Made by a program: the position numbers and the translations under genes. From an uncultured Actinomycetes bacterium (lineage in GTDB: Bacteria; Actinomycetota; Thermoleophilia; Gaiellales; Gaiellaceae): a stretch of 64,000 bases of DNA. Positions 1-64,000 of this stretch are shown piece after piece. The number at the start of each line of letters is the position of its first letter. Within the stretch, counting starts at the first letter, position 1. Below the pieces are notes generated by a model. That model searched no databases. It was not told the origin of the DNA and worked only from the letters and a program-made list of their open reading frames with translations. Location of the stretch: the NCBI GenBank assembly GCA_963754265.1, contig CAVWFB010000003.1, positions 151,888 through 215,887 of the forward strand, given 5' to 3'.

Positions 1-735
1 TGGCCGTCGGGCGGATCTACGACGGCGCCGTCTCGGTCGCCGTGGCCGCCGATCCGCGCGTGGGGGTGGACGACGTCCTGATCCCGGTCGTCGGCGAGTG
101 CGACGACAGCCATCTCAGCGACGCACGCACGGTTCAGGTCGAGGCCGAGGACGCGGCCCGCGCGGTCGCGGCCGCCTCGGGGTGGCCGATCGCAGAGGGC
201 GCCGTCGGCGCGGGCACGGGCATGAGCTGCCTGGGCTGGAAAGGCGGCATCGGCACGGCGAGCCGGTCGGCCGCGGGTTACTCGCTCGGAGCGCTCGTGC
301 TGGCGAACTTCGGCTCGGCCCGCGAGCTGCGGGTGGCCGGCGTCCCGGTCGGCCTCCTGCTGGCCGAGGAGGCCGGCCCGCCGAAGCCGGCGGGCAGCTG
401 CATCGTCGTGCTGGCGACCGACGCCCCGCTGCCGGCCGCCGCCCTCGAGCGCGTCGCGCGCCGCGCGGGCCTGGGCCTCGCACGGATCGGGCTCGGTCGC
501 CCACCACGGCAGCGGCGAGATCTTCGTCGCCTTCTCCACCACCCCGGATGCGGCGAGCTTCGAGAGCGACGTGCTCGACGAGCTGTTCGCCGCGGCCGTC
601 GAGTCGACCGAGGAGGCGGTGCTGAACGCGCTCTGGGCGGCGCCGGACGTCTCGGGCCGCGACGGCCGGGTCGTGCGCGGCCTGCCCCACGACGAGGTGC
701 TCGAGCTTCTCCGCGAGCGGCACGTCCTCGACTAG
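1..735 (+). CDS. DmpA/peptidase S58-family L-aminopeptidase, 5'-partial, reading frame broken near 486-490
   Basis: The ORF is open from the window edge. The family-like 'GSCIVVLATDAPL..RRAGLGLAR' is followed, in the next frame, by 'GSVAHHGSGEIFVAFSTT...LELLRERHVLD' ending at TAG 733-735. The 233-aa track ORF ends in an Arg/Pro-rich out-of-frame tail. This implies a one-nt indel (sequencing error or pseudogene). Confidence 0.7.
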
Positions 736-756
736 GAGCGTGATAAGAAACGGCCG

Positions 757-1956
757 ATGAAGATCCTGGTCGTCGGCACGGGGGGAGTCGGAGCGGCTGT
801 GGCCGCCGTGGCCCAGCGCCGCGACTTCTTCGAGCGGATCACGTTCGCCGATCTCGATCCCGCCCGTCCTGAAGAGCTCGTCGCGCTTTTCGACGACCCC
901 CGCTTCGTCGCCGGCCAGGTCGACGCCTCCGACCCCGCCGGCGTCGCGGCGCTGGGACGCGGCGCGGACGTGGTGCTGAACGCGACCGACCCGCGCTTCA
1001 ACCCCGTGATCTTCGCTGCGGCCTTCGACTCCGGCTGCACGTACCTGGACATGGCGATGACGCTGTCCGAGCCACATCCTGAGGAGCCCTACTCCAAGCC
1101 CGGCGTGAAGCTCGGAGACGCGCAGTTCGCCGAGCACGAGCGCTGGCAGAAGGCGGGTCTGCTCGCGCTGGTCGGGATCGGGGTAGAGCCCGGCCTCTCC
1201 GACGTCTTCGCCCGCTACGCCGCCGACCACCTCTTCTCCGAGATCGACGAGGTCGCGGTGCGCGACGGCGCGAACCTCGTGGTCGAGGGCTACGAGTTCG
1301 CGCCCACCTTCTCGATCTGGACGACGATCGAGGAGTGCCTCAACCCACCGCTCGTCTGGGAGCGCGAGCGGGGCTTCTTCACGACCGAGCCCTTCTCGGA
1401 GCCCGAGGTGTTCGACTTCCCGGAGGGAATCGGGCCGGTCGAGTGCGTCAACGTGGAGCACGAGGAGGTCGTGCTCGTCCCGCGCGAGGTCGACTGCAAG
1501 CGCGTCACCTTCAAGTACGGCCTCGGCCAGGAGTTCATCGACGTGCTCAGGACGCTGCACAAGCTGGGGCTCGACTCGAAGGAGCCGGTCTCCGTGCGCG
1601 GCGCAGAGGTGGCACCGCGCGACATGGTGGCGGCGGCGCTCCCCGACCCGGCGACACTCGGCGAGCGCATGCACGGCAAGACCTGCGCCGGCACACTCGT
1701 CACCGGGCGGGGCAAGGACGGCGAGGCGCGGTCGACCTACCTCTACCACGTGTCCGACAACGAGCAGACGATGCGCGAATACGGCGCCCAGGCAGTGGTG
1801 CTCCAGACGGCGCTGAACCCGGTCGTCGCCCTCGAGCTGCTCGCGAACGGCACCTGGAGCGGTGCCGGCGTCCTCGGCCCCGAGGCCTTCGACGCGGTGC
1901 CGTTCCTGGATCTGCTCGCCGAGTACGGCGAGTCGCACGGTCAGATCGAACGATGA
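757..1956 (+). CDS. saccharopine dehydrogenase-family NAD(P)-binding oxidoreductase
   Basis: 399-aa ORF with an N-terminal Rossmann motif 'MKILVVGTGGVGAAVA'. Overall it resembles saccharopine/carboxynorspermidine dehydrogenase-like proteins (recognised from memory). Confidence 0.8.
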   Translation: MKILVVGTGGVGAAVAAVAQRRDFFERITFADLDPARPEELVALFDDPRFVAGQVDASDPAGVAALGRGADVVLNATDPRFNPVIFAAAFDSGCTYLDMAMTLSEPHPEEPYSKPGVKLGDAQFAEHERWQKAGLLALVGIGVEPGLSDVFARYAADHLFSEIDEVAVRDGANLVVEGYEFAPTFSIWTTIEECLNPPLVWERERGFFTTEPFSEPEVFDFPEGIGPVECVNVEHEEVVLVPREVDCKRVTFKYGLGQEFIDVLRTLHKLGLDSKEPVSVRGAEVAPRDMVAAALPDPATLGERMHGKTCAGTLVTGRGKDGEARSTYLYHVSDNEQTMREYGAQAVVLQTALNPVVALELLANGTWSGAGVLGPEAFDAVPFLDLLAEYGESHGQIER

Positions 1957-3329
1957 CCGACACCGCCCGCGCCGCCGTGGACGCGGGAGCGCCGAGGTTG
2001 TGGCCCGGCCTTGCGTTTCTTGTGGGCGCGGGGATGCTCGTGCTCCTGCTCGTGCATCCGGGGTTCGACGAGAGCTGGGAGAACCACCCGGCGCATTTCT
2101 GGCTCGTGCTCACAGCCGCCTCGCTCAGCGTCGGCCTCGGCTACGCCGTCGGAGCCGCCGCTCGGCGCCGCCGCGACGCCCGCCTCTTCCTGGTCTCGCT
2201 CGCCTTCGTCTCGGCCGCGGCCTTCCTCGGGCTCCACGCGCTCGCCACGCCGGGCGTGCTGCTGGGCAAGAACGCCGGCTTCGAGCTCGCGACGCCGTTC
2301 GGGCTCGCGGTCGCGGGGGTCTTCGCGGCGGCCTCGGGGCTGCCGCTCCGACCCGCGGCGGCCGAGCGCGTGCTGCGCTGGTCGGTGCCGCTGATCGTGG
2401 CGCTCTCGGCATTGCTGGCCGGCTGGGCCGCGGTCTCCCTCTCCGGGGTCGAGCCGCTCGCAGGCGAGCTCGGCGCGGAAGAGCTCGACGGCTGGCAGAT
2501 CACCCTCGCGGCGGTGGGAGTCGCCCTCTACGCAACTGCCGCCTTCGGCTACTTCCGCCTCTACCGGCGCCGCCGCGCCCCGTTTCTGCTCGGGGTCGCA
2601 CTCGCGTTCTCGCTCCTGGCCGAGGCGATGCTCGTGATCGCGTGGGCCCGGAACTGGCGGGTCTCCTGGTGGGAGTGGCACATGCTGATGCTGATCGCCT
2701 TCGTCGCGATCGCCGTCAGCGCCCGCGGCGAGTGGCACGAGGAGCGCTTCAGCCCGCTCTACCTCGACGAGACGCTCGCGGAGACCCGCGAGGCGAGCAT
2801 CCTCTTCGCCGACCTCCAGGGATTCACGTCGTTCTCGGAGCAGACGCACCCGGCGCGCGTCGCCGCGATGCTGAACGGCTACTTCGGACGGCTGGTGCCG
2901 TTGCTGGAGCAGCATGGCGGCGTCGTCCACCAGATCGTCGGGGACGCGGTGATGGTGATCTTCAACCAGCGTGGCGACCAGCCGGACCACGCCGCGCTGG
3001 CGGCGAGAACGGCGCTCGAGTTCCAGGCCGCGGCGACCGAGGTGGCGGCGACCCACCCCGACTGGCCACGATTCCGCGCCGCGGTCAACAGCGGCGAGGT
3101 CCTCGCAGGCCTCGTCGGCGGCCCGAGCGGGCATCGCAAGCACGGCGTGGTCGGCGACACCGTCAACCTCGCCGCGCGCCTAGAGGCCGAGGCTCCGGTC
3201 GGCAAGGTCGTCGTCGGCGCCGACACCGCAGCCGCCCTGCCACCCGGCGCGGTGCTCGAGCGGCTCCCCTCCTTGCAGGTCAAGGGCAAGGAGGAGCCGA
3301 TCGAGGCCTACGTGCTGCATTCGTTGTGA
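1953..3329 (+). CDS. membrane-anchored class III adenylate/guanylate cyclase
   Basis: ATG 1953 overlaps the upstream stop (ATGA). The N-terminal half is polytopic and hydrophobic. The C-terminal cyclase motifs are 'ASILFADLQGFTSFSE', 'VGDAVMVIFN' and 'GDTVNLAARLE'. The longer track ORF from 1335 is upstream shadow frame. Confidence 0.85.
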   Translation: MTDTARAAVDAGAPRLWPGLAFLVGAGMLVLLLVHPGFDESWENHPAHFWLVLTAASLSVGLGYAVGAAARRRRDARLFLVSLAFVSAAAFLGLHALATPGVLLGKNAGFELATPFGLAVAGVFAAASGLPLRPAAAERVLRWSVPLIVALSALLAGWAAVSLSGVEPLAGELGAEELDGWQITLAAVGVALYATAAFGYFRLYRRRRAPFLLGVALAFSLLAEAMLVIAWARNWRVSWWEWHMLMLIAFVAIAVSARGEWHEERFSPLYLDETLAETREASILFADLQGFTSFSEQTHPARVAAMLNGYFGRLVPLLEQHGGVVHQIVGDAVMVIFNQRGDQPDHAALAARTALEFQAAATEVAATHPDWPRFRAAVNSGEVLAGLVGGPSGHRKHGVVGDTVNLAARLEAEAPVGKVVVGADTAAALPPGAVLERLPSLQVKGKEEPIEAYVLHSL

Positions 3330-3504
3330 TCCGGCGGCCGGGATCGCGACCCGTGCGCGGAAGGTGTGTGCACTAAGGCGAACGACGCGAAGGGGCAGGC
3401 GCCTCCATGCGTTCGTCGCGCTCACCTTCGGGGTCTCCGTTCCCCTGACGCGAAGGTCGCGTTCCCGGCCGGCATGCGGGAGATACACCTCCAGCTCGAG
3501 CTGG

Positions 3505-4218
3505 TCACGGCTCCAGCGACCGGGCCAGCGCGAGCGCGCGGCTCAGCGGGATCCGCGCCTCGAGGCGATACCCCGTCCGGCCCTGCTGCCAGAGCAGCAC
3601 GTTCCCGGCCAGGCGGCCGTCGCGCTCGTACTCGACGTCGTCCGCGCCGCGATAGAAGACCGCGTGATCGCCGCCCGTGAGCCAGAGCGCGTCCACGCCG
3701 TGGACGTCGGCGATCTCGGTGCTCGTGCCCGGCCCCAGCAGCTTGTAGAAGAAGATGTGGTTCGACCGCCATTCGGTCAGGACGAGGCTGCTGCCGTACA
3801 CCGCGGTCACCGCCACCCCGCCCGCGCCGTCGCGATCGACGAAGACCCGGCTCGGCTTCCCGACGCCCTTCGGAAGACGTAGCGCGAATCTCGCCTCCCG
3901 CCTTGCCTCGTCGAGCGACACTCGCCGCCCCAGGTCGAACGCGGAGATTCGCGCGCTCGGCGGGAGCTTCTCGACCCGCTCGACGTGGACGCCGGGGATG
4001 AAGTCGAACCAGTCGCGGAACGCGCTTCGCGCCGAGGGAGAGAACACCGCCGTCAGCGCAACCGCCAACGCGGCCAGCGCAACGGCGAGGCCTACCTTCG
4101 GCCACGGACGGCCGCGGCGGCCAGGGAGGTCGCGGACGACCGACTCGCGGAGGCTCGGCGTCGGCGGGAACGGGTACGCGCCCACCGCGGCCTCGAGCCG
4201 CTGCTCGAGCTCGGTCAC
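3505..4218 (-). CDS. putative anti-sigma factor / sigma-associated single-pass membrane protein
   Basis: 237 aa with one TM ('VGLAVALAALAVALTAVF'). Its start overlaps the stop of the upstream ECF sigma gene by 4 nt (translational coupling). I recognised no enzymatic motif. Confidence 0.55.
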   Translation of the reverse strand: MTELEQRLEAAVGAYPFPPTPSLRESVVRDLPGRRGRPWPKVGLAVALAALAVALTAVFSPSARSAFRDWFDFIPGVHVERVEKLPPSARISAFDLGRRVSLDEARREARFALRLPKGVGKPSRVFVDRDGAGGVAVTAVYGSSLVLTEWRSNHIFFYKLLGPGTSTEIADVHGVDALWLTGGDHAVFYRGADDVEYERDGRLAGNVLLWQQGRTGYRLEARIPLSRALALARSLEP

Positions 4219-4772
4219 GCCGGTCCCTCCAGCTCCACTCGCAGCCGCTCCAGTGCGCGAAAGACGCGCATCTTGACCGCGCCGCGGCGAACTCCGAGCG
4301 CCGCCGCGGCCTCCTCGTCGGTGAGTCCGAGGAAGAAGCGCCCGATCACCGCGAGCCGCTCATCCGGACGCAGGGCTGCGATAGCGGCGAAGAGCTCCTC
4401 GCGCTGCTCGAGCTCGAGGACTGCCGCCTCGGGCGGCGGGGCCGCGCCGCCCGAGACATCTGCGCCCGCCACACGTCTCGTGAGCCCCTCCCGGCGGGAC
4501 CTCGCCCGCACCCGGTTCCGCGCCTCGTTGCCGACGATGCGCAGCAGCCAGGGCCGAAACGGCGAGCCGCGCCGGAAGCGCCCCAGCGCGCGGTATGCCT
4601 TCACGAACCCGTCCTGGGCGGCTTCCTCGGCCTCCGCGGCGTCGTGGAGCACCGCGTAGGCGACCCGGAAGGCGATGTGTTCGTGCATCTCGACGAGCGC
4701 TCCATACGCTCCCTCGTCACCTCCACGCGCGAGATCGAGGAGCTCTGACTCCGGCAGCGGTCGGCCCACCAC
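4215..4772 (-). CDS. ECF-type RNA polymerase sigma-70 family factor
   Basis: 185 aa. Region 2-like 'AEEAAQDGFVKAYRALGRFRRGSPFRPWLLRIVGNEARN' and region 4-like 'EEAAAALGVRRGAVKMRVFRALERLR'. Confidence 0.85.
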   Translation of the reverse strand: MVGRPLPESELLDLARGGDEGAYGALVEMHEHIAFRVAYAVLHDAAEAEEAAQDGFVKAYRALGRFRRGSPFRPWLLRIVGNEARNRVRARSRREGLTRRVAGADVSGGAAPPPEAAVLELEQREELFAAIAALRPDERLAVIGRFFLGLTDEEAAAALGVRRGAVKMRVFRALERLRVELEGPA

Positions 4773-4807
4773 TCGCCTCCTCTACACCGCCGGGAGGAGC
4801 GCGGTAA

Positions 4808-5497
4808 CTACCTCGCCACCTCGCGCACGGCCCGGGCGAGCCGAGCGGCCGCTCTCGGCGACAGCCGCCCGGCCGGAAGCTCGACCACGAAGGCGGTCGT
4901 CCCGGCGATCGTTGCGTTCGACCAGCCGGTCGCCGTGCCCGGATAACGGGGCAGCCAGCCGGCCCTGAGACCGGCCAGTCGTGCGAAGCGGCGCTGCAGG
5001 CCGAGGTTCCCGGCGGTGAGGACGACCATGTTCAGGTGCTGGTGGAACCAGATCGTGACCTTCGGGCGCAGGCGCAGGATCAGGCTCATCGCGATGCGGG
5101 TCTCGCGTTCCGAGCCCGGTCCGGCGCCCGAGAAGTTGACGCCGCCGAGCGACCGCCAGCGCCAGGGGAAGTTGCGGTTCAGGTCGACTCCGCGCGCGTT
5201 GCCGCGCGTCCCCGCAGCGAGCCCGTCGGGGTTTGCGTCCGGAACGAGCCACAGGTCGACGCCGGCGAGCGGGCCGAGACGACGCAGCCGGTCGAGGATG
5301 GCGATCCCGGCGCACTCGTTGCCGTGGATGCAGCCGACGACGAGCACCTTGCGCGCGCTGCTCGGATCGCCGAGCTCGTAGGCGGCGATCGGCCGACCCT
5401 GGAGCGAACGACCGACGACGACCCTGCGCACCCCGGCGCTCGAGGCCGCCGCTCCGGCGAGCAGCAGCGCGAGCGAGAGAAGGGCCAGGAAGCGCAC
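4808..5497 (-). CDS. secreted M14-family zinc carboxypeptidase (MpaA / gamma-D-Glu-DAP peptidase-like)
   Basis: Signal peptide 'MRFLALLSLALLLAGAAA', zinc motif 'CIHGNECAG' (HxxE) and 'GVDLNRNFP'. 229 aa. Confidence 0.8.
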   Translation of the reverse strand: MRFLALLSLALLLAGAAASSAGVRRVVVGRSLQGRPIAAYELGDPSSARKVLVVGCIHGNECAGIAILDRLRRLGPLAGVDLWLVPDANPDGLAAGTRGNARGVDLNRNFPWRWRSLGGVNFSGAGPGSERETRIAMSLILRLRPKVTIWFHQHLNMVVLTAGNLGLQRRFARLAGLRAGWLPRYPGTATGWSNATIAGTTAFVVELPAGRLSPRAAARLARAVREVAR

Positions 5498-5523
5498 GGG
5501 CGCTATGTATCCTCACTGCCCCG

Positions 5524-6393
5524 TTGACGGTCGTGGGTCTCCTTCGGTTCCTCCTGGCCGCGGTGCTGCTGGCTTCAGCCGTGGCGAAGCTCGCCGCGGG
5601 CCGCTCCGGCCGCGAGGCGCTCCGCTCGTACGGGCTCGAGTCCGCGCGAGCACGCGACGCCCTCTGGGGCGGAGTGATCGCCGCGGAGACCGCCGTCGCG
5701 GTCGGGCTCGCGGCCGACGTCCCGGGCGCCGCCGGAGCGGCCGCGACCTTGCTCGGGATCTTCGCGCTTGCGCTGGCGGTCGCGATTCGCCGCGGCCGGG
5801 CGGGCGCGCCCTGCGGATGCTTCGGCGCCGGGTCGCGGATCGGCTGGCCCGCCCTCGCCCGGACGGCGTTCCTGGCAGTGGTCGCCGCCGCCCTCGTCTT
5901 CCTCCCGGACACGAAACCCTCGACCGAGGCGTGGCTCGGCATCGGCCTGGCCGTGGCGCTGGTCGGGCTGGCCGCACTCTCCGTGGGCCTGCTCGCACTG
6001 GCCCGGGAGCTCGGGGAGCTTCGCCTCGCGATCGCGCCGCAGGCCGCGCTCTCGCTGGACCACGAGGGGCCGGAGGTCGGCGGGCGCGTCGCCCTGATCC
6101 AGCGCTTCGAAGGCCGAGCGCCGTTCGCAATCGCGGTCTTCACCTCCGCGGGCTGCGCGCTCTGCCGGGCACTCGAGCCCTCGCTGCGGCTGGTGGCCAA
6201 CGATCCCGAGGTGGAGCTCGAGCTCTTCGACGAGGAGGTCGACGCCGAGGCCTGGTCGTCGCTGGCGATACCTGGCAGCCCGTATGCGGTCGTGCTCGGC
6301 CGGGACGGCGAGGTGCTCGCAAAGGGCACGTTCAACTCGCTGTTCCAGCTGGAGAGTCTCATCGCGCACGCGACCGGGCCCGTGGGTGCCTGA
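5524..6393 (+). CDS. MauE/DoxX-type membrane domain fused to MauD-like thioredoxin-fold domain
   Basis: Four hydrophobic helices carry the 'APCGCFGAG' motif typical of MauE. The C-terminal domain has 'FTSAGCALCRAL' (CxxC). The start is uncertain (TTG 5524 or GTG 5533). The upstream part of track ORF 5233.. is shadow frame over the divergent M14 gene. Confidence 0.7.
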   Translation: MTVVGLLRFLLAAVLLASAVAKLAAGRSGREALRSYGLESARARDALWGGVIAAETAVAVGLAADVPGAAGAAATLLGIFALALAVAIRRGRAGAPCGCFGAGSRIGWPALARTAFLAVVAAALVFLPDTKPSTEAWLGIGLAVALVGLAALSVGLLALARELGELRLAIAPQAALSLDHEGPEVGGRVALIQRFEGRAPFAIAVFTSAGCALCRALEPSLRLVANDPEVELELFDEEVDAEAWSSLAIPGSPYAVVLGRDGEVLAKGTFNSLFQLESLIAHATGPVGA

Positions 6394-6955
6394 GCTGAGC
6401 CTCAGCGAGGCCGTCGCCGCGTCGACCTCGCGCCGAGGGTTCCTCGCGCGGGCGGGGCGGCTGCTCCTCGGCGTCAGCGGCGGGGGCTTCCTGGCCGCCG
6501 CCCTGCGCGCCCAGAAGGCCGAGGCCTACCACTTCTGCGGCCACATCTACACGACCGGCTCGTGCCCCCACCCTGTCGGCCTGCCCAGGATCGACCGCAA
6601 CGGCTTTCCGCTGCGGGCTGTGGACGGGAAGCCCGTCGACGACCTCGGGCGGCAAATCGACGCGGTCGGCCGGCCCGTGGATCCCCGCGGCGAGCTGCTG
6701 CGCGATCCGGACGGAAACCCGCTCCCGCCGGCGCCGCGCACGCGCGTCTGCACGGCGGCCGGACGCGAGTTCGGCTTCCGCCCCCAGATCGACGGCGCCT
6801 GGTACCGGTGCTGCAACGGCCACGTGCGCAAGCTCGTCGACTGCTGCGGCGCCGTCCGGAACCGGATCAACGGCGATGCCGCGCTCACCGGCTACTGCTA
6901 CAGCGGCCGGCGGGTGTTCTGCGTCATGTACTACGACACGAAGATCAAGTGCTGA
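6386..6955 (+). CDS. Tat-exported Cys-rich protein resembling methylamine dehydrogenase light chain (MauA-like)
   Basis: GTG 6386 overlaps the upstream stop by 8 nt. Twin-arginine signal 'TSRRGFLARAG'. The mature part has 10 Cys, with 'YHFCGH..GSCPHP', 'AWYRCCNG', 'DCCG' and 'VFCVMYY' (compare MauA 'AYRDCCG', from memory). Confidence 0.65.
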   Translation: MPELSLSEAVAASTSRRGFLARAGRLLLGVSGGGFLAAALRAQKAEAYHFCGHIYTTGSCPHPVGLPRIDRNGFPLRAVDGKPVDDLGRQIDAVGRPVDPRGELLRDPDGNPLPPAPRTRVCTAAGREFGFRPQIDGAWYRCCNGHVRKLVDCCGAVRNRINGDAALTGYCYSGRRVFCVMYYDTKIKC

Positions 6956-8380
6956 CCGCCGCGCTGTCGCTGACAGGCCTGCTCGTCGGCCTCGCGGGCG
7001 CCTGGTCGCCCTGAAGCCTCTCCATGGTCGGCACCGTGGGTGCCGCTCGCCAGGACGGACGACGGGCCTTCGCGCTGACGGCGGCGAGCATTCGCGACCG
7101 GGCTCGCGCTCGGCGCGACGCTCGTCTTCGGGGCTCTCGGCCTGCTCGGTGAGACCGTGCACTCGCGCGTCCTCGTCGTCTCCGCCGTAGCGGTCGCCGC
7201 CGCGGCGATCCTGAGCGACGCGGCCGGCCTGCGTGTCCGGCCGCAGATTCGCTTCCAGGTGCCCGAGCGCTGGCGCCGGACCATGCCTCTGCCCCAGGCG
7301 CTCTTCCTCTACGGCCTTCTGCTCGGAGCCGGCCTCACCACGTACGTGCCCGCGACCGCCGCCTGGGCGCTCCCCGCGCTCGGGCTCGCGGTCGGCGACG
7401 TTGCGGCGTCGCTCGCAATCGGGCTCGGCTTCGCCGTCGGGCGCGCGCTGCCGGTGCTGCTGCTCGCGGTGCGGGGCGAGGAGACGGCCCTCGCCGAGCG
7501 GCCGCAGGGGCTGCGCGCGCTGCGCGTGCTGATCGCCGCCTCGCTCGTGCTGGCGCTGGCCGCGGGCGAAGCGAGGGCCGCGGTCACGGTCGCCACGACG
7601 GGGGTCGACCCGAGCGCCGCCGACGTCGAGCTCGCCTGGCAGCAGCCGGGCGTCGGCGGCTTCCTGCTCCGGAACGGGGTCAAGACTCGGCTTCCGGGGA
7701 ACGACCCGGCGATCGGCGGCGCGCTCGTGGCCTGGCACGACGGCCCGAACGTCACCGTCGCCTCCCGCGACACGCTCACGCCGATGCTCCAGGAGCCGCT
7801 CGCGGGCGTCCAGAAGCTCGCGCTCACGGACCGCTGGCTCGTCTGGCGCAGCGGTTTGCAGATCCGCGTCCAGCCGTTGAGCGACCCGACCCGAAGCGCA
7901 CTCGTGGTCAAGGCCAAGCGGTTCGCTGAGCTCGGCCGGCCGGCGCTCGACGGCGATCTCGTCGTCTACCACTACGCCACTCCCTCCGGCAGCTGGCTGA
8001 CGACCGTGAACGTCGCCACCGGAGCCAGGGACCGGGTGCGCTACGCGAAGGACGCGCAGCTGCTCAACCCCTCCCTGCTCGGCGGGAGCCTCCTCTACGT
8101 ACGCACCTCACGCTGCGCGCAGGAGCTGCGCCTCGGCCCGCTGCACGGCGGCAAGGAGCGCGTGCTCTACAAGCTCCCGCCGCTCGCCGGCCAGGACCGC
8201 GGGCACGAGCCGGGCCACACGGAGCAAGGCGAGCGCCTGCCCTGCCCGCACCGGCCGAAGCCGACCACGCGGATCCTCTGGACGACCGCCCTCTCGGCCA
8301 CGACCGCGTACGTGACGATCCTGCGTCCCCGAAGGGGCGGCAGGACAACACCTACCCTGATCGCCGTGGCCCGGAGATAA
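6949..8380 (+). pseudogene. polytopic (CcdA/MauF-like) membrane protein with a beta-rich C-terminal domain; in-frame TGA 7012-7014 plus a frame break near 7090
   Basis: GTG 6949 overlaps the mauA-like stop. It reads 'VLTAALSLTGLLVGLAGAWSP', then TGA, then 'SLSMVGTVGAARQDGRRAFALTAASI'. The TM-like sequence 'ATGLALGATLVFGALGLLGETVHSRVLVV...' continues in the next frame into track ORF 7157..8380. The C-terminal ~270 aa is beta-strand rich (TolB/propeller-like impression). Confidence 0.5.
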
Positions 8381-8384
8381 GAGA

Positions 8385-8414
8385 TGGAGGGCCGCTGCGG
8401 CGTGCGGCCCTCCA
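8385..8414. terminator. GC-rich hairpin between convergent genes (possible bidirectional terminator)
   Basis: 'TGGAGGGCCGC' (8385-8395) and 'GCGGCCCTCCA' (8404-8414) form a perfect 11-bp inverted repeat with an 8-nt loop. It lies between stop 8380 (+) and stop 8430 (-). Confidence 0.5.
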
Positions 8415-8429
8415 CGCTTCCCTACCCGA

Positions 8430-10994
8430 TCAGAGCAGCTGATCCTCCCACTGGTTCTGGTCGGTCTTGCCCTTGTTCTTGACGTCAGTGTTACCAGTCG
8501 ACGTCGCTGTCTGCGTCGCGTTGCTCCCGCCGTCGTAGATGTTCCCTCCGGCTACGGAGTGCGGCGCGTTGCCGTTGACCGCGTTCTGGTCGCTGATGCC
8601 GAACCCGAGCGCGAGCTGTTTCGTCTTGGACAGCTGGACCCCGGCCTGGAATCCACCCGCACCGCCGCATCCGGCCTTACAGCCGGAGCCGCCGATGTTC
8701 TGGTGGAGGTCCTGGTCCTGGTCCGTCTTCGCCTTGTTCTTGACGTCCGCATTCGCGGACGAGGTCGCCGTCTGCGTCGCATTGCTCGGGCCGCCGGAGA
8801 TGTCCTTTCCGGCTTCCGAGCTGGGCGCGTTCGAGTTGACGGCGTTCTGGTGGCTCTTCGCGATGCCGAGCGCACCCTGCTTCGTCTCGGCGCTCTGGAT
8901 CCCGAGCTGGAACCCACCCGCGCCGCCGCAACCGACGAGGCAGCTGCCCTTCCGGCTGTCCCTCTTGGCGTCCGGGATGCCGCCGGAGCCGCTGTTGTTG
9001 CCGCTGCCCTTGTCGTTCGGGCTGCCCTTGCTGGCCTCTTTGCCGAGCGTCCCGCTCCGGTTCGCGTTGCTGCCGAGCGTGTCGGTCGTCCGGCTGTTGC
9101 CGAGCGGATAGGCGGTGCGGCTGTTGCCGGTCGGGCTGACCGAGCTGTTGTTCCCGGTGGGGCTGACCGAGCTGTTGTTCCCGGTCGGGCTGGCCGTGCG
9201 GCTGGGCGAGCCGCTCTTGCGGCCCTTCTTGCCGTACTTGCCGCTCTTCCGGTCATCCTGACGGCCGACCTTGTCCTTCTTTGCTCCCTCGCAGGAGCAC
9301 AGGACCGGGGCCTTCATGTCGCTGTTGCCGATGTTCTGCTCGAGCCCCTGGTCCTGATCGGTCTTGGCCTTGTTCTTGACGTCGGTGTCCGCGGTGGACG
9401 TCGCCGTCTGCGTGGCCGAGCTCGGGCCGGAGTTGATGTCCCCTCCGGCGATCGAGACGGGCGCATTGCCGTTGACCGCGTTCTGGTCGCTGAGCGCCGC
9501 GCCGATGGCCGCCTGATTCGTCTCGGCTTTCTGCACACCGAGCTGGAAGCCGCCGGGACCGCCGCAACCCACGTAGCAGCCTGAGCCGCCGATGTTCTGG
9601 GTGAGCGTCTGGTCCTGGTCCGTCTTGGCCTTGTTCTTGACGTCCGCGTTGGCGGTCGAGGTCGCCGTCTGCGTGGCGTCGCTCGGGCCGGAGGTCACGT
9701 TGCCCCCGGCGATCGAGACCGGCGCGTTGCCGTTGACGGCGTTCTGGTCGCTCTTCGCGAGACCGAGCGCGAACTGGTTCGTCTCGGCCTTCTGGACGCC
9801 GAGCTGGAACCCACCTGCGCCTCCGCAACCGGCGGAGCAGGAGTCGTCCTTCTGAGGCGTTCTCCCCTCGCAGGAGCAGGACTTCTCGTCGCTGCCGATG
9901 TTCTGGTTCAGCGTCTGGTCCTGATCGGTCTTGGCCTTGTTCTTGACGTCGGTGTCCGCGGTGGACGTCGCCGTCTGCGTGGCCGAGCTCGGGCCGGAGG
10001 TGATGTCACCGCCGGCGATCGAGACGGGCGCATTGCCGTTGACCGCGTTCTGGTCGCTCTTCGCAAGTCCGAGCGCCAGCTGCCCGGTGTCGGCCTTCTG
10101 CACACCGAGCTGGAAGCCGCCGGAACCGCCGCAACCCGCGTAGCAGCCGGAGCCGCCGATGTTCTGGTTTTGCGTCTGATCCTGGTCGGTCTTCGACTTG
10201 TTCTTCACATCAGCGCTGGCCGTCGAGGTCGCCGTCTGCGTCGCCGAGCTCGGGCCGGAGTTGACGTTTCCGCCCGCGATGTTCACGGGCACGTTGGCAT
10301 TCACTGCGTTCTGGTCGCTCTTGGCGATTCCCACTGCGGCCTGCTTCGTGTCGGCAGCCTGGACTCCAGCCTGGAATCCACCGGCACCGCCACAACCGGC
10401 CTTGCAGGAACCGCTCCCACCGATGTTCTGGTTGAGCGTCTGATCCTGATCGGTCTTCGACTTGTTCTTGACATCCGTGTTGGCCGTCGAGGTCGCCGTC
10501 TGCGTCGCCGAGCTCGGGCCGGAGTTGACGTTTCCGCCCGCGATGTTCACGGGCACGTTGGCATTCACTGCGTTCTGGTCGCTCTTGGCGACCCCGACGG
10601 CGATCTGCTTGGTGTCGGCTGCCTGGACCCCGGCCTGGAATCCACCCGCACCGCCGCATCCGGCCTTACAGCCGGAGCCGCCGATGTTCTGGTTCAGCGT
10701 CTGATCCTGATCGGTCTTGGCCTTGTTCGAGACGTCAGCATTCGCGTTCGAAGTGGCCGTCTGTGTGGCCGAGCTCGGCCCGGAGGTGATGTTCCCTCCG
10801 GCGATCGAGACCGGCACGTTGGCGTTGACCGCGTTCTGGTGGCTCAGCGCCACGCCGAGCGCTCCCTGAGCGGTCGACGCGGCCTGGACCCCGGCTTGAG
10901 CACCACCGGGACCACCGGAGCCGTCGGCGAACGCCGCGGGAGCGATGGCGAGTGCGGCAAGCACTACGGCCACGCCCATTCCTATGGCTTTCAT
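8430..10994 (-). CDS. secreted 854-aa repeat protein: eight 88-aa Q/N/T-rich repeats joined by C-x3-C nodes (uncharacterised)
   Basis: Strong SD 'AAGGAGAAGGG' precedes ATG 10994. Signal peptide 'MKAIGMGVAVVLAALAIAPAAFA'. There are eight copies of '..GGFQxGVQ..S(D/H)QNAVNxNxPVxIAGGN..SGPSxATQTATS..DVKNKxKTDQDQ..QNIGGSGCxxGC'. The track ORF start at 11072 is upstream of the SD. Confidence 0.85.
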   Translation of the reverse strand: MKAIGMGVAVVLAALAIAPAAFADGSGGPGGAQAGVQAASTAQGALGVALSHQNAVNANVPVSIAGGNITSGPSSATQTATSNANADVSNKAKTDQDQTLNQNIGGSGCKAGCGGAGGFQAGVQAADTKQIAVGVAKSDQNAVNANVPVNIAGGNVNSGPSSATQTATSTANTDVKNKSKTDQDQTLNQNIGGSGSCKAGCGGAGGFQAGVQAADTKQAAVGIAKSDQNAVNANVPVNIAGGNVNSGPSSATQTATSTASADVKNKSKTDQDQTQNQNIGGSGCYAGCGGSGGFQLGVQKADTGQLALGLAKSDQNAVNGNAPVSIAGGDITSGPSSATQTATSTADTDVKNKAKTDQDQTLNQNIGSDEKSCSCEGRTPQKDDSCSAGCGGAGGFQLGVQKAETNQFALGLAKSDQNAVNGNAPVSIAGGNVTSGPSDATQTATSTANADVKNKAKTDQDQTLTQNIGGSGCYVGCGGPGGFQLGVQKAETNQAAIGAALSDQNAVNGNAPVSIAGGDINSGPSSATQTATSTADTDVKNKAKTDQDQGLEQNIGNSDMKAPVLCSCEGAKKDKVGRQDDRKSGKYGKKGRKSGSPSRTASPTGNNSSVSPTGNNSSVSPTGNSRTAYPLGNSRTTDTLGSNANRSGTLGKEASKGSPNDKGSGNNSGSGGIPDAKRDSRKGSCLVGCGGAGGFQLGIQSAETKQGALGIAKSHQNAVNSNAPSSEAGKDISGGPSNATQTATSSANADVKNKAKTDQDQDLHQNIGGSGCKAGCGGAGGFQAGVQLSKTKQLALGFGISDQNAVNGNAPHSVAGGNIYDGGSNATQTATSTGNTDVKNKGKTDQNQWEDQLL
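8433..10919 (-). repeat. tandem coding repeat, period 264 bp (88 codons), 8 units
   Basis: The motif 'S(D/H)QNAVN' recurs 8 times. The opposite-strand shadow ORFs 10198..10443 and 10462..10704 are near-identical and offset by 264 nt, so some units have high DNA identity. Confidence 0.85.
9120..9200 (-). repeat. 27-bp tandem minisatellite (about 2.6 copies) inside the repeat-protein insert
   Basis: 'GGGCTGACCGAGCTGTTGTTCCCGGT(G/C)' occurs at 9133-9159 and 9160-9186, with partial copies flanking. It encodes 'SPTGNNSSV SPTGNNSSV SPTGNS'. Confidence 0.8.
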
Positions 10995-11020
10995 CCCTTC
11001 TCCTTGGTAGTTGGGGCGAC

Positions 11021-11072
11021 GCGCTGTCGCAGAACAGCGCGTGTACGTCGGCGCGCCGTCGCAGAACGGCAC
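11021..11072 (-). promoter_or_regulatory. two copies of a 20-bp palindromic element upstream of the repeat-protein gene (candidate operator or 5'-UTR hairpins)
   Basis: 'GCGCTGTCGCAGAACAGCGC' (11021-11040; 7-bp arms, 6-nt spacer) and 'GCGCCGTCGCAGAACGGCAC' (11053-11072) lie 32 nt apart, 27-78 nt upstream of ATG 10994. Confidence 0.3.
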
Positions 11073-11096
11073 GCTCCGTATGGCCGGAGAAGGGCG

Positions 11097-11855
11097 TCAG
11101 CCCGGATGCCAGGAAGGGAGAACGATGCGCCTCGGCTTCCGGAAGGCCAATAACGGAAGCAGACGAGGCAAGAAGTGCAAAGCGAAAATTGCGAGGACGC
11201 CCAAGAGCGTCGCGAATAACAGCGGCACCGGCGCGTTCTGGCCGCCGGCCTGGCCGGATGAGGACGCATCCGGTCGCGGCGGCATCGGCCCGGGAAGTCG
11301 CGGCGGCTGCGGCGGAGCCGAGCGCTCTGGGCGAGGCGAGGCCTTGGCCGGGGCGGCCGGCGAAGGCCTCGCCGGGGAGGGGGTAATCGTGTCGCTCGAG
11401 CCGTCGTACCGAAGACCGCCGACGACCGGTCGGGGCCTGGCGTGCGAAACGGGAACCTGTGCACTCCGGACGTGTGCCTTCTTCTTCACGCGCGCGTGGC
11501 GCGCTGGAGCAGGCGGCGTGCGTTCCGGGGGACCGAGCTCGCTGCTGTCCGCGGCGACGGCCGGAATCGCCGGCCCTCCGTCGACGCTCTGGGCCGCGAG
11601 GGGTGCCGCAGCGGCGGCGTGAGCCTCCGCTGTGGCGGTGTGGGCAAGCGTCAGAGCTTGCTCGACGATCGCGTTCGCAGTCTCCTGGGCCTGGACCGGC
11701 TGTTGCTGCGTGGCGCCGAGCGCAGAGGAGACGATCCCGTCGACTTGCGCGGAGAGATCGGTCGGTACGGATTCGCCCGCCGCCCGCGCGGAGCCGACGT
11801 GCAGGTTTCCGCCGACGAGAACGGCCACGACGAGCACGAAGACCCGAGCGAACAC
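11097..11855 (-). CDS. Pro/Ala-rich protein with an N-terminal signal/anchor and a C-terminal TM helix (hypothetical)
   Basis: Hydrophobic N-terminus 'VFARVFVLVVAVLVGG..ARAAGE', a Pro-rich middle ('PPQPPRLPGPMPPRP') and a C-terminal TM 'PLLFATLLGVLAIFALHFL' with a basic tail. The start is uncertain (GTG 11855; alternatives TTG 11912 or ATG 12005). Confidence 0.5.
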   Translation of the reverse strand: MFARVFVLVVAVLVGGNLHVGSARAAGESVPTDLSAQVDGIVSSALGATQQQPVQAQETANAIVEQALTLAHTATAEAHAAAAAPLAAQSVDGGPAIPAVAADSSELGPPERTPPAPARHARVKKKAHVRSAQVPVSHARPRPVVGGLRYDGSSDTITPSPARPSPAAPAKASPRPERSAPPQPPRLPGPMPPRPDASSSGQAGGQNAPVPLLFATLLGVLAIFALHFLPRLLPLLAFRKPRRIVLPSWHPG

Positions 11856-11892
11856 GTTGCAACCGGGGGTGAAATCGGCTTGGCTGCCGGAA

Positions 11893-11933
11893 TTTCGTCC
11901 AGATTCGTCCAATTGGCCGCTCCGATTCGTCCA
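11893..11933. promoter_or_regulatory. triple direct repeat (A/T)TTCGTCCA in a lower-GC intergenic stretch
   Basis: 'TTTCGTCCA' at 11893-11901, and 'ATTCGTCCA' at 11903-11911 and 11925-11933. These lie between stop 11948 and the likely start of the next minus-strand gene. Confidence 0.3.
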
Positions 11934-11947
11934 ACCGGCCTGCCGGG

Positions 11948-12967
11948 TCACGACTGACGTCCCCAGGCGGTGCGAACGGGCCCGATCCAGGTCGACGAGA
12001 GCCACAGCAGGAGGGCGCCGAGCAGCGCGATCACCGTAACGGTCAGCAGGCCGGCCCCCGCGGCCCGCTGACCAGCCGGCGGGGAGACCGCCGGAAGAGG
12101 CGCGTGCGCGACGCGAGCGAAGACGCTCGTCGCCCGCTGGAGGCCGCCGGCATGCTCGGAATGCCGCTTCCCGATCGGCTTGGTGTCCGGCGCCCGGGCG
12201 GCCGCCGCCGGAAAACCGGCGGTATGAGCGGCTGCGGCTCCGCTGACCGGCCGCCCGAGCGACTTTTCCGCCGTCATGTCGGCGGGACGGGACGCGGGCG
12301 CGCTCCGCCGAGGCGCCGGCTGGCGGCTGCGATCGTTCGCAGCCGTCTTGCCCTGCGCGGCCTCGGCTGGCGCGGCTCCGGGCCGCAGAGCATGCGCTCG
12401 AGGTACTGCAACCCTCGGCGTGTTCCCCGCGGGCATTGCGCCCGTTTGAGACGTGGAACTTCCATTGTTTGCCCCGACTCCAACGCCGACGACGTTCGTC
12501 TGCGAGATCGGGCCGTCGTTCCCCGGGCTGTTGATCCGGATGGAGACGACGATGTTGACGGGATGCGACTGCGTTCCCTCGCCCGTCGCCGCTGCGTCTT
12601 GCCCGGTCGAGGCCTGCTGTGCTCCGCCGAGCTCGTCCGCGCCCGCCTGCGAGGTGTCGCTGCCGTTTCCGGCTCCGACGCCCACGACGGCGACGTTCGA
12701 CTGGGAGATCGCACCGTTGTTCCCGGGGCTGTCGATCCGCACCGAGATGACCATGTTGGTGGGCGAATCCTGCGTAGCCACGCCGTTTGCGGCCGCCGAC
12801 TGGTCCGTCGTGGCGGTCTGGGCCGGAATTTCGATCGGCGTGACGAGGTCGTCCGCAGCCGCGGTGCCGGCCACGGCGAGCGGATACAACGCACAGATCC
12901 CGGCCACCAGGCCGAAACGCGCTCGCCAGCCGAGATGGCGCAGATGGGGCGAGGAAGTCGGATGCAT
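11948..12967 (-). CDS. secreted, C-terminally membrane-anchored protein with two 'RIxSPGNxGxISQxNV' modules (hypothetical)
   Basis: ATG 12967. Signal peptide 'RFGLVAGICALYPLAVAGTAAA'. The modules are 'NMVISVRIDSPGNNGAISQSNVAVVGVGAGNGSDTSQ' and 'NIVVSIRINSPGNDGPISQTNVVGVGVGANNGSSTSQ'. A Pro/Ala-rich spacer follows, then a C-terminal TM 'LLTVTVIALLGALLLWL'. Confidence 0.75.
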   Translation of the reverse strand: MHPTSSPHLRHLGWRARFGLVAGICALYPLAVAGTAAADDLVTPIEIPAQTATTDQSAAANGVATQDSPTNMVISVRIDSPGNNGAISQSNVAVVGVGAGNGSDTSQAGADELGGAQQASTGQDAAATGEGTQSHPVNIVVSIRINSPGNDGPISQTNVVGVGVGANNGSSTSQTGAMPAGNTPRVAVPRAHALRPGAAPAEAAQGKTAANDRSRQPAPRRSAPASRPADMTAEKSLGRPVSGAAAAHTAGFPAAAARAPDTKPIGKRHSEHAGGLQRATSVFARVAHAPLPAVSPPAGQRAAGAGLLTVTVIALLGALLLWLSSTWIGPVRTAWGRQS

Positions 12968-13303
12968 TGTTTTCACGCGCGCAGTTAAGCTTTGGCTTGC
13001 CGTAATTGACGCTACCATAGCGGCGTGGTGATTTCCACCGATCTTTTCCAGAATTCTAACTTTCGGAGCAAAGGTTCGCGACGAGGCACACAACGCAGAA
13101 CATTGCAAAACGAATTTTGTTGGACGGAAGAAGGATGGCCATTGGACGATGGCTCACAGAGCCCAAGGAATGCGCGGTTTCGGGGCGGGATGCAGTGAAA
13201 ATCGCGATTTCAACGGCTCGCGATGGCCTGGGGCTATCGCTCGGCCGAAACTGCGCTACAGTGAGGGCCAAGCACGGCTGCTGCGTGACCTGGGGAGGGC
13301 ACG
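12968..13303. promoter_or_regulatory. 336-bp divergent intergenic region with clearly lower GC (promoter region for 12967- and 13304+ genes)
   Basis: Visibly AT-richer than its surroundings (e.g. 'TTTTCCAGAATTCTAACTTTCGG', 'CAAAACGAATTTTGTTGG'). It contains TAGAAT and TTGACG hexamers. Shadow ORFs only. Confidence 0.35.
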
Positions 13304-14185
13304 ATGCCGCACAGGGCCGGTCGAAACGAGCTTAAGCCCGCACAACGAGCTGCCCTAGCGGCCCTGAACGAGGGGTCGGCCGAGGAGCTCACGCGCGGGG
13401 AGTACCAGCAGCTCACAGGGGTGAGCCGGTCGCAGGCCGCCTACGACCTCGCCGAGCTCGTCGACGCCGGTCTCCTCGAGCGTCTCGGGGGAGGCCGCTC
13501 GACCCGGTATCGCCGAACCCGGCGGTCTCAGCCCTCGCACCGGCGCTGGACGAACGAGCGCATTCGCGGCGCGCTCGTCGAATTCTGCGCGGGACGGACG
13601 ACGTGGCCGTCGGCCGGTGAGTTCAAGGCCGCGGGTCACTCGGACCTCTACGTGGCGGCGAGCCGTTACGGAGGGATTCGCTCCTGGGCCTCGGAGCTCG
13701 GATTCTCCGGGACGGCCCGCACGGCGCCACGGCGGCGCCGGCCGCGTTCGCTGCGGCCGCATCTGACCTGGGCGGCCACGGCTGCCGCGTTCGCCGCGGT
13801 GCTGTTCGGCGTGAGCGGGGCCGTGCTCCAGCCCCAGGCGTCTGCGCCGACGAGGGAGGCGGCCGGAGCGCCCAGCGCCCGGAACGTCGTGCGCGCGCTT
13901 GCCCCACCAGCCAATGCTCAGGCGAAGCCAAAGCCGGCACGGACGACGCGGCGGAGCAACCACCGCGCACCCATCGTTCGCGCCAACACTCCGCGCTACC
14001 GAGGCGTCATTGCCTCGGGCTCTCGCGGCGAGCTTGCCTCCCAGACGATCTCCACGCCGGTGATCTCGACCCCGAGGCAGCAGCCGACGGCCCGGCCCGT
14101 GTCCACCACTAGTGGAGTCGCTCCACTGCCCGCACCCGGCGGCGCCGGCTCGGCGCCCTCGCCGCTGCCGGCTCCGAGGCAGTAG
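13304..14185 (+). CDS. membrane-tethered winged-helix DNA-binding protein with a Pro-rich extracytoplasmic tail (hypothetical)
   Basis: SD 'GGGGAGGG' precedes ATG 13304. wHTH-like 'YQQLTGVSRSQAAYDLAELVDAGLLERLGGGRSTRY'. 'WTNERIRGALVEFCAGRTTWPSAGEFKAAGHSDLYVAASRYGGIRSWASELG' looks like a homing-endonuclease-associated repeat motif. One TM 'WAATAAAFAAVLFGVSGAVL'. Confidence 0.6.
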   Translation: MPHRAGRNELKPAQRAALAALNEGSAEELTRGEYQQLTGVSRSQAAYDLAELVDAGLLERLGGGRSTRYRRTRRSQPSHRRWTNERIRGALVEFCAGRTTWPSAGEFKAAGHSDLYVAASRYGGIRSWASELGFSGTARTAPRRRRPRSLRPHLTWAATAAAFAAVLFGVSGAVLQPQASAPTREAAGAPSARNVVRALAPPANAQAKPKPARTTRRSNHRAPIVRANTPRYRGVIASGSRGELASQTISTPVISTPRQQPTARPVSTTSGVAPLPAPGGAGSAPSPLPAPRQ

Positions 14186-14300
14186 TGGACGGCGCCATTT
14201 GCAGCGAGTTAGTCTTTGCAGCCGGGAAAACGAGGCGAGGAGAGCGCCATGCGTAGGAGTCCGTCTCCGTTGCTGCGGCGGATCGCGACACGGGTTCCGC

Positions 14301-15380
14301 TTGCGCTTGCGCTTCGTGATCCTCTCGGGCGTCATCGTCTCCGCAGCCGCCGCCGCCGGCCCGGTCGATCTCTTACACCCTGAGCGGAACGACGGGCGAC
14401 AACGGCTGGTACCGCGTCAAACGTCGGCATCGTCTGGGTCGTGAACGGACGGGATGGCGACGCGGCGGCTGCGTCTCGACGACGCTGCTCAGCGACACCA
14501 ACGGCAGCACCGCAGTCCTGCACGGCCACCGACGGTACGATCGAAACGTCGTCAGTCCGGTCACGATCAAGATCGACAGGGTGGCACCGCCTCGTCACGA
14601 CCGCGTCTCCGGCGCGGGCGCCCGACTACAACGGCTGGTACAACCACCCGGTCGCGTTCTCGTTCGCGGGCACCGACGGCGGCTCGGGGCTCGCGAGCTG
14701 CTCGGTAGCGACCTACAGCGGCCCGGACAACGGCAGCGCGGCGGTGGGCGGAAGCTGCCGCGACAAGGCGGGCAACACCGGCTCGAACGCGTTCGGCCTC
14801 AGCTACGACGCGACGGCCCCGACGCTGAGCAAGGTCGAGGTGGCGAGCCGCGCCGCCTCGGCGCTCGTCCACTGGCAGTCGACGAGCCCGGCGGACACGA
14901 TCGTCGTCCACCGGTCGGCTCGCGGGAACAAGGCGGACCCGACGGTGTTCCGGGGCGCCGCCTCGAGCTTCGCCGACAAGAAGATCCAGCGCGGCCTCGA
15001 GTACGTCTACTCGCTGCAGTCCTACGACCAGGCGGGTAACGCGTCCAAGGTCGTCTCGGCGGTCGCCCTGCCCAAGGTGCTGACGCTCCGCAAGACGCCC
15101 TACACCCCTCGGGCCGCGGCCAATCCGGTGCTCCGCTGGGACGCCATCCGCGGCGCGACGTACTACCACGTCCAGCTCTTCCGGGGAAAGAAGCGGATTC
15201 TCGCCGCCTGGCCGAGCAGCGAACGAGCTCACGCTTCCGGCGGCGTGGCGCTGGGCCGGCCATCGCTACAAGCTCGGCCCCGCCCGCTACCGCTGGTACG
15301 TGTGGGAGGGCATCGGCAAGCGCTCGTTCGCCCGCTACCGGACTCTCGGCAGCGCAGCCTTCATCGTCCCGAAGCGGTAG
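14301..15380 (+). pseudogene. secreted Ig-like ('NGWY' / OmpL47-like) surface protein gene with multiple frame breaks
   Basis: The signal-like '(M)RLRFVILSGVIVSAAAAAGP' (TTG 14301) is followed by protein-like segments that alternate between frames: 'ISYTLSGTTGDNGWYRV', 'NVGIVWVVNG', 'GCVSTTLLSDTNGSTAV', 'SCTATDGTIETSSV', 'SPVTIKIDRVAPP', then 'VTTASPARAPDYNGWYNHPVAFSFAGTDGGSG...'. The C-terminus 'NELTLPAAWRWAGHRYKLGPARYRWYVW..FIVPKR' is in a third frame, ending at TAG 15378-15380. Confidence 0.55.
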
Positions 15381-15445
15381 ATGCGTAACGCTCCGCCCGC
15401 AGCCGCGACTGAGGGTGGACAATCACGGGGTCGCGGAGGGATGAC

Positions 15446-16461
15446 ATGAGCGAACGGATCTACGTACAGACCAACGACGCGGAGCGAAACGAGATCGTGG
15501 CGTTCGACCGCTCGGCCGACGGCCGGCTCGAGCGCCTCGGCACCTTCGACACCGGCGGGCGGGGGACCGGGAAGCCCCACCTCGCCTCACAGAGCTCGAT
15601 CGTGCTAAACGGCGAGGGCACGCTGCTGCTCGTCGCCAATGCCGGCAGCGACGAAATCTCGCTGTTCACCGTCGAGCCCGACGGGCTACTGCTCGTGGCG
15701 CAGGCTCCGTCGGGCGGAAGCACCCCGACGAGCATCGCGGTACACGGCGAGCTCGCATACGTCCTCAACAACGGCCAGCCCGGGATCAGCGGCTTTTCGC
15801 TCTCGAACGGTGGCCTCGCCCCGATCGAGGGCTCCTCACGGCCGCTCGACCCCGCCGCCGATCCCGCGCAGATCGCCTTCAGCCCCAACGGTCGCACGAT
15901 CGTCATCACCGAGCGCGGCACCAACGCATCAGCGCGTTCACCGTCGACGACCGCGGCTACGCGGACGGGCCGGCCACGATCGCGTCGTCGGGCACGACTC
16001 CCTATGGCTTCGACTTCGCAGAGGACGCCGTGATCGTGACCGAGGCCTTCGGCGGCGAGATCGGCGCCGCGGCGGCCTCGTCGTACTCGCTCGCGGAGCC
16101 GGGGCGGCTCGCACCCGTCAGCGCCTCGATCGGCGACACGCGCAGCGAGGTGTGCTGGGCGGCGATCACGAACGACGGCCGCTTCGCCTACGTGACGAAC
16201 TTCGGCGACGGCACGATCTCCAGCTACGCGATCGGCGGCGACGGCAGCATCGAGCTGCTCGAGCCCGTCGCCGCCTCGACGCGCAGTGGCGAGAAGGGCA
16301 TCCGCGACGAGGCGATCAGCCGCGACGGGCGCTACCTGTACGCGATCGATGCGGACGCGCAGCGGGTGTACGGGTGGACGGTCGGCGGCGACGGCCGGCT
16401 CGCGCCCGTGGGCGAGTTCGAGGGGGTCCCGGCCACCGTCGCCGGGATCGCGGCAAGCTAG
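15446..16461 (+). CDS. 7-bladed beta-propeller lactonase family protein (YbhE/6-phosphogluconolactonase-like), frame break near 15927
   Basis: SD 'GGAGGG' precedes ATG 15446. Track ORFs 15446..16033 and 16030..16461 join as '..ITERGTNA|ISAFTVDDRGYADGPATIASSGTTPYGFDF..'. Recurring motifs include 'LLVANAGSDEISLF', 'YVLNNGQPGISGF', 'AYVTNFGDGTISSY' and 'LYAIDADAQRVYGW'. Confidence 0.75.
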
Positions 16462-16464
16462 CCG

Positions 16465-17061
16465 ATGATCTTCTCGCGAGGCTTCAAAGGGCGGCGCCAG
16501 GACGGCCCGCCGGACCGGGTCCCGCCCGGCCAGTACCTGACCGACGACTTCCCCGTGCTCTCTGCCGGGCCGACGCCGCACACGCCGCTCGAGGAGTGGA
16601 CGTTCTCGATCGAGGGCGGCGCCGAGCCGGTCAGCTGGACCTGGGACGAGTTCCGGCAGCTTCCGAGCGAGACGGTCACGAAGGACATCCACTGCGTCAC
16701 CAAGTGGTCGAAGCTCGACACGGTCTGGGAGGGCGTCTCGGTCGACACCCTTCTGGACCAGGTCGAGCACGATGCCGAGTACATGCTGGCGTTCTGCGAC
16801 GGCGGCTACACGACCAACCTGCCGCTCGAGGACGTGACGGACGGCAAGGCGTGGGTGGCATTCGTTTACGGCGGCGAGCCGCTCGAGCCCGAGCACGGCG
16901 GGCCCGCGAGGCTGCTCGTGCCGCACCTCTACTTCTGGAAGAGCGCGAAGTGGGTGCGCGGCCTCAGCCTCCGGGAGGAGGACGAGCCCGGCTTCTGGGA
17001 GACGAACGGCTACCACATTCGCGGTGACCCCTGGCTGGAACAGCGCTATTGGGGCGACTGA
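16465..17061 (+). CDS. sulfite-oxidase-like molybdopterin-binding oxidoreductase (YedY/MsrP-like catalytic domain)
   Basis: 198 aa, with 'PPGQYLTDDFPVLSAGPTP', 'DIHCVTKWSKLDTVWEGV' and 'GGPARLLVPHLYFWKSAKWVRGL', all typical of the family. Confidence 0.8.
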   Translation: MIFSRGFKGRRQDGPPDRVPPGQYLTDDFPVLSAGPTPHTPLEEWTFSIEGGAEPVSWTWDEFRQLPSETVTKDIHCVTKWSKLDTVWEGVSVDTLLDQVEHDAEYMLAFCDGGYTTNLPLEDVTDGKAWVAFVYGGEPLEPEHGGPARLLVPHLYFWKSAKWVRGLSLREEDEPGFWETNGYHIRGDPWLEQRYWGD

Positions 17062-17771
17062 CGTGGCTGGCCGCCACGGTGGCCGGCGGCAGGTGGGAGA
17101 CGCCGCGCGTGCGGACGCTCGAGCTCGAGGTTCCCGGCTGGGCGGGCCACGTGGCCGGCCAGCACCTCGACGTGCGCCTGACCGCGGAAGACGGCTACCA
17201 GGCGGAGCGGAGCTACTCGGTCGGATCGGCTCCTGGCGAGCTACTTGCGGTCACCGTGGAGAGGCTCGCGGACGGCGAGGTCTCGCCGTACCTCGTCGAC
17301 GAGGCGCGGGAGGGGGACGCCTTTGAGGTGCGCGGCCCGATCGGCGGCTACTTCGTCTGGGAGCCCGACGACCCCGCGCCGGTGCTGCTCGTCGCCGGAG
17401 GCTCGGGCGTCGTGCCGCTGATGTCGATGGCGCGAGCTCGCGCCCGCGACCGAAGCAGCACGCCGATGCGGCTGCTCTTCTCGTCGCGCACGCTCGAGGA
17501 CGTGATCTACCGCGAGGAGCTCGAGGATCTCGCCGGCAACGGCTTCGAGGTCGTGCATACCCTTACGCGCGAGCAACCGCCGGACTGGAGCGGCTACAGC
17601 CGGCGCATCGACGACGACCTGCTCCGCGACGTAGCCTGGCCCGCCGCGGACGAGCCGAAGGTCTTCGTCTGCGGCTCGACCCGCTTCGTCGACGCCGGAG
17701 CGGACGGGCTCGTCCGCCTCGGCTACGACCCGCGTTGGATCCGGACCGAGCGCTTCGGAGCGACGGGCTGA
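17049..17771 (+). CDS. ferredoxin-NADP reductase-like FAD/NAD(P)-binding oxidoreductase
   Basis: FNR-like motifs 'RSYSVGS', 'EVRGPIGGYF', 'VLLVAGGSGVVPLMSM' and 'VFVCGSTRFV'. The TTG start overlaps the upstream gene end by 13 nt. Confidence 0.8.
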   Translation: MGRLTWLAATVAGGRWETPRVRTLELEVPGWAGHVAGQHLDVRLTAEDGYQAERSYSVGSAPGELLAVTVERLADGEVSPYLVDEAREGDAFEVRGPIGGYFVWEPDDPAPVLLVAGGSGVVPLMSMARARARDRSSTPMRLLFSSRTLEDVIYREELEDLAGNGFEVVHTLTREQPPDWSGYSRRIDDDLLRDVAWPAADEPKVFVCGSTRFVDAGADGLVRLGYDPRWIRTERFGATG

Positions 17772-18034
17772 TGGAGATGCGCGACCTGGTTCTCGACGGG
17801 AACGCGATCGGCGGGCTCCTCCACGAGCTCTTCGGCACCGAGCTGACGGCCGCCCCCTGCGTCTGCGCCGGCTGCGGGGCGCGTGAGGAGATGGCGCGGC
17901 TCGACGTCTACCTGCACGCCCCCGGAGTCGTCGTCCGCTGCCGCCACTGCGAGAACGTGATGATCAGGATCGTCCGCAGCCCGACCCGCACCTGGATCGA
18001 CCTCGGCGGGACCAGCGGGCTCGAGCTCGGCTAG
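17771..18034 (+). CDS. small Zn-ribbon-like protein (DUF6510-like)
   Basis: ATG 17771 overlaps the upstream TGA. 'CVCAGCG...RCRHCENV' provides two CxxC pairs. 87 aa. Confidence 0.6.
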   Translation: MEMRDLVLDGNAIGGLLHELFGTELTAAPCVCAGCGAREEMARLDVYLHAPGVVVRCRHCENVMIRIVRSPTRTWIDLGGTSGLELG

Positions 18035-18043
18035 GGTCGCCGC

Positions 18044-18145
18044 ATGCGGAGACGGTTCGAGCGGGCGATCCTGGGCGTGCTGATGAGCGCGGTGGCCTTT
18101 CTGGTCGAGCGCCGAATCGTCAAGGCGCTGGCGAAGCGGCGCTAG
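18044..18145 (+). CDS. possible 33-aa membrane peptide
   Basis: 'MRRRFERAILGVLMSAVAFLVERRIVKALAKRR'. It is below the track cutoff, and its only support is a clean hydrophobic core flanked by basic residues. Confidence 0.3.
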   Translation: MRRRFERAILGVLMSAVAFLVERRIVKALAKRR

Positions 18146-19725
18146 CCCTTCCGGCCACGGAAGAGGTCGAGCAGCAGAAGCAGCGTCAGGCCTCCGGCGA
18201 GCGCCCCCAGGCTCGACGGCACCCAGCGCTCGACGTTTTGCGCTGCGGCGGTCGTCCCGGTGGCGACGAGGGCGGAGCCGGCGGTGATCGCGAGCGCCAG
18301 TCGTCTAGCCGCGACCGTCACCGTGTGCTCCAGCGGCCTGATCCCGCGCACGTCCACCTGCAGCCGCTGGCCGGGCCGCGCGCCCGAGATCCGCTCGAAC
18401 GACTCGACCAGCCGCTCGCCGCGCACCTTCAGCTTCTGGACGTCGTAGAAGAGCCGCTTCGGGTCGGCGCCGGCCTGGGCGCGGGCGACGAGGTTCTTCA
18501 TCAGGAAGCGCCCGACGACCGAGAAGGGATCGAGCTCCGGGTCGAGCTCGGTCGCCGCGAGCTGCATCTGCGCGAGCGCCTTCCCCGTCAGGACGAGCGA
18601 CGCGGGCAGCCGAACGCCGTGCTGGGTCGAGGTGTGCGCGACTTCCTGGAGCAACGGCCCGAGCGAGATCTCGCCGAGCGAGGCGTGACGGTAGCGGCGC
18701 AGGAGCTGGGTCAGGTCGGCCTCGAGGCCCGCGGCGTCGGCCTCTTCGGCTTCGGGGCCGGCCATGATCAAGACGACCTCGGTCATGAAGGGCACGTCCT
18801 CCTGCCAGAAGGCGAGCAGCAGGAGCAGGAGCTGGCCGCGCATCTCCGGCGAGAGCTCGCCGACCATGCCGAAGTCGAGGAAGTAGATGCGCTCGTTCCA
18901 CCAGAGCATGTTCCCGGGGTGCGGGTCGGCGTGGAAGAACCCCTCGACGAGGATCTGGCGGTAATAGCACTCGAGCAGCTGCCGGGCGGACTCGCCGCGC
19001 GCGGGCCCTTCGGGGATCTCGCGCACCGGAACGCCCGCGATCTCCTCGAGGACGAGCAGGCGGCTCGTCGAAAGCTCCTCGTAGACGCGCGGAGCGCCGA
19101 GCCGCGGGAAGGCGCCGAGCGCCGCTCGCAGCCGTTCGACGTTCTTCGCTTCGAGCTCGAAGTCGAGCTCCCGGCGCAGCGACTCGGAGAGGTGCTCGAT
19201 CGCCGCCTGGAGGTCGACGATCTTCCGGAGCGCCTGGCGATTCGCGGTCTTCTGGGCGAAGAGCTCGAGCAGGCTGAGGTCGCGCATGATGTCGCTCTCG
19301 GCGGTCGGCCGCTGCACCTTGATGACCACGCGCTCGCCGTTGTCGAGGACAGCCCGGTGGACCTGACCGATCGTCCCCGCGGCGAGCGGCTCCGGCTCGA
19401 CCGAGGCGAAGACGTCCTCCCACGGCACCCCCAGCTCCTGCTCCATCACGAGCACGACCTCGTGCTCGTCCAGCGGGGTCACCTGGTCCTGGAGCGCCGC
19501 GAGCTCGGCCACGGCCTCGGGTGGGATCAGGTCGGGGCGCGTCGAGAGGATCTGGCCGAGCTTGGCAAAGGTCGGACCCAGCTCCTCCAGGGCCTGGCGC
19601 AGCCGGCGTGCTCGGGCCTCGGGCGGGTCGGTGTCACGGCGGGCCTCGTTGAAGCCGTACTTGCCGAGCACGGTCGCGATCCGCGCGGCCCGGCCGAGCA
19701 GGCGCTCGTCGGCGGCGGCGCTCAC
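18142..19725 (-). CDS. ABC1/UbiB-family atypical kinase
   Basis: 527 aa. 'LEELGPTFAKLGQILSTRPDLIPPEAVAELAALQD', 'GTIGQVHRAVL', 'FFHADPHPGNMLW' and 'IYFLDFGMVG', with a C-terminal TM. Confidence 0.9.
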   Translation of the reverse strand: MSAAADERLLGRAARIATVLGKYGFNEARRDTDPPEARARRLRQALEELGPTFAKLGQILSTRPDLIPPEAVAELAALQDQVTPLDEHEVVLVMEQELGVPWEDVFASVEPEPLAAGTIGQVHRAVLDNGERVVIKVQRPTAESDIMRDLSLLELFAQKTANRQALRKIVDLQAAIEHLSESLRRELDFELEAKNVERLRAALGAFPRLGAPRVYEELSTSRLLVLEEIAGVPVREIPEGPARGESARQLLECYYRQILVEGFFHADPHPGNMLWWNERIYFLDFGMVGELSPEMRGQLLLLLLAFWQEDVPFMTEVVLIMAGPEAEEADAAGLEADLTQLLRRYRHASLGEISLGPLLQEVAHTSTQHGVRLPASLVLTGKALAQMQLAATELDPELDPFSVVGRFLMKNLVARAQAGADPKRLFYDVQKLKVRGERLVESFERISGARPGQRLQVDVRGIRPLEHTVTVAARRLALAITAGSALVATGTTAAAQNVERWVPSSLGALAGGLTLLLLLDLFRGRKG

Positions 19726-20150
19726 GAGCCTCCTCGCTGCGTGTGGACGATCACGACGGTGCAGGGCGCATTGTGCGAGACGCGGTTGGGAACGTTGTGC
19801 AGCAGAAACTCGCGGCGGCCGGTCATACCGACGCTCCCGACGACCAGCACGTCCGCCTTCTCACGGCGGGCGGACTCGACGATCGCCTCGGCCGGATCCG
19901 CGCCGATGACGACGGAGGAGCGGCCCCGCTCTCCGGCCAGGCTCTCCGCGTACTCGGCCAGCTCTCGTGTCGCCTCGGCGCGCGTCCCGTCGTCGGAGAG
20001 CAGCACGCGCAGGACGAACAGCTCGGCCCCGTAGCGCTCGGCCATCTCGGTCGCGAACCGGACCGCGCGCTCGGCGGTCTCGGACCGGTCCGTCGCCACC
20101 AGGACCCGGCGCACCGCGAGCCCGTCGTCGTTCTTGCGGCGTAGTCGCAC
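19722..20150 (-). CDS. universal stress protein (UspA family)
   Basis: 'RRVLVATDRSETAERAV', 'ADVLVVGSVGMTGRREFLLHNVPNRVSHNAPCTVVIV'. GTG 20150 is the likely start; the upstream part of the track ORF lies inside the LuxR gene. The stop overlaps the ubiB-like start by 4 nt. Confidence 0.8.
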   Translation of the reverse strand: MRLRRKNDDGLAVRRVLVATDRSETAERAVRFATEMAERYGAELFVLRVLLSDDGTRAEATRELAEYAESLAGERGRSSVVIGADPAEAIVESARREKADVLVVGSVGMTGRREFLLHNVPNRVSHNAPCTVVIVHTQRGGS

Positions 20151-23100
20151 TAGGTTTCCAGCGCCTGCGGGAGGTCGTTCCGCGAGCCGATGCCGAGCTT
20201 GCGGTAGACGTTGCTGAGGTGCACCTCGACGGTCTTCGTCGTCACGAAGAGCGTCTGCGCGATGTCCTTGTTCGAGAGGCCTTTCGCCGCGAAGTCGGCT
20301 ACGCGTCGCTCGCTGGCGGTCAGTGACTCCACGCCCGAGAGCAGCAGCCGCCGCGGCCGCGCGCCCGTCGCGGCCAGCTCCGCTTCCGCGTGCTCGACGA
20401 GCGGCTGCGAGCTGCACCGGACGGCAAGGTCGATGCCCTCCTTCAGCAGCTCGCGAGCCTCGGCGCGCTTGTTCGCGCGGCGCAGGGCAGCACCGAGCTC
20501 GACCATCGAGCGCGCGCGCTCGAGCTTGGCGGACGAGCGGTTGAGCACCTCGAGCGACTCGCGCAGGGTCGCGATCCCCTCGTCACCGCCCTGCGCGAGG
20601 CCGAGCGTGCGGAGCGCAACCCCGATCGGCCGGGGCGCTCCCCACTCGCGGGCAAGCTCGACCTCCTCCTCGGCGAGCTCGATCGCCTCCTCTCGCCGGT
20701 CGAGCCCGATCAGCGCGAGCGCGAGGTGGGATCGCCAGGCGACCATGGCCGGATTGCGCAGCTCGAAGGCCTCCATGCAGTTGCCCAGGCGCTCGAAGTC
20801 GGAGCGCGCGCCCTCGACGTTCCCGCGCGCAAGCCTCACCCAGCCGCGCGCTCCGAGAAAGAAGATCAGGTGCCCGCTGTGCGCCACCTCCTCCGGCAGC
20901 CCGAGCTCGGCCAGGGTGCTCTCCGCCGCCTCGAGCTCGCCGCGGTTCGTGAGGACGTCGGCGAGGTACGAGTGGAAGTAGATCGCGCCCTGCTGGGTCG
21001 GAAGGTACGGGACCAGGTTGTCCGACTCGCGCAGGTCGCACATGGCCGCGTCGAGGTCGCCGCGCTGGGCGAGCGTCAGCCCGCGGAAGCAGAGCATGTT
21101 CGAGAGGGTCACGAGCTCGCCGCGCTCCTTCGCCGCCGTCATCATCGCGTCGAAGAAACGGTCGATGGCCTCGTCGTTCTCCGCGAACATCAGGGCCGTT
21201 GCGGCACAGGAGATCGCCACCGAGGGCATGCTGTTGATCAGCGCCGCGATGGATTTCGGCTCCGCGACCCGGCTGACGGCCTCGCGGTTACTGCCGTGGC
21301 GGGCGTCGAAGTAGCGCAGGGTCGCCGTCATCACCGCACTGCCGACCTCGCCTACGAGCGCGTCCTCGTCGATGCGCAGGATCCGCTCGCGGGAGACGTC
21401 GATCACAGCGGTGTCGAACCCGGCCGAGTTGATCAGCTCGGCCTCGAGCAGCTCGCGCAGCTCCGGCTCCGAGTCGTCCAAGCGTGCGATCGCATCGTCG
21501 AGGACGCGGACGGCCTCGGGGCCGCGATTGAGGCGGAAGAGCGATCGGCCGAGCTCGAGCCCGACCCGGGCCCGCCGCAGCGGCTCCTCGATCGACTCGA
21601 GCGCCTCGGCGAGGTGCTCGGCCGCCGCGGAGATGTCGACGCGCTGCTCGGCGAGGCCGAGCTCGAGGAGCGTGTCCACGCGCACCTCCTCCGCCGGCGG
21701 CTCGGCGAGCGCGCGCCGCAGGTAGCGGGCCGCGGCCTCCGGAGCCCCTCGGACGAGCGCGCGGTCGGCCGCGATTCGCAGCGTCTCGACGACGAAGCCG
21801 TCGCCCGCGGGCGGCACCAGGTCGAGGTGGGCGGCGACGCGCTCCGGCTCGGCGTCGCTCTCGTCGAGGAGCTGGGCCGCCCGGCGATGGGCCGTCAGCC
21901 GCTGAGTCGGCTCGATCGACTCGTAGACGGCGGTACGCACGACGGGGTGGACGAACTCGACGTTCAGCGTCGACACGTGCAACAGGTCGGTGCGGGCGAG
22001 CGAGCTCGCGGCGAGCGACGCGAGGTGCTTGTCGTCGAGCTCCGCGAGCTCGGCCGCATGCTGGAGCTCGGCGCCGTCGCCGAGCACGGCGACCGCAACG
22101 GCCAGCCGCCTCGCCTCGGTGGGAAGCCGCGACAGCCGCAGCGTCACCGCGCGCGTCACCGCCTCCGGCCCGATCTCGCGCACCCGCCCGGCGTTCTCGG
22201 CCGTCGGCGAGAAGCCCTCGCCGTGGATCGCGTCGAGGATCGCCCGCAGGAACAGCGGGTTGCCGCCGGTGGCCGCGTGGCACGCGACGACGAACGGCTC
22301 CTCGGGCTCGACCTTGAACTCGTCCCGGGCCAGCGAGGCGACCGAGGTGACGCTCAACGCGGTCGGCCTGATCACCAGCGCCGAGGGATCGGCGATCAGC
22401 TCGGTCAGCAGTTCTTTCTCGACGCTCTGCTCGGGTGGGCGCAGGCCGAGGACGACGAGCAGCGGCAGCCCCTCGAGCCGGCGTGCGAGGTAGGTGAGCC
22501 AGCGCAGCGTGGGCGCGTCCGTCCAGTGCAGGTCGTCGATCACGATTGCCGTCGGACTGTGCGCAGCCAGGTTCGCCGCGAGCCAGTAGAGCCCGTGCAG
22601 GACGGCGAAGGAGACATCACCCGAGGCGGCGCCGGTCAGCTCCTCGTCGCCGAAGAGCCGGTCCGCCAGCCCGGCGGTGCCAGCCATCAGCTCCTCTCGC
22701 TCGTCGAGCGGAAGCGAGGCCAGGTAGGGCTCGAAGAGCTGGCGCACGACGCCGTAGGCGAACTCCTGCTCGAGATCCGCGCTGCGCGCCACGAGCACCT
22801 CGAAGCCTGTCTCGGCGGCGAGCGCCCGCGCCTCGGCCACGAGCCGGGTCTTGCCCATCCCGGCGCGGCCCTCGATCGCGATCACCCGCCCGGCTCCCGA
22901 GTACGCCGCGTCCACCACGGCGTTCATGGCGGCGAGCTCGGCCTCGCGCTCGAGCAGCGGGACGCGCGAGACCTGAACTTCGGTCCGCCTGCGGGGCGCG
23001 CGTGGCCTGGCCTTAGTCAGCTCACGCACGGATAGCGGCGGGAACTCGTCCTCCAGGCCCGGGCCGGCCAGTTGGTAGAGGCGCTCGGGACGGTCGAAGT

Positions 23101-23608
23101 CGGGCAGCGTGACCTCCCCCAGATCGACCAGCTCGAGCTCCCTCGGCAGGTCGTGGCGCACGAGGCCGGCCGTCGTGTTCGAGATCAGCACCTGGCCGCC
23201 GTGCCCCGCGTCGCCGATGCGCGCCGCCTGGTGCACCGCGTAGCCGACGTACCCGTCGCTGCCCACATTCGCCTCGCCGGTGTGAAGGCCCATACGCACG
23301 CGCAGGGCGATTCCCTCCGGCCACTCATGCGAGGCCAGGACGGCCTGGGCGGCTCCGGCGGCCGTGACCCCCGCGCCCGCGCTGCGAAAGACGACGAAGA
23401 AGGAATCGCCCTTGGTTTCGATCTCGATCCCGCCCGCGTCGGTAAAGGCCTTGCGCAGCAGTTTGTTGTGCATCGAGAGAACCTCGCCGTAGCGGTCGCG
23501 GCCGAGGCTCTTGAGCAGCCGCGTCGAGCCCTCGATATCGGTGAACAGGAAGGTCACCGTGCCCGTGGGCAGGCCAGTTGAAGCCTCACGAATTGCAGGA
23601 ACGCTCAC
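20150..23608 (-). CDS. cyclase-domain / AAA(STAND)-ATPase / TPR / LuxR-HTH multidomain transcriptional regulator
   Basis: N-terminal class III cyclase 'GTVTFLFTDIEGSTRLL', P-loop 'IEGRAGMGKTRL', a long helical repeat region, and C-terminal 'LTASERRVADFAAKGLSNKDIAQTLFVTTKTVEVHLSNVYRKLGI'. I chose GTG 23608 as the start because 23609-23707 is lower-GC and non-coding-looking; ATG 23707 is the alternative. Confidence 0.85.
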   Translation of the reverse strand: MSVPAIREASTGLPTGTVTFLFTDIEGSTRLLKSLGRDRYGEVLSMHNKLLRKAFTDAGGIEIETKGDSFFVVFRSAGAGVTAAGAAQAVLASHEWPEGIALRVRMGLHTGEANVGSDGYVGYAVHQAARIGDAGHGGQVLISNTTAGLVRHDLPRELELVDLGEVTLPDFDRPERLYQLAGPGLEDEFPPLSVRELTKARPRAPRRRTEVQVSRVPLLEREAELAAMNAVVDAAYSGAGRVIAIEGRAGMGKTRLVAEARALAAETGFEVLVARSADLEQEFAYGVVRQLFEPYLASLPLDEREELMAGTAGLADRLFGDEELTGAASGDVSFAVLHGLYWLAANLAAHSPTAIVIDDLHWTDAPTLRWLTYLARRLEGLPLLVVLGLRPPEQSVEKELLTELIADPSALVIRPTALSVTSVASLARDEFKVEPEEPFVVACHAATGGNPLFLRAILDAIHGEGFSPTAENAGRVREIGPEAVTRAVTLRLSRLPTEARRLAVAVAVLGDGAELQHAAELAELDDKHLASLAASSLARTDLLHVSTLNVEFVHPVVRTAVYESIEPTQRLTAHRRAAQLLDESDAEPERVAAHLDLVPPAGDGFVVETLRIAADRALVRGAPEAAARYLRRALAEPPAEEVRVDTLLELGLAEQRVDISAAAEHLAEALESIEEPLRRARVGLELGRSLFRLNRGPEAVRVLDDAIARLDDSEPELRELLEAELINSAGFDTAVIDVSRERILRIDEDALVGEVGSAVMTATLRYFDARHGSNREAVSRVAEPKSIAALINSMPSVAISCAATALMFAENDEAIDRFFDAMMTAAKERGELVTLSNMLCFRGLTLAQRGDLDAAMCDLRESDNLVPYLPTQQGAIYFHSYLADVLTNRGELEAAESTLAELGLPEEVAHSGHLIFFLGARGWVRLARGNVEGARSDFERLGNCMEAFELRNPAMVAWRSHLALALIGLDRREEAIELAEEEVELAREWGAPRPIGVALRTLGLAQGGDEGIATLRESLEVLNRSSAKLERARSMVELGAALRRANKRAEARELLKEGIDLAVRCSSQPLVEHAEAELAATGARPRRLLLSGVESLTASERRVADFAAKGLSNKDIAQTLFVTTKTVEVHLSNVYRKLGIGSRNDLPQALET

Positions 23609-23667
23609 GTTTCGATCCCCGATCGACGACCCGGAAACGCCAATTGTAGAGCCAAACGAACGAAACC

Positions 23668-23695
23668 TTGGGGGTCGGTTTAGGGGCGCCCCCAA
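23668..23695. promoter_or_regulatory. inverted repeat TTGGGGG-N14-CCCCCAA in the divergent regulator/ABC intergenic region
   Basis: 'TTGGGGG' at 23668-23674 and 'CCCCCAA' at 23689-23695, with an embedded GGGGCGCCCC palindrome. It lies between the LuxR-type gene start and ATG 23759. Confidence 0.25.
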
Positions 23696-23758
23696 TGCGA
23701 AGGACACCTGCGCGCGCGAAGACTGCGGCTATTACCAAGACCCAGTAGGAGGAAAGCC

Positions 23759-24538
23759 ATGTCCACGACCGCAATCGCCGCCGAAGTCCTTCCGGAGGTC
23801 TCCGCAGAGCCTCTCGTCGCAGCCTCCGCCACCGACCTCGTCCGCCGGTACGGCGAGGGCGCCACCTCGGTCGAGGCCCTGCGCGGCGTCTCGCTCGACG
23901 TCGCCGACGGCAAGCTGACCGCGATCATGGGCCCTTCGGGCTCCGGCAAGTCGACTCTGATGCACATCCTCGCCGGGCTCGACCGGCCGACGAGCGGCAG
24001 CGTGCTGCTCGACGGCGTCGAGATCACCAACCTCCCCGACAAGAAGCTGACGATGCTCCGGCGGGACAAGATCGGCTTCGTCTTCCAGTTCTTCAACCTC
24101 CTCCCGATGCTCACCGCCGAGGAGAACGTCGTCTTGCCCCTCATGATCGCCGGCCGCAAGCCGGAGCGCGAGTGGGTCGACGGCCTGCTCGAGACGTTCG
24201 GCCTCACCGATCGGCGCTCGCACAAGCCCGCGCAGCTCTCCGGCGGGCAGCAGCAGCGCGTCGCGCTGGCCCGCGCGCTCGTCACGAAGCCGAAGGTGAT
24301 CTTCGCCGACGAGCCGACCGGCAACCTCGACTCGGCCTCCAGCGGCGAGGTGCTCGAGCTGCTGCGCCGCTCGGTCGACGAGCTCGGCCAGACCACCGTG
24401 ATGGTGACGCACGACCCGCGCGCGGCCGCCATGGCCGACCGGATCCTGTTCATCGCCGACGGCCTGATCGTCAAGGACATCTCCGAGTCCACCGCGGTGG
24501 AGGTGCTCGCTGCGATGCAGGAGGTGACCGGCCGATGA
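23759..24538 (+). CDS. ABC transporter ATP-binding protein (MacB/LolD/FtsE-type)
   Basis: SD 'AGGAGGAAAG'. Walker A 'GPSGSGKST', signature 'LSGGQQQRVALARAL', Walker B 'VIFADEPTGNLD'. Confidence 0.9.
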   Translation: MSTTAIAAEVLPEVSAEPLVAASATDLVRRYGEGATSVEALRGVSLDVADGKLTAIMGPSGSGKSTLMHILAGLDRPTSGSVLLDGVEITNLPDKKLTMLRRDKIGFVFQFFNLLPMLTAEENVVLPLMIAGRKPEREWVDGLLETFGLTDRRSHKPAQLSGGQQQRVALARALVTKPKVIFADEPTGNLDSASSGEVLELLRRSVDELGQTTVMVTHDPRAAAMADRILFIADGLIVKDISESTAVEVLAAMQEVTGR

Positions 24539-27090
24539 TCCGCGTCTCGCTCAAGGGCCTCGCGGCCCGCCCGATTCGCGCCGTCCTGACCGCGCTCGCG
24601 ATCGTGCTCGGCGTGGCGATGGTCAGCGGCAGCTTCGTGGTCACCGACACGATCACGAAGGCGTTCGACACGATCTTCACCAGCTCGTACGCGCACACCG
24701 ACGCCGTCGTCAGCAAGAAGTCGCTGGTCGACTACTCGAACAGCGGCAACGGCACGGTTCCGCAGAGCCTGCTCGTGAAGATCCAAAGGCTGCCCGAGGT
24801 CGGGGCGGCCGCCGGCTCGATCATCGACCTCAACAACGACACCACCAACACGAAGCTGATCGACCGGGACGGGAAGGCCATCGACGCCAACGGCAACCCG
24901 ACCTTCGGCTTCGGCGTCGATCCTTCGAGGCCGCGCTTCAACCCGCTGCACCTCGTGGCGGGAACGTGGGCGCACGGGCGGCATGAGGTCGTGATCGACT
25001 CGAACACGGCCAAGAAGCACCACTTCGCGGTCGGCGACTTCATCGACGCCGCCGCGAAGGGGCCGAAGGAGCGTTTCCAGATCTCGGGCATCGCCAAGTA
25101 CGGGGACGTCGACACCCTCGGCGGGGCGACGATCGCGGTCTTCACGATCCCGACTGCGCAGGACCTGCTGGAGCTGAAGGGCTTCACCGCGATCTCCGTG
25201 GCCGCGAAGCCGGGCGTCTCGCAGGACCGGCTCGTGCGGGAGATCCAGTCCGTCGTCCCCGGCGACGTCCAGGTCAAGACCGCGGACGAGCAGGCCAAGG
25301 CGGACAAGAAGAACGTGGACACGTTCCTCTCGTTCATCCGCGGCTTCCTGCTCGGCTTCGGCGGGATCGCGCTCTTCGTGGGCGCGTTCGTGATCTTCAA
25401 CACCCTCTCGATCACCATCGCCCAGCGCACGCGCGAGCTCGCCACGCTCCGCACGCTCGGCGCCAGCCGGCGGCAGGTGCTGCGCTCGGTGATCGTCGAG
25501 TCGCTCGCGATCGGCGTGCTCGCCTCGCTGATCGGGATCGCGGCCGGCATCGGCCTCGCCCGCGGGCTGACGGCGCTCTTCGACGTCATGGGCCTCTCGC
25601 TGCCGCAGAGCTCGCCGGTCTACGCGACCAGGACCTTCGTGGTCGCGCTCCTGCTCGGCGTCCTCGTCACGCTCTTCGCGGGCCTCTGGCCGGCGGTGCG
25701 CGCCACGCGCGTGCCTCCGATCGCGGCCGTGCGCGAAGGAGCGGTGCTCGAACGGCGCAAGCGGCTCGGGCCGATCGCAGGGGCCGTGCTGTTCGGGATC
25801 GCGACTGCGCTGATCGCGTACGCGACTCTCGGCGGGAACCTCGGCGCCGGCAAGAGCCTGCTCGCGCTCGCGGCCGGCACCCTGATCGGCCTGCTGGGCG
25901 TGGCCGGCTTCGCACCGGCGCTCGTCTCCGGCCTCGCGAAGCTCGTCGGCTTCCCGGCACGGTCGCTCGGCGGCCCCGCCGGCCAGCTGGCCTCGAGCAA
26001 CGCCGTCCGGAACCCGGCCCGCACGGCCTCGACCGCCGCCGCGCTGATGATCGGCCTCGCACTGGTCTCGTTCGTCGCCGTGCTCGGCAAGGGCCTCCAC
26101 GGCTCGGTCGACAGGGCGCTGCACGAGCAGGTCAGCGCGGACTGGGTGATCAGCTCCAAGAACGGCTGGTCGGCCTTCACGGCGGCGGCGGGCGCCGCGG
26201 CCGAGAAGACGCCCGGAATCACCCGCTCGACGAGCATCCGCTCCGATCGCGGCCGCGTCAAGAATGCGAACGCGACGGTCAACGGCGTCGACCCGAAAAC
26301 GGTCTCCGGGCTCTACAACTTCACCTGGAAGCAGGGCTCGTCGAACGGCAGCCTCGCGAGGCTCGGCGAGACCGGCGCTCTGGTGAAGCGCTCGTTCGCG
26401 AACGAGCACGACCTGCACCTGGGCGACGCGTTCACGCTGAGGACACCCGCCGGGAAGCCGATGCACCTGAACGTGGTCGGCGTCTTCCAGCCGCCGAGGC
26501 TGTACGAGCTCCTGGGCGGGATCGTCGTTTCCCAGCAGGCGTTCGACCGCAACTTCGCCCGGCCGGGCAACCAGCTGACACTGATCGACGGCAACGTCTC
26601 CAGGTCGCAGCTCGAGCGGTCGCTGGCCTCGTTCCCGGACACGAAGATCGAGACCGAGGCGGAGTACGTGACGAGCCAGTCGTCCTGGATCTCGACGATG
26701 ACGAACCTGCTCTACGTGCTGCTGGCGCTGTCGGTGGTCGTGAGCCTGTTCGGAATGGTCAACACGCTCGTCCTCTCGGTCTTCGAGCGGACGCGCGAGC
26801 TCGGGATGCTGCGCGCGGTCGGCCTGACGCGGCGACAGACCCGGCGGATGGTGCGGCACGAGAGCGTGATCACGGCGCTGATCGGCGCTGCGCTCGGGCT
26901 CCCGCTCGGGATCCTGCTGGCGGCGTCGGTGACCCACGCGATCGGCAAGTACGGCGTCGCGTTCTCCTTCCCGGTCGTCTCGATCGTCGCCTTCACGGTG
27001 ACGGCGATCCTGGCCGGGATCCTGGCGGCGGTTGCGCCGGCCCGGCGGGCCTCGAGGCTCGACGTGCTCTCGGCACTGCAGTACGAGTAA
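24535..27090 (+). CDS. ABC transporter permease with two FtsX-type domains (MacB-like)
   Basis: ATG 24535 overlaps the upstream TGA (ATGA). 851 aa with two 4-TM FtsX modules separated by large extracytoplasmic domains. The ends are typical: 'RELATLRTLGASRRQV' and 'RELGMLRAVGLTRRQT'. Confidence 0.85.
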   Translation: MIRVSLKGLAARPIRAVLTALAIVLGVAMVSGSFVVTDTITKAFDTIFTSSYAHTDAVVSKKSLVDYSNSGNGTVPQSLLVKIQRLPEVGAAAGSIIDLNNDTTNTKLIDRDGKAIDANGNPTFGFGVDPSRPRFNPLHLVAGTWAHGRHEVVIDSNTAKKHHFAVGDFIDAAAKGPKERFQISGIAKYGDVDTLGGATIAVFTIPTAQDLLELKGFTAISVAAKPGVSQDRLVREIQSVVPGDVQVKTADEQAKADKKNVDTFLSFIRGFLLGFGGIALFVGAFVIFNTLSITIAQRTRELATLRTLGASRRQVLRSVIVESLAIGVLASLIGIAAGIGLARGLTALFDVMGLSLPQSSPVYATRTFVVALLLGVLVTLFAGLWPAVRATRVPPIAAVREGAVLERRKRLGPIAGAVLFGIATALIAYATLGGNLGAGKSLLALAAGTLIGLLGVAGFAPALVSGLAKLVGFPARSLGGPAGQLASSNAVRNPARTASTAAALMIGLALVSFVAVLGKGLHGSVDRALHEQVSADWVISSKNGWSAFTAAAGAAAEKTPGITRSTSIRSDRGRVKNANATVNGVDPKTVSGLYNFTWKQGSSNGSLARLGETGALVKRSFANEHDLHLGDAFTLRTPAGKPMHLNVVGVFQPPRLYELLGGIVVSQQAFDRNFARPGNQLTLIDGNVSRSQLERSLASFPDTKIETEAEYVTSQSSWISTMTNLLYVLLALSVVVSLFGMVNTLVLSVFERTRELGMLRAVGLTRRQTRRMVRHESVITALIGAALGLPLGILLAASVTHAIGKYGVAFSFPVVSIVAFTVTAILAGILAAVAPARRASRLDVLSALQYE

Positions 27091-27112
27091 GCCGCAGGTT
27101 GGTGTGCACGAG

Positions 27113-27142
27113 GACGAGGGCGGCTCGGCGGTCGCCCTCGTC
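27113..27142 (+). terminator. GC hairpin downstream of the ABC permease (possible terminator, no T-tract)
   Basis: 'GACGAGGGCG' (27113-27122) and 'CGCCCTCGTC' (27133-27142) form a perfect 10-bp stem with a 10-nt loop, 23 nt after stop 27090. Confidence 0.4.
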
Positions 27143-27264
27143 CGGCTTGATCGCCCGCGCGCGGCGCCGGTGGTCGCGGGGACGGGGTTCGCGGCCGAGA
27201 CAGCGAGAGCGTCGGTGGGTCGTTGTAGGATCGTGAGACCGGATCGAGCGACGGGAGGAGCCAC

Positions 27265-27840
27265 ATGAACGTGATCGCCGGGATCGACGCAGCGAGAGAG
27301 CGCTGGAACGTGCTCGAGCATCCCTTCTACACCCGCTGGGAGAAGGGCGAGCTCACCCACGAGGAGCTGGCCCGGTACGCGGGCGAGTACCGGCACGCCG
27401 TCGTGGCGCTCGCGCGCGCGGCGCGGACCGCGGGCCTGCACGCCGACGAGGAGGCTCAGCACATCGCTCTATGGGACGACTTCGCCTCCGCGCTCGGGAC
27501 CAAGGCCGCCGAGCCGCTCCCCGAGACGCGCTGCTGCGCGTCGGCCTGGGCGGCCGCGGACGAGGAGCTCGGCGCCGCCGCGATCCTCTATGCGATCGAG
27601 TCGGGCCAGCCCGCGATCTCCGAGACGAAGCTCCGCGGGCTCGTCGACCACTACGGCTTCGCCGAAGGCTCGGAGGCGGTCGAGTACTTCGTCCTGCACG
27701 GCGAGCGCGACCACGAGCATGCAGCCGAGGCGCGCACGCGGCTGGAGGAGCGCGAGGACGCGCGCCTGGTCGGCCTCGCCGAGGCGGCACTGGCCGCCAA
27801 CTGGGCGCTGCTCGACGGCGTCTCGACTGCCGCGGCCTAG
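27265..27840 (+). CDS. haem-oxygenase-like fold protein (TenA/PqqC/iron-containing redox enzyme family-like)
   Basis: 191 aa, all-helical impression. 'HPFYTRWEKGELTHEELARYAGEYRHAV' is typical of this superfamily (from memory). Confidence 0.6.
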   Translation: MNVIAGIDAARERWNVLEHPFYTRWEKGELTHEELARYAGEYRHAVVALARAARTAGLHADEEAQHIALWDDFASALGTKAAEPLPETRCCASAWAAADEELGAAAILYAIESGQPAISETKLRGLVDHYGFAEGSEAVEYFVLHGERDHEHAAEARTRLEEREDARLVGLAEAALAANWALLDGVSTAAA

Positions 27841-27841
27841 C

Positions 27842-28492
27842 TCACGGGCTCAACCGAAACGGCGGGTACTCGTCGGTGACGAGGATGAACGCGTACGCGA
27901 CCACGCGGTTCCCCCAGCGCAGCACGCCGTCGACGAACTCGAACAATCCGCGCGGGTAGCGCCCCGTGAAGAGGATCGCGAACCACGCGATCACGATGCA
28001 AACGAGCGCGGCAAGCCAGAGGAAGAACAGCACGATGTAGTGCGGGATCGCGAGCAGCCACTTCACCAGCGGCAGCCAGCGGTTGAGGTCGTGCTGTGCG
28101 TCCGGGTACGCGAAGTCGAGATGCACGGACTGATGCTCGTCGGTAGACGGGTACCGGTCGTTCATCAACGCGAGGTAGGCGGCGATCCGGTTCTCGAACC
28201 GAAGCACCTCAAGGTTCCAGTCGTACCACCACCGCGGGTACTTCTGGCGGAACAGGATCATCAGCAGCGGGCCGAGGACGAGGACCGCGGCGGCTCCGCC
28301 CCCGCCCCAGGCCCAGTGCTCGCCTCCGGCACTACCGTAGTAGCTCGATCCCTCGCCGCCGAGCGTAGCGGCGACGATCAGGATCGGGATCGCAACGAAG
28401 ATTCGGAACCCGGTCGTCAGGCGGTCTGAGCGGGCGGTCCGGGTAGTCGACCGAGAACGCCACCGGGTAGCCAGTCGGAACGCCTGCCTCCA
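27842..28492 (-). CDS. DUF4389-like membrane protein, frame break near 28427
   Basis: 'MEAGVPTGYPVAFSVDYPDRPL' (ATG 28492) continues in another frame as 'DRLTTGFRIFVAIPILIVAATL...YPRWWYDWNLEVLRFENRIAAYLALMNDRYPSTD...LAIPHYIVLFFLW'. One extra nt is implied. Confidence 0.65.
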   Translation of the reverse strand, partial: WRQAFRLATRWRSRSTTRTARSDRLTTGFRIFVAIPILIVAATLGGEGSSYYGSAGGEHWAWGGGGAAAVLVLGPLLMILFRQKYPRWWYDWNLEVLRFENRIAAYLALMNDRYPSTDEHQSVHLDFAYPDAQHDLNRWLPLVKWLLAIPHYIVLFFLWLAALVCIVIAWFAILFTGRYPRGLFEFVDGVLRWGNRVVAYAFILVTDEYPPFRLSP

Positions 28493-28503
28493 TGTCGCAC
28501 CTC

Positions 28504-28743
28504 CTAGTCGATGTCGTCGGTGCCGAGCGGCCGCTGCTGCCGGAGGACGTCCCGCGCCTCGTCGAGGTTCTCCTCGCGCACGACGATCTCCCGCGGTCCG
28601 ACGACCGCCAGGCCGTCGCCCGCGCCGACGGCGAAGTTCGTCGGCTGCTGGATGCACGGGATCCCCGCGCTCCGCAGGAATGAGCAGATCAGCTCGGCCT
28701 CCGGCTCGGAGCCGACCACCTCCAACACGACGAGCTCGGCCAC
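28504..28743 (-). CDS. small DUF2007-like (putative signal-transducing) protein
   Basis: 79 aa. 'VVLEVVGSEPEAELICSFLRSAGIPCI', GTG start. Confidence 0.55.
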   Translation of the reverse strand: MAELVVLEVVGSEPEAELICSFLRSAGIPCIQQPTNFAVGAGDGLAVVGPREIVVREENLDEARDVLRQQRPLGTDDID

Positions 28744-28753
28744 GTCCTGAAGC

Positions 28754-29505
<752 letters not shown>

Positions 29506-29509
<4 letters not shown>

Positions 29510-30357
29510 GCCGCTCCGGCGAGCTGGCGCCTGCGGTCGCGCGCGATCAGCCAGTCGGTCAGGCGCGCCATCGGGATCGTGAGCAGCACGAACAGCAGCG
29601 CAGTGCACAGATACGGCGTGTAGTTGAACGTCGCGGCCACGTCGATCTGTGACTGGCGAAAGGCCTCGATCGGGCCGATCAACGCGACGAGCGCGGTGTC
29701 CTTCTGCAGCCCGATGAAGTCGTTGAGGAGCGGCGGGATCACGCGGCGGACGGCCTGCGGGATGATCACGAAGCGGAGCGTCTGCGGCTGCGAGAGCCCG
29801 AGCGAGCGCGCGGCCGCCTCCTGGCTCCGGTGCACCGACTCGATCCCGGCGCGGTAGACCTCGGCCACGTAGGCCGAGTAGACGAGCACGAGCGCGACGA
29901 TCCCCCAGAAGAGCGGCGTGAACCGCTCCAGCCACGAGAGCTGCAGCGCCGGCGCGCCGAAGCCGAGGATGTAGATGACGAGGATCGTGGGGACGCCGCG
30001 GAAGAGATCCGTGTAGATCACCGCGAGCGCGCGGATCGGGAAGAAGATCGCGCCGGGCAGGCCGCGCAGCACCGCGATCAGGAGCGCGAAGACGAGGATC
30101 ACCGCCTCGGCGATCAGGAAGATGCGGATGTTGAGTAGGAAGGCCCGCGCAATCTCCGGGAACGAGTCGACGAAGATCTCGCGGTTGAAGAACGCCTTCT
30201 TGACCGCCGGCCAGCCCGGTGAGGTGACCACGACCGCGACGATGATCGCCGCGAAGACGACGGTGCTGGCGAGCGCGACCCAGACGCTGCCCTGACCGCT
30301 GCCCCTCAGGTCACCCAGGATCTTGGAGCCGCGGCCGGGATCCGCGCCGACGCTCAC
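29506..30357 (-). CDS. amino-acid ABC transporter permease (His/Glu/Gln/Arg/opine family)
   Basis: 283 aa, polytopic, with the EAA-like loop 'SQEAAARSLGLSQPQTLRFVIIPQAVRRVIPPLLN'. Confidence 0.88.
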
Positions 30358-30367
30358 TCGGCTGGCG

Positions 30368-31264
30368 CTACCTCAGGACCGGCGCCGCGCCGACGGACGA
30401 GATCCACTTGTCCTGCAGCTGGTTGAGCGTGCCGTCGGCCTTGAGCTCCGAGAGCGCCTTGTTCACGCAGGTGACGAGGTCGTTGCCCTTCGCGAAGACC
30501 ATCCCGAAGTGGTCGCCGCCGCCGATGGCCGGAAACCGGCCGACGACGACGCTGTTCGGCACCTCTTCGGCGCCCGTGATGATGAACGCCGTCGGCAGGT
30601 CGACCACGATCCCGTCGATGGCGTGCGTCTTCAGGCCCGAGTTGACGTCGTTCGAGTTGTTGTAGACCGCCGGTTGCTCGTCCGGCTTGATGTTCTTGAC
30701 GATGTAGTCGTAGCTCGTCGTCCCGACCTGCGCGCCCAGCTTGTACTTCTTCAGGTCAGCGAGGGTCTTCGCCTTCGTGATCGGCGTGCCCTTGATCGCG
30801 ACGAGCGCCTGATTGGTGTTGTAGTAGGAGTCGCTGAACGTGACGCTCTGCTTGCGCTGCGGGGTCACCGAGACCTGGTTGATGTCGAAGTCGTAGGCGG
30901 CCTTTCCCGGCTTGAACAGCTGCTCGAAGGGGACGACGACCCACTTGACCGCGCTCCGCTGGAAGCCGAGCTTCTTCGCGACCGCATAGGCGACGGCGCT
31001 CTCGTAGCCCTTGCCCGTCGTCGGATCGTTGAACTTCCACGTCGAGCCCTTCGGGGTGCCGCCCCCGAACCACGGCGGGAAGGCGGGATTGTCCGTCGCG
31101 ACGGTCAGCTGGCCCTTCTTGACGAGGGTGAGCTGGTCTGGGGTGCAGGAGCTCGCGCCGCTCGCAGCCGTCGTGGTCGAGGAGGAGCTCTTGTTCGACG
31201 AGCCGCACGCGGCGGCCAGGAGGACGACGAGCGCAGCGGCCGCGACGAGCGCCGGTGCCCTCAC
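30368..31264 (-). CDS. amino-acid ABC transporter substrate-binding lipoprotein
   Basis: Lipobox 'LLAAACGSS'. Family-3 SBP-like 'LTVATDNPAFPPWF', 'YDFDINQVSVTPQR'. The GTG start overlaps the LLM gene stop (GTGA). Confidence 0.85.
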   Translation of the reverse strand: MRAPALVAAAALVVLLAAACGSSNKSSSSTTTAASGASSCTPDQLTLVKKGQLTVATDNPAFPPWFGGGTPKGSTWKFNDPTTGKGYESAVAYAVAKKLGFQRSAVKWVVVPFEQLFKPGKAAYDFDINQVSVTPQRKQSVTFSDSYYNTNQALVAIKGTPITKAKTLADLKKYKLGAQVGTTSYDYIVKNIKPDEQPAVYNNSNDVNSGLKTHAIDGIVVDLPTAFIITGAEEVPNSVVVGRFPAIGGGDHFGMVFAKGNDLVTCVNKALSELKADGTLNQLQDKWISSVGAAPVLR

Positions 31265-32280
31265 GCCGCAACCCCGCTGAACTGCGGGATGACGTCCTTG
31301 CCATAGGCGGCGAGGGTCTCGTCCGCCCCCTCGGTCATCAGGTAGATGTCGAACTGGTCGACGCCGATCGACTCGAGCTCACGCAGCTTCTCGGTCACCT
31401 GCTGCGTGTTGCCGAGGACGCAGAAGCGGTCGCAGATCTCGTCCGTGACGAACTCGCCGTGCTTCGCTCCCACCCGGCTGTGATCCTTGTAGTCGTAGAA
31501 CTTCCGTGCCTTGACGAAGTCGGTCAGCGCGGTCGGGATCTCGTCCGAGTCGGCGCCGTACTTCTCGACCAGGTCCATGACGTGGTTGGAGACCATCGCC
31601 GGGAACCAGCGCACCTGCTCGCGCGCCTCGGCGAGGTTGTCGGAGACGTGGCTCGGGGCGCAGACGATGCACTGCAGCGCGTCGGGATCGCGTCCCTCCG
31701 CCTCCGCGGCCTCGCGAGCCGTGGCCATGATCCACTGGATGATCTGCGGGTCGGCGAGCTGGATGATCACGCCGTCGCCCACGCGGCCGGCGACTCCCAG
31801 GGCCCTCGGCCCGTAACCGGCGACGTGCATCGGCACGTCCGGGAGCTCGTCGCGCACCCACGTGAGCTCGAGCTCCTTGTCGTTCCAGTCGACCTTTCGG
31901 CCGTTCATCAAATCCTTGATCATTCGCAGGCGGCGCTCGAATTCGTCCACCTTGACGGGCTTCAGGCCGACGACCCGGCGCGAGGAGTCGCCGCGGCCGA
32001 TGCCCATCACCATGCGGCCGTTCGAGATGTCCTGCATCGTCGCGTACCAGCTCGCGGTGATCGTCGGGTCACGGATGCCGGGGTTCGTGACGCAGTGCCC
32101 GAGCTTGATCTTCTGCGTCTGCGTCGCGGCGATGGCGAGCAGCGCGTAGCTCTCCTGCCACAGGATGTGCGAGTCGTAGGTCCAGCCGTACTCGAAGCCC
32201 TCCTTCTCGGCGTTCTGGAGTACCTCGACGAGCCGCGTGTACGGCGGATCAGGCAGCACGGTTACCCCGAAGCTCAGCAT
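31261..32280 (-). CDS. luciferase-like monooxygenase (LLM) class, probably F420-dependent oxidoreductase
   Basis: 'MLSFGVTVLPDPPY..GFEYGWTYDSHILWQE', 'LGHCVTNPGIRDP', 'GRMVMGIGRGDS'. ATG 32280. The first 12 residues of the track ORF are upstream extension. Confidence 0.8.
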   Translation of the reverse strand: MLSFGVTVLPDPPYTRLVEVLQNAEKEGFEYGWTYDSHILWQESYALLAIAATQTQKIKLGHCVTNPGIRDPTITASWYATMQDISNGRMVMGIGRGDSSRRVVGLKPVKVDEFERRLRMIKDLMNGRKVDWNDKELELTWVRDELPDVPMHVAGYGPRALGVAGRVGDGVIIQLADPQIIQWIMATAREAAEAEGRDPDALQCIVCAPSHVSDNLAEAREQVRWFPAMVSNHVMDLVEKYGADSDEIPTALTDFVKARKFYDYKDHSRVGAKHGEFVTDEICDRFCVLGNTQQVTEKLRELESIGVDQFDIYLMTEGADETLAAYGKDVIPQFSGVAA

Positions 32281-32339
32281 CTGTGCCTCCCCGGTCGGTG
32301 GCAAGGGAACGAGCATATCGTCCCGAAAACCGCTGGCAC

Positions 32340-32549
32340 ATGGCCTTGGCGTTCCTCGCCCTCGTGATCGCCGCGGGCGCCGCGTTCCCGATTCAGGCGG
32401 GCCTCAACGCACGGCTCGCGACCTGGGTGGGCGGGCCGATCCGAGCCTCGCTGATCTCCTTCAGCGTCGGAATTCTCGCCCTGCTCGTGATCACCCTGAT
32501 CGAAACGCGAGAGCTCGGCGCCGGGGTTGCGATGGTCCGGTTCTTCTAG
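32340..32549 (+). pseudogene. truncated DUF606/DMT-superfamily transporter remnant (N-terminal ~55 aa only)
   Basis: 'MALAFLALVIAAGAAFPIQAGLNARLATWVGGPIRASLISFSVGILALLVITLIE' matches the first two helices of ~145-aa DUF606 proteins. The ORF then ends after 69 aa, and non-coding sequence follows to 32665. Confidence 0.4.
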
Positions 32550-32665
32550 CTCACGTAGGTCACCTCCAACCGCGGCCGCACGGACGGGTCGTCGAAGCTC
32601 GAGCTCGGAAACGCCGGGCCGCCGATGCGTGGGTGACACCTTCGTGCCGAAAGAGAAACGGCTTG

Positions 32666-33907
32666 CTAGCCGGCGGCGACGCGGGCGATCGTCTTGTCCG
32701 CCAGCCGGTCGAGCGCCCGAACCGACAGCTCCAAGTGCTCTTCCTTCGTGTCCTCGAGCTTCGTGTGCGAGAGGCCGCGCAGGCTCTGGACGAAGATCAT
32801 CACCGTCGGGACGCCCGCCCGCGCCACCTCGGCCGCGTCGTGCAGCGGGCCGCTCGGCAGCCGGTGGGACTCACCCGAAACCTCGCGGATCGACTCGTCC
32901 GCGAGCTCGATCAGCGCCTCGTCGAACAGGATCGGCTCGATGTTCCAGATCCGCTCCCACGCGACCTCGACGTCCTCCTCCTGCGCGAACCGCCTGGAGG
33001 CGGCCTCGGCGTTGCTCAGCATCTCCGCCAGCTTCGTCGCGTCCAGGTGGCGCTGGTCGAGTAGGCACTCCGCCGTCTCGACGACCGAGGTCACGATCCC
33101 GGGCTTCGTCACCACGCCGCCCATCGTGCAGACGGCGCCCTCGCCGGTGCGCTCGGCGATCTGCCGGATCTCGAGCTCGAGCCGGGCAGCGCCCGCAAGC
33201 GCGTCGCGCCGCTTGTCCATCGGCGTCGAGCCGGCATGCGCCGCCTGGCCGGTGAAGGTCACCTGGTGCCGCTCGACACCGAACGTCCCGAGCACGACCC
33301 CGAGCGGAAGGTCCATCGACTCGAGCACGGGCCCCTGCTCGATGTGCAGCTCCAGGTAGGCGGCGGCGTTCTCCAGCTGGGAGCGCGCCTCGAGCGCCCG
33401 GTCGAGCTCCACTCCGCGCGCGGCCAGCACCTCGGGCAGGACGCTCCCGTCAGCGTCATGCCGCTGCCGCAGTTCGTCCTGGTCGTCCATCGAGCCCGCG
33501 GCCGCCGACGAGCCGAACAGCGAGCGGCCGAATCGCGCGCCCTCCTCGTCGGCCCAGTTGACGAGCCGAACGCTCGTCGCGGGCTCGCCTTCCTCGGCGA
33601 GCCGCCGCACCACCTCCACCCCGGCGACGACGTTCAGCGCGCCGTCGAGCCAGCCGCCGTTCGGGACCGAGTCGATGTGGCCGCCGATCAGCACCTCGCG
33701 CTCACTCGCCCCGCGCAGCGTCCACCACTGGTTGCCCGCCTCATCGATCTGCTCGTCGAGCGGCAGCCCGGCGAGCTTCTCCCGCAGCCAGCCGCGCGCC
33801 GTCTCCCAGGTGTCGGTCCAGGCGACCCGCTGGGCGCCGTTCTCGTCGCCGGTCAGCTCACGCAATTCCTTCAGCTCGGCGACGGTTCGCGCGGGGTCGA
33901 GAGGCAC
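32666..33907 (-). CDS. M20-family Zn-dependent amidohydrolase (N-carbamoyl-amino-acid / beta-ureidopropionase / allantoate amidohydrolase type)
   Basis: 413 aa. 'GGHIDSVPNGGWLDGALNVV', 'NWADEEGARFG', 'LELHIEQGPVLE', 'HAGSTPM', 'MIFVQSLRGLSHT'. Confidence 0.88.
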   Translation of the reverse strand: MPLDPARTVAELKELRELTGDENGAQRVAWTDTWETARGWLREKLAGLPLDEQIDEAGNQWWTLRGASEREVLIGGHIDSVPNGGWLDGALNVVAGVEVVRRLAEEGEPATSVRLVNWADEEGARFGRSLFGSSAAAGSMDDQDELRQRHDADGSVLPEVLAARGVELDRALEARSQLENAAAYLELHIEQGPVLESMDLPLGVVLGTFGVERHQVTFTGQAAHAGSTPMDKRRDALAGAARLELEIRQIAERTGEGAVCTMGGVVTKPGIVTSVVETAECLLDQRHLDATKLAEMLSNAEAASRRFAQEEDVEVAWERIWNIEPILFDEALIELADESIREVSGESHRLPSGPLHDAAEVARAGVPTVMIFVQSLRGLSHTKLEDTKEEHLELSVRALDRLADKTIARVAAG

Positions 33908-33953
33908 GGCGCGACTCTAACCTCCGCCCGCCGGAGTGTGGTAAGCATCGCCG

Positions 33954-34836
33954 ATGGCCACGATTGCCATCGAGCAACCGCGGCAGAGGCGGAGCGCCGA
34001 CGCCGCGCGGGGAGCGAAGCGGGTCGGGCTGGTGCTCGTCGGACTGGCCGTGTTCTGGGGTCTCTGGGAGGCCTACCGCTGGATCGGCGAGAGCCTCGGG
34101 ATCACGTGGCCGTTCACGGTCGACGAGGTCAACATGCCGCACATCCACGAGATGTTGAGCGCGTTCACGAAGCCGCTCCAGCCCGGGGGACCGACGCTCC
34201 TGCACTACGAATGGCACTGGGCGCTCTTCACCGCGAAGGAGGCGGTCGTCGGCTTCCTCCTCGGGGGCGCGATCGGCTTCGGGCTCGCCGTCCTCCTCGC
34301 CCACTCGCGCATCCTGCGCCGGGGCCTGCTGCCCTACATCGTCATCTCCCAGACGGTGCCGATCCTGGCCGTCGCTCCGATGGTGGTCGTCGGCCTCGGC
34401 TCCAAGGGCGTCGAGCCGTGGGTCTCGGTCTCGGTGATCGCCGCCTACTTGACCTTCTTTCCGGTGGCGGTGAACACCCTGCGCGGGCTGCTCTCCCCCG
34501 ACCCGCGCTCGCTCGAGCTGATGCGCTCCTACGCGGCCGGCCGCAACGACGTGCTCTGGAAGCTGCGCCTGCCCGCCTCGCTGCCGTTCGTGTTCACCGC
34601 GCTGAAGATCTCCGCGACCGCGTGTGTGATCGGCGCGATCATCGGCGAGACGCCGGCATCGATCCAGGACGGCCTCGGCGGCGCCATCGTCAACTTCAAC
34701 CAGTACTACTCGACCGGCTCCCGAGCGGCTCTGGGCGACCAACATCGTCTGTGCCGTCCTCGGGCTCGTGTTCTTCGCGATCATCGTCATCGCCGAACGG
34801 CTCGTCCTGCGCCGCGCCCCGGAGCACTTCGCGTGA
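33954..34836 (+). CDS. NitT/TauT-family ABC transporter permease, frame break near 34717
   Basis: A polytopic permease up to '..IVNFNQYYSTG', then the natural C-terminus 'PERLWATNIVCAVLGLVFFAIIVIAERLVLRRAPEHFA' is in the next frame and ends at TGA 34834-34836. The track ORF 33954..35639 is an artefactual permease-ATPase fusion. Confidence 0.75.
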
Positions 34837-35639
34837 ACGAGAGCCGACCCGCAGTCTCGATCACGGGCGTCTCGAAGCAGTTCAAGGCCGGCGTGACCGC
34901 GCTGATCGGGATCGACCTCGACGTTCGGCCGCGGGAGTTCGTCTCCCTGATCGGCCCTTCCGGCTGCGGCAAGTCGACGCTGCTGCGAATCATCGGCGAC
35001 CTGATCGAGCCGAGCGAGGGCACCGTCGAGGTCAACGGCAAGCCGGCACACCGCGCGCGGCTCGACCACGACTACGGGATCGTCTTCCAGGAGGCGGTGC
35101 TCTACGACTGGCGCACCGTCACCAAGAACATCGCCCTGCCCCTCGAGCTGCTCAAGTGGAGCCGCGAGAAGCGCTCCGCGCGCGTGAAGGAGATGCTCGA
35201 CCTCGTCGAGCTCGAGGGCTTCGAGGATCACCACCCGTGGCAGCTCTCGGGCGGCATGCAGCAGCGCGTCGCGATCGCGCGCGCGCTCTCGTTCGACCCC
35301 GCGCTGCTGCTGATGGACGAGCCGTTCGGCGCGCTCGACGAGATGACGCGCGAGCGAATGAACCTCGAGCTGCTGCGGATCTGGGACGCGAGCGGGTCGA
35401 CGATCGTCTTCGTCACGCACTCGATCCCGGAGGCGGTCTTCCTCTCGACGCGGGTCGTGGTCATGTCGGCGCGGCCGGGCCGCGTCGCCGGGATCGTCGA
35501 GGTCGACCTGCCGCAGCCGCGAACCGCCCGGACGCGGGAGGATCCACACTTCTTCGAGCTCGTGACGGAGGTGCGAGAGCGCCTCGCCGCCGGCGGCGCC
35601 GACGTCCTCGCCGCGGAGGCGGAGGTGGAAGCCTCCTGA
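34833..35639 (+). CDS. NitT/TauT-family ABC transporter ATP-binding protein
   Basis: GTG 34833 overlaps the permease stop (GTGA). 'VSITGVSKQF', Walker A 'GPSGCGKSTLLR', 'LSGGMQQRVAIARAL', 'LLMDEPFGALD'. Confidence 0.88.
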   Translation: MNESRPAVSITGVSKQFKAGVTALIGIDLDVRPREFVSLIGPSGCGKSTLLRIIGDLIEPSEGTVEVNGKPAHRARLDHDYGIVFQEAVLYDWRTVTKNIALPLELLKWSREKRSARVKEMLDLVELEGFEDHHPWQLSGGMQQRVAIARALSFDPALLLMDEPFGALDEMTRERMNLELLRIWDASGSTIVFVTHSIPEAVFLSTRVVVMSARPGRVAGIVEVDLPQPRTARTREDPHFFELVTEVRERLAAGGADVLAAEAEVEAS

Positions 35640-36430
35640 GCTCCGCCGCCGTCCAGCGCCGAGCCGTCGAGTGGGCGCCCGCTCTCGCCGTCTTCGTGCT
35701 CGGCATCCTCGCCTGGCAGGGCCTCGTGGCGGCCTTCCACGTGCAGGAGTTCCTGCTTCCGAAGCCGACCGTGATCGCCTCCACGTTCTGGGACGAGCGC
35801 GGGATGCTCTGGGACGCGGGCATCTACACCTTCAAGGAAGCGCTCGGCGGCTTCGCCCTCGGCTCGGGCCTCGGAATCCTCGTCGCGCTCCTGTTCGCCG
35901 CCTACGCCCCGCTCGGCACGGCCTTCATGCCCTACGCGGTCGCCGCCAACGCGATTCCGATCATCGCCTTCGCGCCGATCATGAACGACTGGTTCGGCCT
36001 CTTGAACCCGTTCTCGAAGATGGCGATCGCGGCGGTGCTCTGCTTCTTCCCGGTGCTGATCACGACGCTGCGCGGCCTCACGTCGGTCGATCCGCGCGCC
36101 ATCGAGCTGATGCGCTCCTACGCCGCAAATCGCCGAACGGTCTTCCGGCGGGTGCGCATCCCGGCGTCGCTGCCGCACATGTTCGCCGGCCTCAAGATCG
36201 CCAGTGTGCTCTCGATGATCGGCGCGATCGTCGGCGAGTACTTCGGCGGACCGACGACCGCGCTGGGCGTGACCATCCTCAACGCGTCCGCGTATACGAA
36301 CTTTCCGGTCGCCTGGGCCGGGATCGTGCTGGCGAGCGCGTTCGGGATCCTCTTCTACAGCGCTGTCGCGCTCGCCGAGCGGCTGACGACCTCCTGGGAT
36401 CCGTCGAGGCGGGACTTCCACACGGAGTGA
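35636..36430 (+). CDS. second NitT/TauT-family ABC transporter permease (start codon unclear, possibly CTG 35636)
   Basis: '..AVQRRAVEWAPALAVFVLGILAWQGLV...FPVLITTLRGLTSVDPRAIELMRSYAANRRTVFRRVRIPASLP'. There is no in-frame ATG/GTG/TTG before TM1. CTG 35636 overlaps the upstream TGA. The next GTG (35696) would truncate TM1. Confidence 0.7.
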   Translation: MSSAAVQRRAVEWAPALAVFVLGILAWQGLVAAFHVQEFLLPKPTVIASTFWDERGMLWDAGIYTFKEALGGFALGSGLGILVALLFAAYAPLGTAFMPYAVAANAIPIIAFAPIMNDWFGLLNPFSKMAIAAVLCFFPVLITTLRGLTSVDPRAIELMRSYAANRRTVFRRVRIPASLPHMFAGLKIASVLSMIGAIVGEYFGGPTTALGVTILNASAYTNFPVAWAGIVLASAFGILFYSAVALAERLTTSWDPSRRDFHTE

Positions 36431-36487
36431 CCACGCGTCACAATGGCGCGGATCGGACCGAGGTCGTCAAATCGGAAAGGGGAGCGG

Positions 36488-37615
36488 ATGAAGAGTCGAA
36501 GGTTCCTGCTCGCGGGGCTGGCGGTTCTCGTGGGCGTCTTCGTCGCCGGGTGCGGCGGCGGGAGCAGCAAGTCATCGGAGACCGAGGGCGGCAGCAGCGC
36601 TGCCAAGACGAAGGTGACGCTCCAGCTGAAGTGGGTCACTCAGGCCCAGTTCGCCGGCTACTACGCCGCCAAGGCGAAGGGCTACTACGACGAGGAGGGC
36701 CTCGACGTCAACCTCAAGGTCGGCGGGCCGAGCATCACGCCCGAACAGGTCGTACTCGGCAAGCAGGCCGAGTTCGGGATCGACTGGCTGCCGAGCCTGC
36801 TTTCCTCACGCGACAAGGGCCAGGATCTGGTCAACATCGCGCAGGTCTTCACACGCAGCGGCATGACCGAGCTCACGTGGAAGGACTCCGGCATCACCAC
36901 GATCGGGCAGATGGCGGGCAAGAAGGTCGGCGTCTGGTGCTGCGGGAACGAGAACGAGCTCTACGCGGCGCTGAACAAGAACAACATCGACCCGAAGACC
37001 GGCGTCACGATCGTCAACCAGCCGTTCAACATGAACCTGTTCCTGAACAAGGACGTCGAAGCGGCGGCTGCGATGACCTACAACGAGCTCGCCCAGGTGC
37101 TCGAGACGAAGGACCCGAAGACCGGGCAGCTCTACAAGCCGAGCGACCTCAACGTGATCAAGATGGAGGACGTCGGAACCGGAATGCTCGAGGACGGCGT
37201 GTTCGTCCGCGGTGACTGGATCTCGAACAAGGACAACCAGGCAACGGCCAAGAAGTTCCTTGCGGCGAGCTTCAAGGGCTGGGCCTACTGCCGCGACCAC
37301 CTGAACGAGTGCGTCCAGATCGTGCTGAACAACGGGCCGACGCTCGGCAAGGGTCATCAGACGTGGCAGATGAACGAGATCAACGCGCTCGTCTGGCCGG
37401 CCCCGGACGGGATCGGCGTGATGAACAAGGCTGCGTTCGACCGGACGGCGAACATCGCGCAGCAGTTCAAGGTGATCTCGAAGGCGCCGAGCCCGGACGC
37501 CTATCGGACCGACATCGCGCAGGACGCGGTGGACGAGCTCGACGCCGAGGGCGTCGACGTCAACGGCAGCGACTGGAAGAAGGAGAACATCAAGGTCACA
37601 CCAGGCGGGTCCTGA
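36488..37615 (+). CDS. NMT1/THI5-like ABC substrate-binding lipoprotein (NitT/TauT family)
   Basis: SD 'AAAGGGGAG' precedes ATG 36488. Lipobox 'VFVAGCGGG'. 'LQLKWVTQAQFAGYYAAKAKGYYDEEGLDV'. Confidence 0.85.
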   Translation: MKSRRFLLAGLAVLVGVFVAGCGGGSSKSSETEGGSSAAKTKVTLQLKWVTQAQFAGYYAAKAKGYYDEEGLDVNLKVGGPSITPEQVVLGKQAEFGIDWLPSLLSSRDKGQDLVNIAQVFTRSGMTELTWKDSGITTIGQMAGKKVGVWCCGNENELYAALNKNNIDPKTGVTIVNQPFNMNLFLNKDVEAAAAMTYNELAQVLETKDPKTGQLYKPSDLNVIKMEDVGTGMLEDGVFVRGDWISNKDNQATAKKFLAASFKGWAYCRDHLNECVQIVLNNGPTLGKGHQTWQMNEINALVWPAPDGIGVMNKAAFDRTANIAQQFKVISKAPSPDAYRTDIAQDAVDELDAEGVDVNGSDWKKENIKVTPGGS

Positions 37616-37636
37616 GTCCAACCCGACGCAGGTTGC

Positions 37637-37669
37637 ACGAGGCCTCCCCACGGGAGGCCTCGTTTTCTT
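37637..37669 (+). terminator. rho-independent terminator after the ABC importer operon
   Basis: 'ACGAGGCCTCCC' (37637-37648) and 'GGGAGGCCTCGT' (37652-37663) form a perfect 12-bp stem, followed by TTTTCTTC. Confidence 0.75.
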
Positions 37670-37703
37670 CTACGCTCGCCCTGATCGCCAGAGGAGGGCC
37701 GCG

Positions 37704-39114
37704 ATGTCTGTATTGATCAAGGGCGGGCGGGTCATCACCGCCGCCGACGACTACGTCGCCGACATCTACGTCGAAGACGAGACCGTGACGCTGATCGGCG
37801 AGTCGCTCGACGTCGGCGCCGACAAGGTCGTCGACGCGACGGGCAAGTACGTGCTGCCGGGCCTGGTCGACCCGCACACCCACCTGGACATGCCGTTCGG
37901 GGGCACGACCACGATCGACGACGTGGAGTCGGGCCAGACCGCGGCCGCCTTCGGCGGGACGACCTGCCACGTGGACTTCATCATCCAGCCGCAGGGCTCG
38001 ACCTTCGCCGACGCGGTCGCGGAATGGCGCGCGAAGGCCAACGGCAAGCAGGTGATCGACATGGGCTACCACATGGCCGTCACCGACCTGGCCGAAGGCG
38101 GGACGCTCGAGGAGCTCGCTTCGCTGCCGGACGAGGGGATCACCTCGTACAAGCTGTTCATGGCCTACAAGGGCGCCCTGATGGTCGACGACGAGACGCT
38201 CTTCCGGACGATGGAGGTCGCGGCCCGGACCGGCGCGCTCGTGATGGTGCATGCCGAGAACGGCGACGCGATCGACGTGCTCGTCAAGCAGGCGCTCGCC
38301 GAGGGCAAGACGGACCCGAAATACCACGCGCTCACGCGCCCGCCCGAGACCGAGGGCGAGGCGACGAACCGCGCGATCCAGCTCTCGCGGGTGGCGGGCT
38401 CCCCGCTCTACGTCGTCCACGTCTCGTGCAAGGAGGCGATCGAGCCGATCGAGCTCGCCCGCGACAAGGGCTGGGACGTCTGGGGCGAGACCTGCACGCA
38501 GTACTTCTTCATCGACTACTCGTTCCTCGAGAAGCCGAATTTCGAAGGCGCGAAGTACGTCTACACGCCGCCGCCGCGAGCGAAGGAGAACCAGGAGCAC
38601 CTCTGGAACGCCGTGCGCACCGACAAGCTCTCGGCGATCTCGACCGACCACTGCGCCTTTCTCTGGGACGGCCAGAAGACGCTCGGGAAGGACGACTTCT
38701 CGAAGATCCCGAACGGCGGCCCCGGGCTCGAGAACCGGCTCCACATGATCCACGAGTTCGGCGTGCGCGCCGGGCGCATCTCGCTCAACCGCATGGTCGA
38801 GCTGCTGGCGACGAGCCCCGCGAAGCTGTTCGGGCTCTACCCGCGCAAGGGCACGATCGCGGTCGGGTCCGACGCGGACATCGTCGTCTTCGACCCCGAG
38901 AAGCAAGCTGACGATCACGGCGGCGAACCAGCACTCGAAGACCGACTACAACCTGTACGAGGGCACCGAGGTGACCGGCTCTCCGGAGCTCGTCCTGCTG
39001 CGCGGCAACGTGCTCGTCGAAGGAGACGAGCTGGTCGCCTCGCCGGGGATCGGCCAGTACGTGGCGCGGGCGAAGTTCGGGGAGGAACTGAAGTCGAGAA
39101 CCGCGGTCGCCTAG
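37704..39114 (+). CDS. dihydropyrimidinase / D-hydantoinase, frame break near 38906
   Basis: 'VLIKGGRVITA', 'PGLVDPHTHLDMPF', 'SYKLFMAYKG', 'VMVHAENGD', 'YVVHVSC', 'STDHCAF'. After '..DIVVFDPEKQ' the family-typical end 'LTITAANQHSKTDYNLYEGTEVTGSPELVLLRGNVLVEGDELV..' is in the next frame and ends at TAG 39112-39114. Confidence 0.88.
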
Positions 39115-39134
39115 CGCTGCTCGCGGCCGCCGCC

Positions 39135-39470
39135 GTGCTCGCGGCGCTCGTCGTGGCCGCCCCGGCGGGGGCCAGGCTGAGCTACTGCAGCCCCTCCGGC
39201 GACGTCTGCACCTCCGTCGCGAAGCTGAAGGGCGTGCGCTACTTGCGAGTCGGGACGTTCAGCTTCAGCGGGCGCGTGAAGATCTGCGTCAAGGACCCGA
39301 GCGCCGCCCGCGTCTGCCACGGCTTCAAGCTGCGCAAGGCTGGGCCGCTCATGCAGGCGAAGGTGCTCTGGAAGGCCAACTACCCGAACCGCGGTCCGGG
39401 CACCTACCGCGTCACGTTCTTCTACGGCACAACCAGGCTCGGCCCGGCGCTCTCGTTCAAGCAGACCTGA
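39135..39470 (+). CDS. small secreted Cys-containing protein (hypothetical), start uncertain
   Basis: This is the tail of track ORF 37704..39470: 'LALLAAAAVLAALVVAAPAGA|RLSYCSPSGDVCTSVAKLKGVRYLRV..KICVKDPSAARVCHGF..'. It has a signal-peptide-like N-terminus and 4 Cys. The only canonical in-frame start is GTG 39135; CTG 39117 is possible. Confidence 0.35.
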   Translation: MLAALVVAAPAGARLSYCSPSGDVCTSVAKLKGVRYLRVGTFSFSGRVKICVKDPSAARVCHGFKLRKAGPLMQAKVLWKANYPNRGPGTYRVTFFYGTTRLGPALSFKQT

Positions 39471-39563
39471 CGAAGGGCGGCGGCGCGGCGTAGAAGTCCG
39501 CGTTGCCACCCTGGCCAAGCTTCACGAAAGCTGCCAATTCCCAGTCGAACACCGGTTTCCGCT

Positions 39564-40148
39564 TCAAACGGGCGGCTCGGGGTCGTACTGGATGTAGCGC
39601 CGCACCTCCCTGGCGCGCTCTGGCGAATGGAGCCTGGCGACCAGATGGAGCGCCATGTCGATACCGGCCGAGACGCCTGCGGCGGTGATCACCTGGCCGG
39701 TGTCGACGAACCGGTCGTCGGGCCGAACCTCGATCTCCTTGCCGAGGGTCGGCAGCAGCTCGAGCGAGCCCCAGTGCGTCGTCGCCTGCTTGCCGTCGAG
39801 CAGGCCCGCGGCCGCGTACACGAGCGAGCCGGTGCAGACGCTCGTCATGAGTGCCCCGTTGCCGGCGAGGCCGCGGATCCAGTCCAGCACCGCCTCGTCC
39901 GCAAGCTCCTTCCGCGTCCCGCGCCCGCCGGGATAGACGAGCACGTCGAGCGGCGGCGCCGTTTCCCACGTCTCGTGCGGGAGGACGCGCAATCCCTTGG
40001 CGCAGGTGATCGGCCCCTCCTCGCGCGCGAGCGTGAACACTCTCACGTCATCGTCGGGCCACTGCTCGGCCCAGGCGGCCAGCACCTCCCACGGCCCCGC
40101 CCAGTCGAGCTCCTCGGCGCCCGCGAAGAGCGCGACGCCGACGATCAC
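39564..40148 (-). CDS. DJ-1/PfpI-family protein
   Basis: 194 aa with the nucleophile elbow 'LMTSVCTGSLVYAAAGLL' and 'AAGVSAGIDMALHLV'. The GTG start overlaps the mmsA stop (GTGA). Confidence 0.85.
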   Translation of the reverse strand: MIVGVALFAGAEELDWAGPWEVLAAWAEQWPDDDVRVFTLAREEGPITCAKGLRVLPHETWETAPPLDVLVYPGGRGTRKELADEAVLDWIRGLAGNGALMTSVCTGSLVYAAAGLLDGKQATTHWGSLELLPTLGKEIEVRPDDRFVDTGQVITAAGVSAGIDMALHLVARLHSPERAREVRRYIQYDPEPPV

Positions 40149-41677
40149 CGAGTCTGCGGGAAGCCCAGGTCGACCTTCGAGGTGGCCGGATCAGGCCAGC
40201 GCGAGGTGACGACCTTCCCGCGCGTGTAGAACTGGATCCCCTCCGGGCCGTAGATGTGCAGGTCGCCGAAGAGCGAGTTCTTCCAGCCGCCGAACGAGTA
40301 GTAGGCGACCGGCACCGGGATCGGGACGTTCACGCCCACCATGCCGGCCTTGACGTCGAACTGGAACTGCCGCGCCACCCCGCCGTCGCGCGTGAACAGC
40401 GCCACGCCGTTGCCGTACGGGTTCCCGTTCACGAGCTCGACCGCCTCGTCGTAGGTCTCTACGCGCGTGACTCCGAGCACCGGCCCGAAGATCTCGTCCT
40501 TGTAGACGTCCATCTCGGGCTTGACGTCGTCGAGCAGCGTCACGCCGAGGAAGAACCCCCCGTTGTCGGGAGCGCTCTCGCGCCCGTCGGTGACGATCGT
40601 CGCGCCCTCCTCGCGGCCCTTCTCGATGTACGAGGCGACCTTGTCGCGGTGCTCCCGCGTGACGAGCGGGCCCATCTCGGAGTCGGGGTTCATCCCGTCG
40701 CCGACCTTCACCTTCGGCAGGCGCTCCTTGATCGCGTCGACGAGGTCGTCGGCCGCGTGGCCGACGGCCACGAGCATCGAGACCGCCATGCAGCGCTCGC
40801 CCGCCGAGCCGTAGCCGGCGCTGACCGCTGCGTCCGCCGCCATGTCGATATCCGCGTCCGGGAGGACGATCATGTGGTTCTTCGCCCCGCCGAGCGCCTG
40901 GACGCGCTTGCCGTGCCTGGTGCCGGTCTCGTAGACGTAGCGCGCGATCGGGGTCGAGCCGACGAAGCTGACCGCGGCGATCTCCGGATGCTCCAGCACT
41001 GAGTCGACCGCGACCTTGTCGCCGTGGACGATGTTGAAGACACCGTCGGGAAGACCGGCCTCCTTCAGCAGCTCGGCCGTCAGCATCGAGGCAGAGGGAT
41101 CCTTCTCGGAGGGCTTGAGCACGAACGTGTTCCCGCAGGCGATCGCGGGCGCCCACATCCACATGGGCACCATCGCCGGGAAGTTGAACGGCGTGATTCC
41201 GGCCACGACCCCGAGCGGCTGGCGGATCGAGTAGACGTCGATCCCGGTGGAGGCCTGCTCGGAGTAGCCGCCCTTGAGCAGCTCCGGCATGCCGCAGCAG
41301 AACTCGATCACCTCGAGGCCGCGCGCGACCTCGCCCTTCGCGTCGGAGAGGACCTTGCCGTGCTCGAGCGTGAGCAGCCGCGCGAGGTCGTCGGAGTGGT
41401 CGTGGACGAGCTCGCGGATGCGGAAGAAGAGCTCGGTGCGGCGCGAGAGCGACATCGTGCGCCAGCCCTCGAAGGCGCGCTTGGCCGCCTGGACGGCCGC
41501 GTCGACCTCCTCCCGGCTCGCGAAGTCGACCGCGGCGCTCTGGGCGCCGGTTGCGGGGTTGAAGACGGGGCCACTGCGCCCGGAGGTGCCTTCGACGGGC
41601 TTGCCGTCGATCCAGTGCGTGATGCGGGCGATCTCACCCGCCTGGTTCTCGGTGAACTGCTCCGCAACCTCGGTCAT
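40145..41677 (-). CDS. mmsA: CoA-acylating methylmalonate/malonate-semialdehyde dehydrogenase
   Basis: 510 aa. 'ITHWIDGK', 'FNFPAMVPMWMWAPAIACGNTFVLKPSEKDP', 'GERCMA', 'PVPVAYYSFGGWKNSLFGD'. Confidence 0.9.
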   Translation of the reverse strand: MTEVAEQFTENQAGEIARITHWIDGKPVEGTSGRSGPVFNPATGAQSAAVDFASREEVDAAVQAAKRAFEGWRTMSLSRRTELFFRIRELVHDHSDDLARLLTLEHGKVLSDAKGEVARGLEVIEFCCGMPELLKGGYSEQASTGIDVYSIRQPLGVVAGITPFNFPAMVPMWMWAPAIACGNTFVLKPSEKDPSASMLTAELLKEAGLPDGVFNIVHGDKVAVDSVLEHPEIAAVSFVGSTPIARYVYETGTRHGKRVQALGGAKNHMIVLPDADIDMAADAAVSAGYGSAGERCMAVSMLVAVGHAADDLVDAIKERLPKVKVGDGMNPDSEMGPLVTREHRDKVASYIEKGREEGATIVTDGRESAPDNGGFFLGVTLLDDVKPEMDVYKDEIFGPVLGVTRVETYDEAVELVNGNPYGNGVALFTRDGGVARQFQFDVKAGMVGVNVPIPVPVAYYSFGGWKNSLFGDLHIYGPEGIQFYTRGKVVTSRWPDPATSKVDLGFPQTR

Positions 41678-41731
41678 GCCGGCCTCCTTCGATTCGGTGC
41701 CAGCCTAGCGCGGCAGCGGTAGGATCGCCGC

Positions 41732-43072
41732 ATGGCCGTCTCAGAGGGTCTCGACGCCAAGCGGATCCAGGAGCTGGACAAGCAACACGTCCTCCATTCC
41801 TGGTCGGTTCAGAGCCAGATCTCGCCGCTGCCGATCGCCGGGGCCGAGGGGCGCTACTTCTGGGACCACGACGGCAACCGCTATCTCGATTTCGCCTCGC
41901 AGCTAGTCAACGTCTCGATCGGCCACCAGCACCCCAAGGTGGTTGCCGCGATCAAGGAGCAGGCGGACAAGCTCTGCACGATCGGGCCGCCCATGGCCCA
42001 CGAGACGCGCTCCGAGCTGGCGCGGCTGCTCGCGGAGGTCACCCCCGGTGACCTGACGATGTCGTTCTTCACGAACGGCGGCGCGGAGGCGAACGAGAAC
42101 GCGATCAAGCTCGCGCGCTGGTACACGGGCCGCCACAAGGTGATCGCCCGCTATCGCTCCTACCACGGAGCCACCGGGGGCGCGATCACGCTGACCGGCG
42201 ACCCGCGGCGCTGGCCCGCCGAGCCCGGGATCCCGGGCGTCGTGCGGATGCTCGACCCGTACACCTACCGCTGCCCGGCAGGCCATCCCGACCCCTGCCC
42301 CGTCTGCTCGGGGGCGCCGCACTTCGAGGAGATCCTCCAGTACGAGGGCCCGGAGAACGTCGCCGCCGTGATCATGGAGACGATCGTCGGGACGAACGGG
42401 ATCATCGTCCCGCCGGACGGCTACCTCGAGTCGATCCGCGAGGTGTGCGACCGGCACGGGATCGTGCTGATCCTCGACGAGGTGATGGCCGGCTTCGGGC
42501 GCACCGGCAAGTGGTTCGGCTGCGAGAACTGGGGCGTCGTCCCGGACATCCTCACTCTCGCGAAGGGGATCAACTCCGGCTACGTGCCACTCGGGGCGAT
42601 GGTGATCAACCAGAAGATCGCCGACTGGGTACAGGACAAGTACTTCGCGGGCGGGCTCACGTACTCGGGCCACGTGCTCGCGTGCGCGGCGGCGATCGCC
42701 TCGATCGAGGCGTTCCAGGAGGAGGGGATCGTCGAGAACTCGGCCGCGATGGGCAAGGTGCTGGCGGAGGAGCTGCCGCGGCTCCAGGAGCGGCATCCGT
42801 CGATCGGCGAGGTGCGGGGCAAGGGCCTCTTCTGGGGAATCGAGCTCGTCCGCGACCGCGAGACCCGCGAGCCGCTCGTCCCGTTCAACGCCACCGGCGA
42901 GGCGGCGGCCCCGATCGGGAAGATCATGAAGGCGGCGATGGAGCGTGGCCTCTACCTGATGACCCACTGGAACGTGATCATCGTGGCGCCGCCGCTCACG
43001 ATCACGCGCGAGGAGCTCGACGAGGGCCTCGGGGTCACTCGACGAAGTGCTATCCCTCGCGGACTGAGCTAG
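41732..43072 (+). CDS. class III aminotransferase (omega-amino acid / beta-alanine:pyruvate transaminase-like)
   Basis: 'SWSVQ', 'YLDFASQLVNVSIGHQHP', 'YHGATGGA', 'LILDEVMAGFGRTGKWF', 'LAKGINSGYVPLGA'. The last ~12 residues may be frame-shifted: a family-typical 'LDEVLSLAD' ending at TGA 43065-43067 is in another frame. Confidence 0.88.
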   Translation: MAVSEGLDAKRIQELDKQHVLHSWSVQSQISPLPIAGAEGRYFWDHDGNRYLDFASQLVNVSIGHQHPKVVAAIKEQADKLCTIGPPMAHETRSELARLLAEVTPGDLTMSFFTNGGAEANENAIKLARWYTGRHKVIARYRSYHGATGGAITLTGDPRRWPAEPGIPGVVRMLDPYTYRCPAGHPDPCPVCSGAPHFEEILQYEGPENVAAVIMETIVGTNGIIVPPDGYLESIREVCDRHGIVLILDEVMAGFGRTGKWFGCENWGVVPDILTLAKGINSGYVPLGAMVINQKIADWVQDKYFAGGLTYSGHVLACAAAIASIEAFQEEGIVENSAAMGKVLAEELPRLQERHPSIGEVRGKGLFWGIELVRDRETREPLVPFNATGEAAAPIGKIMKAAMERGLYLMTHWNVIIVAPPLTITREELDEGLGVTRRSAIPRGLS

Positions 43073-43102
43073 CCTTGACGCTCCGCCGCTGAGGAGCCGC
43101 CA

Positions 43103-43351
43103 ATCCGCACGATCAGCATTCAGGCGCCGACGACCGCCGCCGCGACCCAGCTCGTTCGCGACCTCTTCCCGTTCGCGCGCAGCGACGTGCGTCCGCTCGG
43201 AGGCGAAGGCTGCGAGGTCTGCATCGAGGACAGCTCGGACGAGGAGCTCGACGCCGTGCTCCTCGCCGTCGCTCGCTGGGCGGCCGAACAGCAGCTCGAG
43301 CAGCCCCGGGTGCTCGTCGACGACGCGCCCGTCGAGCTTCCCGACTCCTAG
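43103..43351 (+). CDS. possible 82-aa acidic protein with a non-canonical ATC start
   Basis: The frame is open from 43079, and the translation is protein-like: 'RTISIQAPTTAAATQLVRDLFPFARSDVRPLGGEGCEVCIEDSSDEELDAVLLAVARWAAEQQLEQPRVLVDDAPVELPDS'. SD GAGGAG (43091-43096) lies 6 nt before ATC 43103. The only canonical in-frame start is an internal GTG. Confidence 0.3.
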   Translation: MRTISIQAPTTAAATQLVRDLFPFARSDVRPLGGEGCEVCIEDSSDEELDAVLLAVARWAAEQQLEQPRVLVDDAPVELPDS

Positions 43352-43632
43352 TCCTCCGGAATCAGGGGCAGCGCCGCCGCGACGATCCGACGGCCGCCGT
43401 GCTCGTACACCACGTCGACGCTGTCGTTCTGCCGGTAAGTCCCGGCGACGCCGAGGAACAGCGAGGTCCAGCGCCAGAAGCCGAGCCGCCCCTCGCGGGC
43501 GAGGCGCCGCTCGAACACGAGGTCGTTTCCCTCCCGCCGGAAGTCCCGCCCGGGCTGCTGCGCGACGCCGTTGACGAAGACCTCGAAGCGCTCGCCCACG
43601 GCCGCCGGAAGTTGCGACGCGCGTTTGCTCAA
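43348..43632 (-). CDS. hypothetical 94-aa protein
   Basis: ATG-initiated ORF with balanced composition ('FEVFVNGVAQQPGRDFRREGNDLVFERRL...VDVVYEHGGRRIV'), divergent from ctaC. I recognised no family. Confidence 0.5.
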   Translation of the reverse strand: MSKRASQLPAAVGERFEVFVNGVAQQPGRDFRREGNDLVFERRLAREGRLGFWRWTSLFLGVAGTYRQNDSVDVVYEHGGRRIVAAALPLIPED

Positions 43633-43645
43633 CCACGCTCATAGA

Positions 43646-44632
43646 ATGCCACCGCCCGTGCGCCGCTTCGTCACCGCCTCAGCCGTCGTCACGCTGCTCG
43701 CGCTCGTGTACGCCGGGCTCGCCGCTGCCGGCAACGGAGGCCTCGCGCCTCCGAGCCCCGCCTCCCCGAACGCGGCCGACATCCGCGACATCTACTGGCT
43801 GATCCTCCTGATCACGGGCGCGATCTTCGTGCTCGTCGAAGGCGCGCTGTTCCTGTTCGTGATCAAGTACCGCAGCAAGGGGAGGCCGCGCGAGGCGGAG
43901 GGGCCGCAGGTGCGAGGCCACACGAACCTCGAGCTCGCCTGGACCGTCGGCCCGGTCGTGATCCTCGCGATCATCGCCGGCTTCGTCTTCTACAAGATCG
44001 CCGGTGTCGACAACACGAATGCGCAGGGCGCGACGGCGGCCGAGCAGGTGCGGGTCGAGGGCCACCAGTTCTACTGGGAGTTCGTCTATCCCAACGGAGC
44101 CATCTCGATCGACACCCTGCGGCTCCCGTACAACCGCAACGTCCGGCTCCAGATCGTCAGCGACGACGTCAACCACAGCTGGTGGGTCCCCGCGCTGAAC
44201 GGGAAGAGGGACGCGATTCCCGGCAAGGTGAACTACCTGTCCTTCCTCCCCGACAAGCTCGGCACCTTCACCGGCCAATGCGCCGAGTTCTGCGGAATCC
44301 AGCATGCGGCGATGATCGCCCACGTCAAGGTTCTGCCCCGGGCCCAGTACGACGCCTTCGTGCGTACGCGGCGGAGCTCCCTCCTCGCTCTGGGCAAGGA
44401 GACCTTCGATGGAGTCTGCGCCAAGTGCCACGGTCTCGCGGGCGAGGGTGACATCGGCCCGCCGATCGCCCAGAGCCCGCTGCTCAAAGATCGTGTGGCT
44501 CTGGCGACGCTGCTGCGAAACGGCGTCGGCCAGATGCCGGCGGTGGGCAAGGACTGGCCCGCGAGGCAGTTCGTGGCGCTCTTCGCGTACCTGAACCGGC
44601 GCTTCGGACAGGGAGCCGGCAGTGGCGGCTAG
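43646..44632 (+). CDS. ctaC: cytochrome c oxidase subunit II with a fused C-terminal cytochrome c domain (caa3-type)
   Basis: Two TMs and the CuA site 'HSWWVPALNGKRDAIPG...GQCAEFCGIQHAAM'. The C-terminal haem-c motif is 'CAKCHG' with a distal 'GQMPA'. ATG 43646 is preferred over the longer track ORF. Confidence 0.9.
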   Translation: MPPPVRRFVTASAVVTLLALVYAGLAAAGNGGLAPPSPASPNAADIRDIYWLILLITGAIFVLVEGALFLFVIKYRSKGRPREAEGPQVRGHTNLELAWTVGPVVILAIIAGFVFYKIAGVDNTNAQGATAAEQVRVEGHQFYWEFVYPNGAISIDTLRLPYNRNVRLQIVSDDVNHSWWVPALNGKRDAIPGKVNYLSFLPDKLGTFTGQCAEFCGIQHAAMIAHVKVLPRAQYDAFVRTRRSSLLALGKETFDGVCAKCHGLAGEGDIGPPIAQSPLLKDRVALATLLRNGVGQMPAVGKDWPARQFVALFAYLNRRFGQGAGSGG

Positions 44633-46262
44633 GGCAGAGCGGCCACCCGCCTCGATCGTCGTCTCGCGCGGCCCGGTCACGAGCTGGCTGACGACCGTCG
44701 ACCACAAGCGGATCGGGATCCTCTACATCGTCACGAGCCTCGCCTTCTTCGGGCTCGGCGGCATCCTGGCGCTGCTGATGCGGGCCCAGCTCGCCACGCC
44801 GAACGAGGACTTCGTCACCAAGAACTCCTACAACGAGCTGTTCACCATGCACGGGACGACGATGATCTTCCTCGTCGTCGTCCCGATCCTCGCGGGCTTC
44901 GGCAACTACCTCGTGCCGCTCATGATCGGCGCGCGCGACATGGCCTTCCCGCGCCTGAACGCGCTCTCCTACTGGCTCTTCCTGCTCGGCGGGATCATCC
45001 TCTACTCGAGCTGGTTCGCCTCGGGCGGGGCGCCCAAGGGCGGCTGGACCGGCTACGCGCCGCTGACCGAGGCGCCCTTCACGCCGGGCCACGGGATCGA
45101 CCTCTGGATCCTGTCGCTCCACGTCCTGACCATCTCCTCGCTCGCGGGCGCGATCAACTTCCTGGTCACGATCCACAACATGCGCGCGCCGGGGATGTCC
45201 TGGATGCGGATGCCGCTGTTCGTCTGGTCGATGGAGGTCTACGCGGCGTTGCTCGTCGTCGTGCTGCCCGCGCTCTCGGCCGGGCTGACGATGCTCCTGC
45301 TCGACCGCCAGGTGGGAACGCACTTCTTCTTCCCGCAGAAGGGCGGCAACGCCGTGCTCTTCCAGCACGTGTTCTGGTTCTTCGGGCACCCCGAGGTCTA
45401 CATCATGATCCTGCCCGCGATGGGGATCATCTCCGAGGTCATCCCCGTCTTCTCGCGGAAGCCGATCTTCGGCTACACGGCGATCGCGCTCTCGACGGTG
45501 GCGATCGGGTTCTACTCGATGCTCGTCTGGGCCCACCACATGTTCGCGGTGGGCCTACCCGGCTATTTGCAGGGATTCTTCATGATCTCGTCGATGATCA
45601 TCGCGGTGCCGACCGGGATCAAGATCTTCAACTGGCTCGCCACGACCTGGCGCGGGAACATCCACTTCGACACGCCGATGCTGTTCGCCCTCGGCTTCAT
45701 CGCCGTCTTCACGATCGGCGGGCTCTCGGGGATCTTCGTCGCCGCCTATCCGTTCGACTGGCAGGCCACCGACACCTACTTCGTCGTCGCGCACCTGCAC
45801 TACGTGCTCTTCGGCGGGTCGCTCTTCGGGATCTTCGCCGGGCTCGCCTACTGGTGGCCCAAGATGTTCGGCCGCATGCTCGACGAGCGGCTGGGCAAGA
45901 TCAGCTTCTGGCTCATCTTCGCCGGCATGAACCTCACTTTCTTCCCGATGCACATGCTCGGCCTGCTCGGAATGCCGCGGCGCATCTACACGTACACCGA
46001 GGGCGGTCTCTGGGAGTGGTACAACCTGACGTCGACGATCGGCTCGGGCGTGATGACCCTCGGAATCCTCGTATTCGCCTGGAACATCCTCAAGACCTCC
46101 CGCTCGGGACCGCGCGCGGTCAACGACCCCTGGCTCGCGGACACGCTCGAGTGGTACACGACCTCGCCGCCCCCGCCGCACAACTTCGACAAGGTTCCCT
46201 ACGTGTCGAGCCCGAGACCCCTCCGAGATCTCCGGCGCCGGATCGCCGAGGCCCGTGTCTGA
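44622..46262 (+). CDS. ctaD: cytochrome c oxidase subunit I
   Basis: 546 aa. 'TTVDHKRIGILY', 'FTMHGTTMIFLVVVP', 'WFFGHPEVYIMILPAMG', 'HHMFAVG', 'HFHYVL-like HLHYVLFGG'. Confidence 0.95.
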   Translation: MAARAERPPASIVVSRGPVTSWLTTVDHKRIGILYIVTSLAFFGLGGILALLMRAQLATPNEDFVTKNSYNELFTMHGTTMIFLVVVPILAGFGNYLVPLMIGARDMAFPRLNALSYWLFLLGGIILYSSWFASGGAPKGGWTGYAPLTEAPFTPGHGIDLWILSLHVLTISSLAGAINFLVTIHNMRAPGMSWMRMPLFVWSMEVYAALLVVVLPALSAGLTMLLLDRQVGTHFFFPQKGGNAVLFQHVFWFFGHPEVYIMILPAMGIISEVIPVFSRKPIFGYTAIALSTVAIGFYSMLVWAHHMFAVGLPGYLQGFFMISSMIIAVPTGIKIFNWLATTWRGNIHFDTPMLFALGFIAVFTIGGLSGIFVAAYPFDWQATDTYFVVAHLHYVLFGGSLFGIFAGLAYWWPKMFGRMLDERLGKISFWLIFAGMNLTFFPMHMLGLLGMPRRIYTYTEGGLWEWYNLTSTIGSGVMTLGILVFAWNILKTSRSGPRAVNDPWLADTLEWYTTSPPPPHNFDKVPYVSSPRPLRDLRRRIAEARV

Positions 46263-47442
46263 CGTGACCCCGGGACCGTGGCTGCGACTGACCGCGATCG
46301 TGGCCGCCGCGGGGTGCGGCGCCGCGGTCGTGAGCGGCGCGCTCGAGCTCGGCGCCGCGCACCGCGGCCTGGCAGCCGTGGCGCTGCCGCCGCTCGCCGC
46401 GCTCGTCGCCGCGGCCTGGGTCGCGCACCGGCGGCTGCTGCTCCCGGCGCTCGGGGCGCTCGTCTCGTTCCTCGCTGCCGCGCTCGTGATCACCCGGCCG
46501 GCCCACCTCGCGCTGGCGGGCCTCTCGCTCGCCTCGGCGCTCGTGGCCGCGGCCTGGTGCTTCCGCGGCGAGCCCGTGGCGAGCGCATCGTGGCGCGACT
46601 ACGTCACCCTGACCAAGCCGCGGATCATGACCCTGCTGCTGCTGACCGGCGCGGCCGGGATGTTCGTCGGCGCGGAGGGCGTGCCGCCGCTCTCGACCTT
46701 CGTCGTGACGATGGTCGGCCTGGCGCTGGCCTGCGGCGGAGCGAGCGCGCTCAACCACGTCCTCGACCGCGACCTCGACCGGTTGATGCGCCGAACGGGG
46801 CACCGCCCGGTCGCGGAGGAACGGGTCACCCCGGCCCGCGCGCTCGAGTTCGGGCTCGCGCTCTCGGCCTTCTCGTTCGTGCTGCTGGCCTCGATGGTCA
46901 ACGTCCTGACCGCGGTGCTCGCGCTGGTCGGCAACCTCTTCTACGTCCTCGTCTACACCCGCTGGCTCAAGCGCTCGACACCGCAGAACATCGTCATCGG
47001 CGGCGCGGCGGGAGCGGTGCCGCCGCTCGTCGGCTGGGCCGCCGCCACCGGGAACCTGACGCTGCCGGCGCTGTTCCTGTTCCTGATCGTGTTCTTCTGG
47101 ACACCGCCGCACTTCTGGGCCCTTGCGCTCGTGATCAAGCGGGACTACGAGGCGGCCCGGATCCCGATGCTCCCGGTCGTGCGCGGAGACCGCGAGACCG
47201 CCCGCCAGATCGTCTGGTACTCGATCGTGCTCGTCGCGGTGACGCTGCTGCCGTTCGCGTGGCACACGGCTGGCGTCCTCTACCTCTCGGCGGCCCTGCT
47301 GCTGGGAGCGATCTTCCTCCGCCTCGCCTGGCGGCTGCGCCGCGAGACGACCACAGCTCGCGCCGGCGTGCTCTTCAAGTACTCGCTCCTCTACCTCGCG
47401 CTGCTGTTCGTGGCGCTCGCGGTGGACCCGCTGATCGGATGA
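46255..47442 (+). CDS. ctaB: protohaem IX farnesyltransferase (haem O synthase) with a ~105-aa N-terminal membrane extension
   Basis: The canonical CtaB core starts at 'WRDYVTLTKPRIMTLLLLT' and includes 'ALNHVLDRDLDRLMRRTGHRP' and 'FFWTPPHFWALA'. About 105 hydrophobic residues precede it. GTG 46255 overlaps the ctaD end. Confidence 0.88.
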   Translation: MSDVTPGPWLRLTAIVAAAGCGAAVVSGALELGAAHRGLAAVALPPLAALVAAAWVAHRRLLLPALGALVSFLAAALVITRPAHLALAGLSLASALVAAAWCFRGEPVASASWRDYVTLTKPRIMTLLLLTGAAGMFVGAEGVPPLSTFVVTMVGLALACGGASALNHVLDRDLDRLMRRTGHRPVAEERVTPARALEFGLALSAFSFVLLASMVNVLTAVLALVGNLFYVLVYTRWLKRSTPQNIVIGGAAGAVPPLVGWAAATGNLTLPALFLFLIVFFWTPPHFWALALVIKRDYEAARIPMLPVVRGDRETARQIVWYSIVLVAVTLLPFAWHTAGVLYLSAALLLGAIFLRLAWRLRRETTTARAGVLFKYSLLYLALLFVALAVDPLIG

Positions 47443-47558
47443 GCGAGCACGAGCTCGAGCGGAAGAACATGCGTCTCGGCTGGGCGCTCTTCGGACTCTT
47501 CGTGCTCCTGTTCGGCCTGACGGTCGTGGTCGCGCTGATCTACCTCGCCGTCGACTGA
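47439..47558 (+). CDS. 39-aa single-TM peptide translationally coupled to ctaB (cytochrome-oxidase-associated small protein?)
   Basis: ATG 47439 overlaps the ctaB TGA (ATGA). 'MSEHELERKNMRLGWALFGLFVLLFGLTVVVALIYLAVD'. Confidence 0.5.
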   Translation: MSEHELERKNMRLGWALFGLFVLLFGLTVVVALIYLAVD

Positions 47559-47562
47559 GCGG

Positions 47563-47589
47563 CACGGGGAAACCCCTGGTTCCCCCGTG
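47563..47589 (+). terminator. hairpin after the cta cluster (possible terminator)
   Basis: 'CACGGGGAA'..'TTCCCCCGTG' is a near-perfect inverted repeat 5 nt after stop 47558. There is no clear T-tract. Confidence 0.4.
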
Positions 47590-47814
47590 AGCCCCCTCCT
47601 TGCGAACGACTTCGAGCTCCGCGCGTGGCCGGAGCCGGCGGCGGGCAAGAATCTGCAAGCGTCTTTTGCGGTGATGTGCCTCCCGCCGGGCAAAGCCCGG
47701 CTCCGGCGGCCGGTCGTCGCGGCGAATTACAGGCGATGCTTTCTCTTACTGCGGTTCTCCCGGCCTCCTCCCCGAGGCGACCGTAACGAGAATTTCCGCA
47801 CCAGTGGGTGCCGA

Positions 47815-48951
47815 ATGTGCGCCGAACCTGTGACGCCGCTCGAAGGGATCTTCCTCGCTCGGCCCGATACCCCGGGCGAAGGGATCACACTCGCGGTCAA
47901 GGACCTGTTCGACACGGCGGGCCTGGTCACGACCTACGGCTCGATCCTCTTCGACGAGCACGTGCCGACGGTGACCGCGGAGGCGGTTCAGCGGCTCGAG
48001 GCGGCCGGGTACGCCGACGTCGGCAAGACGAACCTGCACGAGTTCGCGTACGGGACGACCTCCGAGAACCCCCACTTCGGGACGGTTCCGAACCCGGTCG
48101 CGCCGGGCCGCATCGCCGGCGGCTCGAGCGGCGGTTCGGCAGCGGCGCTCGCGGCCGGCCTCGCCGAGGCGGCTCTCGGCACGGATTCCGGCGGCTCGAT
48201 CCGGATTCCGGCCGCGTGTTGCGGCGTGGTGGGCTTCAAGCCCAGCTACGGGCTCGTGTCGATGCTGGGCTGCTTCCCGCTCGCGCCGAGCTTCGACCAC
48301 GCGGGGCCGATGGCCCGCGACGTCGCGGGCTGCGCCGCGATGCTGGAGGCGCTGGCTCCCGGCTTCGAGCCTGCGGAGCTCGACCTCGGGGACGTCGAGG
48401 TCGGAGTCGCCTGGCTCGAGCACGCCGAGCCCATGGTCCGCGAGCGGGTCGAGGCCGCCGCCGCGCGGTTTCCACGCACGCGCAGCCTCGAGCTGCCCCT
48501 CGCCCACAAGGTCGAAGGGGCCTTCATGGGCGAAGTGGCGGACGTGCACCGCGAGCTCTTCCTCGAGCACGCAGAGTCGTACGGCGAGAACGTCCGCACG
48601 AAGGTCGAGCGCTGCCTCGCGCTGAGCGATGCCGAGTACGAGTCCTCGGCAGCCGAGCGGGAGCGCTACCGCGAGCGGTTCCAGCAGGCTGCGGCGGGCG
48701 TCGACCTGGTGCTCACGCCCACGCTCGTCCGCGTCGCTCCGCCTGCTCCCACCGACGAGCTCGCGATTCGCTCTCGGCTGACCTCTCTGACGCTCCCCTT
48801 CAACGCCACCGGCTGGCCGGCGCTCGCGCTTCCGTGCGGAGCCGCCGACGACGGGCTGCCCGCTTCCGTCCAGCTGGCCGCCCCGCCGGGCGAGGACGCC
48901 AGTGTCCTGGCCGCCGGCGCCGCGCTCGAGCGGGCGCTGTCACTCGGTTGA
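47815..48951 (+). CDS. amidase-signature family amidase (GatA-like)
   Basis: 'LAVKDLFDTAGLVTTYGS', 'GKTNLHEFAYGTTSENPHFG', 'GGSSGGSAAALAAGL', 'GTDSGGSIRIPAACCGVVGFKPS'. I chose ATG 47815 because the upstream part of the track ORF crosses low-GC non-coding-like sequence. Confidence 0.88.
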   Translation: MCAEPVTPLEGIFLARPDTPGEGITLAVKDLFDTAGLVTTYGSILFDEHVPTVTAEAVQRLEAAGYADVGKTNLHEFAYGTTSENPHFGTVPNPVAPGRIAGGSSGGSAAALAAGLAEAALGTDSGGSIRIPAACCGVVGFKPSYGLVSMLGCFPLAPSFDHAGPMARDVAGCAAMLEALAPGFEPAELDLGDVEVGVAWLEHAEPMVRERVEAAAARFPRTRSLELPLAHKVEGAFMGEVADVHRELFLEHAESYGENVRTKVERCLALSDAEYESSAAERERYRERFQQAAAGVDLVLTPTLVRVAPPAPTDELAIRSRLTSLTLPFNATGWPALALPCGAADDGLPASVQLAAPPGEDASVLAAGAALERALSLG

Positions 48952-49005
48952 CGTCACTCGAACGAGTGACTGCGCGCGAAGGGCGGGTGCCGACAACTTC
49001 TGCTG

Positions 49006-50853
49006 ATGGTCTGCGCCCGTCTTACTGCTGCGTTCGTTGCCGCGCTCGCGGTCGCCGCGCCCGCCGGCTCGGCCCTGGCCGCCAACCGCGGACCGCAGGG
49101 GCTGCACGCCTTCACCTTGCGTGCGAACGAGCCCGTCGTGCACACCTTCTCGCGCACCCCGTCGTTTGCCTGGAACCCCGTCGCCGGCGCGGTGACGTAC
49201 CGCTTCGAGCTCTCGACGAGCAAGAACTTCTCGGACAGCGGCATCGTCTGGTCGAGCAAGGGGTTGAAGAGCCCGGCCGTCTCGGTCCCGATCTCACTCC
49301 CCTGGATGACCGGCAACCCCTATTCGCTCTATGCGCACGTGCGCGCGCTCACGCGCCGCGGCGTGACCGCCTGGAGCGCCCCGTTCGGGTTCAACATGCG
49401 CTGGTCGGCGGTCCCGGCCCCGGTCACGCCCGCGTACCCGGGCCTGCTGCACTGGAGCACGGTCCCCGGCGCGAACGCCTACATGGTCTGGCTCGTCGAC
49501 GCCGGCAAGTGGTTCTCGACGCGCTCGAACATGGCGGACGAGCGCGAGTACTACACCTTCCACCAGGACCCGGCCTACAGCGGCGTCGTGCACTGGCGCG
49601 TTCGTCCAGTTCGCTGGCTCTACGGCGAGACGGAGAACGGCTTGCCCTCGGTCTCATACGGACCCTGGAGCCCGATCTACTCGAACTACAACCCGCCGTT
49701 CGCGACGGGCCCGCTGACCGACCTCGCCACCGTTTCGAACGTCGTCTCCGACGCGAGCCACGCGCGCGAGCACGAGGTCATGCCCGCGTTCGTCTACGGG
49801 GGCAACACGTCGATCTGGAACACGACGCAGGAGCTCTACCGCGTCGAGGTCTTCACCGACGAGGATTGCCTCAACACCGTCTTCCGCGGCGCGATCACCG
49901 GCGCACCGGCCTACGTGCCGCGCCCGACAGGACCTCTCGGCTTGCCGACCGACGTCACCTCGATCACGGCAGCCCGGAGCGTGTTCCTGCCCGACGGGAC
50001 CGAGCCCGACTCGTACACGTACGACTACATCTCGGTGAAGGGCAACGAGTCGGAGGTCTCCGCGGCACCGACGGACGGCGGGCACACCGGCCTCCCGGCG
50101 GCCCAGGTCGTCAAGGGAGCCAAGATCGACCTCTGGGACAGCAACTGGTCCGGCGGCCGCTACTACTGGACGGTCATGCCGATCAACGCCGTGCCGGCAA
50201 CGACGGTCACGACGACGCTCGCGAACGCGGCACTCGCGGGAGACACGACCATCACCGTCGCCAACGGCACCGGGATCGTCGCCGGTGACGCCCTCAAGGT
50301 CGGTTCCCCCGCCGGCGAGAACGCCGTCGTGAAGTCGATCGTCGGGAACTCGATCACGCTGGCCTCCGGCCTCAGCGCCCTCCACAGCGCCGGCGAAGAT
50401 GTCGTCCGCGCGGGCGGCGGAGTCACCTACCGCGAGGCGGAGCTGACGCAGGATGCCTGCGCCAGCGGCCGCCGGATGAGCTTCGGCAAGTCGAGCGAGC
50501 CGGTCGTCACCGGCTCGGCGGCGCCGTTCGCCTCGGGCCTCTCGCCCGAGGGCAAGCTCGTCGCCGCGGTCGGGGCCCGGCCTCGCTTCTACGGCCAGCC
50601 GCTCGTCGCGTGGCAGCCGGCGGCAGGCGCGGATCAGTACGAGGTGCAATGGAGCCCGAAGCTCTACCCGTGGAAGACCGCGGGGACCCAGTTCACCTGG
50701 GGGACGTCACTCACGCTCCCGCTCTCCCCCGGCACGTGGTACTACCGCGTGCGCGGCCTCGACTTCCTGATGGCCGGCTCGAAGCCGCAGATGTCGTGGT
50801 CGGACCCGGTGCGGCTCGTCGTGACGAAGCCGCGCTTCCGGGTCGTTCGCTAG
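49006..50853 (+). CDS. secreted 615-aa protein with repeated FN3/Ig-like 'WxxVxGAxxY' modules (hypothetical)
   Basis: Signal peptide 'MVCARLTAAFVAALAVAAPAGSALA'. Modules are 'FAWNPVAGAVTYRFELS', 'LHWSTVPGANAYMVWLV' and 'VAWQPAAGADQYEVQWS..GTWYYRVRGL'. Confidence 0.75.
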   Translation: MVCARLTAAFVAALAVAAPAGSALAANRGPQGLHAFTLRANEPVVHTFSRTPSFAWNPVAGAVTYRFELSTSKNFSDSGIVWSSKGLKSPAVSVPISLPWMTGNPYSLYAHVRALTRRGVTAWSAPFGFNMRWSAVPAPVTPAYPGLLHWSTVPGANAYMVWLVDAGKWFSTRSNMADEREYYTFHQDPAYSGVVHWRVRPVRWLYGETENGLPSVSYGPWSPIYSNYNPPFATGPLTDLATVSNVVSDASHAREHEVMPAFVYGGNTSIWNTTQELYRVEVFTDEDCLNTVFRGAITGAPAYVPRPTGPLGLPTDVTSITAARSVFLPDGTEPDSYTYDYISVKGNESEVSAAPTDGGHTGLPAAQVVKGAKIDLWDSNWSGGRYYWTVMPINAVPATTVTTTLANAALAGDTTITVANGTGIVAGDALKVGSPAGENAVVKSIVGNSITLASGLSALHSAGEDVVRAGGGVTYREAELTQDACASGRRMSFGKSSEPVVTGSAAPFASGLSPEGKLVAAVGARPRFYGQPLVAWQPAAGADQYEVQWSPKLYPWKTAGTQFTWGTSLTLPLSPGTWYYRVRGLDFLMAGSKPQMSWSDPVRLVVTKPRFRVVR

Positions 50854-51887
50854 CTGCGCTCGAGGAGCCGCCGATCCGACCGGCTGCGCTGCGTCCGCGC
50901 AGCGACGAGGGCGAGTCCGCCCAGTAGGAGCAGCGGGCCGGCGACGATCAGCGCGTAGAGCAGGATCTGCAGCTCGCGGGCCAGCACCGAGCCCGCGTCG
51001 TCGAGCGTCCGGTCGAGGCGGCTCGATGCCGCGGCCGCTTTCAGCTTCGGCGTCACGAGCGTGAGACTGAGGCGAGCGAGGTCGGCGCGGCGCACGGTGC
51101 CCGCGCGTCGCTTCAGCATCGTGGCGAGCCGCTGCTCGTCCACGGCGAGCTGCTGCTCGAGCCTGGCCCGCTCGCTCACACTGAGGGGCCCGCGAAGGCG
51201 AGCCGCGATGGCGGAGATGGCCCGCCTGAGAGCAGCGATCCGAGCTGCTTGCCGATCCGCTCGCTGCTGGAGGTCCTGGATGGAGATCTTCTGCGCGAGC
51301 AGCGTGCCGTAGCCCGAGAGATCGGCGATCGCAGCCTGCACTTGGCCGATCGGCACCCGCAGGACGAGCGTGGACACCCCGCGGCGTCCAGGCACATCGA
51401 ACGAAGCGCTCACCACGAAACCGCCGAGCGAGCGAACCAGCCGCATCGCCTGCTGCGTGCGGGTGGACAGCTCGTCCGCGTCGTGTACCCGCAAGGTCAG
51501 GGCGGCGTCGTACTGCTGCAGGCGGTCTCGAGCTGGCGCAAGAGCGCCACTCCTGGCCTGGAGCTTCCAGGCCGGGACTGGGAAAGAGCGTGACATGCCG
51601 GCCTGCGTGTCCCGAGCGGCCGTGCTCGTCTCGGACGCGCCGACTTGGTGCTCTCGCGAGCCCGAGTGGACAAGACCAATCGCGGCCGCGACGCAGAGCG
51701 ACCCGGCCAGAGCAACGAGCGCAACCGCTGGAGCGAGTCGCCGCAGGCTTGGAAGCATTCGGCGCGACGGAGGCGGTGCAAGCGTTTCGATCCGCTCCCG
51801 CAGCTCCGCCGAGGCCCTCGGTTGCGAGGCCCGTAACTCGCGCGCGAGCTCCCCGAACCGGTCGTCTACGAGCTCAAGCGGCGACAC
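50850..51887 (-). CDS. DUF4349-like membrane protein, probable anti-sigma partner
   Basis: The start overlaps the ECF sigma gene end by 14 nt. One TM after a short cytoplasmic segment, 'LTLRVHDADELSTRTQQAMRLVRSLGGFVVSAS' (DUF4349-like), a coiled-coil segment and a C-terminal TM. Confidence 0.65.
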   Translation of the reverse strand: MSPLELVDDRFGELARELRASQPRASAELRERIETLAPPPSRRMLPSLRRLAPAVALVALAGSLCVAAAIGLVHSGSREHQVGASETSTAARDTQAGMSRSFPVPAWKLQARSGALAPARDRLQQYDAALTLRVHDADELSTRTQQAMRLVRSLGGFVVSASFDVPGRRGVSTLVLRVPIGQVQAAIADLSGYGTLLAQKISIQDLQQRADRQAARIAALRRAISAIAARLRGPLSVSERARLEQQLAVDEQRLATMLKRRAGTVRRADLARLSLTLVTPKLKAAAASSRLDRTLDDAGSVLARELQILLYALIVAGPLLLLGGLALVAARTQRSRSDRRLLERS

Positions 51888-52386
51888 CGGCGCTCACCTC
51901 CTTCTCGAGCTTCTGCAGGGCGCGGCTCAGGCGCGTCGAGCACGCGCTCACGCTGATCCCGAGCACTCGCGCCGTCGCCTCGCCGTCCAGCTCGAGCACG
52001 ACCCGCAGCGCGATCACCTCGCGCTCGGCGGCCGACAGCTGCGCCAGAGCGCGCTCCAGCGCCGGCGACAGCCCTTCGCCGAACACCGGCTCCACGCTCT
52101 CGCGCACCTCGGCGACCGCGTAGCGCCCCTCGCGCCTGCGGCGGCGCTCCTCGCTTCGGAAGTGGTCGAGCGCCGTCGTGCGCGCGAGCTGGCAGAGCCA
52201 CGTGCGCGGCCCGCCGCGGCGCGGGTCGAAGCGGTGCCAGCGCTCCAGCGCCCTCGCAAACGTCTCGGCTGTCAGGTCTTCGGCCACGGCTCGGTCTCCG
52301 GTCAGGTACACGAGGAATGCATGCACGTCGTCGAGGTGGCGCGTCGCCGCCTCGGCGAAGTCCTCCGCGCTCGCCCTCGCCTTCAC
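51874..52386 (-). CDS. ECF-type RNA polymerase sigma factor
   Basis: 170 aa. 'AEDLTAETFARALERWHRFDPRRGGPRTWLCQLARTTALDHFR', region 4 'LSAAEREVIALRVVLELDGEATARVLGISVSACSTRLSRALQKL'. Confidence 0.85.
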   Translation of the reverse strand: MKARASAEDFAEAATRHLDDVHAFLVYLTGDRAVAEDLTAETFARALERWHRFDPRRGGPRTWLCQLARTTALDHFRSEERRRRREGRYAVAEVRESVEPVFGEGLSPALERALAQLSAAEREVIALRVVLELDGEATARVLGISVSACSTRLSRALQKLEKEVSAGVAA

Positions 52387-52422
52387 GAGACCTATACGCC
52401 GCCGCGGCCCCGCGGCGTCACA

Positions 52423-53268
52423 TCACGCCGCGCGGACCGCTTGCTCGTAGATGCGGTCGCGGGCGAAGCGATCGAGCTCGTCGCTGAGGAGGTCGGCGGG
52501 ATCGGGCGGATCGCCCGGCGGGAACGGCGCCGGCTCGCCATCGACCTCGACGCTGACCAGCCGGTCGGACGGCTCGTGCTCGAGCTCGATCTCGCGATCG
52601 AGCCGCGAGCGCAGCCATCCAGCCAGCAGAAAGGCCTGCGCCTCGGTGCCCGTGACCTTGATCCGTCTCACTTCGGCGATCCCCGGCCACAGCGAGGCGA
52701 GCTGGGGACGCCAGCGGCTGGTTCGTGCCCAGGCGATGTCAGAGACCATCACGCGATCGAACACGTCGGCTAGCGCAGCGTAGGGTCCGGGCAGACCCGG
52801 CCACTCGGTGCTGTCGACGATCAGCCGGTCGACCACGTCCAGGAGCTCCTCGAACGGCTGCTCGCCGAACGGCGGCACTCCGCGCCAGCGCAGGAACACC
52901 GGCAGGTCTGGGAGCAGCAGCGGCTGGACGATGCTCGCCGGCACCGACGCCCGGTTCCCGCAGAGCTCGATCCTGATCGTCTCGGTGCAGATCTGCCTGC
53001 CGACCCCCGACTGGAAGCACTCCACCTCGGCCCTCGCCTCGATGCCGTCGTCCTCGTCCGGCCGCGGGAAGAGCGCAATCGTGCGCGACGGATGCCGCTC
53101 GGCAAGTCCGGCGAGGACGTCTTCGGCAGCCTCCACCCAGGCTTCCGGCACCCAGGCGAGGTGCGTCATCACGCTCGTCCGCTGGTACGGCTCGCCCGAC
53201 TCGGGGTCGAACCGGCTCGCGGCGAGCTCGCGGTCGATCTCGGCGACCGACCCTAGTGCCGTCGCCAT
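52423..53268 (-). CDS. opcA: glucose-6-phosphate dehydrogenase assembly protein OpcA
   Basis: 'MATALGSVAEIDRELAA', 'TSVMTHLAWVPE', 'ERHPSRTIALFP', 'LLPDLPVFLRWRG'. ATG 53268 overlaps the zwf end by 16 nt. Confidence 0.85.
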   Translation of the reverse strand: MATALGSVAEIDRELAASRFDPESGEPYQRTSVMTHLAWVPEAWVEAAEDVLAGLAERHPSRTIALFPRPDEDDGIEARAEVECFQSGVGRQICTETIRIELCGNRASVPASIVQPLLLPDLPVFLRWRGVPPFGEQPFEELLDVVDRLIVDSTEWPGLPGPYAALADVFDRVMVSDIAWARTSRWRPQLASLWPGIAEVRRIKVTGTEAQAFLLAGWLRSRLDREIELEHEPSDRLVSVEVDGEPAPFPPGDPPDPADLLSDELDRFARDRIYEQAVRAA

Positions 53269-54776
53269 TCCCGTGCGTCCCGTCGCATGAGCTCGTTTGC
53301 GGCCGCAGGGCCCCACGTGCCCGCCGCGTAGTTCGGGAACGAGGGCCGGTCGCGCTTCCAGAGCGCGACGATCGCATCGACGAGGGACCACTGCTCCTCG
53401 ACCTCGTCGGCCCGGGTGAACAGGGTGGCGTCGCCGCGCAGGCAGTCGAGGATGAGTCGCTCGTAGGCCTCGGGGATCCCCGTCCGGAAGGTGCCGCCGT
53501 AGAGGAAGTCCATGTGGACCGTGCGCAGCATCATCCCCTGGCCCGGGACCTTGGCCGCGAACTCGAGCGAGACGCCCTCGTCGGGCTGAATGTGGACGAC
53601 GAGCACATTCGGTCGCAGCCCTTCCGAGTCGGCCTGCTCGAACGGCGGATGCGGAGCCCGCTGGAACTCGATCGCGATCGTCGTCTCGCGCCGGGCGAGC
53701 CGCTTGCCCGCGCGGACGTAGATGGGCGTGTCGGCCCAGCGCCAGTTGTCGACGTACAGCTTGGCCGCGACGTAGGTCTCGGTCAGCGAGTTCGGGTCGA
53801 CGCCGGGCTCCTCGCGGTAGCCGGGCACCTCCTCGCCTTCGATGTAGCCGCGGCCGTACTGGCCGCGGACGACGTGCTTCGGTCCAGGGGTGTGCAGCGC
53901 GCGGAGCACCTTCACCTTCTCGTTCCGGACCGATTCGGCGGTGAAGTCGACCGGCGGCTCCATCGCGGTCAGCGCCACCAGCTGCAGCAGGTGGTTCTGG
54001 AAGACGTCACGGATTGCCCCCGCCTGTTCGTAGAAGGCGGCGCGACCCTCGATGCCGAGGGTCTCGGCGACCGTGATCTGGATGTGGTCGACGAACTGTC
54101 GATTCCAGATCGGCTCGAAGATCCCGTTCGCGAAGCGGAGCGCGAGCAGATTCTGGACCGTCTCCTTGCCGAGGTAGTGGTCGATCCGAAAGATCTCCGA
54201 CTCGTCGAAGCTCTCGAGCAGCTTCGCGTTCAGCTCCCGCGCCGAGGTGAGGTCGCGGCCGAACGGCTTCTCGACGACCACGCGCGTCCAGCCGCCGGTG
54301 GAGCGTCGCTTGCCGAGTGAGCGCACGAGGACCGGCAGCGCATCCGGAGGAACGGCGAGGTAGTAGACGCGGTTCCCGGCCGTGCCTCGGGCCTCGTCGA
54401 GCTCGGTCAGCGCTTCCAGCAGACGGTCCTGGCCGGCCTCGTCGGCGAAATCGGTGGCGACGTAGCGCATCCCGGCGGCAAGCCACTCCCAGACCTCGTC
54501 GTCGAAGTCGTCGCGGCCGAACTCCTGGACCGCGCGCTTCATGCGCTCACGAAACTCCTCGTCGGTCTCCTCGGAGCGCGCGACGCCGACAATGGCGAAC
54601 TGCTCCGGGAGCATGCGCCGCAGCGCAAGCGAGTAGAGGGCGGGGAAGAGCTTTCGGCGAGTGAGGTCGCCGGAGGCGCCGAAGATGACGAACGCGCACG
54701 GGTCGGCCATGCGCCTGATGGTTAGCCCTTCGAGCAGCGGGTTCTCGTGCGCCGCCGGCTGTGCGGTCTCGGTCAC
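53253..54776 (-). CDS. zwf: glucose-6-phosphate dehydrogenase
   Basis: 'FVIFGASGDLTRRKLFPALY', 'RIDHYLGKETVQNLLALRFAN', 'VVEKPFG'. GTG 54776 overlaps the gnd stop (GTGA). Confidence 0.95.
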   Translation of the reverse strand: MTETAQPAAHENPLLEGLTIRRMADPCAFVIFGASGDLTRRKLFPALYSLALRRMLPEQFAIVGVARSEETDEEFRERMKRAVQEFGRDDFDDEVWEWLAAGMRYVATDFADEAGQDRLLEALTELDEARGTAGNRVYYLAVPPDALPVLVRSLGKRRSTGGWTRVVVEKPFGRDLTSARELNAKLLESFDESEIFRIDHYLGKETVQNLLALRFANGIFEPIWNRQFVDHIQITVAETLGIEGRAAFYEQAGAIRDVFQNHLLQLVALTAMEPPVDFTAESVRNEKVKVLRALHTPGPKHVVRGQYGRGYIEGEEVPGYREEPGVDPNSLTETYVAAKLYVDNWRWADTPIYVRAGKRLARRETTIAIEFQRAPHPPFEQADSEGLRPNVLVVHIQPDEGVSLEFAAKVPGQGMMLRTVHMDFLYGGTFRTGIPEAYERLILDCLRGDATLFTRADEVEEQWSLVDAIVALWKRDRPSFPNYAAGTWGPAAANELMRRDAREWRRH

Positions 54777-55756
54777 TCGCCCTTCTCCAGGTGCCCGCCG
54801 AAGGCCTGCCGCATGGCCGAGAGGATGCGGTTGCCGAACTCGGCCTCGCCGCGCGAAGAGAAGCGATCGAAGAGCGAGGCCGCGAGGACAGGGACCGGCA
54901 CACCCTCGTCGACCGCCGCTCGGATCGTCCACCGTCCCTCCCCGGAGTCGCTCACGCGGCCGGCGTAGGTGTCGAGCATGGGCGACTGGTGCAGCGCCTG
55001 TGCGGTCAGGTCGAGTAGCCAGGACGAGATCACCGAGCCGCGGCGCCAGAGCTCCGTCACAGCCGCGAGATCGAGCTCGTAGCGGTAGTGGTCGGGGTCG
55101 CGGAGCGGCGTCGTCTCCGCGTCCGACTCCTGCTCGTGCAGCCCGACGTTCGCGTGCTTGAGCACGTTCAACCCCTCCGAGTACGCCTGCATGAGCCCGT
55201 ACTCGATCCCGTTGTGGACCATCTTGACGAAGTGGCCCGCGCCGGATGGACCGCAGTGGAGCCAGCCGTGCTCCTCGGGGGTCGGATCGCCCTCGCGGCC
55301 GGGCGTTCGCTCGGCCGCTTCGACGCCGGGCGCGAGCGCCTCGAGGACCGGCGTGAGGCGCGCGACCGCCTCGTCATCACCTCCGACCATCAGGCAGTAG
55401 CCGCGGCGAAGCCCCCAGACGCCGCCGCTCGTGCCGACGTCGACGAAGTGGAGCCCACGCTCACGCAGCTCGGCCGACCGGCGCAGGTCGTCGACGTAGT
55501 ACGAGTTGCCGCCGTCGACGACCGTGTCTCCGTCCTCGAGGTGCGGCGCGAGCTCCGAGACGACGGAGTCGACGATCCCCGCCGGCACCATCAGCCAGAT
55601 CGCGCGTGGGGACTCGAGCTGCTGAGCCAGCTCTTGGAGCGAGGACGCCGTAGACTCGACGTGGGGGTCGAACGTCTTCACGTCGTGACCGGCCGCGCGC
55701 AGGCGCTCCGTCATGTTCCCGCCCATGCGGCCGAGGCCGACCATCCCCACTTCCAC
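54773..55756 (-). CDS. gnd: 6-phosphogluconate dehydrogenase, decarboxylating (short ~327-aa form)
   Basis: 'VEVGMVGLGRMGGNM', 'DGGNSYY', 'FVDVGTSGGVWG', 'GAGHFVKMVHNGIEYGLMQAYSEG'. Only the C-terminal 327 aa of the 890-aa track ORF is real; the rest is shadow frame over pgi. Confidence 0.9.
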   Translation of the reverse strand: MEVGMVGLGRMGGNMTERLRAAGHDVKTFDPHVESTASSLQELAQQLESPRAIWLMVPAGIVDSVVSELAPHLEDGDTVVDGGNSYYVDDLRRSAELRERGLHFVDVGTSGGVWGLRRGYCLMVGGDDEAVARLTPVLEALAPGVEAAERTPGREGDPTPEEHGWLHCGPSGAGHFVKMVHNGIEYGLMQAYSEGLNVLKHANVGLHEQESDAETTPLRDPDHYRYELDLAAVTELWRRGSVISSWLLDLTAQALHQSPMLDTYAGRVSDSGEGRWTIRAAVDEGVPVPVLAASLFDRFSSRGEAEFGNRILSAMRQAFGGHLEKGE

Positions 55757-57126
55757 TAGATGTCCTCCAATCTGACTCGCACGATTCTCCGCCCCCGCTC
55801 CTCGAGCGACGAGAAGTCGCCCGCGGCCTGGGCCTGGATCAGCCGCCGGAAGCCGAACTTGCGGCCGGGGATCGAGACCTCCTCGCCGGGGTCGTCGACG
55901 ACCTGGACGAAGAGCCCGGTATTCGGCCCGCCCTTGTGCAGCTGGCCGGTCGAGTGCAGGTAGCGCGGCCCGAGGCCGTGCGTCACGACACAGCCGGTCT
56001 CGGCCCGAGCGCGCTCGACGAGCGGCTCCAGCTCGGCCTCGCGCTCCGGGTCGACGAACGCCAGCACCGCCACGTAGTCGCCCGGCTCCGCCTGCGCCAG
56101 TAGTTCCTCGAGCGAGCCTTTCGGCTCGACGTCCGGGTTGCCGCCCGCGGCCAGGACCTCGTTCGTCTTGTCCTTCGCCGCCTGCACGTTGGGCTGGTCG
56201 AACGGGTTGATCTCGAGGATCGAGCCCGCCACGGCCGTCGCGAACTCCCAGCGGTAGAACTCCTGGCCGAGCTCGTAGGGCGCGCTCAGCCGCACCTCGG
56301 GCGCCTGCCGATCGGGCCCGTCCGGCGGTTCGCCGGGCGCGGGGATCAGCCCCTTGCCCTCTTTGCCGGTCGACTCCGCCAGCAACTGCTCTGCCCAGAG
56401 ACCGAAGCCGCCCGTGTTCGGGTTGATCGTCACCTTGTCTCGCCCGTCCTGCCAGCCCTCGCCGAGCTCGAGGCCGAGCTCGAGACCCGGATTGCCGTCC
56501 TGCGCGTGACATGCGTCCACCATCTCCTCGACGCGCTCGAGCAGGCGCTCGAGGTCGACGCCCATCAGGGCCGCCGGCACGAGGCCGAAGACCGACAGCG
56601 CCGAGTAGCGGCCGCCGATCGTCGGCTCGCCGTCGAAGATCCCGAGGAAACCGCGCTCGCGTGCGAGCGACTCGAGCTCCGAGCCGGGATCGGTGATCGC
56701 CGCGAAGAGCTCGCCGCGCTTGCCGGCCTTCTCCCAGAAGTAGTCGAGATGGCAGCGCGTCTCCAGCGTCGTTCCCGACTTGGATGCCGCGACGAATAGC
56801 GTCGCATCGAAGTCGAGCGTCTCGGTCACACGGCGAAGCGCCGCCGGATGCGTCGTGTCGAGCACGTGGAACGAGTCCGACTCGAAGGTGCGCCGGATCA
56901 CCTCCGGGGCGAGGCTCGACCCGCCCATCCCGAGGAGGACGAAGGTGTCGACGACGCCCGGGGCAGCGAGCTCCTCGACGAACCGGAGCAGGTCGCCCAG
57001 GCGGCTGCGCATGCGCATCGGCTCGTCGAGCCAACCGAGCCACTTGGCCTCGTCGCGTCCGGTCCAGAGCGTCGCGTCGCGGGCCCAGATGCGCTCGACG
57101 ACCTCTGCGGGGGCGACGGCGCTCAC
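55756..57126 (-). CDS. pgi: glucose-6-phosphate isomerase
   Basis: 456 aa. 'VLLGMGGSSLAPEV', 'FVAASKSGTTLET', 'IGGRYSALSVFGLVPAAL', 'FDQPNVQAAK'. Confidence 0.9.
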   Translation of the reverse strand: MSAVAPAEVVERIWARDATLWTGRDEAKWLGWLDEPMRMRSRLGDLLRFVEELAAPGVVDTFVLLGMGGSSLAPEVIRRTFESDSFHVLDTTHPAALRRVTETLDFDATLFVAASKSGTTLETRCHLDYFWEKAGKRGELFAAITDPGSELESLARERGFLGIFDGEPTIGGRYSALSVFGLVPAALMGVDLERLLERVEEMVDACHAQDGNPGLELGLELGEGWQDGRDKVTINPNTGGFGLWAEQLLAESTGKEGKGLIPAPGEPPDGPDRQAPEVRLSAPYELGQEFYRWEFATAVAGSILEINPFDQPNVQAAKDKTNEVLAAGGNPDVEPKGSLEELLAQAEPGDYVAVLAFVDPEREAELEPLVERARAETGCVVTHGLGPRYLHSTGQLHKGGPNTGLFVQVVDDPGEEVSIPGRKFGFRRLIQAQAAGDFSSLEERGRRIVRVRLEDI

Positions 57127-57914
57127 GCGTCGAGGAAGCCGAGCACGAGCTCGTCGAACTCGCGGGGCCGCTCCATGTTGGGCACGTGCGCGGTGTCGGG
57201 GATCGTCGCCCGCCGCGCGCCGGGGATCTCGCGCTCGAGCCGATCCGCGATCTGGTGGATGTCCGCCACGTCCTCGTCACCGACCACGACGAGCGTTCGG
57301 ACGCTGATCTCTCCAAGGCGCTCCGCGAGGTCGGCGACGAGCGGCTCTTCCTCCACGGGACCCTCCACGGGGAACTGCAGCTCGCACGAGCGGCGCTCCA
57401 TCTCGGCGACCTGCTCGCGAACGGACGGATCGACGGCCTCCGCACGTCGCCCCGGACCGACTACCCAGGTCCGCACGGCTACTTCGGCCACAGCGTCAAA
57501 ATCGCCTCGGGCGAACGCAGCCTCCTCTTCGGCATCGGCGGCGTCCATCTCCTCCGACCACTCGTGTCCGGGCAGGCCCGACCCCACGAGCACGAGCGCA
57601 TCGACGAGCTCGGGCCGCGCGACTGCCACCTCGAGTGCGACTCGTCCACCCATAGAGACGCCGACGAGCGAGGCGCTCTCCAGCCCGTGGCTTTCGATCA
57701 GCTCGACCAGGTCGCGGCCGCGCGAGAAGGAGCCGGGCTCGAGCGTCGAGCGGCCGAAACCGCGCTGGTCGTAGCGCAATACGCGGTGAGCACGAGAGTA
57801 GGTCTCCCACTGGGGGTCCCACATCCGGCTGTCGCAGATCCCGGCATGGATGAGGACGACCGCCGGGCCGTCACCGGCGACCTCCGCGTACAGATCCGAG
57901 CCGGTGACGCTCAG
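57123..57914 (-). CDS. alpha/beta-fold hydrolase embedded in the pentose-phosphate operon (start unclear, possibly CTG 57914)
   Basis: 'GPAVVLIHAGICDSRMWDPQW', nucleophile elbow 'LVGVSMGGRVA', 'VVVGDEDV', 'IPDTAHVPNMERP'. It overlaps the pgi start by 4 nt and the tal stop by 4 nt. There is no in-frame ATG/GTG/TTG near the N-terminus. Confidence 0.75.
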   Translation of the reverse strand: MSVTGSDLYAEVAGDGPAVVLIHAGICDSRMWDPQWETYSRAHRVLRYDQRGFGRSTLEPGSFSRGRDLVELIESHGLESASLVGVSMGGRVALEVAVARPELVDALVLVGSGLPGHEWSEEMDAADAEEEAAFARGDFDAVAEVAVRTWVVGPGRRAEAVDPSVREQVAEMERRSCELQFPVEGPVEEEPLVADLAERLGEISVRTLVVVGDEDVADIHQIADRLEREIPGARRATIPDTAHVPNMERPREFDELVLGFLDA

Positions 57915-59018
57915 GCCGAGACCAGCTCGCCTTTCTTGGCCCGAACGCCGTCGAGCAGCTCTCGGAAGGAGTCGGAGAACTTCTCGACGCCCTCGCGCTC
58001 GAGCGTCGCGACCACGTCGTCGTAGTCGACCCCGGCCTCCGCGAGCCGTTCGAACAGATGGCGCGCCTCGTCCAGGTCGCGCTCCAGCGTGAGCTCGACC
58101 TACGCCGTGATCCTGGAAGGCGCGGATCGTCTCCTCCGGCATCGTGTCGACCGTCTCCGGGCCGATCAGCTCCTCGACGTACATCACGTCGCGGTACGCC
58201 GGGTTCTTCGTCGACGTCGAGGCCCAGAGGCAGCGCTGCTTGCGGGCGCCCTTGGCGGCCAGGGCCTCCCAGCGATCGCCCGAATGGAGCTCCTTGTAGC
58301 GCTCGTAGGCGAGCTTCGCGTTCGCGACCGCAAGCTTCCCCTTCAGCTCGTCCGGGGCGCCGATCTCCTCGAGCCGCTTGTCGGCCTCCGTGTCCACCCG
58401 CGAGACGAAGAAGCTCGCCACCGAGGCCACCGGGCCGGGATCGCCGCCGCTCTCGACGAGCCGCTCGAGCCCGCGCTGGAAGGCCTCGACGACCTCGGAG
58501 TAGCGCTGCAGCGAGAAGATCAGCGTCACGTTGATCGAGCGTCCGCGGGCGATCATCTCCTCGATCGCGGGCAGCCCTGGCTCGGTCGCGGGAATCTTCA
58601 CGAAGCAATTCGGCCGGTCGACGAGCTCGTGGAGCCGCTGCGCCTCGGCGATCGTCCCCTCGGTGTCGTACGCGAGGTTCGGGTCGACCTCGATCGAGAC
58701 GTAGCCGTCCTGGCCGCCGCCGCCGTCCCAGACCTTCCGCAGCAGGTCGCAGGCGCCCTGGACGTCCTTGACCGCGAGCCTGAGGAAGACCTCCTTCGCG
58801 TCGTCCTCCTCGGCCAGCACCTCGCGCAGCTGGTCGTCGTAGAGATCTCCCTCGGAGATCGCCTTCTGGAAGATGGTCGGGTTGGAGGTCACGCCGACCA
58901 CGGCGTCCTCCTCCATCATCCGCGCGAGCTCTCCGCTCTGGAGCATGTGGCGCGAGAGAAAGTCGATCCAGACGCTCTGCCCGAGCTCGGACAGCTGGTG
59001 CAGTCGCGATTTAGCCAT
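57911..59018 (-). CDS. tal: transaldolase, frame break near 58100
   Basis: SD 'AGGGAGAAG' precedes ATG 59018. 'QSVWIDFLSR', 'GVTSNPTIFQKAI', 'VSIEVDP', 'FVKIPAT', 'INVTLIFS', 'SVASFFVSRVD'. After '..TIRAFQDHG' the natural C-terminus 'VELTLERDLDEARHLFERLAEAGVDYDDVVATLEREGVEKFSDSF..' is in the next frame and ends at TGA 57911-57913. The track shows an artefactual Tal-hydrolase fusion. Confidence 0.88.
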
Positions 59019-59469
59019 AGGTCTTCTCCCTTTCCATCTCTTCGATCTTTTCAAGCCGGCGCACGTAGCGCTCGCCGCCGTTGAAACGCGCGGCCAAAAA
59101 GGTCCGCGTCAGCTCCACAGCCAGCTCGGCGCCCACGACCTCCGACCCCAGGCAGAGCACGTTCATGTCGTCGTGCTCGACGCCCTGGTGCGCCGAATAC
59201 GTGTCGTGGCAGATCGCCGCACGGATGCCGGCGAGCTTGTTCGCGGCCACGGATGCGCCGACGCCCGAGCCGCAGACGAACACCGCTCGCTCGGCCTCGC
59301 CGCTTCGAATCGCCTCGCCGACCTCGCGCGCCTTGTCCGGATAGTCGATCCTCGGCTCGGCCTTGTCGGTGCCCAGATCGACCGTCTCGTGCCCGAGCGC
59401 AGCCAGCTCGGCCAGCAGCTCCTCGCGCAGCTTGACGCCGCGGTGGTCGAAGGCGACCGCGACTCTCAT
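59011..59469 (-). CDS. rpiB: ribose-5-phosphate isomerase B
   Basis: 'MRVAVAFDHRGVKLRE', 'AVFVCGSGVGASVAANK', 'IRAAICHDTYSAHQGVEHDDMNVLCLG'. ATG 59469. It overlaps the tal start by 8 nt. Confidence 0.9.
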   Translation of the reverse strand: MRVAVAFDHRGVKLREELLAELAALGHETVDLGTDKAEPRIDYPDKAREVGEAIRSGEAERAVFVCGSGVGASVAANKLAGIRAAICHDTYSAHQGVEHDDMNVLCLGSEVVGAELAVELTRTFLAARFNGGERYVRRLEKIEEMEREKTYG

Positions 59470-59518
59470 CAGGACCGTTACGTTACCCGGGAGCCGTCGT
59501 CCAAGGAGGTCCGGCGCG

Positions 59519-61363
59519 ATGAACGAGACCGAGCTCTGGCGGGAACTGGGACAGCAGCTGCGCGTCGATTCGATCCGCAGCAGCAACGTGACCAAGTCGG
59601 GTCACCCGACCTCGTCGATGTCCGCGGCGGACCTGATGGCGGTCCTGCTCGCGAAGTACCTGCACTACGACTTCGGCTCGCCGGACGACCCGCGCAACGA
59701 CCACCTCGTCTTCTCCAAGGGCCACGCCTCACCGCTGCTCTACTCGATCTACAAGGCGGCGGGCGCGATCACCGATGAGGAGCTGCTCACCTTCCGCGTC
59801 TTCGGGAGCCGGCTCCAGGGCCATCCGACCCCGGCGATCCCGTGGGTCGACGTCGCCACCGGATCGCTCGGTCAGGGCCTGCCGTACGGCGTCGGCATCG
59901 CGCTCGCGGGCAAGAAGCTCGACCGATTGCCCTACCGCACCTGGGTGCTGTGCGGCGACAGCGAAATCGCGGAAGGCTCGGTGTGGGAAGCGTTCGAGCA
60001 CGCCTCGTTCTACGGGCTCGACAATCTGACTGCGATCATCGACGTCAACCGCCTCGGGCAGCGCGGCGAGACCATGCACGGCTGGAATCTCGACTCCTAC
60101 GCCGACCGAGCGCGAGCCTTCGGCTGGAAGGCGATCGAGATCGACGGACACGACGTGGAGGCGATCGACCGAGCGTACGCCGAGGCCGTTGAGACGGAGG
60201 GCGTCCCCACCGTGATCGTCGCCAAGACGATCAAGGGCAAGGGCGTGAAGGAGGTCGAGAACAAGCCGAACTGGCACGGCAAGGCACTCGACAACCCCGA
60301 GCAGGCGATCGAGGAGCTCGGCGGCGAGCGGAACATCGTCGTCGAGCCGGCCAAGCCGGACTACGAGGGCGAGCCCCACGTGTTCGAGTCCGGGCCGCTC
60401 GAGCTGCCGACGTGGGAGCTCGGCGAGGAAGTGGCGACGCGGCTGGCCTACGGCGAGGCACTCGTCGCCCTGGGCGGGGGCAACGGCAAGGTCGTCGCGC
60501 TCGACGGCGAGGTCAGCAACTCCACCCACGCAGAGCTCTTCGCCAAGGCCTATCCGGAGCGCTACTTCGAGATGTTCATCGCCGAGCAGCAGCTGGTCGC
60601 AGCGGCCGTCGGCCTCCAGGTACGCAACTGGGTGCCGTTTGCGTCGACCTTCGCAGCGTTCTTCTCGCGCGCGTACGACTTCGTCCGCATGGCCGCGATC
60701 AGCCAGGCGAACATCCGCCTCTCGGGCTCGCACGCCGGGGTTTCGATCGGCGAGGACGGGCCGTCGCAGATGGCGCTCGAGGATCTCGCGATGATGCGCG
60801 CCGTCCACGGTTCGACGGTGCTCTATCCCTGTGACGCGAACCAGACGGCGAAGCTCGTCGCGGAGATGGCGGAGCGCGACGGAATCGTCTTCCTGCGCAC
60901 TACGCGGGCGGCGACCCCCGTCGTCTACGACGCGGAGGAGGAGTTCCCGATCGGAGGCGCGCGCGTTCTGCGCGAGGGCGACGACGTGGCGATCGTCGCG
61001 GCCGGGATCACGCTGCACGAGTCGCTGAAGGCCGCCGAGCAGCTCGAGAGCGAGGGCATCTCGGCGCGGGTGATCGATCTCTACTCGGTCAAGCCGGTCG
61101 ACGGCGAGACCTTGCGGGCGGCCGCCGAGGCCACCGGGGGCCGGATCCTGACCGTCGAGGACCACTGGTCCGAGGGAGGCATCGGCGACGCGGTGCTGGA
61201 GGCGCTCTCCGACGGGGAGGCGCCGGCGCGGGTCGTGCGGCTTGCCGTTCGCGACCTCCCGGGATCGGGCAAGCCGGCCGAGCTGCTTGCTGCGGCCGGG
61301 ATCGACGCGGAGCACATCGTCGAGGCCGCTCAGGCTCTCGTCGAGACGCCGATCAGGGCCTAG
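59519..61363 (+). CDS. tkt: transketolase (~614-aa short form)
   Basis: 'SGHPTSSMSAADLMAVL', 'DHLVFSKGHASPLLY', 'VATGSLGQGLPYGVGIA', 'CGDSEIAEGSVWEA', 'IAEQQLVAAAVGL', 'GEDGPSQMALEDLAMMR'. I chose ATG 59519; the upstream track extension is shadow frame over rpiB. Confidence 0.92.
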   Translation: MNETELWRELGQQLRVDSIRSSNVTKSGHPTSSMSAADLMAVLLAKYLHYDFGSPDDPRNDHLVFSKGHASPLLYSIYKAAGAITDEELLTFRVFGSRLQGHPTPAIPWVDVATGSLGQGLPYGVGIALAGKKLDRLPYRTWVLCGDSEIAEGSVWEAFEHASFYGLDNLTAIIDVNRLGQRGETMHGWNLDSYADRARAFGWKAIEIDGHDVEAIDRAYAEAVETEGVPTVIVAKTIKGKGVKEVENKPNWHGKALDNPEQAIEELGGERNIVVEPAKPDYEGEPHVFESGPLELPTWELGEEVATRLAYGEALVALGGGNGKVVALDGEVSNSTHAELFAKAYPERYFEMFIAEQQLVAAAVGLQVRNWVPFASTFAAFFSRAYDFVRMAAISQANIRLSGSHAGVSIGEDGPSQMALEDLAMMRAVHGSTVLYPCDANQTAKLVAEMAERDGIVFLRTTRAATPVVYDAEEEFPIGGARVLREGDDVAIVAAGITLHESLKAAEQLESEGISARVIDLYSVKPVDGETLRAAAEATGGRILTVEDHWSEGGIGDAVLEALSDGEAPARVVRLAVRDLPGSGKPAELLAAAGIDAEHIVEAAQALVETPIRA

Positions 61364-62713
61364 AAGAGTCTCCGGTAGAGGTCGCGCTGCCGCTCGCGGG
61401 CAGCCGCGTAGATCTCGCCGCGCTCGGGATCCGGCTCGAACACGCGCCCCAGTTGTGCAGCCTCGGGCTCGGCACCGAGCCGTTGCAGGCCGTAGACGGC
61501 GGCGCCCCTCGCCGAGCCCTCCGCAACCGCCGACGCCGTGACGGGCCGCCCGAGAACGTCGGCGCAGAGCTGCACCCACTCCGGGCTCACGAGCAGCGCG
61601 TGCCCGGTGGCGACGATCTCCTCGCACCTCGGGCAGGAGCTCGGCGAGCTCGGCGAACCGGTATGCGACGCCTTCGAGCGCGGCCTGGAGGAGGTCGTCC
61701 GGCCGCGTGTCGAAGGTCAGCCCCGCCACGGCGCCGGTCGCGGCGGTGTTCCACCCGGGACTCCGCTCCCCTCCGAGCAGCGGCAGGAACGTGAGCCCGT
61801 GGCCGTCGGGTTCCCCCAGCCTCGCTCCGTCCAGCTTCAGGGTGCGGGTGAGCCACGCGTAGAGGTTGCCCCCGTCCGAGACGGCGCCTCCCTCGACCGT
61901 GTGCCGGTCGTCGAGCAGGTAGCAGAAGAGACCAGGCCGGGGATTGGGATCCCGGGTCTCGCGCAGGACGCGGTAGGCGCCGGAGGTACCGATCATCAGC
62001 GCCGCCCGGTGCGGCTCCGTGCAGCCGGCGCCGAGGTTCGAGCAGGCGCCGTCGCCGACCGGCGGGAAGACGGGCTCCTGCGCCGAGCTCGGCTCGTCGG
62101 AGATCGGAGGGAGCTGCTCCGCTTCCAGGTGGAGAACCTCGAGCAGGGCTGAGTCCCAGCTCCCGGCGCGGAGATCGAGCAGTCCTGTTCCCGAGGCGGT
62201 CGAGAGGCTCGTCCGAAGCTCGCCGGTGAGGTGGAAGAACAGGAAGTCGGCGAACGAGACGAAGCGCTCGGCCTTGGCGGCGATATCCGGCTGCTCCGTA
62301 GCGATCCAGGCGAGCTTCGCCGGCCAGTAGCTCGTGTGCAGCGCGCAGCCCGTGCGGCGGTGCACCTCTTCCGGGTCGAGCCGGTGGGCGAGCTCGGCGG
62401 CCTGGCGGGCCGAGCGGCGGTCCTGCCAGAGCAGCACCGGCGTGAGCGGGCTGTTGCTGGAGTCGAGCGCGAGCAGGCCGTGCCAGAAGCAGGAGATCGC
62501 CATCGCGTCGACCGGCGGCGCCTCGGCCCGCGCCTCGTCCAGCACCTGCCGAGAGGCCTCGACGAGGCGTTCGGGATCGAGCACGGCCGATCCGTCCCGG
62601 CCGTAATCGGCGGTGTAGAGCCGTTGTGCAGCGGCATCCAGCTCCCGCCCGAGCTCGTCGTAGACACGTGCCCGAACCGAAGAGCTCCCGACATCGAGTG
62701 CGAGCACGTGCAT
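61360..62713 (-). CDS. FGGY-family carbohydrate kinase (gluconokinase/xylulokinase-like), frame break near 61620
   Basis: 'MHVLALDVGSSSVRARVYD', 'MIGTSGAYRV', 'EGGAVSDGGNLYAWL', 'FLPLLGGERSPGWN'. The C-terminus 'IVATGHALLVSPEWVQLCADVLGRPV..GSARGAAV..' is in another frame (track ORF 61360..61590). Confidence 0.8.
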
Positions 62714-62751
62714 GGCTCGGCACCTTACGCCGCCAGGACTAGGCTTCGATC

Positions 62752-64000
62752 ATGGCAGTCGTCACCGCCTCCAATCTGCGCAAGGAGCTTGCCGGCTCGC
62801 TGCTGTTCGAGGGCGTCTCGTTCTCGGTCGAGCGCCGCGACCGACTGGCCCTTTCCGGGCCAAACGGCGCCGGCAAGACGACGTTGCTGCGCATGCTCAT
62901 GGGCGAGAGCGAACGCCACGGAGGCGAGCTCGCGTTCGCGAAGGGGACGCGCATCGCCCTCCACGACCAGCGGCCGCCGCTGCAGCACGGGCTGAGCCTG
63001 CGCGAGTACGCCCTCAGCGGCGCGCGCGACCTCGTCGAGACCGAGGAGGAGCTCCGCTCGCTCGAACAGGCGATGGCCGCCGGAGACCACGGGCCCGGGA
63101 CGCTGCGGCGCTACGCGGACGCCCAGTCGCGGCTCGAGCATGCGGGCGGCTACACCTGGCGCGAGCGCGCTGCCCAGACGCTGAGAGGACTCGGTTTCGC
63201 GGAGCCGGACCTCGACCGGCCGCTCGAGACCTTTTCCGGCGGCGAGCTGACCCGCGCCTCCCTGGCGCGCGCCCTCGCCGGTGATCCCGACCTGCTGCTC
63301 CTGGACGAGCCGACGAACCACCTCGACGTCGAGAACCTCGAGTGGCTCGAGCAGGAGCTCCAGTCGCTCGACGCCGCGCGTCATCCTCGTCGCGCACGAC
63401 CGTTGGTTCCTGGAGGCGGTCACCACGGGCGTGCTCGAGCTCGAGGCCGGCCGTTCCCTCTTCTTCCCGGGCCCCTGGCACACCTGGCGGATCGAGAGGG
63501 CGGCGCGGGCGGCGTCGGCCGCCAAGACCGCGGAGCGCGTCGGCGTGGACATCGCACGCCTCGAGCGCTTCGTCGAGCGCTTCCGGTACAAGAAGAGCAA
63601 GGCCAAGCAGGCCCAGGCGAAGCTGACGCAGATCGAGCGCCTGCAGAAGGAGCGCGCCGGCGCGGCCGGCGAGCTGGAGCTCCTCAACCGGCGGAGCCGC
63701 TCGCTCGGATTCGACTTCCTGAAGCCCGCCCGCAGCGGCCGCACCGTCGTCGAGGCGACGGCGCTCGAGGTCGGCGCGGGCGACAAGGAGCTGCTGACAG
63801 CCGCGACCTTCGCGCTCGAGCGCGGTGAGCACGTCGGGCTCGTCGGGCCGAACGGCTCCGGCAAGACGACCCTCCTCGAGACGATTCTCGGCGCACGCGA
63901 GGCGAGGGACGGAAAGGTTCGGCTCGGCCACGGGGTCGTGCCCGCCTACTTCTCCCAGCACGAGGTCGAGCTCGACGAGCGCGGCAGCGTCCTCGATTGC
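62752..64000 (+). CDS. ABC-F family ATPase (two ABC domains, no TM), 3'-partial, frame break near 63377
   Basis: 'GPNGAGKTTLLRML', 'FSGGELTRASLARAL', 'LLLLDEPTNHLD'. After '..QSLDAA' the sequence continues in the next frame: 'VILVAHDRWFLEAVTTGVLELEAG..RFRYKKSKAKQAQAKL..GLVGPNGSGKTTLLE'. It runs off the window end. Confidence 0.85.

Follow-up and report, generated by a model that had tools for sequence, protein, structure and literature searches.

An orphan Mau-like thiol-redox cassette of Thermoleophilia with a probable selenoprotein

The locus and its genes

The window, meaning the whole 64-kb stretch of DNA that was analysed, contains a cassette of three overlapping genes that encode a MauE-MauD fusion (gene 1), a small cysteine-rich protein with a twin-arginine (Tat) leader (gene 2), and a polytopic membrane domain joined to a beta-propeller (gene 3). 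The features are listed below with the evidence for each in brackets.

4808..5497, minus strand: secreted M14 zinc carboxypeptidase, divergent from gene 1 (Pfam)
5524..6393, plus strand: gene 1, MauE-MauD fusion (Pfam, BLASTP, tblastn)
5812..5826, plus strand: CGCFG, the MauE active-site CXC motif followed by F-G (sequence)
6154..6165, plus strand: CALC, the CxxC of the MauD-like thioredoxin domain (aligns to CPVC of Paracoccus denitrificans MauD)
6386..6955, plus strand: gene 2, 189-aa Tat-signal protein (sequence, homologue alignment)
6428-6445, plus strand: RR motif of gene 2, leader TSRRGFLARAG (sequence)
near 6518-6535, plus strand: cleavage site of gene 2, AEA/Y (sequence)
6797-6814, plus strand: AWYRCC of gene 2, with the invariant Trp (sequence)
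6839-6850, plus strand: DCCG of gene 2 (sequence)
6949..8380, plus strand: gene 3, MauF-like polytopic membrane domain and beta-propeller (needs UGA decoding and removal of one base)
6949..7591, plus strand: MauF-homologous membrane domain (hhalign, tblastn)
7012..7014, plus strand: candidate selenocysteine (Sec) codon TGA in the motif AWSP-U-SLSM (TGA versus TGC/TGT in relatives)
7029..7045, plus strand: SECIS-like hairpin CGGCAC-CGUGG-GUGCCG (stem of 6-7 bp, 5-nt loop with GU)
7084..7086, plus strand: extra base, GGCGGCGAG versus GGCGGGAG (alignment to loci L003 and L004)
7607..8377, plus strand: beta-propeller domain (AF2 model of P0312, Foldseek)
8384..8415, no strand: GC-rich 12-bp hairpin between gene 3 and the gene for an 880-aa repeat protein

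Genes 1 and 2 share 8 nt where the stop of one meets the start of the other, and genes 2 and 3 share 7 nt. In the survey of homologous neighbourhoods suggested by an earlier note on this DNA, at least 528 GTDB species stretches matched, and 80 genome loci were kept from these; almost all of the 80 show the same gene order, with variable flanking genes. All 80 belong to Thermoleophilia, a class of soil bacteria, and the three genes form a translationally coupled operon that is specific to this class among the loci kept. The operon end is probably marked by the GC-rich hairpin, beyond which the repeat-protein gene lies convergent to gene 3. The M14 carboxypeptidase is found directly upstream of the cassette in L001-L005, L007-L009, and L030, and immediately 3' of gene 3 in L036, L043, L052, L056, L072, and L080; being a frequent though not constant neighbour, it may be accessory to the cassette.

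Searches of the window and of 83 related loci by tblastn and Pfam gave no homologue of MauB, MauG, amicyanin, MauJ, MauM, or MauN, in agreement with the earlier note, which had described MauB, MauG, and amicyanin as missing from the neighbourhood. The Mau-type maturation genes that it had ascribed to the module are indeed present as MauE and MauD, and a MauF homologue can be added to them.

Gene 1, a fusion of MauE and MauD

Gene 1 begins at either TTG 5524 or GTG 5533. Its product is predicted to have five transmembrane (TM) helices followed by an extracytoplasmic thioredoxin-fold domain, and the fusion of MauE to a thioredoxin fold proposed earlier for this frame is supported in both halves. 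Residues 4-126 match Pfam MauE (PF07291) at E 7e-19, with 68.8 bits against a gathering cutoff of 27. The hallmarks of MauE given in a 2026 preprint (10.64898/2026.03.05.709764), a CXC followed by F-G, a TM1 Lys, and a TM2 Glu, are all present, as CGCFG, AVAKL (5578-5592), and AAETA (5680-5694), respectively. The C-terminal part aligns over 167 aa with P. denitrificans MauD (BLASTP 3e-11, 28% identity) in a match that spans the TM anchor and the CxxC. The MauD model TIGR02661 scores E 6e-8 and 32.3 bits, far short of its equivalog cutoff of 188.6; on these alignments, the C-terminal part is a MauD homologue but not an equivalog. Among the related loci, 71 were matched by tblastn with a MauD query and 14 with a MauE query.

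MauE is described in the preprint as a DsbB-like disulfide generator that complements Escherichia coli dsbB; MauA is present in only 10% of MauE-bearing species, and thioredoxin fusions make up 8.2% of MauE proteins (10.64898/2026.03.05.709764). Given the DsbB-like role and the 10% co-presence of MauA, MauE by itself no longer marks methylamine dehydrogenase.

Gene 3, a MauF-like domain joined to a propeller

Gene 3 starts at GTG 6949. The earlier note had read 6949-8380 as one coding gene; the overlapping GTG start stands, but the single open frame does not, interrupted as it is by the TGA and by the extra base. That reading had also overlooked the MauF homology of the membrane domain, the SECIS-like hairpin, and the frameshift, along with the in-frame TGA itself. 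An intact equivalent of 476-477 codons is carried by L002 and L003.

Alignment A4 matches P. denitrificans MauF in hhalign with a probability of 98.6% (E 1.2e-15, 169 columns, 36% identity), pairing TWSPCGYSS of the gene 3 family with TWSPCGFSM of MauF, and with MauF as the query, tblastn gave matches in 35 loci, the best at E 1.8e-12; Pfam contains no model for MauF. By these comparisons, gene 3 is homologous to MauF in its N-terminal domain. The motifs of this domain are WSPU, PQIRFQVPERWRR (7241-7279), LYGLLLGAGLTTYV (7307-7348), and GFAVGRALPV (7427-7456), and its final TM helix ends with EARA/A (7568-7591). The single conserved Cys of the MauF family, in WSPCG of TM1, is Cys in 36 of 36 Cys-type proteins and UGA in 29 of 29 Sec-type proteins. 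No matches to mauB, mauA, or mauG as cluster partners of this MauF homologue were found in the window or the 83 loci.

The AF2 model of P0312, a Cys form of gene 3, predicts the propeller with a pLDDT of ∼90. The top Foldseek matches of the modelled domain are TolB (E 1e-7) and generic propellers; as modelled, it is TolB-like, and it is probably extracytoplasmic. Comparison with the MauB heavy chain gives 0.1% in hhalign, and the domain shows neither sequence similarity nor specific structural similarity to the large subunit of methylamine dehydrogenase (MADH). In L019 and L037, the MauF domain is deleted, whereas a signal anchor and the propeller are kept beside gene 2, which fits the earlier suggestion that the beta-rich domain is the partner of gene 2.

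An in-frame UGA as a candidate selenocysteine codon

The MauF-like domain has no Cys-equivalent other than the codon at the TGA position. It is TGA in the window and in 37 of 37 Gaiellaceae loci that have the motif (39 were fetched, L001-L039, with L019 and L037 lacking the domain), and TGC or TGT in 42 loci from Solirubrobacterales, Thermoleophilaceae, and deep-Gaiellales. Loci of both types share the flanks WSP_(S/G)(L/F)SM.

If the TGA were an ordinary stop, the protein would start at ATG 7024, four codons on, and lack TM1, and the 21 codons before the TGA would then be either a relic or a small upstream open reading frame (ORF); alternatively, gene 3 would be a pseudogene here. Public annotation, in which gene 3 is 'hypothetical', does place the start after the UGA at this Met, giving 450-451 aa; the window copy is frameshifted as well, and the MauF domain is dispensed with entirely in L019 and L037. 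However, the 20 codons upstream of the TGA differ from the consensus by 134 synonymous versus 51 non-synonymous changes in 35 distinct sequences, with 145 of 204 changed bases at third positions, a pattern indicative of purifying selection. Their homologous stretch in MauF and in the Cys forms is TM1, with the sole conserved Cys, and the frame downstream stays open for ∼450 codons in complete loci. Moreover, the Met belongs to an SM motif that the Cys forms likewise conserve, no TGA locus other than the window carries the frameshift, and conservation of the hairpin downstream is tied to the TGA alone. Termination at this codon, or a pseudogene, is thus very unlikely.

The SECIS-like hairpin begins 15 nt after the UGA; the criteria for spacing and loop are modelled on SECIS elements of the E. 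coli fdhF type. Its 6 pairs form in 34 of 34 distinct TGA-type sequences. One compensatory change is seen (G:C to C:G, L038) in an otherwise near-invariant hairpin, the covariation coming from that single sequence. Third codon positions are invariant across the hairpin and variable in its flanks, and an NGT codon is included in 34 of 34 sequences despite a GC3 of ∼0.9. In the closest TGC-type gene, L091, the hairpin is destroyed through synonymous changes. The z-score for a single sequence is only -1.75, and the hairpin has no match in Rfam. A tRNA-Sec gene is present in a Gaiellales metagenome-assembled genome (MAG) locus, L072, a Cys-type relative (ARAGORN; Rfam 66.8 bits), and none of selA, selB, selC, or selD lies within the window.

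UGA can also be read as Cys through the 'tRNA-ReC' mechanism, in which a tRNA-Sec-like tRNA is charged with cysteine. The UGA/Cys pair and the hairpin are equally compatible with such recoding, but the mechanism is rare and the L072 tRNA scores as a standard tRNA-Sec. In addition, Cys45 of TM2, present in 32 of 36 Cys-type but 0 of 29 Sec-type proteins, is lost specifically in the TGA forms, which suggests changed chemistry. Decoding as Cys is therefore extremely improbable. A Cys pair of the propeller (SRC, 8108-8128, and LPCPHRP, 8237-8257) has the reverse distribution, occurring in 29 of 29 Sec-type versus 6 of 36 Cys-type proteins.

Since the conserved Cys of the MauF family is replaced by UGA and a conserved hairpin follows 15 nt on, the residue encoded in Gaiellaceae is most likely selenocysteine, which makes gene 3 a probable and previously unrecognised selenoprotein. 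No NCBIfam model matches the MauF-like WSPU protein.

The frameshift in the window copy

The extra base near 7085, ∼24 codons past the TGA, switches translation to the frame in which ORF 7157..8380 lies, and deletion of a base at 7086-7087 restores ALTAAAFATGLALG. L003, which is 98% identical to the window, does not have the extra base; in 15 kb, 25 indel events separate the two, and several of these affect single bases in other genes. The extra base is probably an assembly or consensus error and alternatively a strain-specific lesion. Being frameshifted, gene 3 may be non-functional in the window strain.

Gene 2 and its resemblance to MauA

The twin-arginine leader, ten Cys, single mature Trp, and 8-nt overlap with gene 1 that had been reported for gene 2 are all confirmed. 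The mature part of ∼143 aa has 10 invariant Cys and one invariant Trp (W139); the C-terminal Cys is invariant. There are 2704 homologues, every one annotated 'hypothetical', which fall into 248 clusters at 50% identity, and conservation (70-93%) is far above that of genes 1 and 3. The AF2 model is poor, with a pLDDT of 61.

Membership of a MauA-like family, which the earlier note had proposed along with a profile search to check it, is not upheld. Gene 2 has no match to PF02975 at E<=0.01 in Pfam and none in NCBIfam at E<=1, while P. denitrificans MauA, the positive control, matches PF02975 at 2e-53; the gene 2 profile recovers no MauA or aromatic amine dehydrogenase (AADH) chain from the PDB, and the mature core scores 1.4% in hhalign against the MauA family. 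The 'MauA-like segments' are real as strings, but homology of the mature domain is supported by no profile method. The leader aligns with MauA leaders at 92.3% (E 5.6e-7, 35 columns), a match that is partly generic Tat consensus. A GAWYxCC...DCC motif is common to gene 2 and the MauA-like paralogues of Thermomicrobium, which also have the terminal Cys and against which the mature core scores 41.5% (E 2.7e-4). Of the two Trp that form tryptophan tryptophylquinone (TTQ), mature gene 2 has W139 alone; in a by-eye motif alignment, the second position reads RVFC (Phe) versus DIIWC. Gene 2 was thus rejected as a MauA-family member, homology not being demonstrable and the resemblance being confined to the leader and the GAWYxCC...DCC motif.

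A different reading of these resemblances is that gene 2 and the propeller constitute a quinoprotein dehydrogenase of the MauA/MauB type, tethered by the MauF domain, with a cofactor derived from the single Trp, such as a Cys-Trp quinone that joins W139 to a nearby Cys; on this view, an enzyme and its maturases would make up the cassette. The gene order E-D-'A', as in the mau cluster where mauF and mauB adjoin, is consistent with this, as are the leader, the Thermomicrobium match, the invariance of W139, and the retention of the propeller beside gene 2 where the MauF domain is lost. The reading is weakened by the generic component of the leader match, by the failure of gene 2 to match MauA in Pfam, NCBIfam, or PDB profiles, and by the low score of its mature core. 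In sequence, the propeller resembles neither MauB nor the Thermomicrobium neighbour proteins, MauG was not found by tblastn, LodB-, QhpG-, and QhpD-like domains are absent from the Pfam-scanned window genes, and no gene for an amicyanin or cytochrome acceptor was found nearby. Such an enzyme is unlikely here.

Proposed role of the cassette

The reading preferred here, with a probability of roughly 0.6, is an orphan Mau-like thiol-redox maturation cassette that serves a different client and includes a probable selenoprotein. The accessory half of the mau cluster would have been reused around a client other than MauA. On the model of the MauE preprint (10.64898/2026.03.05.709764), gene 1 would join a DsbB-like, quinone-linked generator of disulfides to a DsbA-like carrier that faces outward past the fifth TM helix. 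Gene 2, from its position in the genomic place of MauA, would be the dedicated client, and the propeller of gene 3 may dock it, by analogy with the propeller MauB that holds MauA. Tat export before external disulfide formation is unusual, which speaks against this reading, although the same holds for MauA. Selenocysteine would be put in by SelB and tRNA-Sec.

Sec/Cys pairs are a mark of redox-active catalytic residues, and MauF may therefore supply the thiol (selenol) that works together with the oxidising MauE-MauD arm. With a single Cys, it cannot work like the two-Cys CcdA. It might form and resolve mixed disulfide or selenylsulfide intermediates, leading to correct pairing of the client Cys, and could act as a reductant or isomerase or as a cross-membrane electron relay.

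Alternatively, the cassette could be a housekeeping disulfide system of Thermoleophilia, composed of a DsbB/DsbA-like pair and a reductive arm, with gene 2 as a carrier or cofactor protein and not the client. The complementation of dsbB by MauE and its wide occurrence without MauA (10.64898/2026.03.05.709764) are compatible with such a role, as are the number of species stretches with the cassette, the restriction of the loci kept to one class, and the unrelated flanking genes. However, gene 2 is always flanked by the two redox genes, its start and stop codons overlapping with theirs, and is far better conserved than either, and ten Cys with a Tat leader would be odd for a redox carrier. A housekeeping role is, on balance, quite improbable.

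Comparison with known systems

The closest comparison is mauFBEDA on plasmid 1 of P. denitrificans PD1222 (L084), whose MauE, MauD, and MauF all have homologues in the cassette. There, mauE, mauD, and mauA follow one another as genes 1 and 2 do here, with mauF and mauB adjacent, and the small Cys-rich Tat-leader protein comes after MauE-MauD just as MauA does. P. denitrificans MauF and the gene 3 family share the single TM1 motif TWSPCG(Y/F)S as well as PQ.R.QVP, LYG..LG, and GR.LPV. In contrast to the P. denitrificans cluster, the cassette is without MauB, MauG, amicyanin, MauJ, MauM, and MauN; MauE and MauD form one protein, the MauF-like domain continues into a TolB-like propeller, and the MauF Cys is replaced by the candidate Sec in Gaiellaceae. 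Compared with P. denitrificans MauA, gene 2 has fewer Cys (10 and not 12), a single Trp, and an insert of 60 residues rich in Pro, Asp, and Gly.

With the MauA/AauA family (PF02975, TIGR02659), gene 2 shares the W-x3-C ... DCC(G) motif, an (aromatic)-C near the C-terminus, and neighbours of the MauE/D/F type; its long leader has a similar pattern, E..(L)sr.vA..tSRR.fl.r.G, part of which is generic Tat consensus. It differs in the absence of a profile match, in the Phe at the second TTQ Trp, and in its Cys count, and the only, weak bridge between the two is formed by the Thermomicrobium paralogues. Gene 1 resembles the MauE proteins of the preprint (10.64898/2026.03.05.709764) in its CGC followed by FG, TM1 Lys, TM2 Glu, and thioredoxin-fold fusion, but here the fusion is fixed in an operon whose other genes encode a dedicated Cys-rich protein and a MauF homologue, an arrangement not described there.

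Like CcdA/DsbD (PDB 5VKV), gene 3 is polytopic and carries 'SPC' in its TM1, and a weak colinear alignment places its LYG.LLGlGFTT opposite the second CcdA motif, GWTPC. Unlike CcdA/DsbD, it is missing the second active-site Cys, and the two-Cys relay is thus inapplicable. Assignment to CcdA/DsbD (PF02683) was rejected at an hhalign P of 0.028 and a Pfam DsbD_TM E of 0.16 in 1 of 27 members, and the gene 3 profile gave no CcdA/DsbD match in the PDB.

A 2026 inventory of prokaryotic selenoproteins lists 119 families, among which a MauF-like or WSPU family is absent (PMC13188914). Its membrane and transporter members include the TsoB rhodanese/DsbD-fusion-like (UxxxxU), MerT-like, YeeE/YedE, and SO_0444 Cu/Zn efflux proteins (PMC13188914). 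The probable selenoprotein encoded by gene 3 resembles these membrane selenoproteins in that Sec would take the place of a functional Cys in or near a membrane domain, with orthologues that have Cys.

The cassette and its neighbours

The window has a G+C content of ~72%, and its closest relatives are Gaiellaceae MAGs. The cassette consists of genes 1-3, and a gene for an M14 carboxypeptidase is a common neighbour on either side. The cassette and the features beside it are listed below; the remaining genes of the window have unrelated functions.

3505-4218, minus strand: probable anti-sigma protein, no family match, upstream of the M14 peptidase gene
4215-4772, minus strand: ECF sigma factor, upstream of the M14 peptidase gene
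5524-6393, plus strand: gene 1, Pfam MauE match (E 7e-19)
6386-6955, plus strand: gene 2, overlapping gene 1 by 8 nt; twin-arginine leader, 10 Cys, one Trp
6949-8380, plus strand: gene 3, membrane domain and predicted beta-propeller
8430-11072, minus strand: 880-aa secreted repeat protein, convergent to gene 3
11948-13108, minus strand: second, similar low-complexity secreted protein

The 880-aa protein is built of tandem repeats of ~87 aa (261 nt) in which Gly, Asn, Gln and Thr are abundant, each with the pattern CGGAGGFQ.GVQ...DQNAVNANVP...ATQTATS...KTDQDQ. Pfam and NCBIfam gave no match for it, and it is confined to close relatives. Apart from the window, only its closest relatives, L003 and L004, have the ECF sigma/anti-sigma pair; in L001, L002 and L005 it is absent from this place.

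The translation of gene 1 agrees with the earlier note, which described a MauE domain fused to a thioredoxin fold. It contains CGCFG together with a conserved Lys in TM1 and a conserved Glu in TM2; active MauE is defined by a CGCFG-type motif and these two residues (preprint 10.64898/2026.03.05.709764). According to the same preprint, MauE replaces DsbB via a CXC motif, and thioredoxin fusions make up 8.2% of MauE proteins. The C-terminal 140 residues align with genuine Paracoccus denitrificans MauD, including the membrane anchor and CxxC (BLASTP 3e-11); the MauD score is far under the NCBIfam equivalog cutoff. A housekeeping disulfide system is a lesser alternative for the cassette. The order of genes 1-3 is kept in nearly all loci, and the flanking genes vary. 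The operon is occasionally interrupted, since gene 3 is separated from the upstream gene 2 by 3.6 kb in Solirubrobacter taibaiensis (L074, 6001-10245), is 0.7 kb more distant than usual in L071 (6001-7344), and was not found within 6 kb in S. phytolaccae (L062). As the earlier note had observed, MauB, MauG and amicyanin are missing nearby: tblastn with these proteins and with MauA, MauJ, MauM and MauN had no hits, either in the window or in 83 related loci.

An in-frame TGA in gene 3

Insertion of selenocysteine (Sec) at 7012-7014 of gene 3 is given a probability of about 85%. From a GTG at 6949, in a 7-nt overlap with gene 2, the gene reads VLTAALSLTGLLVGLAGAWSP and then TGA at 7012-7014; 24 codons past the TGA, the coding signal switches to the frame of the ORF 7157..8380. 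The single open frame described in the earlier note is refuted by these two features.

The relatives L003 (98% identical) and L002 (93%-related) carry gene 3 continuously in one frame but for the TGA. An additional base near 7085 is present in the window, which reads GGCGGCGAG versus GGCGGGAG in the relatives, and deletion of one base at 7086-7087 brings back ALTAAAFATGLALG. Because 25 indel events separate the window from L003 over 15 kb, many of them single-base, within other genes and in either assembly, the frameshift is taken as a probable error of the long-read consensus; a lesion of gene 3 peculiar to this strain is conceivable. The indels suggest such errors in both assemblies. Their sites include 3529, 4545, 7085, 14313-14590, 15219 and 15925; the lactonase ORF 15446-16033 encodes 195 aa in the window versus 338 aa in relatives, and the ECF sigma gene is split in L003 and whole in the window.

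The TGA is not an error. The comparison covered 80 genome loci fetched through gene 2 and three obtained via protein look-ups. The open position of the WSP_(S/G)(L/F)SM motif is TGA in the window and in all motif-bearing Gaiellaceae loci (37/37), and TGC or TGT in 42 loci of Solirubrobacterales, Thermoleophilaceae and deeper Gaiellales. A metagenomic protein of the Cys form, P0312, is 67% identical and reads ...GSWSPCSLSMVGT... at this point. Public gene calls for the TGA forms begin at a Met four codons past the TGA, and 450-451-aa 'hypothetical proteins' therefore predominate in the homologue list. An ordinary stop codon, as these calls have it, is a lesser alternative: the 20 codons 5' of the TGA show 134 synonymous versus 51 non-synonymous codon differences, with third positions accounting for 145/204 changed bases, a pattern that points to protein-level selection, and this stretch is homologous to TM1 of the Cys form. 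Cysteine usage in the rest of gene 3 co-varies with the recoding. Of the Cys-type proteins, 32/36 have a TM2 Cys at position 45 and 6/36 a propeller Cys pair; for the Sec-type proteins the counts are 0/29 and 29/29, respectively. A screen for ORF-TGA-ORF junctions across the window gave no convincing second candidate.

A conserved hairpin and the Sec machinery

A SECIS-like hairpin, CGGCAC-CGUGN-GUGCCG, begins 15 nt past the UGA. Its six pairs are all formed in 34/34 distinct TGA-type sequences, including a Gaiellaceae locus (L038) with a compensatory change from G:C to C:G. Third codon positions are invariant within the hairpin and vary in the flanks, and the loop-closing codon is always NGT (AGT, CGT or GGT, thus three amino acids) though genome GC3 is ~0.9. 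Synonymous drift has broken up the stem in L091, the closest Cys-type gene (TGC, same SLSMVGT peptide), and the remaining Cys-type genes are without the Sec-type hairpin. Thermodynamics alone are weak (z -1.75), and Rfam gave no SECIS element match in the window and no model fitting the hairpin. Many Cys-type genes encoding MIETIG (L040-L083) have a small hairpin, GAUCG-AGA-CGAUC, within the first 30 nt past the Cys codon, in the position of the Sec-type hairpin; this may be a remnant or a chance occurrence.

The window contains no Sec-machinery gene and no tRNA-Sec, and approximate query sequences for E. coli SelA and SelD had no tblastn hits in the window or the 83 Thermoleophilia loci. A tRNA-Sec with anticodon TCA (Rfam RF01852, 66.8 bits) is located at 2243-2334 of L072, a locus of the Gaiellales MAG 'Actinobacteria bacterium AC_21'. 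In that locus the tRNA gene precedes a Cys-type cassette by 3.7 kb and is surrounded by genes for DUF1206, a metallo-beta-lactamase and a HAD hydrolase, with no sel genes alongside. The Sec trait thus exists in the order Gaiellales, as this tRNA is bona fide. Recoding of UGA to Cys is likewise a lesser alternative.

Domains of gene 3

For the membrane domain, neither Pfam nor NCBIfam nor the PDB profile search had a significant match, and direct comparison with MauF, which has no Pfam family of its own, alone succeeded. Against MauF from the P. denitrificans mau cluster on plasmid 1, hhalign gave 98.6% (E 1.2e-15, 169 columns), placing TWSPCGYSS on TWSPCGFSM and likewise aligning PQRRAQVP, LYGLSLG and GRFLPV; tblastn with MauF matched 35 loci. 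By these alignments the domain is a MauF homologue, and TWSPCGYSS of MauF holds the same conserved TM1 Cys as the gene 3 motif. Similarity to CcdA was marginal, colinear and non-significant, and this assignment was rejected.

The C-terminal 260 residues are predicted with high confidence to form a beta-propeller (AF2), with TolB as the top Foldseek matches. The propeller has no sequence link to MauB and no match to the ~400-aa neighbours of the Thermomicrobium MauA-like genes. Two Gaiellaceae loci, L019 (6531-7430) and L037 (6533-7430), have lost the whole MauF domain and keep only a signal anchor and the propeller beside gene 2; one of these genomes is a closed 2.9-Mb chromosome.

Gene 2 and the MauA question

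None of the 2704 members of the gene 2 family has a name, and at 50% identity they fall into only 248 clusters. The family matches at least 528 GTDB species stretches; every one of the 80 retained loci belongs to Thermoleophilia, and cultured Solirubrobacter species are among them. The earlier note called the protein MauA-like; membership of the MauA family is not established, with no match in Pfam, NCBIfam, or PDB single-sequence and profile searches. The AF2 model (pLDDT 61) is too poor for use and gave no Foldseek match at E<1. With hhalign, DCCG alone aligned to one MauA sequence, and the leader alone (92%, 35 columns) to an eight-sequence MauA/AauA-type family profile, a match to which generic Tat consensus contributes. 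None of these methods thus supported homology between the mature domain and MauA. The GAWYxCC...DCC core aligns weakly (41.5%) to MauA-like paralogues on the Thermomicrobium roseum megaplasmid, which end in a C-terminal Cys as gene 2 does.

This megaplasmid (NC_011961.1, L085, 5916-13537) carries at least two MauA-like small Cys-rich genes, both ending in Cys; the PLSDB table has no annotation for one of them. They alternate with genes for secreted proteins of 390-430 aa labelled 'hypothetical' and for a multi-TM hypothetical protein. The group may be another non-canonical MauA-type system.

In the motif alignment, Phe occupies the second TTQ Trp position of gene 2, and the earlier claim that canonical TTQ is impossible stands provided that alignment is accepted. 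The single Trp is invariant among clean homologues, as is each of the 10 Cys. The main rival to the mechanism proposed below treats gene 2 and the propeller together as a genuine quinoprotein whose cofactor is made from one Trp. The lack of Pfam, NCBIfam and PDB-profile matches to MauA counts against it, and it is considered unlikely.

Proposed mechanism and significance

Following the MauE preprint (10.64898/2026.03.05.709764), MauE-MauD would form disulfides outside the membrane. The 10-Cys Tat protein would be a dedicated client, docked by the gene 3 propeller. The single Cys/Sec of MauF may act as a catalytic thiol or selenol that makes and resolves mixed intermediates, by isomerisation or electron relay. 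A joint reading goes further: the MauF family would be unrecognised one-cysteine transmembrane thiol/selenol catalysts, and the cassette would use the single invariant gene 2 Trp and an adjacent Cys to make a novel cofactor, cross-linked or a quinone, held on the fused propeller. This is a long shot. If true, the Gaiellaceae Sec form reveals the MauF active site and settles the role of MauF, and some of the most abundant soil Actinomycetota have a membrane-tethered quinoprotein of unknown type.

Gaiellaceae are a dominant, poorly studied soil lineage. The mau clusters were first sequenced in the 1990s, and to our knowledge no function has since been assigned to MauF. Where Sec and Cys replace each other at one position, the residue is nearly always catalytic and redox-active, and the single WSPC cysteine is therefore a directly testable candidate active site. 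A 2026 inventory of 119 prokaryotic selenoprotein families contains no MauF-like or WSPU protein (PMC13188914), and literature searches turned up neither a MauF with Sec nor selenoproteins from Gaiellales; gene 3 would add a polytopic membrane selenoprotein to that inventory. Many public MAG and metagenome records mis-annotate the TGA form, listing it as a truncated hypothetical protein. Gene callers and the earlier note both overlooked the UGA and the single-base indel, a warning for high-GC long-read assemblies.

The MauE/MauD/MauF trio would be an autonomous cassette for a non-MauA client, extending the scope of MauE as a general disulfide-forming enzyme. The cassette joins known kinds in a new form, namely Mau accessory genes and a Sec form of a thiol-redox protein.

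Follow-up and report, generated by a model that had tools for sequence, protein, structure and literature searches.

The analysed window, a 64,000-nt stretch of contig CAVWFB010000003.1 from an uncultured actinomycete of the family Gaiellaceae, contains on its minus strand a gene that codes for an 854-residue, predicted secreted protein with eight tandem repeats. The repeats are joined by short Cys-containing nodes. The features of the gene are as follows:

8430..10994 (-), whole gene, stop codon counted in (ORF reading)
11000..11005 (-), Shine-Dalgarno sequence AAGGAG, five nt 5' of ATG 10994 (direct reading)
10926..10994 (-), signal peptide, residues 1-23, MKAIGMGVAVVLAALAIAPAAFA, cleavage site between AFA and D placed by eye
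10671..10916 (-), repeat 1, residues 27-108 (HMM, E=1.7e-33)
10656..10670 (-), node 1, CKAGC (sequence)
10407..10655 (-), repeat 2, residues 114-196 (sequence and HMM)
10392..10406 (-), node 2, CKAGC (sequence)
10146..10391 (-), repeat 3, residues 202-283 (sequence and HMM)
10131..10145 (-), node 3, CYAGC (sequence)
9894..10130 (-), repeat 4, residues 289-367 (sequence and HMM)
9825..9893 (-), node 4, enlarged, SDEKSCSCEGRTPQKDDSCSAGC, CxC plus Cx3C (sequence)
9579..9824 (-), repeat 5, residues 391-472 (sequence and HMM)
9564..9578 (-), node 5, CYVGC (sequence)
9327..9563 (-), repeat 6, residues 478-556 (sequence and HMM)
8928..9326 (-), node 6, enlarged, residues 557-689: CSC, low-complexity insert, CLVGC (sequence)
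8943-9290 (-), node 6 insert, 116 low-complexity residues (Ser/Gly/Lys/Asn/Thr/Pro) between C568 and C685
9122-9196 (-), 27-nt tandem repeat inside node 6, SPTGNNSSV, 2.8 copies (TRF)
8682..8927 (-), repeat 7, residues 690-771 (sequence and HMM)
8667..8681 (-), node 7, CKAGC (sequence)
8433..8666 (-), repeat 8, residues 777-854, with a divergent tip and the end ...DQNQWEDQLL (sequence and HMM)
8384..8415 (-), terminator-like hairpin of 12 pairs, nine of them G-C, 15 nt past the stop codon

The in-frame GC3 of the 8430-10994 ORF is 0.87. An earlier note on this DNA had placed the start at ATG 10994, behind a strong Shine-Dalgarno sequence and ahead of a signal peptide, and both elements were recovered. 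The N-terminus, MKAIGMGV..., is common to the window protein and its close homologues. Read by eye, MKAIGMGVAVVLAALAIAPAAFA followed by DGS has the basic n-region, hydrophobic core and AxA site of a Sec-type signal, a pattern kept in the N-termini of homologues; on this reading the protein appears to belong to the Sec-secreted class. Rfam gave no match.

The eight tandem repeats start at residues 27, 114, 202, 289, 391, 478, 690, and 777. Their number agrees with the earlier count, but the period is 87 residues, with a single unit of the 88 residues previously assigned to all, and TRF gives a period of 261 nt with 81-82% matches. Gly, Ala, Ser, Asn, Thr, and Gln account for 64% of the residues. 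As claimed before, a Cys pair is found at every junction (7/7); the total number of Cys is even (18). Five junctions are plain C-x3-C (CKAGC, CKAGC, CYAGC, CYVGC, and CKAGC), and junctions 4 and 6 are enlarged to CSCEG...C-x3-C. The enlargement of two junctions and the presence of a low-complexity insert in one of them had thus been described correctly, but the insert, previously put at about 110 residues, measures 116. Only two residues separate the last repeat unit from the end of the protein and there is no anchor, which is also how the earlier note had it. The Trp-containing C-terminal tail of repeat 8 is kept in homologues.

The window protein has 284 homologues, of which one (P0001) is 97% identical and of the same length; repeat number varies among them. 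Among 1.84 billion proteins, relatives make up no more than 261 clusters, and those with a named source come almost entirely from Thermoleophilia MAGs. A genome scan with alignment A1 found the gene, which looks single-copy, in at least 121 species-level genomes. Pfam and NCBIfam searches with the protein, one repeat, close homologues, and ten distant homologues returned only low-complexity noise (SMYLE_N, Bacteroid_pep, and RAP80_UIM); the single-repeat search, suggested earlier, yielded no match to the curlin or chaplin model at E<=10. A PDB sequence search with profiles A1 and A3 also gave no match at E<=10, and the statement that no named family is recognisable therefore holds. In the literature searched, neither the family nor the Thermoleophilia cell surface was described. 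From its sequence distribution, the protein appears to represent a family that has no name and is restricted to Thermoleophilia (Actinomycetota) from soil. Among 1,724 family junctions, 98% have an even number of Cys, arranged as local pairs (62% Cx3C, 12% CxC, and 10% both), and 12% are Cys-free. In one orthologue (L058), four of the seven junctions have no Cys and carry Gly/Ser/Tyr linkers instead, with the repeats intact.

Upstream of the gene, on the same strand, lie two ORFs:

11948..12967 (-), upstream paralogue, 339 residues from ATG 12967, longest ORF to 13108 (HMM, 54.8 bits, E=3.7e-16)
12644-12823 and 12443-12625 (-), its two repeats, of the 'SPGNNGxISQSN' type (iterated repeat HMM)
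11999-12052 (-), its C-terminal transmembrane helix
11097..11855 (-), intervening ORF, start uncertain from 11855 to 12005; DNA of its C-terminus conserved in locus L001

The paralogue, the only other repeat-HMM match among all six-frame ORFs in the window, consists of a signal peptide, two repeats, a Pro/Ala-rich stalk, and the transmembrane helix. It is kept upstream at 29 of 86 loci and shows an excess of third-codon-position substitutions relative to locus L012. The same excess is seen for the intervening ORF, which has no gene call in L001. Its N-terminus is hydrophobic and its body rich in Pro and Ala; it also has a C-terminal transmembrane helix and the conserved end FRKPRRIVLPSWHPG. 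This ORF probably codes for another anchored protein within the same transcription unit.

A sortase motif was not found in the window, and the window protein ends in ...NQWEDQLL. Nine relatives (P0066, P0067, P0071, P0082, P0083, P0096, P0099, P0106, and P0115) carry LPF[TA]G followed by a transmembrane segment and a basic tail, and in some orthologues a Ser/Thr/Pro stalk accompanies this signal. At 38 Solirubrobacterales/Thermoleophilaceae loci, a gene coding for a 'WQxQxGCxxxC' module, a Pro-rich region, and a C-terminal transmembrane helix lies directly downstream; in P0183 and P0218 the module is fused to repeat units. Based on the orthologue sortase signals, the anchored upstream paralogue, and the anchored partner that is adjacent or fused in sister lineages, the surface location suggested by the earlier note is supported. 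Since about 140 of 193 multi-repeat relatives have no anchor, release into the medium is also possible. Two other neighbours were considered and rejected. A MauE-like trio, as machinery specifically linked to the node disulfides, is set apart from the gene in L001, L002, and L004 by inserts unrelated to either, and is missing from L005 and from the Solirubrobacterales loci. The likeness of a TAT-signal Cys-rich neighbour to the methylamine-dehydrogenase light chain, noticed by eye, was unconfirmed on checking.

Covariation was analysed by mean-field DCA on 1,549 unique repeat units (Neff about 500). Among these units, across orders of Thermoleophilia, ten Gln/Asn positions (Q7, Q11, Q17, Q27, N31, N33, Q52, N64, Q70, and Q76) are 89-99% conserved. 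The top seven DCA pairs (25-56, 21-60, 15-66, 23-58, 21-62, 9-72, and 29-54) all lie along two anti-diagonals, i+j=81 and i+j=83, and connect odd positions of strand A with even positions of strand B. Such pairs number about 34 among 3,403, so the probability of this pattern arising by chance is negligible. Along i+j=81, the mean score is 2.09 on the conserved face versus 0.11 on the opposite one (background standard deviation 0.52). The covarying swaps (A.N/S.S/T.A, G.Q/V.A/A.V, and G.T/S.S/A.A) compensate one another in volume, as expected of a packed core. We conclude that the two halves of each repeat, about 29 residues each, are antiparallel and touch through one face only, which is made of Ala, Ser, Gly, and Thr together with the invariant Gln/Asn. 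The repeat thus has the strand-turn-strand form with a conserved inward face that characterises the cross-beta and beta-solenoid class. An in-plane hydrogen-bonded hairpin that buries its conserved face against something else would fit the same covariation pattern. A two-repeat DCA favours neither parallel stacking nor a meander: same-position couplings dominate, which is also expected from shared repeat ancestry or homogenisation, and pair 25-56 is equally present in all four intra- and inter-repeat combinations.

Structure prediction of two or three repeats, which the earlier note had proposed together with a Foldseek search, remained of low confidence: AF2 reached pLDDT 35.6 for three repeats with 32 close sequences, and pLDDT 56.3 with pTM 0.31 for two repeats with 61 diverse sequences. 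Both runs gave the same two long strands and tip, with higher confidence for the diverse alignment, and the strand map of this low-confidence model agrees with the DCA strand pairing. Foldseek against the PDB with the same low-confidence model found no match at E<=0.001; the best hit was FapC (E=0.2, TM 0.08). The short strand-like segments proposed earlier must accordingly be replaced by a pair of strands in each repeat, both about 29 residues long, as given by both covariation and AF2. The proposed beta-solenoid or functional-amyloid architecture itself is in keeping with the beta-rich character, the position-specific invariant Gln/Asn, and the intramolecular antiparallel pairing. A transmembrane beta-barrel was rejected, given the polar or charged character of both non-conserved faces.

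We tentatively favour, as a plausible but far from secure reading, a structural cell-surface protein, exported through Sec, that is built of stacked beta-arch layers and held by the anchored upstream paralogue. Each 87-residue repeat would form an antiparallel pair of strands, each about 29 residues and about 10 nm long (strand A, unit positions 5-33; strand B, 48-78), with the tip 'NxNVPVxIAGGNxxSGP' between them. One repeat would be one beta-arch, and one arch one cross-beta layer, the arch being preferred to the hairpin by inference. Eight layers in register would then give a flat two-sheet beta-solenoid with Gln/Asn ladders in the core and two polar outer faces, and such ladders agree with the invariant Gln/Asn, whose positions do not change from repeat to repeat. 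The C-x3-C and CxC nodes would lie in the short basal connector between successive layers and most likely act as local disulfide staples that stabilise the protein rather than being essential. The membrane-anchored two-repeat paralogue just upstream may retain the protein at the surface or template it; that it binds the eight-repeat protein is suggested by gene adjacency, homology, and the two fusion proteins. The biological role could be that of a coat, fibre, matrix, or adhesion protein. Two points restrain the proposal. In-register stacking would bring Lys63, Lys65, and Lys67 of all eight repeats into same-charge ladders, which counts against stacking, and the conserved Trp-containing tail may cap the stack, which argues against open-ended polymerisation of the amyloid type. 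A bolder extension, which we consider rather doubtful, is a new functional cross-beta material: a 'giant-rung' beta-solenoid with one 87-residue layer, about 10 nm wide, per repeat, roughly eight layers in a subunit, every layer junction stapled by a disulfide, and anchored nucleators that template ribbons or sheets as an outer coat of Thermoleophilia.

The couplings at i+j=81 and 83 would equally fit cross-strand and diagonal antiparallel neighbours, as expected of a monomeric, non-amyloid wall adhesin or stalk. Its eight in-plane hairpins would join side by side into a 16-stranded meander, with dimerisation or a ligand shielding the conserved face. DSSP assigns long hydrogen-bonded strands to both AF2 models, the LPXTG-type anchors and Ser/Thr/Pro stalks of some orthologues are classic Gram-positive adhesin architecture, and the conserved C-terminal tail might serve as a cap. 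However, the cross-strand pairs of the exposed face are variable, charged, and uncoupled (the mean of 0.11 above), there is only one core-like face, which a single sheet would leave uncovered, and the invariant Gln/Asn at matching positions of every repeat are a signature of stacked ladders. We regard such an adhesin as unlikely, though deserving of real weight. A disordered, low-complexity secreted protein serving as hydrated spacer or matrix filler, with no defined fold, would account for the composition, the low AF2 confidence, and the plainly low-complexity 116-residue insert; ten positions per repeat conserved across orders and sharp, geometrically coherent covariation are not expected of it, however, and make it very improbable.

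The arrangement of Cys in strictly local pairs (Cx3C, CxC, and CC) at a fixed site of the repeat, with CxC and CC spacings that are awkward for simple disulfides, could also point to an extracellular metal-binding or redox protein in which stacked-node Cys pairs serve as ligands or an electron shuttle. Such a function is hard to reconcile with the Cys-free fraction of junctions and the replacement of four nodes in L058. Outside the nodes there is no conserved His/Cys ligand pattern, and the loci inspected show no consistent redox or metal-handling neighbour; we consider this function very unlikely. In Gaiellales, T51, T53, T55, and T57 on the outer face of strand B ('TQTATST') would, if stacked, produce a flat Thr array over eight repeats. 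SSATQTATS is present in all eight window repeats, and the motif may resemble the TxT ice-binding faces of insect antifreeze beta-solenoids. An ice- or mineral-binding surface nevertheless seems highly improbable: the Thr sites are not conserved family-wide (T 32-35%, S 24-25%), they are rich in Asp, Glu, and Lys in Solirubrobacterales and Thermoleophilaceae, and the genomic context appears to lend no support.

In soil, Thermoleophilia (Gaiellales, Solirubrobacterales, and Thermoleophilales) rank with the most abundant Actinomycetota, a dominant lineage that has received little study, and the gene, although widespread, has no name in any searched library. If the cross-beta reading is true, the family would provide a third independent bacterial stack of stable, Gln/Asn-laddered repeats beside curli and Fap, with a far wider rung, covalent staples, and an anchored partner, and would be relevant to amyloid structural biology, biomaterials, and the adherence and aggregation of these bacteria in soil.

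By analogy, the favoured reading would be a FapC/CsgA-like build with a rung about four times wider. FapC has a Cys pair near its C-terminus, and its partner is a shorter paralogue, FapB. Like the window protein, it is secreted and has imperfect repeats with linkers of variable length between them. It differs in having three repeats and a Greek-key layer, versus eight 87-residue repeats with two strands of about 29 residues here, and in being exported through the outer membrane by a Gram-negative fap operon, whereas only Sec export is evident in the actinomycete. The FapC fibrils (9u4u, 9nqd) gave no PDB sequence match at E<=10, and Foldseek with the low-confidence model gave E=0.21 and TM 0.08. 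One cross-beta layer per imperfect repeat, held by conserved Asn/Gln arrays, has been described for FapC (PMC12392863).

The kinship with chaplins and curlins suggested in the earlier note found no support, the Pfam models remaining unmatched even at E<=10. Curli share the strand-turn-strand repeats with inward Gln/Asn/Ser, and a major subunit with a surface-attached nucleating paralogue resembles the major protein and predicted anchored paralogue encoded here. Curlin repeats differ in length (about 22 residues, S-x5-Q-x-G-x-G-N-x-A-x3-Q, versus 87), in Gln/Asn spacing, and in being without Cys nodes. Curlin_rpt (PF07012) did not match the whole protein at E<=1, nor one repeat or four homologues at E<=10; hhalign of A3 with E. 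coli CsgA (L087:4448-4900) gave a probability of 1.0% and E=0.052 over 41 columns; and csgEFG-type genes were absent among neighbours in the window and in L001-L005. Chaplins are likewise actinobacterial, secreted, amyloid-forming surface proteins, with long forms sortase-anchored and short forms free, and the window string 'VPVN(I/V)xG(G/N)N' is similar to chaplin 'VPVNVCGN'. Their domain is hydrophobic and about 40 residues long, however, versus a polar repeat of 87, PF03777 matched neither the whole protein, one repeat, nor homologues, and hhalign gave a probability of 0.25% over nine columns with an approximate chaplin query.

The sheath protein SH of Methanospirillum hungatei forms beta-arches in a beta-hoop with a cross-section about 9 nm long and putative disulfide links between neighbouring subunits (PMC10593813). 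It is similar in being an amyloid-like surface structure with two sheets about 10 A apart joined by beta-arches. It differs in being archaeal, unrelated in sequence, and closed into rings, with six non-identical arches, antiparallel strands within each sheet, and a helical cap domain; nothing comparable has been observed for Thermoleophilia. LPXTG-anchored repeat proteins of Gram-positive bacteria, such as SasG/Aap, likewise have a signal peptide and tandem beta-rich repeats that vary in number, and share, with some orthologues, the Ser/Thr/Pro stalk and LPF[TA]G sorting signal. The window protein differs from them in having no sorting signal and repeats that match no known adhesin domain. Should it prove an ordinary adhesin instead, it would still be the first candidate for a major surface protein of Thermoleophilia.

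The minus-strand open reading frame encoding the secreted repeat protein is real, and its translation signals could be read directly:

8430-10994, minus strand: repeat gene, 854 aa, reading frame read from the sequence
Five nt 5' of ATG 10994, minus strand: AAGGAG, read from the sequence

In-frame GC3 is 0.87, in a window of ca. 70% GC. The ribosome-binding site and start codon proposed in the earlier note were borne out by the position of AAGGAG and by the N-terminus MKAIGMGV..., which is common to the protein and its closest metagenomic homologues. The proposed signal peptide was also recognized, since the N-terminus (MKAIGMGVAVVLAALAIAPAAFA|DGS), judged by eye, is built like a Sec signal peptide. 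A regular-expression split revealed the eight expected tandem units, starting at aa 27, 114, 202, 289, 391, 478, 690, and 777, with a period of 87 aa (one unit of 88) instead of the 88 aa proposed; Tandem Repeats Finder gave the corresponding period of 261 nt. Cys pairs are present at 7/7 junctions, as described; five junctions are C-x3-C, while junctions 4 and 6 are the two expanded ones (CSCEG...C-x3-C). The low-complexity insert (Ser/Gly/Lys/Asn/Thr/Pro) is indeed present, at junction 6; it is 116 aa long, not ca. 110, and contains a SPTGNNSSV tandem. The protein ends two residues beyond the last unit, as anticipated, and a 12-bp hairpin is located 3' of the stop codon. With reading frame, repeats, junctions, insert, and end verified, the earlier description is confirmed with small corrections.

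No match to the protein, to a single repeat, or to close or distant homologues was found in Pfam, NCBIfam, or the PDB sequence set, in agreement with the earlier failure to recognize a named family, and literature searches found no publication describing the repeats. A word-indexed search revealed 284 relatives with five to nine repeats, all annotated as "hypothetical"; where an organism is named, which is rarely the case, it is a Gaiellaceae MAG. The metagenomic homologues P0001 (854 aa, 8 repeats), P0004 (765 aa, 7 repeats), P0017 (676 aa, 6 repeats), and P0002 are 93-97% identical over the aligned part, except for P0017 (79%), and differ in having 8, 7, or 6 repeats or a protein 17 aa shorter. 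The repeat number either varies naturally or has been reduced in some assemblies by collapse of the 261-nt tandem. When 1.84 billion cluster representatives were searched exhaustively with a profile, only 261 were found at E<=0.001; the family is therefore narrow. Repeats of distant members are ca. 82 aa long (type GIQxxxQxAxNxQ...SNxNxPIRVxSPGxxGxVxQSN...NxNxTxQxxxQ), can be aligned along the entire unit, and have CGC, CC, or CxC nodes, as the Cys-bearing junctions are called here. The phyletic profile suggested earlier was obtained by scanning one genome per GTDB species, and the repeat gene was found in at least 121 genomes, all of them MAGs among the matches listed. Those named below class belong, with the exception of one Polyangia record, to Gaiellales/Gaiellaceae, Thermoleophilaceae, Solirubrobacterales/Solirubrobacteraceae, and Conexibacteraceae; the rest are labelled merely Actinomycetes, Actinobacteria, or Actinomycetota. 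The closest locus among the matches listed, L012, is 88% identical. We conclude that the repeat family is real, well conserved, and unnamed. The Polyangia record (locus L016, DATMZL010000015.1) is a 4.5-kb contig with a 69%-identical homologue and a DIP2311-like neighbour typical of Gaiellales, and is probably mis-binned.

Structure prediction, also suggested earlier, was carried out with AF2 in two runs, one for three repeats and an alignment of 32 close sequences (pLDDT 35.6), the other for two repeats and 61 diverse sequences (pLDDT 56.3, pTM 0.31). Both models contained two long strands per unit, strand A (residues 5-33) and strand B (48-78), a PVxIAGGNxxSGP segment forming a small tip (36-39 and 43-45), and the Cys node within the inter-unit loop; a Foldseek search against the PDB returned nothing significant, the best match being FapC (E=0.2, TM 0.08). 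Mean-field DCA was used as a check outside AF2, though the covariation signal that it uses is of the kind on which AF2 also relies. The alignment contained 2,141 units from all relatives and loci (1,549 unique, Neff ca. 500, 87 columns). The seven top pairs (25-56, 21-60, 15-66, 23-58, 21-62, 9-72, and 29-54) all have i+j=81 or 83, and each connects an odd strand-A position with an even strand-B position. On i+j=81, the mean score was 2.09 for this parity versus 0.11 for the other (background sd 0.52). The coupled face is also conserved (78-99%), in strand A at Q7, Q11, A13, T15, Q17, A19, A23, Q27, N31, and N33, and in strand B at Q52, A58, A62, N64, T68, Q70, and Q76. Coupled pairs show volume-compensating swaps (A.N/S.S/T.A, G.Q/V.A/A.V, and G.T/S.S/A.A), while the remaining faces are variable and polar, without coupling. 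Thus, the repeat halves are antiparallel over ca. 29 residues, in place of the short strand-like segments envisaged earlier, and pack via a single face of small residues and amides.

The reading we favour is that each repeat forms one beta-arch and one cross-beta layer, because just one face is core-like, both remaining faces are polar, and the same Gln and Asn residues recur in every repeat in a ladder-like manner. Each repeat could possibly form an in-plane hairpin instead, the array then being a meander sheet; two-repeat DCA was dominated by same-position couplings from repeat homogenisation and favoured neither form. FapC is built of cross-beta repeat layers (PMC12392863), and the M. hungatei sheath protein forms beta-arches in hoops, with a cross-section ca. 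9 nm long (PMC10593813).

Among 1,724 junctions across the family, 62% contain C-x3-C only, 12% CxC only, 10% four Cys, 12% no Cys, and 2% an odd number of Cys. In the orthologue at locus L058, Gly/Ser/Tyr linkers replace 4/7 nodes. Local pairing and dispensability of the cysteines speak against a metal or redox function, which fits the nodes poorly, and suggest that they are disulfide staples, which would stabilise the connector from one layer to the next.

In nine relatives, the C-terminus is formed by a Ser/Thr/Pro stalk followed by LPF[TA]G, a hydrophobic helix, and a basic tail; most relatives, including the window protein, have no anchor. When every ORF in the six frames of the window was searched, an iterated repeat HMM detected exactly one further protein, and a second anchored product is probably encoded between the two genes:

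11948-12967, minus strand: upstream paralogue (54.8 bits, E=3.7e-16)
11097-12005, minus strand: Pro/Ala-rich ORF, C-terminal membrane anchor conserved

The paralogue begins with a signal peptide, which is followed by two repeats, a Pro/Ala stalk, and a transmembrane helix at the C-terminus, and a homologue was found upstream in 29/86 loci. In 38 Solirubrobacterales/Thermoleophilaceae loci, the gene directly downstream of the repeat gene encodes an anchored protein of another kind, in which WQxQxGCxxxC modules precede a Pro-rich stalk and a C-terminal TM, and in the homologues P0183 and P0218 this module, which has no Pfam or NCBIfam match, is fused to repeat units. Conserved adjacency in two lineages and two fusions point to a putative physical partnership of the secreted repeat protein with a membrane-anchored presenter. 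The full module pattern, xIQ(L/V)xWQxQ(I/V)GCxxxCxxTxQxQ, is present in 3-4 copies in P0183, P0218, L046 10029-11618, and L032 10261-11586. The intervening Pro/Ala-rich ORF has a hydrophobic N-terminus. In the related locus L001, the ca. 950-bp stretch 5' of the repeat gene (9041-10001) is uncalled; the last 15 codons of the intervening ORF (FRKPRRIVLPSWHPG) are the best-conserved DNA of this stretch.

Tests for membership among curlins and chaplins, whose resemblance had been proposed earlier, were negative, as were those for FapC (PDB sequence search, Foldseek). The earlier structural intuition was broadly right; the family resemblances were not. By analogy, the protein would work most like FapC or curli, which likewise have layered repeats, arrays of Gln/Asn, and a shorter partner paralogue; chaplins likewise occur as long and short pairs. 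It differs in rung size, covalent nodes, and phylogenetic home. Amyloid behaviour is a candidate property, and the biological role is putative.

Other features around the repeat gene are:

3505-4218, minus strand: 237-aa ORF overlapping the end of the ECF sigma factor gene
4215-4772, minus strand: ECF sigma factor
5587-8380, plus strand: three-gene set convergent with the repeat gene
6401-6955, plus strand: second gene of the set, 184 aa, twin-arginine-type signal RRGFLARAG, 10 Cys
7157-8380, plus strand: third gene of the set, 407-441 aa
14441-15388, plus strand: Ig-like NGWYNHPV protein

The 237-aa ORF may encode an anti-sigma factor; neither it nor the sigma factor was found in related loci within the flanks examined. 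A LuxR-type response regulator (29 loci) and the DIP2311-like HTH protein (27 loci) provided no functional lead. The first gene of the convergent set encodes a MauE-like membrane protein (PF07291), assigned via synteny with loci L001, L002, and L004. Searches of Pfam, NCBIfam, and PDB sequences gave no match to either the 184-aa or the 407-441-aa protein; by tblastn, they recur close to the repeat gene in 12 and 15 loci, respectively, all Gaiellales-type. A by-eye resemblance of the former to an amine-dehydrogenase light chain found no confirmation and was set aside. An Ig-like homologue, which also gave no functional lead, is located no more than ca. 7 kb from the repeat gene in 65/86 loci. 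Most Gaiellales-type loci have it upstream in divergent orientation, most others downstream on the same strand. In the window, its reading frame is apparently broken: the tblastn match is distributed between two frames, and the C-terminal part seems to be translated out of frame.
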